A DNA stretch of 64,000 nucleotides from Octopus vulgaris. Taxonomy: Eukaryota. The stretch is taken from contig OX597815.1 of NCBI GenBank assembly GCA_951406725.2, positions 63,612,001-63,676,000 of the forward strand, written 5' to 3'. How positions within the stretch are numbered: the stretch's first letter is position 1; each line of letters opens with the position of its first letter. Positions 1 to 64,000 of the stretch are shown in pieces. A model generated the notes under the pieces. That model worked only from the letters and a program-made list of their open reading frames with translations. It was not told where the DNA came from and made no database searches. Both the position numbers and the translations under genes were made by a program.

Positions 1-569
1 TACATATATATATAAAGATACAATATAGACATATTACATAGGTATTTACAAACACAAAAAACTTACATATAGACAGATGCAAACATAAACATGTGCATAT
101 ACATACACATACAAGCAGATTTTAAAATATACACATGTATAAAACATACACCCATGCACACATATACATACAGTAACACAAGCATACATATGAATACGTA
201 TACATACACATAAACTCAGAATTACATGCTAAAATGTATACAAATATACATACCCATATACAAATACTTAACATACAAACACATACATACATACATACAT
301 ACATACATACATACTAATATGAGCATACACATAAACACACGCAAATAATTACAAACACGAAGCTGTGCCAATAAACAAATAAAGAAACAACATAAACCAA
401 CAAATAAATAAAACAATAAACAATAAACAAAAGAAACAGCAAAATAATAAGATAAAACAAAACGAAACGAAAATAACAAAATGGCGCGTAACATTAAGAA
501 ACCATAAAGTAAAGATAAGCGGAATAGACGTAGGATGGGGCGGAGATGATGGCATGGTGGAGTTAGTGT

Positions 570-990
570 TTATAGGAAGAGTTGTGATGGCGATGGTGGC
601 GGTGGTGGTGGTGGCGGTGGTGGTGGTGGTGGTGGTGGTGGTGGTGGTGATGGTTTGGGCGACTGTGTTGATAGCAATGGTGTTAGTGATGTTGGAAAAG
701 GTGTGTCCTTGGTGATATTTGTGTAGATAATGATGATGGCGGCGGCGGTACAGGAGGTGGTGATGGTAATGGCAGTGGTGGTAATGGTGGTAGCGGTAGT
801 GGTTGTGGTGGTGGTAGTGGTAGTGGTAGTGGTGGTGGTGTTAATGGTGGTGGTGATGGTAGTCGTGGTAGTGGTGCTGGTGGTGGTGGTGTTAATGGTG
901 GTAATGGTGATGGTGGTGGTGGTCACGTGTGAGATGTCACTATTAACATTGACATTGATGTTGGTAGTGATGGTGAATTTTGTGATGGTG
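570..990. repeat. Degenerate (GGT/GTA)n trinucleotide tract
   Basis: Visible GGT-rich repeat; source of the poly-T/P/V ORFs. Confidence 0.9.
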
Positions 991-992
991 GG

Positions 993-1205
993 AAGGTGGT
1001 GAACTGGCAGAATCATTAACTTGCGGCGCAAAATGCTTAGAGACATTTCTTCCGTCATCACGTTCCGAGTTCAAATTCCGCCAAGGTTGATTCTGCCTTT
1101 CATCCTTTCGGGGTTGATAAAATAAGTAGCATTTGAGTACTGTGGTTGATGTAAATAACTTAACCCCGCCCCGGAAATTGCTGGCCATGTGCTAACATTT
1201 GAAAT
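993..1205 (+). mobile_element. tRNA-derived SINE, family 1 (tail type b)
   Basis: A-box-like TGGCAGAATCATTAA, B-box GAGTTCAAATTCC, body GCCTTTCATCCTTTCGGGG shared with about 10 other copies in the window. Confidence 0.85.
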
Positions 1206-1212
1206 CATCATC

Positions 1213-1281
<69 letters not shown>

Positions 1282-1297
1282 GTTATTATTATTATTA

Positions 1298-1713
1298 CCA
1301 TCAAAGTGACACTGGGGTAGAATATACGAAGCTCAGTATACCCATCATGACTACCCGTCTGATAAGAGTACACTAGGCACATGCATCATAACCATATATG
1401 TGCGACATGGTGAACTCATATCAAGATAAACAGCACATAACCTTGCAGACGGGGCCCAATTAGAATTGTCTTCTGGTCGAGTAGCCCATTCCGCTCAAAA
1501 TGTCCCTGAATAAGGGTAGTTTAAGGATGTTGAACGAAACACCCATTTTTCCAGAGGTGAATTATTCAAACCCCAAAGAATCCCTCTCAACACATGGCTA
1601 TGATGTTCCCCCACTAATTCTGCTCGTGATCAGAGATGCACATATCGTCAGCCACTAAGGGACATGGTCAACTGGTTAAGGTCAAGTAACTGTCAAGCAA
1701 ATCTGCCTGGTAC
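1298..1713 (-). mobile_element. ~545-bp non-coding (AAT)n-associated element, copy 1 (internal deletion)
   Basis: Colinear with 18269-18730, 52153-52582 and 57132-57674; flanked by (ATT)n and (ACT)n; keeps the terminal GCCTGGTAC. Confidence 0.85.
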
Positions 1714-1737
1714 AGCAGCATTTACTACTACTACTAA

Positions 1738-1842
<105 letters not shown>

Positions 1843-4205
1843 CGTCTTCTTTCAATTTTGTTTCCATTTCGTGCTGAGTGTCTCCCTGACACATAGGGCA
1901 AAGAAGCTCACTGTAAACATTAATAGGTCGTTAAAATAAACACACAAAATTGTTCATTTACGTAATGACGGAAGAAACGTCGCTAAGTATTTTTCCCGGC
2001 AAGCTAACGATTCTGCCAGTTCACAAAGTCATGTGATAGAAAAAAGGGGAAGGAAGAAAGAAAAAGGAAAGAAGAAAAAAGGACAAAAGAAAACAAAGAA
2101 TATAAAGGGGAAAAAAGGAAGTTAAAATTGACAGCGACAATGCTCTTCTTAATGCGTGTGACGTACCAGTTAAAACATTTTGCACTTCTTGCATGGATGG
2201 TAAGCTAGGGGGGGGTCCTCAAATAATTTTCAGTTCCTGTTTTGATCATTCCAAGTGCTCCTACAATCACTGGTACTGTAACTGTTTTGGGATGCCACAT
2301 TTTTTCAATTTCAATCAACAAATCTTTATATTTTCCGAGCTTATCAAATTCTTTTGCCGAGATATGATCACAAGGTATGCTCATGTCAATCGATAAACAG
2401 ACTTTATTGTTTTGGTCTTTCACAACAATATCTGGCTTATTAGCTTTGATGGTCTGCTCTGTATGTACTGGAAAGCCCCAAAGAATCGTTATATTTTCTC
2501 CCTCAGTATATGGTGCTTGAATCATTTGTCGCCAGTTTTGATTTTATAATGCCGATATATTATCCAGTGTAGATATTGGCCAACTCTGTCTTGTCTTGAT
2601 TTTACTCTGTAGATACAAAAATTTACACCCAGAGATTAGATGGTCCACTGTTTCAATCTCATCGTTGCAGTAGCAGCACTTTGGGTCTATTACATTTTTC
2701 ATCACATTGGCTTGGTATTACAACTCAATAATCTCTGATCTTCATAAGCTAAGATAAGGTCTTCGCCCTCTGCCTTTAGCCCTGAGATCTGTCGCCCTGA
2801 TGGGTGCTTCTGGTCTACATCAATTAGTTTGCTACGAGCTACATATTTGCCATGCAAAGTCCCCCCTAAGAGCCAATTGTTCAAACGCCTTTTTCTTTGC
2901 CATTGATTTCACTTTCTTTGCAACAATAGTTGCTGCACTTCCATCAGGCTGTTTAACCTGAGTATTACGAAGGAACTCACTAGCAAATTGTTTGCTCTCC
3001 TTCATGACAGATTGGAACTTCTTACGTCAACGAGTTTTAGCATCAGGTCGTTAAGTATTTCAAAATATTTGGCCAGTCCAATAGTTTTGTGAGAGATTTC
3101 AAATTGGATCAAGTCTCGACCTTCTTGGGTACTGGGAAGGTAAAGACGATCTGTGTCTGCCTTTGGGTGGTGCATCTTATTGCAAGTCAGTAGCTTACAG
3201 ATTTTCCTGTCAATTTTCTTTATTTCGCTGATATTCCAGTTCAATACATTGAAACTATAAATAACAACTGGAACTGCTAAGGAATTTATGGCAAACACCA
3301 TGTTACGTGTATTTAACTCAGTTCATGGCTGCTTGAACTTTCCTATAACATTCCTTTTTGATCTCCTTTCATGCTTGCACGTTGAATGCTAGAGCCCTCA
3401 TTTATTCCAAGGTATTTGTAGGTTTGTTCCTGATCTTTTGTCAACATCTAACACCACTTCAATTTCCCTTTCCAAATTCCATCCCGATGTCATCACTGTA
3501 TGCTTTCACAGTACCTAGTAGGACTTCAAACTCGTTATTGTCTTTGCCATAGAGTTTTAAAGTCATTCATATAAAATAGATGACTTATTTTCTTGTCAAT
3601 GTTATACCCATACCCTGTTCTGTTAAGTTCACTTGTAAGGAGTATTAGGGTTATGCTATGCAAAAAATTAGAGGTGAAAGCGAGTTACCTGGGAAAATGC
3701 CACAGTTGATATTAATATTGTTTGAAGTCAGTACTCCATTAGAGTGGTATAATTGGAGATTCGTATTCCACACTGACATGTGCTTCAGGAAGCTTGAAAT
3801 CACATGAGAAATTTTGAAGATATCCAGTGATTTCAAGATCCATGAATGCGGTATGCTATCGAAGTCCTTTATATAATCAATTCATGCACAACAAAGATTT
3901 CTGCGTTTGTAATGACAGTTCTCAAGGATTATGCGATTGATTAGGAGTTGATCTTTGCATCCATATGAGCCTCGTCGGCACCCTCTTGTTCACTAGGAAA
4001 AATATCGTTTTGTTCCATAAATTTGTATGTATTCTCCACGAGGATGGATGTTGATATTTTATTCGTGGTAAATAGACAGGTTATAGGCCGATAGTTTGGG
4101 GGAAATTTGGTTTCATTATTCTTTAAAGGTAAGGAAGTAATACCACTTGCTAACCAATCGTTTTCTTAGGACTCATAATTTCATTGAGTAGCTGAATTAA
4201 CTTTT
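1843..4205 (-). mobile_element. 5'-truncated, decayed RLE-type non-LTR retrotransposon (Dong/R4-like), family A
   Basis: Fragments CGIFPGNSLSPLIFC (RT), HHPKADTDRLYLP, LHGKY...GLKAEGE and RLE motif KPDIVVKD...IDMSIP...KLGKY...PVIVGALG; 3' end abuts (AAT)n; many stops and frameshifts; SINE head inserted at about 1957-2023. Confidence 0.9.
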
Positions 4206-4296
4206 CGTGTGCGCGCGAGAGCGATGCGAGCCAGAAATTTGGCACCCTATCCTTCGTGAGTGGTCATCCTTAGGTTTGCTATTGCCGTTTTGTTGC

Positions 4297-4357
<61 letters not shown>

Positions 4358-4368
4358 ATATTATCATC

Positions 4369-5040
4369 ATCTCTTTATCACAGGTTTCGTTTGAGCTCCT
4401 TGAATCTTGCATGCGTAGCGGGCTTACTACATGCAGCCTACGGTACCATGCTATTCGTTTTTTCAGGTGCCAAGGAGGCAAACCTTTTGTAACAGTTCTT
4501 CTGGGGACTCTATTTTAATATCCTTTATTTTCCCCTTGATGCCTTCTGATACTTTTCCCAAAGACCCAACAATAATTGCACTATCTTCACTCTCTTTTTC
4601 CATGGCCGGGCTGTTTCGTACTTAAGAGGGTTGTTTCTAGCTATCTTTTCGCCTTCCTTCTTGAGTATTCGTGGTTCAAAGGGACATGCAACGTCAACTA
4701 TATAGCACATGTGGTGCATCTTGTCCACCACCACTAAGTCCGGTCTGTTATGCTCTAGCACCTGATCTGTTTGGATTGGGAAATCCTAGAGGATTTTCCT
4801 AGTCTCTAATTTTGTCGCTTTGTGCGCTATGTTCTCATACCACGTCTTGCCTCTCTCTATCCCCCAATTATCGCACAGTTTCTAATGTGGCACTTTCGCT
4901 ACTTGGCCGTGTCGTTACAACTTGTAGTGGTTTTGGTCAAGTTTAAGGTCATATTCGTGATATGGGCAATGGTTTCATCCACTCTATTGCAGGTTCCCTC
5001 ATTATTATTCCTGTTTAACTACAAACTAGAACAGACTCAA
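4369..5040 (-). mobile_element. RLE-type LINE 3' fragment, family B
   Basis: HNRPDLVVVDK...YIVDVACPFE endonuclease motif; 3'UTR nearly identical to 61931-62030; abuts (AAT)n. Confidence 0.88.
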
Positions 5041-5169
5041 CATTAAAGACAAACCATCTATGACCATTTCGCCTTTTTATAAATCTGATATTACATTTTC
5101 CAGTATGTCCTTCGTTTTCTAAAATACTAAGGCTTGATTTGAGGGATATTTGTCTGCTATTTCTAGCAG

Positions 5170-5813
5170 CTTTGGTAGTGGTAACGGTGGTAGTTGTGTC
5201 GTAGTAGCACCATAATGGTTGTGGGGATAAGACCAGTGGTAGTGGTAGTATTGGTGGCTGTGGTTGAGGTAATCTAGCTGTGGCATAGTGGTGGTTGTAT
5301 TGGTGATAGTAGTGGGTTATGCTGGTACAGGTGATGATGGTGGTGGTGGTGGTGGTGGTGATGCTGGTACAGGTGGTGGTAGTAGTGGTGCTTGTAATCA
5401 TAGTCGCTTTAGTGGTGGTGTGGTGATGGTGGTTGTAGTGGAGATGGTGGTGATGGTGCTGCTGCTGATGGTTGTTGTTGTGGTGGGGCTGTGGAGGTGG
5501 GATGCTGTAGTATACATTTGGTGTTATTGCTTTGAGGGTGAGTGGGAGACAGCGGTCCTTGCGAAACCTGTCTTGAGAAAATGACGAGTTCAGACAACTT
5601 GCTGGCTTTGGGGTCGGATAACTTCAGCGTGGCAGCATATGGTGATAGTGACGGTGTAGGAAGATGGTGGTGGAGGTCTTGGTATTGAGAATGATCATGG
5701 GGATTACGATTTGGTCGTAGTGTTTTTTTACCCTGTGGAAGCTCCTGATATCAGTGGCATGGTGGTGCGGTGGTATGGTGGTGTTGGTGTTAGTAATATA
5801 GTAGTAGTAGTAA

Positions 5814-5853
<40 letters not shown>

Positions 5854-6540
5854 TGTTGTTGTTGTTGTTGCTGCTGTTACTGTTTCTTGAACTATGCTTA
5901 AAACTGTTCCAAACGTGATCATCCCGTCATGTGTTTCTGGGACTAGATTACCTAGTTTGTCCTCCATTGTTAAGGTGGTTGCAATTTAAAGGGAGTTTGG
6001 CTGCTTTTCTAACGAGTAGAGCCACCACATAATAGTGGTAGTAGTAGTAGTGGTGGTGGTGGTGGTGGTGGTGATGGTCGTGGCGGGCTGTCTTCGTGGT
6101 GTTGGTCATACTAATAATATCGGTGACATTCGCAATGATGCTGTTGTTAGTGGTGGTTGTAGTGATGTTGGCGGTGGTGGCAGTGTGTGGGGAGGATGGT
6201 GTTGACAATGGGTTATTGGGGAGATGATGATGGTGACGGTGGTGGTGATGGTGGTGCTGGTGGTGATAGAAGTAATGTCAGTGGTAATGCTGGTGATCAT
6301 TGATCTGATAGGAGTGGAAGTGTTGACGATGTTAGAGATGGTGATCTTGCTGTTGGTGGTGGTGATTGGTAGAAATGGTATCGGTGATGGTAATTCTGAC
6401 AGAGGTATTGTTAGCGGTGGTGTTAGGGATAATGGTGATGTAGTTGTTGTTACTGTTGTTGTTAGTAGCGACGGCGGCTTCGGTGGAAGTGGTGATGGTG
6501 GTGGTGGTGGGAGTGGTGGAAAATAGCAGCGGTGGTAACG
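5170..6540. repeat. Compound degenerate (GGT)/(AGT)/(GTT) microsatellite region
   Basis: Visible trinucleotide tracts with short unique spacers. Confidence 0.8.
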
Positions 6541-6845
6541 CACTTGTTTCCTGTCGTTATTTTACGGTCGGTTGTCATGGTTGCACCGAATAACGAATGC
6601 ACTTGAACTCGATGCCAGGAAGTAAACAGTGTTTTACGGTTCTCCTCTGTGACAAGTGGAATATGGCGGGGTGGAGAAGGAGGTGGGGGTGTCAGATGGT
6701 GGTAAGAGTGGAGGGGTAACAGGAAGAACGGAAGAATGGTCGGGGGAGAGAGAGTGAAGGGTAGTGTGGCACCGTGTGCACAGTCAATTTAATGTGGTCC
6801 TTCTCATGTGTCTTTTATATTCGCTGTTCATTTTTTAAAGCAAGA

Positions 6846-7914
<1,069 letters not shown>

Positions 7915-8039
7915 TAAGTATAGATAAACGCACGCATTCGTATACGGGAAGAGGAGGAAGAGAGGGTTGAATGAAAGAGTGCGTGTATTTATGACTGTAC
8001 GTGTATTCACCGATTAAGATCTTTGACATATGATATCTC

Positions 8040-8290
8040 CAGTGGTTATCATTCAAAGAACATGATAGAACTGTCCATATGCCATTCTGAGATATGCTCC
8101 CTTAAGTAGTGCACCAGCTGCAGCAGCATGCAGATAAAACTCCATCTCAACATCAAATACGATTCTTCAATCTGCATCCCAATTTACTACGAATTATTTA
8201 GTAAGACCAATGGATGCGTATCGCAGGTCAATTTGTGAGGACACCAAACATTGAAACATTTCAAGCTGTAGGTCATGTGGAAGGGAATGT
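8040..8290 (+). mobile_element. Very old LINE reverse-transcriptase relic
   Basis: HADK in place of YADD, followed by a QW-containing segment spaced as in CR1/Jockey RT; highly decayed. Confidence 0.35.
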
Positions 8291-8864
8291 CACAAGTCTG
8301 AGTTCAGAAAAACCAACATTAAAAACTAAATAAATCTGATGTGACTCGTTTTATTCCGTGTCATGTATATTATAAGATTTAACATCTTCACTGTCTCTAA
8401 AACTACGTGTGGCTTTCAAACCGTTTCTGATGATACGTTCGAACATAACAGGTGGTTCTCTAACGACTGACAAATGAAAACTCTTTGCAGCTAGATATAT
8501 ATCTCTCTGGTTATCATTATCTATGTATGTATTTATTATGCATGCATGTATGTGTATACACACCGTACACACACGAGTGTGTGTGTGTGTAGTGCTTTAC
8601 AAGAAGTGGGATGATGACAATGACTTCGAAGTTTCAGACTGTTAGCCTTCGTCGGCTGAAGGCTATATACTCAAGAAAACACATCGAGTGATATTCAGTT
8701 TAATGTTCAATTGTTTTTACTATAATCGACTTACAAACGAATAAACTGTACACATACATACATACATAAATACATACATACATACATGCATATATACATT
8801 TATATATATATAATATATTTATATATATATGAATGTATATATATGTATATTTATGTATATATAC

Positions 8865-8897
<33 letters not shown>

Positions 8898-9504
8898 CAT
8901 GTGTGTTTTTGTACATGTGTGTGTGTTTATGTACATGCCTGTGTGTATGTGCGTGTGAACGTTTTCTATTCCCCTCCTCTGTTTCTATTGTTCTTTTTCT
9001 CTCAATGCATGTGTGTGGCATTCATTCACTCATTGCCTGATATCAAGCCTATCATGTACATTCGTTCTGCTTCTTTTATGTTGAGTCTCTTTCGTAATGT
9101 TTGACTGCTGTTTCGAGCCGGTTGGATAACCACGTAGTAAATGCCTCGATGGTTCATTTGTAAATATATTCTACTTATAACACGTAATATCAAATATAAT
9201 CTGAGATAAAATATCTTTTCCACCAGCTGGTAATAGTAGTTTCACCAGGAACTGAAGGAAGGATACTAGGAGATTGAAAACAAAATAAAAACGATAATAC
9301 GAAGGAACAGAAAGTGAAACTGTTATGACTTTTTGTATTTTACTGAGTAAGGGTTTCATATATAATGTCTGTATAAAATATATATCTCATTCCCTAATAT
9401 ATTGTACAGATACCGGAAGAAAGGTATACACACACGCAAACATACATACATACTTACATATGTGTATGTATGTATTCGAATATATATTTATATATATATA
9501 TATA

Positions 9505-10368
9505 GGAAGGGGTGCCCAAAAGTAATCGGAAACGTTCTCTGTGGGACAAGTCCATTGTAGTTCAAGCTTCTACCGCAAAAAACCACTTGATGCGACCCTC
9601 AGGCATCAGTCTGCTGACCGGCGTCATCTGCTTAGCTCGTAGTATCACGTGGTGCGTATTTTTTTTTGCACTGCTTCTCCCGTGTTCGTCGATTTTTTTT
9701 AATAGCTGAAACGAAAGAATAACGTGAGCCCGTGAAATTCTGTTTTCTGCTTGGGAAAATGGCGGCCTAAAAAGCTGTCATACTTTATACAGCTTTAAGG
9801 ACGGTGCCATGAGCAAAACAAGTTTACGAGTGGTTTTCACGCTTTAGGAGTGGTCACTTGTCACTTGAGGACCAAACTCGTTCAGGGCGACCGTCGACCT
9901 CTGGAACGAATGAAAGCATCATGAAAATTCATGAATTGATCTTGAAGGACCGTCATTGAACAACTGATAAGATTGGTGTGTCCTGGAGCTCCTGCCAACG
10001 AATTTTGAACGAGGAACTGCGGTTGAAAAGAGTTACAGCAAATATATGTGCCTCCCTTGCTCACAGAAGATCAAAAGTAGTCACGATTGAATGCGCGTCG
10101 TGAACTGAAAGAACAGTTGGAAGTTGTTCCGGACGAAAGCTGGTGTTACGAAATTTGGAAGAGATGAAGAAAAATAACGACGGAGGCGTTAAAAGTCATC
10201 ACTCACTTTGCGAGAGTTCCCGTACTGCTTCAAACAGTGGAAAACGCGTCTGGACCGATGCATGACTTCAGATGGAGAATACTTTATAGGCGATAAAAGC
10301 GTAAACATGTAAAACTAAGTGAATAAAACATTATTGCAAAATTCCTGTTGTCTTGGGGTAACCCCTAA
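9505..10368 (+). mobile_element. Internally deleted mariner transposon
   Basis: Imperfect TIRs (GGGGTGCCCAAAAGTAATCGGAA / TTCCTGTTGTCTTGGGGTAACCCCT) with TA flanks; translates to VKFCFLLGK...VYEWFSRFRSGHLSLEDQTRSGRPSTS and DESWCY. Confidence 0.88.
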
Positions 10369-10449
10369 TATATGTGTGTGTGTACGGGGTGTTTATATAT
10401 GTATATAGGTATGCATGCCTACATGTATGAATGGATGGATGTAGACAGT

Positions 10450-10980
10450 GGTGTATGCGAGGACTATATCAGATGTTGTTCTATTTACTGTCCACATATG
10501 AACGACATATGAAATATGAAGCACAACAAAATGAAACTATTCGCAGACTGCTCCAAGCTTCAAAACCTTACAGAAAGCGTAGACCGAACTAAACTCAAGT
10601 TTGATCTACATGCTACGAGTCAATGGGCAAACAAAAACAACATGTTAAATTAGAGAATATTTGAACTCACCCCCGCTTCTTTGGAAAATAAAATACGCTC
10701 AAACAACCATACTGTCTCCGTTCGGGAGAACCACTCACAGCTTCCAATAATAGCAGGAACGTAGGAGAGGTTGTTGGCAATAGTCTTAACTGGAGTACCC
10801 ATATCGATGAAAAGTCGATATGGCTCACATGATGAGCTCTTAAACTCTTATAACATATCGGTCCAGAGAGTCAGATGTTATCATTCCCATTTTCTCTCCC
10901 TTCGTACGGCCACACCTAGAATACTGCTGCACCCGTCGTTTCTCCATACAAAGCAAAACATTATAAGAAATGTGACACTT
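10450..10980 (+). mobile_element. CR1/L2-like LINE RT relic
   Basis: MKLFADCSKL...DLHATSQWANKNNML resembles the FADD...W...NNM region. Confidence 0.7.
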
Positions 10981-11269
10981 CATTGGCTTCATATTCTTTT
11001 GTATCAAACGCTAACTAATCCAATAACTTGATATTTAATTGTATGCCTACACCATCTTCAGTCATTCGGAATTCTTTCAAACATTGTCTTTCATTCTTTC
11101 AGGATTGAGAGAACAATGCACCACCCCAGGACAGTAAATTGTGAATACAGAATCGATTGTGATACCTTGTGGTATTTTCTACGGTTCTTTATGTTCTCGT
11201 TCTTGAATGTTAGACTTATTACGTCAATCGTTCAAACCGACATCTGATTTTTGGGTAACTTTAGTAGAA

Positions 11270-11690
11270 TTCACTCTGTTGTCGGCCTCCCCTCTGACAA
11301 TAACTGCCAACCCTTCCTCAAACCTGTTTAGGAGGTCCTCAAAGATTCATGGATGCTGTCCTTTCTTCCTTGAATAAGAGTAAAACTCATGTAGTGAGTA
11401 TTCTGCCGACTTTTGAAACGTCTCGCTCAAGTCACCAGTTTATAATCAGACCTAACTCAAAGGCCAGCAACGAGAAATCAGATATGTCGCCGTAAAAGGC
11501 ATTGACATCTACGTGAACATAGTTCGACCAATCACATCAGCTGGTAGACTTGAAAGTAAGTTTTGTGAAGTTTCCTGCCAAATAGTTCTGCTGAAGGTTC
11601 TAGAAGTTCTGACAACTTCATATTGATAACCAAATTTCAGCTTCACGCCAATCATATAAGAACTCTGCAATCTCAAAGTTGCCTTTACCT
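11270..11690 (-). mobile_element. Heavily decayed Tc1/mariner-superfamily transposase C-terminal relic
   Basis: Remnants LQQN and NRFEEGLAVIVRGEADN resemble FQQD and the RFRxRLEAVxxAEG terminus. Confidence 0.35.
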
Positions 11691-11959
11691 GCAAAATATA
11701 ACTATAATTCGTTCTTTGAGTATAAAATCTTACTCAAGGAACGCAATTCTATGGTTTCTAAAACATTGTTGAAAAAACACGTTAAACAACTTCCTACATT
11801 ATTATTCAACAGTCACAGTTCTGATATACACTATGATCAATATAAAAATGGTTGATTTTAATACGTCATATCTTTATTAATATTTGATATATTCAAATTT
11901 AGTACACAGAATTCGTAATATAATGAAATTCATGGCAAAAAATAATAATTTTGTGTTAA

Positions 11960-12607
11960 ATAGTGAACCTCGGCAAGGTCCGAATTTCATGAGTTCCTTC
12001 AGTTTTCCATGATATTCTAGCAGATTGATCTGATATTCTTATCTATGTAAAGGTAGCCATAATATGCGCTTTCAGTCCTGCTATCTCAAGAATGGGTTGC
12101 GGTATCCCAAGAGAATGGAATTAGAAGTACCTTGTGGGATATAAAAGGATTACTGATCTACCACACATCCATATGTCAAGAAACTTTTCATTCAACGATT
12201 CATTCATTCATGACGACTTCGTCTAGCAGTGCACTAACCTGCTGAAGATCAGATCCCTTGCAAGACGAAGACGTTCGGTTTCCCACTAAAACTGCTCTTG
12301 TAGTATATCAAGTAATTGCACAGAATTGATGCTTTAGTGGCAAAAACACAGAAGCCTTCATCCAATTGAACAAAACTGTCCATTTCATACAAGCGTACAC
12401 ACAGTGAAAGCATCTTTAAATTAAATAATTTTAAAGTTATACAAATACATATTTACAATATTTATAAAATCATAGAATTATGAAGTTATAGCTAAACGGT
12501 AAATTACATGCAATCGTGGATATTACGTGAAAGTTTTATGGGAATATATGGAGTATTACTGGATATACGAATGACTTAAATCTAGTCGTTTAATCTGGAC
12601 CACCCAG
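11960..12607 (-). mobile_element. Decayed Tc1/mariner-superfamily element
   Basis: Terminus TA|CTGGGTGGTCCAG; translation SINSVQLLDILQEQF...RLRLARDLIF...LNEKFLDIWMCGR...LKAHI...EGTHE matches the layout of the catalytic domain. Confidence 0.55.
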
Positions 12608-12949
12608 TATATTTATTTATAAGGGTGTATTTCAGATTATTCAATATATAAATTTTACCTTTTTATCAACTAGTTTATCCTTTATATCTGTTCATTTAGG
12701 TATGTACCTAAGTTTGTCGATGTATGTATGTATGTATGTATGTATGTATGTATGTATGTATGTATGTATGTATGTATGCATGTGTGCATGTATGTATGTA
12801 TGTATGTATGTATGTATGTATATATATGTGTCTGTATATATAGGTATGTATGTATGTATGTATGTATGCATGTTTTATGTATATAGATATATATATGTAT
12901 ATGTGTGTGTGTGTGTGTGTGTATAGTGAATTAAAAAACAGAGGGAAAA

Positions 12950-13132
12950 AGAAAAAGAAAAACAAACGTGTGAACGTAGAACAAGCAATGTATTAATAAG
13001 ACGCCCAGAGAAGGAAAAGAGTAGTAGTTTTACGTTTTGAGCATAGCACTTCTTCGGAAACAGGGAAAATAGGATAGTCCAAGACGAAGAAGGGAAAACG
13101 AATCACCAACAATCACGTGCGGTTACATTTCT
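12950..13132 (-). mobile_element. Penelope-type pLTR fragment with degenerate minimal hammerhead
   Basis: Homologous to 37930-38140; GTTT-CCGAAGA-AGTGCTATGCTC-AAAA-CG-TA-AAAC at 13027-13061. Confidence 0.65.
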
Positions 13133-13421
13133 GACATACATATATATATATCTATATTTAAATAATGAGGGAGATAAATTAATATTAATTTTAATATCAA
13201 TTTAAAACCAGTAGTCTAGCATACAAAAATCTGAGAAGTCAGAGAAAATTCTAATATATGTGTATATTGGCAGGGTTTGACTGCTAGGAAGTCGGCCGTA
13301 TGCTAGAAACAGATCATCAACGATCAAACTACAAAGGAATTCTCTAGAGGAAAAATTCAGCGAACACCAGAACCAAATTTGGCGGGCAGGACAGATGAAA
13401 ATTTATATAAAAAACAGAATT

Positions 13422-13499
13422 AAATGCATACCTCAGTTTCGGCCTTTTACAAAAGAATTACTTACATAATTCAGATGTCCGTGCTTCATCAGTGCATTC
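13422..13499 (-). ncRNA. Type I hammerhead ribozyme (antisense copy)
   Basis: AATGCA-CTGATGA-stem II-GAAA-CTGAG-GTA-TGCATT. Confidence 0.7.
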
Positions 13500-13821
13500 G
13501 TTCATTGTAAATGTAAACTGAAAAACTAACCCCAGCCTTCCGTGCCAAGACAGACACGTGCTTAGTTTTACCGATTACATTAGGGATAAAATTTCAAATG
13601 TCTTGTTTCTGGCGCGCTAAGAAATTCCTGAAGCGAAGGGCTGCAGTAAATAATTCACTGCGGTTAGTGCTTACTACTAGAGAACGTATTTATTTCAATA
13701 TTTAAATAATGAGGGAGATAAATTAATATTAATTTTAATATCAATTTAAAACCAGTAGTCTAGCATACAAAAAATCTGAGAAGTCAGAGGGTTAGTTTTT
13801 CAGTTTACATTTACAATGAAC

Positions 13822-13899
13822 GAATGCACTGATGAAGCACGGACATTTGAATTATGTAAGTAATTCTTTTGTTAAAGGCCGAAACCGAGGTATGCATTT
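13822..13899 (+). ncRNA. Type I hammerhead ribozyme
   Basis: Stem I AATGCA (13823-28) / TGCATT (13893-98); core CTGATGA 13829-35; GAAA 13881-84; short stem III; GUA cleavage triplet ending at 13892. Confidence 0.75.
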
Positions 13900-14028
13900 A
13901 ATTCTGTTTTTTATATAAATTTTCATCTGTCCTGCCCGCCAAATTTGGTTCTGGTGTTCCTTTGTAGTTTGATCGTTGATGATCTGTTTCTAGCATACGG
14001 CCGACTTCCTAGCAGTCAAGCCCTGCCA

Positions 14029-14029
<1 letters not shown>

Positions 14030-14110
<81 letters not shown>

Positions 14111-14218
14111 ATGTATGCATATATGTATATATGCATGTTTATATGTATGGATATATTTATCTATCTGTCCATCCATCTGTCTATCTACTGATCTGTTTAC
14201 GTATCAGTCCGTCGTCGT

Positions 14219-14301
<83 letters not shown>

Positions 14302-14390
14302 GTTTGTCTGTCTGCCTGTCTTTCTGTGTGCTTGTCTGTCTGTCTATCAGTTTGTCTGTCTGTCCACTGTTCTATCTATGCTTCTATCTA
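14030..14390. repeat. (TA)n, (TATC)n, (TGTC)n microsatellites
   Basis: Direct reading. Confidence 0.9.
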
Positions 14391-14798
14391 TTATGTCAAC
14401 CAATTTCACAGATAAGACTAGTTGCAACAACAGTGGCGGCCATATTGAACCAGTTTCAATATCTCATTTCCGCTCGCCTGCTATGAAATTCAGTGTGTAG
14501 AAGCGCATGAGAGTTGGGTGGGTGGCATAGACTTTGCTGTATGTATATTTTCAGTGTTGAAGAATAAGAATGAAACTTTAATTATACTCTAGAGATGGTG
14601 ATGGAGCCTGTATTTACGGCGAACATTTTGTAAATGGCAAGAACAGATCCGGATGAGAATTGATAGAGTACTGATAATGACGACGACTGTGGCGGCGGCG
14701 CCGACGGCGACGAAGACTATGGTGATGTTGATGATGGTGATGGTGGTGGTGTTGGTGGTAGTGGTGGTGGTGATTATAAAGATGATGATATTAATAAA

Positions 14799-14839
<41 letters not shown>

Positions 14840-14887
14840 CACCAATATAAATAAGAGTCATAATAACAATTGCAGTAACAATGACAT

Positions 14888-14926
<39 letters not shown>

Positions 14927-15030
14927 AATAATAATAATAATTATTATAATAACAATGATGGTAATGATAACAACTGTTGTTATTACCATCATCCCCATTT
15001 TATCATTATAAATAGTATTGTTGTTGTTGC

Positions 15031-15116
<86 letters not shown>

Positions 15117-15859
15117 ATAGTTGTAGTAGTGGTGATGGTGGTGGTGGTGTTGTGGTAGGAGGCGGAGAAGGAGGTGTATCATCTCGATTGCTGTAGAAAA
15201 TGTCGTCCATGTTGTTGTTGCTATTGTTGTCACAGCTGTTGCGGTCTATGCTACAAGATATGCAGATGTCGTTGTTATTGTTAACGTCACTGATATCTTT
15301 TTTTCTTTTTGGTTTTGCTGTTCTTAATTTCGTTGTTCCTTCTTTTGGTACAATTATTCCTGATGCAGTTCTTTGATATCTATTCTTTTTTGCTTCAGCC
15401 GCAGCCTATGAATATATTTCTACAGATTCTACCTCAGGTTATTTTTGTGGTGTTGTTTCTACATCTACATAGGTGTGGTTCTTGTCGCTGTTACAGGTGA
15501 ATAGGCATATACTACAACCTCAAGTTCATGCTTTCTTAATACCAAGAATAATAAAACACGATCCTTATTCCTGACACACTGCGTTTTTATATACATTTAA
15601 AAAAATTTCCTTTCACGAACCTCGCAGGTCTAACGGATTTTCTTGTTAGTTTACCAACAACCCAATAAACAACTGCTTTGAGGCTAGATAATCTTATCTT
15701 TTTCGTGACAATTAGAAACTTTATATATCTATGTGTATGTGTCTCTGTGTATGTATGTGTGTATGCGGAGACAGAGAGGTAATTGAAAGAATTCCGTCGT
15801 AATTATGTGTGTAAGTATGTATGTGCGTGTGTGTAGCTATATCTGTGTGCGTTTTTGTA

Positions 15860-16070
15860 TTTGTAATTGTCTCCCATCTCTATCGCTTGACAACCGGTGC
15901 TGGTGTGTTTATGTCTCCCGTAACACAGCGGTTCGGCAAAAGGGACCAATAGAATAAGTACCAGGCTTAAAAGAAAACAAATACTGAAGTCGATTCATTC
16001 GACTTAATGTTCTTCAAAGTAGTGCCCCAGCATGATCGCAGCTTAATTACTGAAACAAGTAAAAAGAAGA
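15860..16070 (+). mobile_element. SINE family 2, 3' half
   Basis: ATCGCTTGACAACCGGTGCTGGTG...GCGGTTCGGCAAAA...GAAACAAGTAAAA matches the complete copy at 40660-41085. Confidence 0.8.
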
Positions 16071-16329
16071 GTGAAAAAAACACATGCAATTATATATAAA
16101 GATATACGTGTATTTATGTTTATTGCATGACTAAATCTCTTTAAACAATTGAAACCGGTATCAGATCTTTTTTAACATTCCCCAAAACATACACAGATGC
16201 GAAGCACATGCGCATACACATACATACACATATATGCACATATACATATAAATATATAGCTGTATGTATATCTTGCTTAATAGGTGAATTACATCATAAG
16301 TAGAAGAATATTTCGCAGGTACTTTAACT

Positions 16330-17330
16330 TGATCTTCCGATAAAATCATAAGAGATGCTGTGTGTGGTAGTTTAAATCCCAGACGTAATCTATTGAACGA
16401 ATTTCTACATTGCCCTACAATGCATGGTTCCTTCTGCCTCTCAACAATTTTTATATCTAACTTCCGATCCATTCGTCTTTGGATTTTTAAAACGTCTCAC
16501 GAATCCAACAAGATTATCCACAATCTTTCCAACAACATCTTTGACCAGGTTTTTGAATTCAGCACCAGGAGACCCGCTAATCTCTCTCTATATAAACGGC
16601 AGTTTGTCTGTGCGTGTTTCTGTGTGTCTGTTTTCTTGTACCCTCACCCTGACCACGGCTTTCAACCGATTCTGATGAAACTTGATACACACATAGCCCA
16701 ATGTCATAATTCAAAACTAACGCAGCGAAAATTTTGAAAAGTTCCCCCAGTTCTGAAAAAAATCGATAAATTTGACATGGGGTCGAGAATCAGAAACACA
16801 AACCGCAAACTGTCTAGGGGACGCAACTCCACCTTTTTTAACTAAAAACAAAATTTACCATCATTTTTTTCCATCTTTTTGCTATTTTTTGGCTATAACT
16901 CTCTAAAAATGCTTTATAGTTATTTCCCTTACAAACCTGAGCAACGCCGGGCGATACTGCTAGTCAAATATAAAATACAGCACAGCAACGTTTAAATTGC
17001 TGAACTGTTCTTTTTTATTTCCGTTAGGAAATAATTTTTCACATTAAAAATTGCAGAAGCTTGGAATAAACTACCTGCATCTGTGGTTAACAACAGATGC
17101 GGGTAGCTTATTCTATGCTTCCTGAAATTTACCTACACTGCCTTACCTATGCGCCTATTCCGCTTTACTTTCCTATCTTTTTATGTTTTAGTCTATGTAT
17201 TGTGTATGTACTTTCTAGCATTCATTGCTGTCTTCCTTTCTTTGACTTATTTGTCTGCTCTCTCCCGTCATTTAAACTTTTCTGAGGAGTTGTAGAGAAC
17301 CTGAGTACTTTATAAAATAGGCTCATTAAT
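16330..17330 (+). mobile_element. CR1-like LINE 3' end, interrupted by a Helitron
   Basis: KIIHNLSNN...STR on the left, FFTLKIAEAWNKLPASVV on the right. Confidence 0.7.
16581..16963 (+). mobile_element. Non-autonomous Helitron
   Basis: 5' TC, 3' CTAG, subterminal hairpin CCTGAGCAACGCCGGG (16936-16951), inserted between A and T, no TSD. Confidence 0.85.
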
Positions 17331-17591
17331 ATTATTACTCTTTCGTTTCCTAGAGCTTGCCTCACAAATTTCATGTAACATTTATAGTCTTTTATTGTGC
17401 ATACAAAACCGAATTTCTTTCATATAGTTTGAATGGTCAGAAAGGTTACGGTAGGGGACATTTTCCAAGGTGCCGCGGATTAAGATTAAACTTGGCATTC
17501 ATGATTACCAAGTAAACTTTTTAACTCACTCAACCACACCTGGTTGAGGAAGTATAGACACCACACAGTCAGAGATTACATTTGAACAATA

Positions 17592-17638
<47 letters not shown>

Positions 17639-18192
17639 GAAAGTGGGAGAACGAGAGAGAGAAAGAGATTATAGATTCTAATCGTGTTTACAATAGAAAA
17701 AAATAAATGGAAATATATCCTTTGTATGGTGTGTTTGGCATGTAAAATTGAATTTCACGTTTTCATTTTGGTCTCTTATCAAGGGCTTTATGGCATATTT
17801 TTCAACTCAACATCTTTCTTCTTGTTTCCAATATTTCTTCTTGTTTCCAAACGCTGGATTATATTGTTTCTGTATTGCACATATGGATATAAAATGCTAT
17901 TTTATTTCGGTTTTCTTTTTCATGTTAACAGTGACACCTTAATAAAATACCTTAGACAGAAAGTACCTTTCTAAGAATGTGAGTTGTTTCAGAGAGGGCA
18001 GATTTTGAAACATCTCCATATCACTAGCCTTAGTCGGTTAAATCAACTTCACTATTTAAAGACTGTACTAAGTTACGAAGATGTAAACAAACCAGCACCA
18101 GTTGTCAAAACAAGCATACATGCGTACATACATACACACTATACATACATACATAAAAAATGAGTAAATATTCAAATGAATATTCACATAGA

Positions 18193-18268
<76 letters not shown>

Positions 18269-18728
18269 GAGTCAGAGATGAGTGCATGCCAACAAAGTGA
18301 CACTGGGGCAAAACGTACGAAACCCAGTATACCCATCATGACTACCTGTTTGATAAGGGTACACTAGGCACATGCATCACGACCATATGTGCGTGACATG
18401 GTGAACTCATATCAAGATTAACAGCGCATGACCTTGCAGGTGGGGCCCAATTAGAATTTTCTTCAGGTCAAGTAGCCCATCCCACTCAAAAGGTCCCTGA
18501 ATAAGGATTGTTAAAGGATGTTGAACGAAACACTCATGTTTCCGAAAGTGAATTATCCAAACCCCAAAGAAATCCTCTCAACACATGGCTATGATGCTCC
18601 CCCATACTTCTGCTCGTGATCAGAGATGCACATATCGTCAGCCACTAAGGGACAAGGTCAACTGGTTAAGATCAAATAACTGACAAGCAAATCTGTGGTA
18701 TTGAGCAGAATATTTGCTGTAGCCCATC

Positions 18729-18730
<2 letters not shown>
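18269..18730 (-). mobile_element. ~545-bp non-coding (AAT)n-associated element, copy 2 (5' truncated)
   Basis: Colinear with 57132-57593; (ATT)n on both sides. Confidence 0.88.
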
Positions 18731-18789
<59 letters not shown>

Positions 18790-18959
18790 CAGTAGTAAAT
18801 ATAAATAATTGATAATAACAACAACAACAATAATATTAGTGGCCAGCAAGGATTATAGAATTAAATTACTATTCAATAAAAATATAAATCTAATGGAAGA
18901 TACACGAAGTACCAGCTCGCAATATATTAGAGATAAAAACCTCAAATAAGCCATCAATC

Positions 18960-20400
18960 ACACGGAAAAACATGTTATGCACTGAAATTGTTTTGAATTT
19001 GGCGCGGAACTATTCTACGCGTAACGGAAAGCAGCGAGTCAATCTTCGCTACAGACACGGCCGATAACCAGATCCGTCCTACACGAGGCAATAACTGTTC
19101 GACATAACTCCACATGTTATAATGCATGGACACTGGGCGAGCGTGTGCAGAACGGTTTCGTTGCTCTGCGTGCATCTCGAGCAGGTCTGTCTGACAGCAT
19201 TTCCAACCGGCAGTGACCCTCGGTAGCAATGCCAAGCGAGGGATTTCTGGAAGTTATCTATCATCCCAGGCTTCGTCTATATCCAGAGTCTCTCCGAGTA
19301 CGTCATCGCACTTTTCCACCACTAACTCTATATAAAATTGAAGAGTGGATAGTGACTCACTATCCACTCTGGCAACATTCCAGATGCCGCTCACCCTGTC
19401 TGGGTCTCTTCTAGACCCAGGACTGCAATTCAGTTAAGGAGACGAGCTGGGGAAAGTCCTGTTTGACAAACGGCGACCACACCTGTTCTCTGTTTAGGCA
19501 AATTATCCGGAGATGCTGCTGCCTCAGAGCATGCCTATGCATCATGTAGAGGGTGCTGGTTGCAAATGGACCGCCGTACCAACGGAACCTGTCCCTTCCC
19601 CAAGAATTTGAAGAGGAGATACTCCAACTTGGTGAGGTGCGAACCATCCCGATGATGTCGTCCCGATAAGCCCTTCCGCGTCCCGTTCAAGCCTGATGCC
19701 CCTGCAGCAGCTCCAGCTTCCACGGTAAAGGCTCAAGTGTTAATACGTACAGAAGGGAGGAGAGAGGGCACCCTTGACAGACCGATCGGGAGAACTGAAA
19801 CGGTTCCGAGGGTGGCCATTAACCACCGAGCAGATGCCACTGTGCATTGCAGCGATCCAACCTCTGAAGACGGGGCCAAAACCAACTGCCTTGAGGACAG
19901 CCTCCAGGTACCGATGGTCGACCCTATCGAATGCTTTCGATTGATCAAAATTGATCAGAGCCCCACCGAAGCCATGTTTACACTCTACCCATTTTATGAT
20001 GTGTCGCATGAGGTGGAAGTTGTCGTGTATGGACTTGGTCGGGATTGCGCAGGTTTGCGCCTCCCCAACCAAATCTTCGACGACAAGCGCCAAGCTCTTC
20101 CCAAACACCTTGGCCGAAATCATAAACTATGTGTTGACCAGAGTTATGGGCCTGAAATTATCTAATGTGTTCCTCTTGATTTCGTCTTTTTTATCAGCGT
20201 CACTATGTCCCGAGGTACAGAACTGGGAATATTCCCCTTCTGTTGCCAGTTGCAGTAGAGCGCTTCGAGATCGGAGAACAAGTCTGGTATATTTAGTTAA
20301 AGCTCGTAGGGTAGACCATCCAAACCGGGTGACTTGCACCTCGTGCAGTCGACAGGGGCATCCTGAATTTCGGTTGAAGCTTAGCCCAGAATTCGAAATC
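18960..20400 (-). mobile_element. Tx1/L1-clade LINE ORF2 relic (RT plus C-terminal zinc knuckle)
   Basis: NFRPITL, QTCAIP, DQSKAFDRVDHRYL, CSRC...ETVLHTLAQCP; frameshifted. Confidence 0.9.
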
Positions 20401-20599
20401 ATGATACAGGTATATCAATTACCTTGTTTTACAGCTTTAAGCTGAGTTTCTTAAACTTTTGCTCATTTGTCCGATTTCTGCTGGTCTCTTCTGTTTTTCA
20501 GTGTGATTGGTGGCTTATTTGAGGTTTTTAACTCTTATATCTAACATGGTGGTTCTTCGTGTACCCTCTATCATAATAGAGTTAGCGGTTGTAGTAACC

Positions 20600-21294
20600 G
20601 ACTAAGGGATAAAATATCCGTATATACTATCAGTATCCGTTACCTGTATCAACCCCGAGCAATGGTTTGCAGGGACACCATATACATCAAGCGCAGGTAA
20701 CAACAGGATAAACAAAAGTTAATCAGGAACCAATGCAAATAATTAGAAAATGGAGAAAAACATAGATTAACCAGCACATCGATAGGACTACATTTTAAAG
20801 CGTATTTATTTATACAATGCAAGTCAATACAAATCTAACAGCTGTTTCTGATCAAAATACCAGAATGCAGTCTACACATAAATGCGAGAATAAAATTCTT
20901 CATCTTCATAGGGCATTCAAATTAAGGCAACAGATCTTCATCAGTGAAAAACAAGAGCATACAATATAAACAAAAGGAAGAAGGAAAAGGAAAGAAAACA
21001 TGGCATAGACAAACAGTCTAGAAGCCCAATATGTTAATTTACCATTAGAGCTCAAAGAGCGTAGATGAGAGAGTGAGCTATTAAAGGACTAGAGAATACT
21101 ACAAATTATTAACAAGAGGGTGCAGTTAGGGGGCGAGGTCAGGATGTTAAGAAAATAATTTATCAAGAAGCTCTATGTAAAGAAAACAAAATATTAACAT
21201 AAATATCTAAGATCAAACCTATGTTAACGGAGAAAACTTAAATAAAGGTAAACGAATTAACGTAGGTTACTAAAGTAAAACTTTATTCACAGGA

Positions 21295-21300
<6 letters not shown>
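20600..21300 (-). mobile_element. Probable Penelope-type pLTR remnant with degenerate hammerhead
   Basis: CTGATGA-AGATC...GATCA-GAAA-CAGCTG-TTA at 20832-20950; ends at (TA)n. Confidence 0.5.
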
Positions 21301-21331
<31 letters not shown>

Positions 21332-21357
21332 ACACATACTAGCTTGGCAAATTAACG

Positions 21358-21960
21358 GTACAGTCATAGTTCGATTGCCTTTCATTGTACATTTTAATCA
21401 GAGAATAGTAGCCCTGATACTAAACTGGTAATGACATAATGTAGTCATATATGATAGGCTGAAGTTGTGTGAGAAGTAACGTTTGTTGGAACTTTGAAAG
21501 TAGAACTAATCTGGTTTCAAATGAAGTCAAACTGTCGCAAGAGAGTGATAGAAACCAATACTAAATTCTTTCTGTATATTCTGAGTCATAGTCGAAGAGC
21601 AAATTGATTTAGAATTCAACGTACATCTTCAGGAAGATAAATTTTCTGAAAGATAGTATAATCTTGTTACTATGGATGCCAGAAGATTGCAAGATCAAGG
21701 TGGAATGAGAAAACTGCGAGATTTCGCGGCAATACAAGGCAGTAAAATTCTTCGGAATGATGAAGAATTTCTTTAAACTATTACCAAAATCTTGAGGTGA
21801 ATTCCACTGCCGATGCTTGAAATTAAGCACGAGGAGAAATATTGGAAGCTCTTTGAATCTGGACTTTCCAAAGATCAAGTGACCATTGCAACATTGACCG
21901 AGAGACATCGTACAGTGCTAACAAGATGGCAGGGAAACATTGGATTAGTATAAAAAGAAT
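21358..21960 (+). mobile_element. Possible very old Tc1-like relic
   Basis: TA|CAGT start and only faint transposase-like remnants. Confidence 0.25.
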
Positions 21961-22071
21961 CATGTAAAATTGCTGGTTCCATTGACAACAGAGAGAAAGA
22001 GAGAGAGAGAGAGAGAGAGCTCTTTAACATATATGTATGATGTGATGATCATGGCTGGATTCCTTTGGTAA

Positions 22072-24673
22072 CACTGGGGAACATTTTTGAGAAAATACTT
22101 TGCTGCCTTGCATTTTATAGTTAGTCCTACCTAATTTGATGAGGCTTAGTTCAGAAAGGCCCTCAAAAATGTTCTATCACTTTAATTTTTTTTTTTTTTT
22201 GTTAAACTGCAATTCATCTTTTACCTACAAAGGTCAATTTAATCATTAAATGGAATAAAAAACTATCATAAATCAAGCAGTACTTTTTATTGTTTAACAA
22301 ATATATTTCACAAAACTTTAGGATAGATATTTCTGTCAAGCTGGAGTTTCAGCTACTCAAGGAATGAAATTTCTCTTTGTCGCTTTGTATGAATAACTTG
22401 CGTTCCACCTGCCTTGATATCAGGTCCCCTTGGCTTTGGTGTCTTGGTGGAATCTTCCTCTTTACTCATCACTCATTACACCAAGACTTTCAGCGAAGCA
22501 GTCCAGATGATTGTGCCGGAAATGCACATGTTGCAGTCCAATACTGGAAACAGGGTCTGCAAAAGTTCTTCATGATTTGATGACTTCCTGTTTCCCAGGA
22601 AATCAGACAAATCACCGAAAAGTATTCCACGCTTCTTTTTCAATGCCAAACATTGTCTCCCAAAACTGTTCATCCTACAATAGCGACCTAATTTGTGGCC
22701 TGTCAAACACATCAAGCTTAATTTTCTCACCACATAAAGCTGGAAACATTGCAATCCTTGTCCAAGGCTTTCACAAACTACCTAGTCAGCCCAACTTGAT
22801 AAGTGAAGGGGGAAGCAAGACCTTCCTGTGATTAGCCAACGACCTGTTTAAAACATTCTACTTCCCAATCTTGACTTCCTTTCTGTTTGGCTATGTCTTT
22901 CGTATCCATTGATCACTTATGGTTCGACTGCAGACTGAAAAGGCAAAGATGCTTGGTAAAACCATCTTGTAAACCAAGAGGCAGTCCACATACAGTCTGG
23001 TTGTACTCCTCATACCTCATCGTTTAGAGAAGTATTTTCATACAGCCATAGTTTTCCTGTAATGTTACAGAATGTTCAATCAATATAGAAGTAAACTCAT
23101 TGCCATTATGCAGCAGTGGACATTTAAGACTAGTTTTTGAGCTGTCTACGAAAAGCCTCCTGTCTTTTGGAATGTGTTCACAAACTATTGCGGCCAAGAA
23201 GCATTTAACATCATTGTAATAAACAAAATCATCATGCATGCTAAAGACTAGAAGTAAATAATTCTCTCGATGCCGATGAAAGGCGGACTAGATTCACGAT
23301 GCAAGCAGATTCTTTTATTTTAAACGTGATCTAAGCAGTTGTGTAGCTTTCTCTGATAAACCTGAATCCTTAGCTAAATCATTTAACTCTGCCTGTTTTG
23401 AAAAGTTTGGCCAGAGCCTTCTCACCCTCATAGTTCTCGCCTTCTATGTTATCATACTCTATCTCTTCATTCTCATCATCACAATCACCAACAAAGGACA
23501 TCAAGTCTCGTGACAGCAAATGATCCAAGTATGGTGCAGGTCGAATAGCAGATGCCGGATTTGAATAAATGATGTGATACTTAGTCTTAGAACTGAAGCC
23601 TGATATATCAATTATGCAAAAGTAACAGTCGTCATGATGATTTTGTGCTTCCCTCTACATCATAGGAATGCAAAAGCTTGGGTGATTTCTTTGGCTTTTT
23701 GTCTACTGTCTCAGTGTTTCAACACATGTATTACGCACGAAATGAGGTGCGCAGGCTTTGACTTGATCACCGAGTTTCATTCTAAACTAAGTAAAGTAAG
23801 CGTTATTCACACAAACAAAGTTTTTTCTTTCGCTGCCTATGTAAAGTACAACATCCGCAAATATAGCAGAAGGCACCGGAACTGTTTTTGACATTTTCTC
23901 CTCTCACAACTGGCCATATTTCGGGAATACAAAACATATATTCAAGACTGTTGTCACCTGGAAAAAGCATTCTTAGAATTGTCAGTAATAATAAAGTAAG
24001 CAAATACAGGTTTGTGATGGCTAAGTTCTATAAAGAGCATGCATCCCATGAAGCTTTTTACTGCAGTTCTTTGACCATACTTGATTAAAGGTGACTTTGA
24101 CCCATGTAGCCTTACAGTTAGAACATTAAAAATGCATAAAAAATAACAGTTTTCATACGAAATAGTTAAAGGTGCAACAAAACATGTCTCATCTGGTTTG
24201 CAATGATAGATACACTAAATTAAGCGCAGCGTTGGCAACAAATATGAGACATATATAATTTCAAGGACCACAGAAATGAGTTGTTTAGTAACATCAAATT
24301 GTATAATGGACAGTACTGTCATAATCTTGACATTTGAAATCGGTGAAATTGAAAATAGTGTAAGTTGCTCGTGTTTGAAGTTTTCTAAAGATATTTAAAA
24401 CATGACTTTTGTTTTTACTTTTGTAGTTCCATTTACTTTAAATGAAATTGAAAAACTGTTTCCAAAGTTATGTCAAGCTCCATTCACAGGTCTGCATTTG
24501 AGGAAGGCAAATCTGTCTTTAGAAATGATGAAAATACCGGAAATGAACGTTTGAGTTTGTTAAAAATCTTGATGTGATAGAGCAAAATGGATTACATTTT
24601 TGAAATCAGCAAACCAAAATTACTAGGAAACATGTCTCCAACACCCTGACAGCCAGAACCATGTTCCCTAGTG
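22072..24673 (-). mobile_element. Chapaev3-type (CMC) DNA transposon, near full length, transposase pseudogenised
   Basis: TIRs CACTGGGGAACAT / CACTAGGGAACAT with TAA on both sides; FCYICG, DDCYFC, RLFVDSSKTSLK..LLHNGN, FLGNRKSSNH..L.CNM motifs. Confidence 0.88.
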
Positions 24674-26269
24674 TAATAGATTTGTTCGATCAGGGATGAC
24701 TTGAAGCTAAATAAAAAAATCCTATTAAAGTAAGAACATCCTTTACAGCGATGGACGGTGTTGGGTAAATCTCTTGTTCTTATTGAGCGACTCCCTGCAG
24801 TGCCGGGACTGATGAGGAAGAAAACAAACAAGACAAAGGGAACATTAAAAAGTCGACAACCACAAATATCACCCACATCAATGTTAGTTGTCACGAAAAG
24901 GACTTCAATTGCTTCATCCATAAATGAGAGCACCAACAGCAAACAGAAAAATGGCCGGTTGGGTGCACCTCTTTATTCTGAGCTCGAATCCCTGTTAGGC
25001 TGATAAAATGCTCCCATGTCACACTCTTTGACTTTATCCTCCCTGGGATGACATGCAGTGAGATTGAAGAGAGTACATCCTTGTTAGTTTCTCAGTTTTT
25101 CTAAGAGATAACTTAAACGAAATCAGACCTCGAATAACTGACTTTCTATGAAAAAAAGGAATTTCAGTTAAGTTTTTATACGACATAGCTATGGCTACTT
25201 TATCTCCAATACTGTGGAATCGCGAGTATATTGCTATCGAATAGCAACCATTTGTGTTGTAGGATTCCTACCTTGCTGCTTCTGTGTTCATCCATGTCCA
25301 TGACAAAACTTGAATATCAATTCATCTAGTCTACGTTATCAGCCAACAGGTAATAACAAACTAGTCGTTATTATTGGCTGGGATGATTCACTGCATCAAA
25401 CACGGCTTAATGATTCACAAATACATCGTTTCGTTGTTCACTGATTTCGGTTTCTCTTGTTGTCTTGGACTATTGCGTTCCTATTTCCAATCCTGTCTCA
25501 GATCAAATAAAAAACCGGGAAGTGGACTATTTCTTGAAACAATAATGATACAATAATACCTCGAAATCGAGGTGGTAGTCTACTCTAGTAAATCTATTTC
25601 GTTGTGGTTTCTATTTCCGTGCAAACCTTATCCTTTAACTAGCGTCCCGTACATTTTTCTGTGAGTACAATTGTTGACTCATATTTTACTATGAATTTTT
25701 CCATATTCTTTGGAATCTCTCAGATACTTTACTCAATATTACAATGCCTTAAACCTTGTGTTATCCCCACTTTATGACCAGAAAATATCTTGGGTCTCTT
25801 TAGGTAATTATAATGTTCGATTCTCAGAAACTGGAATAGTAAGGCTGTTAAATTCTGTTTATTTTTACAATAAAGAACTTTTTTTAAACTAAATTCTTTT
25901 GTTTGTATATTTTTGTTTTGTTTTCGTTATTTTGTTTGTTCTTAATAAAATCTGGAATATTTAGGGTTGGAATCTTTTACTTATTTATCAAAATATTATG
26001 GAAATATTTTATATCTTCAAAACATTTTAAGAAAAATAGAATCTCTTTCCTTCACATTCTCCCTCTTTCATTCTCTCTTTTACTTTCTCCCTCCCCCCTC
26101 TCTCTCCTTTTCTTTTTAAAACATTTGATATTTCTTAGTGTTTGGCGGTCCTTAATGTCTCACCAGTTTTCAATGGCATAACATCAATTATGAAATAGTT
26201 CCGTCAGACGACTAGACGTGTCTTACCAAAAATTCTAATAATTTCAGCGGGAAGAGAAACTATCCACGC

Positions 26270-26592
26270 GCGCGCGCGCACACACACACACACACATACA
26301 CACGCATACACACTCGCATAAACACACAAAAGAAGACATAACAACTAAACCCTCTCACGAATATAACAAAATATAAACGATTTAATTATACATATACACA
26401 TATATATACATACACACACACATACATATATACATACATACATGCATACATCTATATGGATGTATATATATATGTGTGTGTGTGCAAGTGTGTGTATATG
26501 CATACATATATATGTATATATAATATATACACATATTTACATAAACGTACATATATTTATACGTATGTATATCATATGTATTTATATATGTA

Positions 26593-26643
<51 letters not shown>

Positions 26644-27072
26644 GTGTGTGTGTGTGCGTGCGTATGTATGTATGTACATGATGGGTTTGGAAAGAAAACT
26701 CTGCTCCAAGGCTCCATGGCTAATTAATGATTCTTTATTCAAATCATGTAAGAATCGCGACGCAAAAGGATTTCCATTCCGTCTTTCTTCAGGATTTCAA
26801 GTTTGAAGATTACAAAAGCTTTCGCTCATTTCTTTCTTTTCTGCTCTTCTCTCCCTCCCACCACCAACCACCGCCGCGCTCTCTCGTTCATCCTTCCTCT
26901 CTCTCACTCCCTGCCTCTCTTTCTCCGTCTTCTCCCCCCCTTTCCCTCTCTCTTGTCCGTGTCAGAACCAAATTTAAAATTTTCAGCACAGCTCAATAAT
27001 GGACGCCTGTTTGCCACATGGGTTGAAGTATGTGCTAGAGTAAATCCAGTAATAACAACAACAGTAATAATG

Positions 27073-27160
<88 letters not shown>

Positions 27161-27510
27161 TAATAATAATAACGGCTCCATTATAAGAATAATAATGATA
27201 TTAACGATGATGATGTATTCTATCAGAGGCTGCGAAAAACGTTAGTTAAAAATATGACTTTTTTCTAGTTTGGAGTATTAGATAGATATGAAAATAAACA
27301 CAAGCGCACAGACAAGCAGACAGATAGATAGACTGGCAGGCAGGCTGTCAGGTAGGCGGTCGCCGGTCGGTCGGTCGGTCGGTAGGTCGGTAGGTAGGAA
27401 GATAGGTAGGTAGGTAGGTAGGTAGTTAGGTAAGTATGTATGTATGTATGTATGTATGTATGTATGTATGTATGTAGGTAGGTAGGTAGGTAGGTAGGTA
27501 GGTAGGTGTA
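26270..27510. repeat. (CA)n/(TA)n/(GT)n, (AAT)n and (TAGG)/(TATG)n clusters with unique spacers
   Basis: Direct reading. Confidence 0.85.
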
Positions 27511-27626
27511 TACAAGGAGAGACAGACAAAGACAAAGAAGGTCAGAAATTAGAAGGAAGAGAATAGTATGGCCAATGAATGAGATGATGGAATATTGAAC
27601 GTTGAAGGGATTACACACACCTAAAA

Positions 27627-28042
27627 GGCGGCGAGCTGGCAGAAACGCTAAGCACGCCGGGCGAAATGCGTAGCCGTATTTCGTCTGTCGTTACGTTCTG
27701 AGTTCAAATTCCGCCGAGGTCGACTTTGCCTTTCATCCTTTCGGGGTCGATAAATTAAGTACCAGTTACGCACTGGGATCGATATAATCGACTTAATACC
27801 TATGTCAGTCCTTGTTTGTCCCCTCTATGTTTAGCCCCTTGTGGGTAATAAAGAAATAGGTATTTCGTCTGCCGCTACGTTCTGAGTTCATATTCCGCCC
27901 AGGTCGACTTCACCTTTCATCCTTTCGGGGTCGATTAAATAAGTACCAGTTACGCACTGGGGTCGATATAATCGACTTAATCCGTATGTCTGTCCTTGTT
28001 TGTCCCCTCTGTGTGTAGCCCCTTGTGGGCAGTAAAGAAATA
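27627..28042 (+). mobile_element. Head-to-tail dimer of SINE family 1 (tail type a)
   Basis: Full copy 27627-27858 plus A-box-less copy 27859-28042; 20-bp flanking duplication with 1 mismatch. Confidence 0.92.
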
Positions 28043-28119
28043 TGAAGGCATTACACACACCTTCACACAGACACGCAGACACGAACACACACACACAAAC
28101 ACACTCACAAACACACACA

Positions 28120-28170
<51 letters not shown>

Positions 28171-29072
28171 ACTTAAACATATATACATACACACACACAC
28201 AAACACACACGCATACATACATACACAGAGCAAACGAAAGGAAGAGGCACTCAACACATTTAATTAGAGTTACAGATATAATTTTTCAAAATGTTTCGAT
28301 TTGGTCCCATGAAACTTGGTCAACACGGGTCACATGGTGTTAGAAGCGGTATCGAAATTTCAGCGATTCCAAGAAACATTAAGAGACAATTTCTTGAATC
28401 ACGTGGCTGGACTCCAGCTGGTAGTCTTCTGCTGTCTGGCTGATCTTTGAAGTGACGTGCACTAGATTGGATCCATGATCGGCGAGTTTGTGTGTGTGTG
28501 TATGAGTGTGTCCCAGTTGTATGAGTGCGTAAGCGTGAATGTTTGATGCCTATACAGGTGCGTCTACTATGTGTGTGTGGCGGGAGTGACCAGTCAACGG
28601 TATTAGCCAGTCTGAACGAACTGGTTGTAGCTGGTTTGTTGGTGTACTTTGAAGAACGAGGAGGAAGATATAGTCAATGCACTCTAGCTTTTGCTTAGGT
28701 TTAGTTTGGTCATGTGGGACACAGGGAATTCAGACAATAGCTAAGACGTATCTAGATGCGGCTGTGAGGAAAACTGGTTATAAAAATAATATGCCAGAGA
28801 AGGATTGAAGGATCTCATTCAAACAACGTTGGTCACAGCTCTCAAACTGGAAATCTTGACCAAAGTGGCCGCAATTGCTTCTAATCCAACTGAGGAAACC
28901 AGAAGTACCTTACAGAACTCCAAAAGAAAGTGAAAAGAATTTTTCACTTTTCCTTGTGTTACATATATACATACAAACATACATACATGCATACATACAT
29001 ACATACATACATACATACATACATACATACATACATACATACATACATACATACATACATACATACATACAT

Positions 29073-29425
29073 GGTGGCTGCCCCTCGTTATCGAGTATGG
29101 CCATTGCACGAAGCTTAATCAATGTTGTTATCGTGCAATGCCTGTGCAAGAAGATTTCTTTTAAAGTGAGGAAAGGCTGTGCACTGAGTCAATCCCACTC
29201 ACTAAGCAACAGCAGCCATAATCCGAAAAGAAGAACAAGTCAACATCATCGGTAACCACTGAGCAACAGATTTTATGTCGGAGTTATCCCAGTTACCTGA
29301 GTTACCTTCTCTAAGAAGGATGCCCTAACAAAGGCTAGGAGTCCTTCACTCCCAATGGTTTAACCGCGCGATCGTTATTCAGTCCGATTATTTCTATGTT
29401 CCCGCGCATGATACAGCCTTAAGGC
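29073..29425 (-). mobile_element. Short non-autonomous RTE-related retroposon within (TACA)n
   Basis: RTE-5'UTR-like motif CTCCTAGCCTTTGTTAGGGCATCC...GAGAAGGTAACTC (recalled); 10-bp hairpin near the 3' end; (ATGT)n tail. Confidence 0.55.
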
Positions 29426-29559
29426 ACATACATACATACATACATACATACATACATACATACATGCATACATACACCTTTTCATTTTGGCACTGAATCC
29501 ATTATCGTTCCCACGGCAGAAAACAAATGTTTACATACTAGGATCATCGACTGCTAGGA

Positions 29560-29915
29560 ATATCAATGTAACTCAATATAAGTATTAACGTAAACTTCTT
29601 TGTAGACGACCTGAAGGTTTATGCTAAAAGTATTAACAATGCCAAAAAAGCAACTGAAATTAATAACATTTTCAGCTGATATAGGAATGGAATTTGGCCA
29701 AAAGAAATGTTCATATTTGATTATAGAACGAGGACAGTTACCACCACCCCTAACCGAAACCCTGTGTGTCAACGGTCTCTCTGTTTCCCCCATTCTACAC
29801 AAAGAATGCTATATGTACCTAGACATAGACGAAAATGTATCATATGAGGGCACTGCGAATAAAGTTAGAGTGACCCGAGAATATTACACCAGACTTAGGA
29901 AAATATGGCAGTCGG
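29560..29915 (+). mobile_element. RLE-type LINE RT fragment
   Basis: FFVDDLKVYAK...FSADIGMEFGQKKC...EYYTRLRKIWQSE. Confidence 0.85.
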
Positions 29916-30088
29916 AGTGTTTGTGTCCCCAATGTTGGTGTGTTTACGTCCCCGTAACTTAGCGGATCGGCAAAATAGGTTGATAGAATATGTACTAGGC
30001 TTACAAAGAATAAGTTCTGGGGTCGATTTGCTCGACTAAAGGCGGTGGTCCAGCATGGCCGCAGTCAAATAACTCAAACAAGTAAAAG
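29916..30088 (+). mobile_element. SINE family 2, 3' half
   Basis: Matches 40660-40860. Confidence 0.85.
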
Positions 30089-30203
30089 TATATATATATA
30101 TATATATAAGAAAAAAGGTTTGAAAATGCAATTTAAACGATGTTTATTTACTTAACCGGTTTCACTCTTTGGTAAAAGATTGTCAAAAGTTACATTTAAG
30201 GAA

Positions 30204-30433
30204 ACATTGAATAATATGGGTTCAAAAAAAGTTTTTTACATAATTGTCACATTGAATATTATGCATTCAAAAAAGTTTTTTACATAATTGTCACATTGGA
30301 TATTATGGGTTCAAAAAAAGTTTTTTACATAATTGTCACATTGAATATTATGCATTCAAAAAAGTTTTTTACATAATTGTCACATTGGATATTATGAATT
30401 CAAAAATGTTTTTTTATACATAATTGTCACATT
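30204..30433. repeat. Minisatellite, about 5 units of 44-45 bp
   Basis: Unit ATATTATG(GG/CA)TTCAAAAAAGTTTTTTACATAATTGTCACATTG. Confidence 0.95.
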
Positions 30434-31144
30434 ATTTGGGAAAATTTGGCAGAAAAGGATAAAACAAATATATTATTGGGAATTGGTTGCGTTAATTATT
30501 GGTTGTCGCAAATTGTCACATTACATGTATATATATACAATCTTTGGTATATATATACAGCGTTTTGACAGCAAAAATTAAAATGGATTTTTTGTCCATC
30601 TCAGAATATTTTAAGTATGTTTTTACTGACCTGTCAGTATTAGCAGAAAGGCTGAACTGAGAGAACAGAAGTAGCCAATGTGGTGTATACTTCCCCTTTA
30701 TGCATGAATGATTTTGGGGTTATCAGGAGGTTAGTATGCGGGTGTGAATAGATGTGTCGGTGCCCGCTGGTCAGACAGCGTCTGTTTGTCACACACATAT
30801 ATATATACACACAAACACACACACACACAACAACACACACACACACACACACATAGTATACAAACACAAACCACATACAAACAACACATACACACACAGA
30901 ACACATATATATATATATATATATGCATGCATATATACATACATACATACATACATACATACATACATACATACATACATACATACATACATACATACAT
31001 AAATACATACATACATACATATACATTATACACCTTACCACACTTTTACTTATATGCATTTAGACATACACATACACATATATATGTATGAGTATATATA
31101 TATATATACTCATACATATATATGTGTATGTGTATATCTAAATG

Positions 31145-31176
<32 letters not shown>

Positions 31177-31231
31177 TGTATGTATGTATGTATGTATGTA
31201 TGTGTATATGCATGCATATATATATATAAAT

Positions 31232-31332
31232 ATTCTTTTACTTGTTTGAGTTATTTGACTGCGGCCATGCTGAACCACCGCCTTTAGTCGAGCAAATCGA
31301 CCCCAGGACTTATTCTTTGTAAGCCTAGTACA
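31232..31332 (-). mobile_element. SINE family 2, 3' tail
   Basis: Reverse complement of about 29990-30088. Confidence 0.85.
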
Positions 31333-31569
31333 TGCTTGAGTGTACGTGCGTGTGAATATATATGTGTGCAAAAGTATTCTTAAAAGAGCTTTCCAAGTTC
31401 AGTAGCCACGAGAGTTAAAGGATTATTTCCCGTGTTCTTTGCCTGTGGAATGGGACGAGGAAAGAGATAGGGAGGGGAGAGAGAGAGAATTTATATAATG
31501 GTGATAATGATGATAAGGATAATGTCACTCCAGTTGCAGACAAGTAACTAAGGAAAGCAATGCAGTGAA

Positions 31570-33050
31570 ATTATTTCACTAATTCTGCCGACCGTTCTTA
31601 ATTTTCTCCTGTTCCAAATATTATCCCGTTGACACATTCCTGGGCTTGTGAGGTTATTAAACTTTATACAGTCTAACGATATTATCATCAAAATATTCTA
31701 TGTTGGAATTGTTGTTTTCGTATCAGACTTTGACTTCCTCAGATTATTATTGCAACGCTTGGTTCTTATAGTTTTCGGTTTAGATTCTTACTTTAATATT
31801 GATGCTGATGTTCTTTTCTATATGCATGCCCTGCATCATAAATTTTGGTTTTTATCAAATTGCTCTGGACTGTCTCTTGAATATTAAACCGGAGAAAGAG
31901 AGATAATGCCAATATCGTTTATATTTCTTCTAGAAAGGTGAGATCTGTGTGATTGGTGCCAAGGTTGATGCCAACAGAAATAACGTGGCCAGAAGCCATT
32001 CAGCATGGCAGATCTGGAATAATTCGATTCAATGTTTAGTGTGGAATCCTACAGTTCAAGAAATATCTGTCATCGCATCGCAAAAACACCTGCAATAATG
32101 AAAGAAATCGGTGCCCCCGTCAAGTGACCGAATGTTATCATTTGTGTCCTGAAAAAGCATCATTACTGTGATTACATATAATAGACAGAATAGAAAGCTT
32201 TTGCAAAGTTTACAAACAGTAAGAACTTTCCTTCAGTCTGCTAAGATCTGTGCAATAGCAAACCGATTTTTCTCGGACCTGCTTTGGTTCCTTTGGAAAA
32301 CCTTGAGTTCAACAATTTGTTGTAGATTTATGCTGCTATCACAGTAAGGCCAACACCACTGTAATTTGTAGCCACGCCTAAATTATCTTCGTTGGGAAGT
32401 GGAAAAATAAGAGATTCAATCGATCTCTCAGTTGGGTGTTCATTATAAACAGTATAGCGAAATTTGAAGCAGCATATCTTTGAATCTTTGTCTCTCAGAT
32501 ATTTGGTAGAATATTATCAAGTCAGCTGCCTTCCAACTTTTTTGGTACACATAAAATCCCAATGTAATATCACCGACTTTAATGCCAAACTGTTTTTATA
32601 GCTCTATCTAAATCTGGTGATTAACAAGAGTGATTCTGGAAATGTTCTTTCCACTCCTTCAGTCATTCCTGCAGGCTTTTAGTTTCAATTTATTTGTACA
32701 CTTCTTCTCACTAATTTCATTGGCCATTAACCCTGTTAAAGTGGACTGTTTGGGGTTGGATACGCAAACACATTCAATTTATTTTCAAAATATTTTTGTT
32801 GTTCTTTTTTATAAATGGAAGTGAGATCTTGTTGAGATGGTTTTGAATTTAGTGATATTCATTTTGGAAAGTTTGGTTGACATTAAACTGGTGGCAATCT
32901 TCATCAGATTGTGCTCCTTAGTAATTGATTCGGACAGTCACGTGACTGTGCATTTCACTGAATCCTGATGAGAAGACATTCTGTAACTTCTCGATGAAAA
33001 ATGACAAAATTATTGTATGACGTATCTGTGGATTTTGTTTTTTCAATTTC
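31570..33050 (-). mobile_element. Old RTE-X-like LINE relic
   Basis: WKEHFQN, PLPNEDNLGVATNYSGVGLTVIAA, RSLDGGTDFF remnants. Confidence 0.7.
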
Positions 33051-33110
33051 TGCTAGCGATGTTTCTAACCTGTTTTTGAATGTGATGGTAAATTATTGAC
33101 AAATGCGGAT

Positions 33111-34235
33111 GTGTGTGCGCGCGAGTGTTGATGTAAATACAAACTTCCGGTAAATAAATTCCGGAAGTGTGTGTAACGTACCCCTCATATATGAACTTGA
33201 TGACTCGGGTTGAAGTTTAATTCAAACTGCATTCATGTCAAGTTGACTTTTACATATTCAATAATGTGGTATATATCTGTACGAGTAGTAATACTAAGGA
33301 CTGAAGCAGTATAGCTGACTACCTGGGCAAATTATTGGACTAACAACTTAGGAGTTGTGAGTTCAAGTCTCGCGCCGGTGATTGGTTATATTTCTGGGCA
33401 GGACGCCATATTTTTACATGCTCTAATTCATCAAGGAATGTTAGTGGTTAGTAATTCCAAATTAACTAAAGATTAATTTGTGCAAAGACTAATTTCCTTT
33501 CCCCGATGGAGATTTTCCTATCACCGAATTCCTGCTATGCTGTCGCTTAAAGGGATCCTTTGGGATTAGAATAAATAATTCTAGCTGTGAAATTTGATAA
33601 CGATAGTAACGCAGTGAACTACAAAACACGTGGCTTGTAAATTCACATAGGCTCGTGTGTCTCTCTCAATATTTATGCAAATACAGAATTCTACGTAATT
33701 TTACTTCCCTAGCTGGGAAGTAAAGCCCCTTGAGTGTTACTGGTTGCTGCTGTTGAGGTTCAGTTAGTTATTGAGTTGTGGCAATATTGTGGTTTGGTTG
33801 GAGACAATCGAACAGAACTATAATAAAAAGGAATTTAGCAGTGATCTTCCCGTCTTCAAATTAATCTTTTGCACAAATTTCGAAGTACCCTTAACAAACA
33901 ACATTTTCTGATGACGACTGACATAAATGAATTAGAGCACGCAGAATATGGTGTGCTGCCCAGAAACATAACCACTCTCTGACACTAGATTGAAACTCAC
34001 AGCATAACCAGTCAGATAGCTATACTGTTTTAATCCGCTGTGTATTACTTATACATATATTCAATAATGGTATCCATGATTGAATATATGAAAAGTCAAG
34101 TCGACATGAATGCGTTTAGATTTAAACATCAACCAGAGTTATCAAATTCAGAGATTTGGATTACGTTACATATACTTCCGGAATTTATCTACCGGAAGTT
34201 TAGATTTATAGCAACACACGCGCGCGCGTGCATAC
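33111..34235. repeat. Diverged inverted duplication (arms about 33111-33533 and 33829-34235)
   Basis: Colinear reverse-complement blocks along both arms. Confidence 0.85.
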
Positions 34236-34333
34236 ACACACACATGTACAAATGCGAGTGTGCAACACAGATAGCTTCAAATTCACAAAGTCATAGACAT
34301 CAACAAGAACACACGCCTACGTATGTGTGCGTG

Positions 34334-34369
<36 letters not shown>

Positions 34370-34391
34370 TGTATGTATGTATGTATATATA

Positions 34392-35675
34392 CGAGGGGTG
34401 TATGAAAAGTCTTGACCCTCAAAACAAAACAAAACATGGTAGAAGACTTCTGATGATTTATTTTTCTACATAGTCCCCCTCGATGGCTGAACACTTTCTC
34501 CAGCAGTGCTGAAGCGCTATTATCCTGGAGTAGAGGAACTCCTTTGCTTGAGATTCCAACAAACTTCCTACACCATCTATGACGTCATTGTCACTGTCAA
34601 AATGGCGACCAGCCAGGGCTTTTTTCATTTTTGGAAACAGGTGAAAGTCAGAGGGGGCTAAGTCTGGCGAATAAGTCAGATGGGGAACAAGTTCGTATCA
34701 ATAATCACGAATTGTTGCCATGGCAACCACTGAGGTGTGGGCTGGAGCATTGTTGTGATGAAAAAGGACTCCTCTGGTGAGCATTCGTAGCCTTTTTTCT
34801 TAGATTGCTTCTCAGAGGCATTTCAGTAGCTGAGAATAATACAGCCTTGTCACGGTGTGACTCTTTTCAAGCTAATCGACCTTGAGAATCCCCAAAAACG
34901 GATGCCATGACCTTGCAAGCTGAAGGAATGGCCCTGGCCTTCTTTGGGATAGGAGAAGATGTGTGCTTCCACTACTTTGATTGTTCTTTGGTTTCAGGCT
35001 GGTAGTGATGAACCCAACTTTCGTCCATAGTAATGAAATGAGCAAGAAAATTCTCTTCATCGGCTTCAAACAGTTTCAGATTGCTCGTGAACAAAGTGCA
35101 CCTGGTGGATTTCTGTTCAGGAGTCAAAAGGCGAGGGACCCATCCTGCAGAAACCTTTGAGAACCGAAGTTCTTTTGTCACAATGTTGTCTGCTCTTTCA
35201 GTTGAGATGCCCAGTCTCTCAGCTATCTGACGACATGATATTCGGCGATCTTGCATTATTATACCAAGAGCAGGGTCAAGGTTGTCCTTGGTGGTTGCCG
35301 TTAGAGGTCGCCCTGGTGTGGGATGATCTTCCACACTCTCCCTACCATGCTTGAATTCATTTACCCAGCGTTTGACTGTTGCATATGAAGGAGCATTGTC
35401 TGTTAAGGTTCTCACCATATCTTCATGGATTTCTGATGGAGTCATGCCTTTCAAATGAAGGTCCTTTATGACAGCACGATACTCAGTTTTCTCCATTTCC
35501 CTTGTAAACTCGAAGCTTGTTTAATCAAAAATCTGCAACAAAAATAATTAAAATATCAGAATCATGAAAATGAGCAAGAATACTCCCAAAAGACTCTACT
35601 TACCAGAAAAAATTGTTTCAGCTATATACCAGTCCCATTTCTAGGTTAGGCTCAAAACTTTTCATACTCGTCTCG
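34392..35675 (-). mobile_element. Full-length (~1.28 kb) mariner, irritans-like
   Basis: TIRs CGAGGGGTGTATGAAAAGTCTTGA / CGAGACGAGTATGAAAAGTTTTGA; sits in a TA/TG microsatellite. Confidence 0.93.
34460..35496 (-). pseudogene. Mariner transposase pseudogene
   Basis: MEKTEYRAVIK...WVPRLLT...TMDESWVHHY; stop at 34972; later HHNNAPAH (catalytic D replaced) and YSPDLAPSDFHLFPK. Confidence 0.9.
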
Positions 35676-35689
35676 TGTGTGTATATATA

Positions 35690-35810
<121 letters not shown>

Positions 35811-35962
35811 TGTGTAAAGCAAAAAACTAAAGTAAAGTTGTACAAGGTAGGATCCGACCCGTAGATCATTAAAATTTCATGCAGTTACTAATTTTAGTAT
35901 TCTGCCATTTTTTTGTATCTTTTTAAAAACTATTATTTATGAATAAACAACGTTCTGTGATA

Positions 35963-36090
35963 AAATCCAGCAGAGGCCAACTTCGCATTACATTCTTCAG
36001 AGATTGATAAAATAGAATACCTCTCAAATACTGGAGTCAAAGATATTGATTACTCCCTTCCCCTCTAAAATTTCTGCCATTGTGCTGTAT
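35963..36090 (+). mobile_element. Degenerate SINE family 1
   Basis: Weak colinear match to the body and type-b tail. Confidence 0.5.
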
Positions 36091-36620
36091 TATATACAAT
36101 TATTAATGAGTAAAAACTATCATCGGTTATTCAAAAGATATCATACAACCCTCGATCTTCTGTCATTTGCCGATCTACAAACAATTTTAAAATGAACCAT
36201 GATTAAAAAATATATCAGCAAGAAATAGGAAATCATTTTCTGGAGCCCTTATTTGAAATAGTCACAGCTAGAAGACATTTCTTCGCTTTGGCAACCAAAC
36301 TGATTTCAATAAAAACCAGAGATTTCTCACTTTGGCAGTAGCAAGTGCATTAAACCAGTTATCACTGCGGTTTATATTTTAGAAATATATAGGTCAGTAG
36401 CAGTAACAGGAAAGCAGTAAACACTTTTATTATTGTTGTTTCTGCTGCTGCCGCTGCTGCTGTTGTTGTTGCTATTACTTTGATGGTGCTATTGTTGTTG
36501 CAATTTTTCTATTGTTATTGGCAAAAATTCTTTGCGTTTTATCGCTGAGGGAGTACACACTTGGCAACTGAAATCTTTTGTCTTTTAGTCTGCTTTTTAT
36601 TTACGTAGGTGTGTGTTCGT

Positions 36621-36652
<32 letters not shown>

Positions 36653-36744
36653 TTGTTTGTTTGTTTGTGCATCTGTGTGTGTTCGTGTGTGTGTTAGTGC
36701 ATGTGTCTGTGTCTGTGCATCTGTGTGTGTGTGTGGTGTGCGTG

Positions 36745-36802
<58 letters not shown>

Positions 36803-36881
36803 TACACACACACGCACATATATATTCATATATACATATATGTATATTCATATATATATATATATATTCATACATGCATAC

Positions 36882-36919
<38 letters not shown>

Positions 36920-37654
36920 ATGTATGTATGTATATCTATACATGCATACATATATGTATATATATATATATTCATTTATTTATTTATTTAATAATGTGTA
37001 TGTGTGTGTATGTTAGTGCAATTTGTTATGTCCTTGTAATGTTCCTTCATTCCTCATTTACTAAATTTGAAATCATTCCGATTTTGAAGTCTATTTTCTC
37101 TTCAGATAATTTTCTCCTTTTTTTGTACATTCTTCAGTTTTTTAAAATTCTTTTTAGGTTGCTTTTTATTATTCGTCTATAATTTTTTTCTTCTTGTTCA
37201 ATAATTTCCAGTCTGTGTTTGGATCCGACCACTCCTCCACAAACCAGTAGATCGTCTTTACACTCTTCACTTAGATATTGAAGATGTTTCAAGACAGTTA
37301 CATGTTTGTCTTACCTGGGCAGAGACTACATCAGCTTAGTATGTTGTTTCAACTTGCCGGATTAACAGTAAACCTTCATTTTGACTCAATACTTTTACAG
37401 CCAGTGATTGCAAATGAGAGAAACAAAACATGTCTAGACACGCCGAGAACTTTAAAGTCTTCTTCACTTCGCATCTGATCTCATACGATTACTTCTGACG
37501 TCATACATCATGGCGTGGACCTGTCTTTAGGCTCTAACTCATGTGTAGTGAAACCATATATTAGCTATTAATTTGGCCTTAGTTTTCCAAGCCTTTTTTC
37601 TTTTATGCTTTTGTAAGGTTTCTTTGTTTTGTTTTGTTTTGCATATCTTTTATC

Positions 37655-38138
37655 TTTTATTTACATTTTATCTATTTTAGTCATTAGACTGCAGCCATAC
37701 TGGGATAAAGTTTTGAAAATGTTTTAGTTGAATGTATCGACTACAGCACTATTCTTTTAAAGTATGTAGCTTATTTTATCTGTCGTTTTTGCCGAACTGC
37801 TTAGTTACGGGGACGTAAACGCACCAGCACCGGTTGTCAAGTGGTGGTGGTGGTGATGGTGGGGATGGTTGTGGGGACAAACAAAGACACAAAGACATAC
37901 ACATACACACACACATATATATATATAGTAAATCCCAAAAACGAAGAACACAAGAAAATAAAACAACAACGCGAGGACGTGGCAAATGCAACGTATTAGC
38001 AGACGCTCAGGGGAAGAAAGAAAGGTAGTTTTACGTTTCGAGGAAAGCTCTTCTTCAGACACAGGAGACAGAGGAAAGTCTAAGAGAAAAGGAAGACGGA
38101 GAAAAAATCGCCAACGATTCACATCTGGTTACATTTTG

Positions 38139-38218
<80 letters not shown>

Positions 38219-38280
38219 GACAGGCTTCTTTCAGTTTCCGCTTACCAAATCCACTGACAAAGCTTTGGTCGGCCATCATC
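37655..38280 (-). mobile_element. SINE family 2 with an insertion in its internal (TA)n
   Basis: 3' half at 37655-37900 and 5' part at 38215-38280 match 40660-41085. Confidence 0.75.
37930..38140 (-). mobile_element. Penelope-type pLTR fragment with minimal hammerhead (38028-38062)
   Basis: GTGT-CTGAAGA-A-GAG-CTTTC-CTC-GAAA-CG-TA-AAAC; (TA)n on both sides. Confidence 0.72.
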
Positions 38281-38434
38281 TAGTTTAACTATTACAAAAT
38301 AATACCTTTGAAACTTTGAGACACCCCAGTCTGGTGAAGAGAAATAGTAATATGACTGAGAAAAAATTACTTAGGGCAACATTCTGCTCACGAAATACGA
38401 ATAAGGTAGAATAGCACACATGCAATATTTTAGA

Positions 38435-38592
38435 TTCAAATTTTGGCAGAAGGAGCTAAGTCGGATACATCGACCGCCTCGTGCTCAACTTGTGTTTATT
38501 TTACCGACCCCGAAAGGTTGGAAAACAAAGTCGATCTCGGCAGAATTTGAATTCAGAGCGTAAGACGGACAAAATACCACAAAGTATTTTCT
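38435..38592 (-). mobile_element. SINE family 1
   Basis: CGACCCCGAAAGG...GAATTTGAATTCAGA on the plus strand. Confidence 0.75.
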
Positions 38593-40199
38593 CCCTCTAC
38601 CCAGTCTCTCTCTCTCTGTATGGAAGCAGAGGATGTGTAGTGACTCTGATTACGAATTCCAATAATCTGATTGAAGCTTGATACTTAAGGAACGTATTCC
38701 ATATCTTTAATACAAATACGGCAAAATCATCCTTGTGTAACAATATGAGCAGAACAAAAAGATAAATTTCCAAAACCAATAAAGAATATTCAAGCAATTA
38801 GCAGATAAAAACTCTTCCTCTCGGAGCCATTAAAATCTTAACCCGACCTCTATCTACAAGTGTCGAACTAGTAGAGTTCGAACAGAATGTCATGCGTTAT
38901 TTGTTCCAACGCTCTGCATTTTAGGTTCAAATGCCACTGAAATCAACCTTCATTTTCATCGTGCGGCTGTCTTCTTTCCCTCCAACTGTTACCTCTGTGA
39001 TACTCTGCTGGGTCAAGGTTAGGAGGGCCGGAAGGGTACGTGTGTCAGCTAAAACAATAAGCAAAAGCTACTAGCATGTATTCACACGCGAGTAACGGTT
39101 GTGCTAAATAACATAGATATAGATATAGTACAAGAACAAGGACTTAAGCAACACAGGCGGGTATCTCAGTCAGCACTCATAGGAACCTGAGGCTAAAAGA
39201 AGGTAAGTGAAAGAATATTAGAATTAGTATTCAGTTGTCCCAGGGAAATGCACCGATTATTAGAGTGGTGGATCCATTTACACACACACACACACAAACA
39301 CATACACACACAGAGAGGTATTTTTTAAAAGGCAGTTTGACCCAACTCCACATGAATTTCGGTTTCGTGAGCGCGTCGGACACGTCCATCCCATCAGATA
39401 CTTTCAGCAGAATCATGTGAAACCGAGTCAAATTGTTATTGAAAAATGTATCTAACATACACACGCAAGCACTCACGTGCGCGAATGAACACTTTTAATG
39501 CTAGTAGATTCTTTCTTATCAGAGTTTCGCCTCCGGGAATCTGCAATCTGCAAACAGCAATCTTCATCGAAATATTGCCATAGTTGTTGAAGTTAAATTC
39601 AAGATAAGCCGATGTAAGATGTCAATGGGGTGAGATCAAAATTTGCATTTTATGTCTACAAGTTAATATCAAAATTTAAACATAGTATGGTAATTTTGGT
39701 AAAGGTTTCAAAGCGGCAGACAAAACATTGGTAATGTCACACGTCGCACCAACTTCGATCAAATCCGGTTGAAGATTTCTGTGTACGGATTCTGGAATTC
39801 CAGCATTAGAATGGAAGAAACTACAGAGAAATATAAGCGAAACATTAATTTAAACATTAAGCAATTTCATACGAAACAAAAATTAAGTTTATATCACATC
39901 CATGCGCACAGTCATACACACATCCACAGACTCACACGTTCTAGAGAAAAAAAGAACTTCATCCATTGAAGTAGAATAGCATGACATTCTTATGAAAGTG
40001 AACTTTAAAAAAAATTAACGGAGCTTCATATTTTGTCAATTCTGAAGAACCAACGAACATTGATGAAGCAATTTTATACAAGAAATACGAAGTAGTGACT
40101 ATTCGATCCCCATTAACAACAGAAAACCTTAATTTAGTTGGAGCATTAACTGCCTTATTCAAAACTTCATGACATTCACTCGCTAAGCATTTTGAAGTA

Positions 40200-40861
40200 G
40201 GAGGTGCATTCCAGAAATTTTGAAACTTCTTTAGTTATAACTATCTTAGATCGAAGTAATTTTAGCATATAATCACTATAAATCAAATAAGCTGACTTGC
40301 CGACTTTTGTTATTCCAGATTGAAGGAAACAGGCGTAACAGCATTTCGAACGCACTATACTAAACGCTGCTCGTCACAATTCCATCCTGGTAACCAGCAA
40401 CTTGACAGAGATGGACATCAAAACTGTCCTTCAATCTCCCTATAGTCCAGGCCTTGCTGCCTTTGACCTTTGGTTGTTCTCTAAGCTGACGGAGAACCTC
40501 AGGGCCAGTCGTTTTGAAGACATTGACAAGATGGAGGCTGTAACACAGATCTTGGAAACATTCATTTTGGAGGACTCCATGAGGCCTTCACAAAGTGGCC
40601 GGAGCGTTACAAGTGCATTGAAGTCAAAGGAACTAACTTCGAAAGAGATTAGAGTCTTTCTTTACTTTTTATTTGTTTCAGTCATTTGAATACGGCCATG
40701 CTGGAGCACCGGCTTTAGTCGAACAAATCAACCCCAGGACTTATTCTTTGTAAGCCTAGTACTTATTCTATCGATCTCTTATGCCGAAACGCTAAGTTAC
40801 AGGGACATAAACACACCAACATCGCTTGTCAAGCGATGGTGTAGTGACAAACACAGACACA

Positions 40862-40907
<46 letters not shown>

Positions 40908-41147
40908 CATATATATGTGTGTATATAAATATATATATATATATATACGACGGAATTCTTTAGTTTTCGTCTACCATATCCACTCACAAGGCTAAAGTAG
41001 TGTGACTGAACTCGGAACTATGTGGTTGGCAAGCAAGCTACATACCACACAGCCACTCCTGCACCTATACCCACTCCTGTGCCTACTTGTTTGAAATTAA
41101 TAAATGTCTCCTCTGTAAAAGTGTCAAAACGTTTGGAGTACAACTTG
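40200..41147 (+). mobile_element. Deleted mariner relic interrupted by a SINE
   Basis: SPYSPGLAAFDLWLFSKL...RFEDI; imperfect TIRs with TA flanks. Confidence 0.8.
40660..41085 (-). mobile_element. Near-complete tRNA-derived SINE family 2 with internal (TA)/(TG) microsatellite
   Basis: Head AGGAGTGGCTGTGTGGT...CCGAGTTCAGTC, central microsatellite, conserved 3' half. Confidence 0.88.
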
Positions 41148-41779
41148 TAAGACACCCAAAATTTTAACTTATGACGTCATTTCATTGAAAGTGAGAGACA
41201 AGATAAGAAAAGAAACTTTTCTGTTGTATTCGTAGCAAGCAAAAGTACGCTATCAGGCTTTATGAGTATTCAAGATGGTGTACCCATCGAGCAACACATT
41301 CGCTTTCCATGAAATGCAGATGACAACAATCACAACCACGATTGTTTGTGTGTTCGAATACCTTCCAAAGTATCTCATAGTTTCTGATATTGTTAAATCT
41401 TAAAGATAATATGTCTTTAATAGACTTGAACCAAAAGATCTTTTTGGACTTTTGAAAGCATGTTGATTTTGGTGGAAACTTAATTAGTCAGTCTACCGGA
41501 ATTAATGCTTAGAAACTTAGTAGATGTAAAAATTGAAGACAACAATTTACGTTGACTGCTTACCACAGTTAAAAAAGTTAAATTAGACCTAATTTTAATT
41601 TTCTTTCATTAATCAGTGCGGTTTGTGAGGCTGTGAAATACTGGGTGTTGAAAGTTCGTAATTAATATATTCTTGGTTTCTTCTTTACAGCTTCGGGTTT
41701 TTAGGTACATTTACACACAGAGACACATCTAGGCATAAATGCACACACTCATGTATACGCTCACAGACATATAGTCGCT

Positions 41780-41953
41780 ATCGTTCTCTCCATCACCATC
41801 ACCATCGCCATCACCACCATCACCACCACCAAGAACAACAACAAAAGCACTGCCAACACCAATTTCACTTCTGAAACTACACGGATCACCATCTTAGCCA
41901 CTATGGCTTCAACCATTGCCATCAGCATTCTTATATCTATCGCCGCCGCTATC

Positions 41954-42003
<50 letters not shown>

Positions 42004-43661
42004 GAGGAGGAGGAGGACCACCACCACCACCACCAGTCATCTTCTCCTCCTGATCCTCATCTCTACAAATGACATACCAAGAAACAATACCAACGCACAC
42101 CACCATACGCAACTATAAGCACTCCCATCATTATCACCATCAGCATCATTATTAACATCCTCATCCTCATCGTCATCATTAGCACCATCATCATCAATAC
42201 CGTCAGCGGCTGCAGCTGTCATCATCATCCATCACACATCATCATCATCATCATCATCATCATCACCAACACCATCACCATTGGCATCATCATCATCGTT
42301 ACAACCATTGTCACCACCTCTACCGCCACCACCACCACCATCATCATCATCATCACCACGTCCACCTACCCCACTACCATCGCCATCATCATCATCATCA
42401 TCATCATCAATCATCATCATCATCATCATCATCATCAATACCATCAACCCTCTATCCCAACCACAGCTACTTATCTTTACTCTCTTCTATCAGGGAAAAA
42501 AATGCTTCGACGTAAAGCAACCCATCAGATATGACACATATATATCTGTTCAGGGTAGATAACAGTAGGTGGTGTATTTGTAGGCGTGTGTGTACAAGTG
42601 TACGTAAAGTGTGCGTAAACATGTCTGTACGTAGATGTGTATATATGTGTGTGAACGTGACTATAGGTATGCGTATGCATTTTGTGATTTAAGCCTGCAA
42701 ATGTTTGTGCATATACATGTATGTATGTATGTATGTATGTATGTATGTATGTATGTATGTATGTATGTATGTATGTATGTATGTATGTATGTATGTATGT
42801 ATGTATGTATGTATGTATGTATGTATGTATGCATGTAAGTATGTATGTATGTATGTATATGCATATACATGTTTATAAGTATATGCGTGTATACGTTTGG
42901 ATGTATATATGCGTAGATGTAATATTGTGTATGTATGCATCTATGCGTACATATTTAGGTCTTCCAATGGTTGTGTACATACGTATACATGTTTACATGC
43001 TTATATGTGTGTGTATGTATATGGATATACATGTATATATGTTTATGTGTGTATATGTATGGCTGTTAGAGTGTGTATGCATGCATCTATGGGTACATAT
43101 TTAGGTCTTCCAATGGTTGTGTATATAGCTCTGTCTGTATATATATGTGTGCATGTTGTATGTGGGTTTGCGTGGTAGTAAGTAGGTTGTGTGTGTATGT
43201 GTACACACACACACACGTTTCTGCGTGTGTGTACATACGTTTCTGGAATTATATGTACGTGCATGTAAGTTTCCCGTGTTGGAATTTATTGTTTAAGTGT
43301 GTATATATCCATGTGTATATGTGCGTACATATGTATGGGAGTGTTCATATGGTGAGTTCACAGGTGAGTGTATAAGTGTGTGTCTGTTTCTCTGTGTACA
43401 CTAGTATGTGTGTATATGTGAATACATCTATATATGCTTATATATGCGTCTGCATATGTTTAGATGTATTTGTGTGCGTGTGTGTCAGTGTGTGTATGTA
43501 GATGTAGCTATATGTATGTATGTGTATACAATTCGTCTTCCATTGTTTGTATTTGTATGCATATGTAACCTGTATGTATGCATGATAGCTCTATATATGT
43601 CTGTATATGTGTGTGTATGCATGTGTATATGTGTGTGGATTTGTCTGGCTGTTGCTATATG

Positions 43662-43699
<38 letters not shown>

Positions 43700-43743
43700 T
43701 ATATATACATCCACACACACACATATATATATACATACATATG

Positions 43744-43789
<46 letters not shown>

Positions 43790-44048
43790 CATCTGTAAGT
43801 CTCAAATGCTTATGTGTTTATACATGTATAAGTAAGAGTTATATGTGCCTTTGAGTATGAGTAAATGTGTATGTATTTGCGTACATATATCTGCATATGT
43901 GTGAATTTTTTTATATGTATGCGTGTGTATATATTTGTGTCTATGAATATCAATGACCATATGAATCTATGTTGTGTATAGGTATACACATATCTGTATA
44001 TATATGTGCACGTATTGACATGTGTACGTTTGTGTGTGTGAGAGTACA

Positions 44049-44119
<71 letters not shown>

Positions 44120-44609
44120 TTGGCATATAATTGTACGTGTGTATGTATGAATGTATATATGTATGTGTGTGTATATATATATTTGTATGTATGTATCTTT
44201 ATGTGTGTATATGTATTTATATGTATAGATGAGAATATATATAGTTTTCTGTTTGTGTGTATGCGAATACTTTTTTATATATACACGTATGCTTGTGTAT
44301 ATAGTTATGTGTTTACACCTGTATGTATATGAATATGTGTGTGTTTTACAATATGCATGCGTGTCATGTATGCGTGTTACATGTGTGTGTGTGTGTGTGT
44401 ATGTGTGTATGTGTGTGTGTGTGGTGGGTTATAATGCTGATGCGTATGTATATGTACGTGCATGTACGCTTCTGGAATTTTCGATGAGCGCATGCTTGCG
44501 TGACATATAATTCTGTATAAGTGGCTGCGTGTATATCCTGTTATGTTGTCAGTATGTATGTGCGTGTATGTGCCTGTATACATGTGTGTGCAAGTCTGTG
44601 TGTATGTGT

Positions 44610-44664
<55 letters not shown>

Positions 44665-45358
44665 CGTGTGCTCTACGCGCGTGCAAATACATGCAGGCAT
44701 TTACATATATCACAAAAAAAGGAAAAAAATACGACGACGATAAGGTTTGCGGCGAGAGCGGCGGTGGCGGCGGCGGCGGTGGTGGCGGCAGCGGCGGTGG
44801 CGGTGGTGGCGGCGGCGGTTTTTGTAGCGGTGGTGGTGGCGGCGGCGGTGGCGCCGGTGGTGGTGGTAGCGGAGATATTGAGAGGGATCATTACCCTCCT
44901 TGCTACATCATCATCACGTCATCATCATTATCATCATCACCATCCTCATTATTATCGTCGTCGTCATCACCAGCCTCCACTTCATCATCATCATCATCTT
45001 GTGATCATCATGCCTATCCTCTTCCCCTCCATGATGACGATCGTACTCTCCACCTTCAACACAACATACTTTCCCTTCCACCAACACTTCTTCCTTCACC
45101 TCCCATTTTTCCTCCTTCTGATCATCATTACTATCATTATCGTTTTCCGTTTTCATTTTAATTATATCATTGTTTTTGTTGTCGTAGTCGTTGCCAGCTT
45201 CTTCTTCATCATCATCATCATCATCACCACCACCACCACCACCACCACCACCACCACCACCACCACCACCACCACCATCATCATCATCAACATTATCATT
45301 ATCAACAAGAAATTTTCACCTAATGCTTTATCATTTGTTACCCTTTTGGCAAATATTG

Positions 45359-45410
<52 letters not shown>

Positions 45411-45432
45411 GTCATTATTATTATTATTATTA

Positions 45433-45463
<31 letters not shown>

Positions 45464-45826
45464 CATCATTGCTATTATAGTTGCTGTTGTGGTTGTTGTT
45501 ACATAAGCGGAATTAGAGTGAATTGGGAGGTGGCGGATAGGTGTGTGGAGGAGATATTGGTGGCGGCGTGGAAGAACAACAATGAGCGACGGGGATTCTC
45601 TCGACGTTCAGTAACGAACGTTGTTAGTCTGTAACAAGAAGTTTTTGAATAGAAGCCAGCTGCTTGTTCATTGGAAGCGGAGACGACGTCTAGTCTGCTT
45701 CATAGAAACATAACCGGTCTTAGCCACCCAGCTCGCTTCCACCACCAACACCAACAACATCCCCACCCCACCATAACCAGCAACATCTCCCCATCACTAC
45801 TACTACTACTGCTGCTGCCGCTGCTG

Positions 45827-45895
<69 letters not shown>

Positions 45896-46174
45896 TGCTC
45901 CATAGATTTAAGGACACTACACTTCTTCAATTCACGTGACCATAATCATCATCATCATCATCATCACTAACTTCATCCTCTTCACCGTCGTCATCATTGT
46001 CGCTGTAATTGTTATCGTCGCCATCATCGTCGTTGTCGTCACAGTCGTTACCATCAAATTCCAGTTTTCGTTTTTTCAAATTGTTTTCGTTGTTAATGCT
46101 TCAGCAATATTTTTTTATATTTCTGTGACTTTATTTATAATCATCAACATAATTATCATTATAATAACAATATC

Positions 46175-46248
<74 letters not shown>

Positions 46249-46285
46249 TGATGATGATGATAATAATAATAACAAATTATTATTA

Positions 46286-46317
<32 letters not shown>

Positions 46318-46325
46318 TTTACTAT

Positions 46326-46384
<59 letters not shown>

Positions 46385-46398
46385 TAACTACTACTAAA

Positions 46399-46433
<35 letters not shown>

Positions 46434-46434
46434 A

Positions 46435-46468
<34 letters not shown>

Positions 46469-46530
46469 TTATTATTATTGTTATTATTATTATTATTATT
46501 ATAATTATTATTATTATTATTATTATCATT
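41780..46530. repeat. Extended low-complexity domain: (CAC/CAT/AAC)n, degenerate (TATG/TG)n, (GGC)n, (TAC)n, (AAT)n
   Basis: Direct reading; explains all ORFs here. Confidence 0.9.
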
Positions 46531-48498
46531 GTCGTTCCTGCTGAGAGTCGACCTCCTCTGCACTTGGAAGTTTCTCCTTTGAACTCGCAGACTGTTTCCC
46601 CCTACACGATCTTCATCAAGTTCCCACAAAACATACTCACCCCTCCGCCTCGTAGCCTCCCCCACCACTGATTCTTCTCACCTCACCTCTAAACTCCAAC
46701 GCTAAATACTTGGTTCAATCCCCCTTTCTCAGCACTACAGCAATCCGGGAAATCTTCCAAATAATTCTCTTTTTTTTCCGTTTCGTTTTGTTTTTTGCCA
46801 CTAAGCTTATACTAGGATATTCGAAATGAACAACAACCACAACAACTTAATCAATCGAGAAGTTTATTAACATCACTCCTCCTCATTCTCTTCCCCTCCT
46901 CCTCATCATCATCTTTTTTCATCTTAATTATATCATTGTTTTAGCAGTGGTAATCGTCGCCAACGTCATCATCACCATCATTTGCATACATTTATCGACT
47001 TCGTCGTCGACGTCGTTATCATCATTATCATCATCATAATCCATCTCCTCTTCCTTATCCTCCTCCTCTGTTTTATAATAAAATTTTTCTAAAAAATAAT
47101 ACATGGAAGCCATTTTGTGACTGTTAATATGCGCCATTCTTGAAATATGTGACTAACAAGCATACATTTTAAAAAATCATTAAATAATATTCTGCAAAAT
47201 ATAAACTCTTCTTGAGATTGCTGACTACTTTTTATTTCACATATTCTATACAGTAAGATGTTTCTTGCATTTTCTCACGTTTTATAGCTGCCAACGGTGC
47301 CATTAAATTCTGAAATTGTTCTTGAGTTTATCTTCCACGTTGTTTGGGGATTTTTTTTCAGCATTTCTATTACATGGTTGTTCTTTTTTGGAAAGTTTCT
47401 CAAGGTGGCCGCAGTCAAATGACTGAAGCAAGTAAAATAATACTCCCAACTCTTTAGGCTGTTGAGTTTAGGATCATAAGGTCATTCTTTCGATTTCTGG
47501 TCAGAGTGGTACATTGTCTTTAAGTGCAATGCACATTATTCCGTTTTGCTCGAGTCTACTCAGTTGAAAATGGGTACAACCCGAGTACTGGTACAGCCCC
47601 CACCACCTCTCTCTTTCTCTCTCCAGCTGTTTCATCCATGATGTCTCGTTTTATCAAGTTGAGAGGACCGGAATGATGCCTATGTATGCTCACAACTATA
47701 CAGGCAACTGAAACATTTAGTACCAGCTTATACCCGCTTGCAAGTGAAGGCTTTACCACGTCTGTGAAGTAACCCTAACCCGTTGAATATGATTTACAGC
47801 ATCTTCGAAAATATTGTCTTTTATCACAGCGTCAAATCAGTTTATATAAGAGAGAATCACACCATTTCAATCCACCACAAATGGATTGCATTTCTACAAT
47901 TCATTAAATGCATATTTCTGAGCGCGCGTACGCGTGTGTGTGTTTGCCTCTAGTGTCAAACATTACTGTCACAAAAGCGGGCTGAATGTCCAGTCGGTCA
48001 TATCAAATCGTCAGCGCCCAAATAGCTACATCTAACTCTTTCATTCTTAGTCTGAGTATCTCCTATGATTATATTTAGTGATTTTTAGAAATATTCCTTA
48101 CAACAGTTTATAATCACAGTCCCCATTTTTTCGTTGATCCCATAAATATTTTCCTCCCCACCCTATTTTCTTTCACATTATTCTTTTCCCCTCAGGTTCT
48201 CCCGTATATTCATTTCGCTTTAACGCTAAATCTATTTGTTTGTCCTTCATGAGAAACATGAGCTTACCGCTCCAATCTTTGCTAAACCTATCTGCGTGTA
48301 TTTTTTTTGTTTTGTATTCTGTACAATTGTTGAAAAAAACTTGCAATGGAGTCACTGGCCGTTTCTCTGTTCTTAAGTATCCTATAAAACCTTTATATAT
48401 TATATCGCAGTTGTAAAATACCTCTTTCTCCATTATCGGTGGGAGACACATGGAGATGATGTCGTATATGTGTATGTGTGTGCGCTTGTGTGTATGTA

Positions 48499-48569
<71 letters not shown>

Positions 48570-49046
48570 TTGTGTATTTATGTATGTGTGTGTGAGAGAG
48601 AGAGAGATTTCAGGCATTTCCTCGTTTCCTGTCACTGTATCTGTGGCACCATCCAGTTGATCACATTCAAGCTGTAACACACTGTTGAGTCATCCACCAT
48701 TTTTATTTCATGTATTTTCTTCTTTCAATCTTTTCCTTTAATTTATCTCTTCCGGATTATTCTTTTATCCGAAATGTGTTTTCTTTAAAATAAAAAAATC
48801 ATTCACTTTCCTTTACACTTCTTGTCTTCCTGATTGTTTCGTTATACATTTTGGTTTTCCATTGATAATGTTTAGTGACTTTGATAGAATCCTACCTTCA
48901 TTGAAGCCGCTGGCTTTGGCGCTTTTATCAACTACATGTTGATGTCGGAGCTGTAAACTGTTACAGCTTACAATAGATTTTCCAGCCATCTCTCAACTGG
49001 CATTTACTTAAATGCTCACTATATAATAATATTATTGACGAAGAAA

Positions 49047-49470
49047 GTGGCGAGCTGGCAGAAACGTTAGCATGCCGGGCGAAATGTTTATCGGTATTTC
49101 GTCTGCCGCTACGTTCTGAGTTCAAATTCCGCCGCAGTCGATTTTGCCTTTCATCCTTTGGGGTCGATTAAATAAGTACCAGTTATGCACTGGGGTCGAT
49201 GTAATCGACTTAATCCGTTTGTCTGCCCTTGTTTGTCTCCTCTGTGTGTAGCCCCTTGTGGGAAGTAAAGAAATAAGAATCGTTAGCTCGCCTAGTAAAA
49301 TACCTAGCGGCATTTCTTCCAACTTGTATCAGTTGAAATTCCGCCGTGGCCAACTTTCTTGTCATCCTTTCGGAGTCGATAAAATTGTTACCAGTTGAAT
49401 ACTGAGGTTGATGTAGTCGACTTACTCACTCCACTAAACTTTCTGGCCTTGTGCTAAAATTTGATGTCAA
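49047..49470 (+). mobile_element. Two tandem SINE family 1 copies (younger type-a 49047-49275, older type-b 49276-49470)
   Basis: A/B boxes and shared body; different tails. Confidence 0.88.
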
Positions 49471-50175
49471 ATTTACCGCGTCTTCTCCTCGCAACCCTCC
49501 TCCCCTCCTGATGCTCCGTTTCCCTTTCTCACTCTCAGCTACCTCTTGATCCACCTAACCCTCCTGATTCTCTCTTCTCTTCCCCCTCATCATCATCATC
49601 GTCATTATCATCGTTATTATCAATACCTTCGTTATTATCATTACTTCCACCAAAACTGCCTCTATCACCATCTTCTCTGCCCTGTTCATACTCTTGATCC
49701 TTCTTCTGATCTTTTCTTCTGACCCTCTTCCTTCTGTTCGTCCTTCTTATCATTATATTCATCATTATCTGTTTCTTCATTATATCATTACAACAAAACT
49801 GTTGCTATCATCGTTATCCACTTTCTCTGCTACTCCTCCTCATCCTCTTATTCACCACCATCATCAGCATTTCATCCTTATCCCCATCACAATATAATAT
49901 TAGTAACCCCGTCGCCATCTTAGAAACCATTTCTTGGGTACCTCTGAGTTAAAGTTGATATGGGAAGATCTACGCAGACAAAACCGATGAAAGCAATTGT
50001 ATGGTAATAGCGGCAATTGATGTATGATGTATCTCAGTATCAGCTATGTTGGTATTCATGGTGAGTGTCTTACTGTTTTATTAAGTCGTTGGACTGTGTG
50101 CGTGTGTGTGCGCGCGTGTGTGTGTGTGCATGTAGATATATAATATATAATAAATATATATATATATATATATAT

Positions 50176-50210
<35 letters not shown>

Positions 50211-50267
50211 AAGAACATAAGAGATATAGATAGGTATATATACAGATAGACAGATAGACATATAGAC

Positions 50268-50318
<51 letters not shown>

Positions 50319-50649
50319 AAAACATAGATATTTATCTAGATATATTGAAATTTTGAAATTTTAATCGAGTTTTAAATGGCATTTTCCTCTTTTTTTCATA
50401 TGATAAGAAATGAAGAAGAAACCATTCGTCTATTTCTAGGTGACAAAACTTTCTTGAGATTAAGTCAAAAATTAATATTTATGATGATCAGTTATTATAA
50501 TTACATGATTCTTTAACACTTCATACTGAATCTGAAATCATTCCATAAGTAGGAACCTCAAAAACATTCTCTAAGTGGATGATACTCAATCTTATCTCCT
50601 TCAAGAGGGACAAAAAAAAAATCATATATTGCAATCTCCATCCCACCCA

Positions 50650-51275
50650 TTTACATGTCTTGCCTGCACCTGGAACCTTCGCTACTAATACTAAGCCCCA
50701 CTATCTCTAATATTCTATTCTTTAATGCAACAAAGATCTCTCCCAACTTTTCTTCTCTAATCAACAGGTGCATATTTAGAGTAGGTCCATTTACCTTTAC
50801 CATCTTTGCCCCAGCCACTCACAAAATAAATTCGCTGGAGGAGAGTACTTCTCTCTCTGCTCTCACTTTCCTTTCCAAATAGAACCGGAACGAATCGTTA
50901 AGGGCCTGACCGAAGAGAAAAGTATTTGTCATCTATCTTTTTAGCCTCGTCCACCACGTTGATTCTTTCACCATATCCACTAGACAGAAGAAGACGGCGT
51001 GCTCTGTCTTTTTATAAGTGGGTGGTGAGGCTATCTTCACGATGGACTGGGCTGATAATCGGATTCGTTCCACTCAAAACAACAACTCGACTTAACTTCG
51101 ACTCAACTTCGACTTAACTACGCACATCTCGAGCAATCTCATTTGGCTTTACTTTTGTGCCCGTAGAGCTTATCTCAGACTGGCAATTCCCCCTCGGTAC
51201 GACAGCCAGTACAGGGATTTCTAGGTGTTATCCATGATAGCGTCGGTCCCAGTAATCTTCGGAAACAGACCGGCT
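50650..51275 (-). mobile_element. Tx1-like LINE 3' relic
   Basis: MDNT*KSLYWLSYRG (compare 19264 MIDNFQKSLAWHCYRG) and SGQALNDSFRFYLERKVRAEREVL. Confidence 0.75.
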
Positions 51276-51277
51276 CA

Positions 51278-51388
<111 letters not shown>

Positions 51389-51399
51389 TAATAATAATC

Positions 51400-51552
51400 C
51401 ATTTTACTAAAGGTACAAGGGCTGATATTTTGGGGGAGAGGACTAGTCGATTACATCGACCCGTGTTTCACTGGTGCTTAATTTATCGACCCCGAAAGGA
51501 TGAAAGGCAAAGTCGACCTCGGCGGAACTCAGAACGTAAAGACGGACGAAAT
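51400..51552 (-). mobile_element. SINE family 1
   Basis: ATCGACCCCGAAAGGATGAAAGGCAAAGTCGACCTCGGCGGAA on the plus strand. Confidence 0.85.
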
Positions 51553-51560
51553 GATAATAG

Positions 51561-51592
<32 letters not shown>

Positions 51593-51799
51593 ATGACGAC
51601 GACGATGATGATGATAATGCTGATGATGATTTCTTTTATTGGGTTCAAAACATGGAGGACAATATCAAAAGACGAGATACAACACACACAAAGACAAATG
51701 GGGCATACATGGATCAAGAGGAAAATCTCTAGCATATAACAAAACGATACATGAATAGAAGTTAGAAAAATAAATAAATAAATAAATAGAATCCCAAAA

Positions 51800-52152
51800 A
51801 GCTGGTAGTGCACTGAGGGTAATTTGGGATAACCCCCACACAAAAGGTCCCGGATTAATCAGTCATCCCCAAGGCATGGGAAATGTCATCTTTCAGTTTC
51901 TTTCCTCCGTCTTAGAAAAGCATACTCAGAATGAATCTATTCAGCCTAACCAGTTTCCTTACTTTCGTCCAGCTTTTGATTAACACACATCTCTGCCTCT
52001 CACCCTCCTCTTCAAATGATATTTGAAGAAATTGGTGAGCGCTTGGCCAGATGGGAAAGTGCCTGTCTTCAAATCTTTCAAACAAGTCCACCACACAAAA
52101 TTTTTCGTAACAGTCACTAAGCAGAGAAAGATCTGCCTCGCTTCTCTGCTAA
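51800..52152 (-). mobile_element. Tx1-like LINE extreme 3' end
   Basis: FVWWT...SGQALTNFFKYHLKRRVR, homologous to 50760-50950. Confidence 0.75.
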
Positions 52153-52582
52153 GGAAAGTATTATCAAATGCAAGCTTTGTCTTGGTGTAAAAGATGGGCG
52201 ACAGCAAATATTCTGCTTAATAGCACAGATATGCTTGTCAGTTGATTATCGTTAACTGGTTGAGCTTATCCCTTAGTGGCTGACGATATACGCATTTCTG
52301 GGGGAGCATCTTAGTCATGTGCTCAGAGGAGTTCTTTGGGGTTTGAATCATTCACCTCAGAAAAAAAGTGTTTCGTTTATCATCCTTAAACAAACCTTAT
52401 TAAGGGACCTTTTGAACAGGATGGGCTACTCGACCTGAAGAAAATTCTAGCTGGGTCCTACCTGCAAGGTCATGGGATATGATATGAGATCACCATGTTG
52501 TGCACATATGGATGTGATGCATGTGCCTGGTGTACCCTTATCAGAGGAGTAGTCATGATGGGTATACTGGACTCTCTCGCTC
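52153..52582 (+). mobile_element. ~545-bp non-coding element, copy 3 (diverged, sense on +)
   Basis: Reverse complement of 57132-57632 with deletions; followed by (TAC)n(TAA)n. Confidence 0.85.
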
Positions 52583-52584
52583 AA

Positions 52585-52623
<39 letters not shown>

Positions 52624-52625
52624 CA

Positions 52626-52734
<109 letters not shown>

Positions 52735-52758
52735 TAATAATAATATTCATAATAATAA

Positions 52759-53630
52759 CAAGCGCACTCAGAGACGGCAAACCTCCGCCAAGGCAACACC
52801 AATATCTCAACGATTAGCCAAAGATGATTTTTAAAATGAGACTATCTGAAATAAAGTCAACTGCCCTCACAAATGAAAATACTAAAAATTAACCCGACCT
52901 CTCTCAAAATTTAAGTAAAAAAAAAAATAACGGAAAAACAATACAGAATCCTTGTCCAGAACCTCATCGATCCCAATGGTAGTTTACATGGAATGTGAAG
53001 GTGGGTGTAGAAAATTTAGTAACAGTAATAAATAGTTTACCCTTACCTAATACAAGCCAAAGTTAAAAGGAATTTTTAACTGAATAGCATGAGACCTTTT
53101 GACTTTCTCTTCTTTTAAATACGTACCTTCCTTTAGTATTCCTGTTGTTTTAGATCGAACTATATATCTATTTATATATGGAAGTATACTGTAAAATGTT
53201 AATATGTATGTATAATAAATATATTATAAAAATATGTTAAGTGTTATTTAATTTCTGAACAGTTTTGCTGCTGTTTGTTTATGTAGTTTGATTTCTTTAT
53301 CCATCAGTTTCTACTAAGAGACGCGAGTAAAATTAATGATACAGAAACGAAAATAAAACTTTGGAAAAAGCCTAAAGGGAGATAATTGAGAAAGACTTGA
53401 AAGTTAATGTGAGATCGTAATCATGTAAAGTAAATACAACAAATAATCCAGAATCCTTGTCCGGTACCAGATCGATATCAAAATCTAATCAGTTTGTGCC
53501 AGTCACGAGGCCAAACATCCCTGAAAGTTTCATCTGAATCCATCCTGCGGTTCTTGAGATATCTTGTCCACGAACAAACAAACAAGTACGACTGAAAAAC
53601 AATACCTCTGCCTTCGCTAAGGCAGTGGTA
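52759..53630 (-). mobile_element. Non-autonomous Helentron/DINE-1-like element with internal insertion or duplication
   Basis: ACCTCCGCCAAGG near one end; hairpin ACCTCTGCCTT-CGCT-AAGGCAGTGGT at the other; (AAAC)n; CAGAATCCTTGTCC repeated near 52945 and 53449. Confidence 0.7.
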
Positions 53631-54403
53631 ATTATAATTAATCGAATATGTGGCGCATCAGTTATCCCCTCCGACTGCAGGATAATAGAGGGGGAATTTG
53701 ATTTATCTATGAAAGACTTTTATAGTTACCTCAAAACTCAAGCCAGTTCCCTGACATAGTTATGACTATTATGGTTTTGCCTTAGCAACACAACGCAACG
53801 TCTGTGCTAGCCTCTCACTATATTTCATTTCACAGTCTGGTTAAGTTACTGAGTTGATTCGTCTGTATTTCCCGATTCTACAGATCTTGGGAATTGCGTT
53901 GACAACAAACCTTGTACAGCGAACGATTGGTCAATAAAATTCATATTAATTTAATTAATTACATCTTCTCTCCTAGAAATGATGAACATTTTCCCAAGAT
54001 GGCTACCCGCTAGATCTCACATAACTGAACAAGACAGAGTATTACGGATGATTGACCATGATGTAAACAAACAATAAATTTTAATAAAATTTTTCTATTC
54101 CATTCTGTTTTCCATGGCGATCACAATGTTTGAAAGATTAAATATAACTTGTTATAGTACAATAAAAGATACAACTTGTAATAGTACATACAGTTATATT
54201 TTTTCTCTCACTACCACTTGGTTATAATATAATTTAACCTCTACTTTTTACTTTTTATAAACTAAGTTTCGTTGATCATTTTTAGAAATATATATTATAA
54301 TTATTGGCACTGCCTTTTTTCTTTCACTATCATAATTTTATTACTAACTTTCACAATAAAACATAACACAGCTCTAAGTATTATCATTATGGGTAGTGAT
54401 GGG

Positions 54404-54700
<297 letters not shown>

Positions 54701-54769
54701 CCACCAATTCTTTTCGTGAGGGAGGTTGTGTATTTGACATATTGATCAGTGTAAGTACTGAGCTGCCCC

Positions 54770-64000: not shown

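Follow-up and report, generated by a model that had tools for sequence, protein, structure and literature searches.

An inverted pair of hammerhead motifs in the Octopus vulgaris genome as a likely integration scar of an ORF-less, Penelope-type repeat

Do two hammerhead motifs in inverted orientation at one octopus locus form a switch, or are they left behind by the way in which a repeat integrates? The locus lies in a 64,000-nt stretch of Octopus vulgaris DNA, here called the window (contig OX597815.1 of assembly GCA_951406725.2, positions 63,612,001 to 63,676,000 of the forward strand; positions below are counted from its first letter). The first-pass annotation had proposed a young, non-autonomous Penelope derivative with two intact hammerheads, in which a foldback competes with self-cleavage and could act as a switch or an ADAR/Dicer substrate. 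We consider it highly probable that the cassette represents a single insertion of an ORF-less hammerhead repeat with a 544-nt unit, likely mobilised in trans by a Penelope-like element (PLE), and that its inversion likely arose by priming on the two strands of a (TA)n target at two fixed sites, named S and T; its own foldback is predicted to silence both ribozymes.

Self-BLAST and repeat finding bear out the arrangement A-B(rev)-C-A-B inside (TA)n that had been described, and also the near identity of the arms. Segment A is a direct repeat (13151-13244 and 13695-13789, 93/95 identical by self-BLAST). The B arms (13254-13532 and 13789-14042 by self-BLAST) are inverted, and their 254 aligned bases have 5 mismatches and one 25-nt deletion on the side of the plus arm. 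On inspection of the sequence, (TA)n stands on both sides of the cassette, as a left target remnant at 13135-13152 and a right tract at 14043-14106.

The long arm (13153-13789) amounts to 1.17 units, is ribozyme-sense on the minus strand and has its outer 3′ end at site T (unit 542). From this end inward, all on the minus strand, it consists of segment A (13153-13244 within the arm), a tail of ~100 nt that separates the two fixed 3′ ends; a linker (13245-13262) with the proximal fixed site S (unit 441, window 13254); a hammerhead motif (13423-13498); segment C (13533-13694), which is the 5′ part of the 544-nt unit; and the second A (13695-13789), which is the end of a preceding tandem unit, 5′-truncated at unit 451. 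At a head-to-head inversion junction (13789-13790) with 1 base of overlap, it meets the short inverted arm (13790-14042, plus strand), which spans unit 163-441, has the 25-nt deletion near 13956 and ends on the outer 3′ side at S. The string AATGCA-CTGATGA-45 nt-GAAA-CYGAG-GTA-TGCATT is present in both B arms, and each holds a type I hammerhead motif with a reduced stem II base. In the plus motif (13823-13898), the core is at 13829-13835 and GAAA at 13881-13884, and the cut is predicted after A17 at 13892. In the minus motif, the cut is predicted after A17 at 13429, and the stem III palindrome has a C>T change, which gives U.G in a dimer. With this head-to-head geometry, a transcript of either strand contains one sense ribozyme and its antisense arm, as had been pointed out.

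The cassette was inserted into (TA)n beside an older, unrelated repeat (12926-13135, minus strand) with a decayed minimal hammerhead. The family form of this adjoining repeat is CCGAAGA-A-GAGC/GCTC-GAAACGTA; there are 1769 candidates, and the best other copies stand at 80-87%. Elsewhere the window has a 4.3-kb (TAT)n microsatellite field (57675-61931) and an open frame of 182 aa (34972-35520, minus strand), which we take to resemble a mariner-type transposase fragment.

The cassette belongs to a dispersed, ORF-less family with a tandem unit of 544-547 nt, ordered C-B-linker-A in the ribozyme sense. No ORF with PLE RT and GIY-YIG endonuclease is present in the unit or the cassette. When segment B was searched against the 2.8-Gb genome, 1335 candidates were obtained, 40 of which were scored to give 48 matches. 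The exact core pattern has 244 genome matches and its reversed control 0, so the hammerhead motif is far above chance. Three further families with 66-75% identity have the same architecture, making four in all (F1-F4), with 3136, 3085 and 2240 candidates in overlapping sets. Copies are partial tandems of mostly 1-1.7 units and three at most, and arms longer than one unit are 60/170 at 117 F1 loci. The subfamily of the window has 85 matches at 80 loci, and its copies lie a median of 2.3% from the majority sequence, which bears on the label ‘young’. No description of this family was found in the available text of the literature searched, including PMC13282606 and PMC2837043; Repbase, Dfam and subscription papers were outside the search, and therefore the family may be catalogued there. 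Apparently it is an undescribed, abundant cephalopod-type lineage of retrozymes or non-autonomous PLEs with a long-stem-II hammerhead.

Some features of the unit stand by themselves. A small hairpin at unit 331-358 is recurrently deleted by 14-25 nt (L010, L027, L223, L242, L243 and the plus arm of the window near 13956), with an identical 25-nt deletion in two subfamilies; these deletions are likely due to RT slippage across the hairpin. At another locus (L110:1554-2838), eight 134-nt tandem copies comprise the F2 hammerhead region only, as a local secondary amplification. A look-alike of the Hydra-clade endonuclease end in segment C was considered as a protein relic and attributed to chance; F2 has a conserved hairpin there, and the protein is not conserved.

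Both arms of the window carry the CUGANGA, GAAA and UH core in type I order. In 27 copies (25 distinct), hand-picked over the F1 subfamilies and F3 from 139 motif matches, 92.9% of the cells of the type I structure are paired and 10/25 pairs have compensatory changes; with F2 and F4 rows added, 86% are paired, the F2 rows being misaligned in stem II. Covariation is 0.251 vs. 0.144 ± 0.008 in shuffles, figures that are not probabilities because the sequences are related, and slid controls pair at 40% or less. Stem I co-varies as AATGCA/TGCATT, ATTGCA/TGCAAT and ATCGCA/TGTGAT, and the stem II base as GGCC/GGCC, AGTC/GACC and AACT/AGTT. Stem III is a short palindrome with a monomer probability of at most 0.04, and its dimer duplex is at -8.6 kcal/mol for the plus copy and -5.4 kcal/mol for the minus copy. 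The core is conserved in 139/146, but this was not counted as evidence because many loci had been chosen by the exact core pattern. The Rfam check that had been proposed did not confirm the motif, as 0 window hits reached the gathering score; the sub-threshold local match was to Hammerhead_3 (23.8 bits vs. 48.5, E 0.02). A type III reading taken from that match was rejected, since sister subfamilies do not conserve the partner strand upstream. As far as comparative sequence evidence tells, the type I hammerhead fold is real at the family level.

In the window, the description of two intact hammerheads is right as to core, stem I and stem III but goes too far as to stem II, where the window subfamily is missing a base. 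In both copies, the 5′ strand of stem II is short by one base, with A opposite C at 10.1/11.1, and pair probabilities of the stem II base do not exceed 0.21 (plus) and 0.05 (minus). The corresponding values are 0.86-1.0 in the GGCC, AGCC and AACT forms, and 0.16-0.17 in AGTC. In other samples, most of the related contig depth has the base that is missing from stem II of the window. On these folding predictions, both window ribozymes are likely impaired.

Loop II, GTAAGT (GCAAGT in one subfamily), is found at 13851-13856 (plus) and 13465-13470 (minus) in the window and is conserved in all four families. It is a GNRA-type loop and at the same time a perfect splice-donor look-alike, reminiscent of the Penelope 5′ intron. 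A separate type I hammerhead at L031:4982-5042 (minus strand) shares stem III (GAAACTGAGGTA) and has a stem I of 6 bp; it is unrelated and shows no similarity to the 544-nt unit.

PLE and retrozyme hammerheads with a weak stem III work as dimers, as stated in the available text of PMC4209133 and PMC7229834. By analogy, the hammerhead of this family likely cuts multimer transcripts into unit-length RNA in a double-hammerhead mode. Two or three direct hammerhead copies per locus were counted by hand at 11/70 loci of the AGTC subfamily, and the exact pattern gave multiple direct copies at 0/80 loci of the window subfamily, with none at the window locus. The difference (Fisher p 1.5e-4 on hand counts) would connect stem II quality with multimer length, but it is confounded by subfamily history, patterns missed two copies each at L243 and L224, and the best-paired GGCC form, with 0/17 multimers among the matches listed, weakens the connection, which is a lead only. 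For some subfamilies, the hammerhead seems dispensable. The window subfamily with its weak stem II and F2 with its CCGATGA core have still spread, in keeping with the published finding for a purified PLE that its hammerhead mutants remain able to insert, so that insertion proceeds without hammerhead cleavage (PMC11167929, available text).

In read-through transcripts, whichever strand is copied, the sense ribozyme comes after its antisense arm. When the whole cassette is folded (approximately -510 kcal/mol), stem I has a probability of 0.000 on both strands, also in transcripts ending just past the ribozyme; without the antisense arm, it is 0.035-0.06 in local context. Thus, the envisaged competition between foldback and self-cleavage is not predicted, because transcription passes through the antisense before it reaches the ribozyme, and stem I is lost in the computed foldback. 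Besides, one sense ribozyme per strand leaves no dimer partner in cis. The window locus is predicted not to self-cleave from read-through transcripts, because a lone ribozyme with a weak stem III and a weakened stem II has a perfect antisense arm upstream.

The cassette dsRNA, if transcribed, is a possible substrate of ADAR or Dicer. In such a case, inverted cassettes would be a steady supply of ~100-500-bp perfect hairpins in a group of animals that edit RNA heavily. An ADAR signature was looked for in daughter copies and rejected; among private changes on the sense strand of 143 family segments, A>G is not in excess (61 vs. 111 T>C), with an A>G share of 0.355 against an expected 0.42 (p 0.09).

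Is the inversion peculiar to this locus? The 117 F1 loci, part of which were selected for having pairs, include 60 uninverted, 55 head-to-head inverted and 2 compound loci, and inverted loci are 15/29 in a BLAST-ranked subset and 23/60 among loci fetched later. Mixed-strand loci are head to head with 3′ ends outward in 55/57 cases, the other 2 being compound. Junctions differ from locus to locus and can lie at any point of the unit; the overlap or filler at them is mostly between -8 and +9 bases. Hammerheads on each strand were counted by hand at 5/80 and 11/70 loci of two subfamilies, all head to head.

The proposed switch is not supported, as inversion is seen at about half of the loci and each of these has its own junction. 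If the pair were kept for foldback control of cleavage or for feeding ADAR or Dicer, one could point to the near-perfect duplex of ~250 bp predicted on either strand and to the recurrence of inverted two-hammerhead cassettes (16/150 loci). Such a selected function is very unlikely in our judgment, as arm lengths as well as junctions vary freely and the inverted arms are mostly too short for a ribozyme, apart from the vanishing stem I probability with both arms, the weakened stem II of the window copies and the lack of an editing excess. Since insertions of this repeat are often head to head, the inversion here is likely an integration scar rather than a switch, predicted to silence both ribozymes, and the window locus is likely an inverted insertion that was dead on arrival and ordinary as a locus.

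Mis-assembly of a repeat would be a trivial reason for the inversion. Short-read contigs of four runs do not bridge the cassette, and tandem and inverted PLE insertions are known to be troublesome for assemblies (PMC8557442, available text). Yet the two arms are distinguished by 5 substitutions and the 25-nt deletion, and this geometry, governed by a strict end rule, is found at 55 loci whose junctions differ, leaving mis-assembly extremely improbable.

The end rule concerns two fixed 3′ ends, S at unit 441 and T at unit 542, which are ~100 nt apart and both lie in TA-like patches; a conserved helix of 9 bp, in which compensatory changes occur, surrounds S. Uninverted F1 copies end at T in 38 cases, at S in 17 and elsewhere in 5. 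Here ‘S+T’ refers to an inverted cassette with one outer end at S and the other at T. When both ends are at fixed sites, F1 cassettes are S+T in 39/39 cases, with S+S and T+T at 0 each; 16 further F1 cassettes have one end only at a fixed site. The rule was first noted in 22/22 cassettes and then tested on 60 newly fetched loci, where it held in 18/18 (two duplicates). The other families gave 7/7 (F2), 5/5 (F3) and 5/7 (F4), the F4 exceptions being two S+S cassettes mapped through a distant profile, and the total over F1-F4 is 56/58. An inverted Neptune-like autonomous copy (L123) has the same pairing of a short end and a tail end, in this one copy.

Could one arm have been copied from the other? 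Snap-back or self-priming, in which cDNA folds back or RT switches to the nascent strand so that the inverted arm copies the first, was proposed for PLEs on the basis of palindromic junctions (PMC3846280, available text), but just 2/39 junctions are palindromic here. The short arm is inside the span of the long arm in 26/39 cassettes, including that of the window, and both arms are always of one subfamily, 0.6-7.1% apart, as such copying would have it. On the other hand, neither arm contains the other in 11/39, and the arms are each other's nearest relative in 2/20 only. Thus, S+T pairing and non-nested arms argue against snap-back, which we regard as unlikely, and speak for two primers, each on its own nicked strand. 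As a further model, twin priming with collision on a single RNA was considered, and the test was negative (median 160.5 vs. 160.8 in the null, p 0.51).

Two-strand priming would proceed in the following course. First, a Penelope-like RT/GIY-YIG protein would retrotranspose the unit in trans. Second, both strands of the (TA)n target would be nicked, and each would prime reverse transcription, one at S and the other at T. Third, the two cDNAs would extend toward the RNA 5′ end on a multimeric or circular template, and their truncated ends would be joined through a short overlap or a filler of a few bases. The product would be a head-to-head pair, with both ribozymes silenced by the predicted foldback.

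Counted S+T pairing goes beyond published statements on PLE ends. No counted rule was found in the available text of the literature searched, with subscription papers outside the search, and a tail at one end is stated qualitatively in PMC3846280 and PMC8557442. In vitro, both strands showed the same start-site use in bulk with a PLE protein (PMC11167929, available text), and the S+T rule is not predicted by this equality. We tentatively suggest, at somewhat less than even chances, that start sites of the PLE RNP are not random and that an asymmetric RT-endonuclease dimer gives one per nicked strand. If so, every inverted insertion would have one short arm and one tailed arm. How inverted pLTRs with a one-sided tail are made is posed as open in the available text of PMC8557442, PMC3846280 and PMC11167929, and S+T pairing with non-nested arms makes this integration step testable with purified protein.

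Which element provides the protein? The assignment to a Penelope derivative that is non-autonomous and has type I hammerheads of reduced stem III fits in architecture, but an autonomous parent was not found. It fits because of 5′-truncated partial tandems, a head-to-head, 5′-truncated inverted copy, two 3′ ends with a one-sided tail and an AT-rich or (TA)n target, which mark PLE-mobilised repeats. In the search for a parent, the unit profile had no match among 70 distinct PLE loci of this genome (40 of 148 listed GIY-YIG matches and 30/73 Hydra-type RT-motif matches), and none of the intermediate families checked was contiguous with or homologous to a PLE. It is thus the architecture from which a PLE is inferred as mobiliser. 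Where flanks were checked (L089, L099), PLE fragments close to family copies look like neighbours in shared (TA)n.

The unit might instead be the pseudo-LTR of an undiscovered autonomous PLE, with the copies as its truncated ends. Hammerhead-bearing short inserts are mostly truncated PLE ends in the available text of PMC4209133, and the parent search covered 70 loci only. But copies extending 5′ of unit position 1 always run into the A of the previous unit and never into an ORF (all loci examined, four families), and tandems reach three units; we give the pseudo-LTR reading a very small chance.

As to resident PLEs, a Neptune-like family is abundant and intact (L116:2244-4586, L117:2163-4505), with a 781-aa RT/GIY-YIG protein and an upstream frame. 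These elements are (TA)n-targeted and have two ends, a ~46-nt tail and a U3-A8-type hammerhead variant (TTGATAA...GAAACATGTT). Hydra-type PLEs of the genome are decayed and close to the published Hydra-1_Obim protein and hammerhead.

Among known systems, EN+ PLEs share with this family partial tandems, 5′ truncation, a head-to-head inverted copy, a hammerhead in the repeat and two fixed 3′ ends, the extension being confined to one arm. Such PLEs as a rule have the inverted 5′-truncated copy, a tail on one side and a bias toward (TA)n, as far as PMC8557442, PMC3846280 and PMC8969392 are available, and (TA)n is the target in Neptune, Hydra and Naiad as well. In work with purified PLE protein, each of the two target strands is cleaved and extended, with two internal start sites that bound the tail, and the protein is predicted to be a dimer (PMC11167929, available text). 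Unlike EN+ PLEs, the unit here is ORF-less, its tail is ~100 nt vs. 30-40, and none of the Neptune-like and Hydra-like PLEs sampled in the octopus genome is linked to it in sequence; for PLEs, strict S+T pairing is found in print as no more than a hint (‘tail optionally at one of the inverted pLTRs’). PLE hammerheads (PMC4209133, available text) have, as here, a type I core, a 6-bp helix I and a 2-3-bp palindromic helix III that suits a double hammerhead. By comparison, helix II here is ~45 nt in three segments with a GNRA-type GUAA/GCAA loop, and 10.1-11.1 is G-C, A-U, A.C or U.U by subfamily, whereas PLE hammerheads conserve G-C.

Animal non-LTR retrozymes, according to the available text of PMC7229834 and bioRxiv 10.64898/2026.07.22.740005, are likewise non-coding tandem units with one type I hammerhead each, G+C of ~39%, a weak palindromic stem III and genomic dimers and trimers, and their dependence on PLEs is proposed, as it is here. 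The 544-nt unit is longer than the 170-400 nt of PMC7229834 and within the 51-972 nt of the bioRxiv paper, whose supplements list vertebrate and four invertebrate genomes and may bear on family overlap. As a circular monomer, it has a better fold than its shuffled versions (z -2.7 against 30 shuffles). Unlike retrozymes, the family has mostly 1-1.7 units per copy, is inverted at half of the loci and is known from DNA alone. The main value of the family is mechanistic, as its end rule bears on the formation of inverted pLTRs in PLEs. Taken together, the feature is probably a non-autonomous Penelope-type hammerhead repeat, retrozyme-like in its unit, that made its usual inverted insertion and is predicted to be catalytically silent at this locus.
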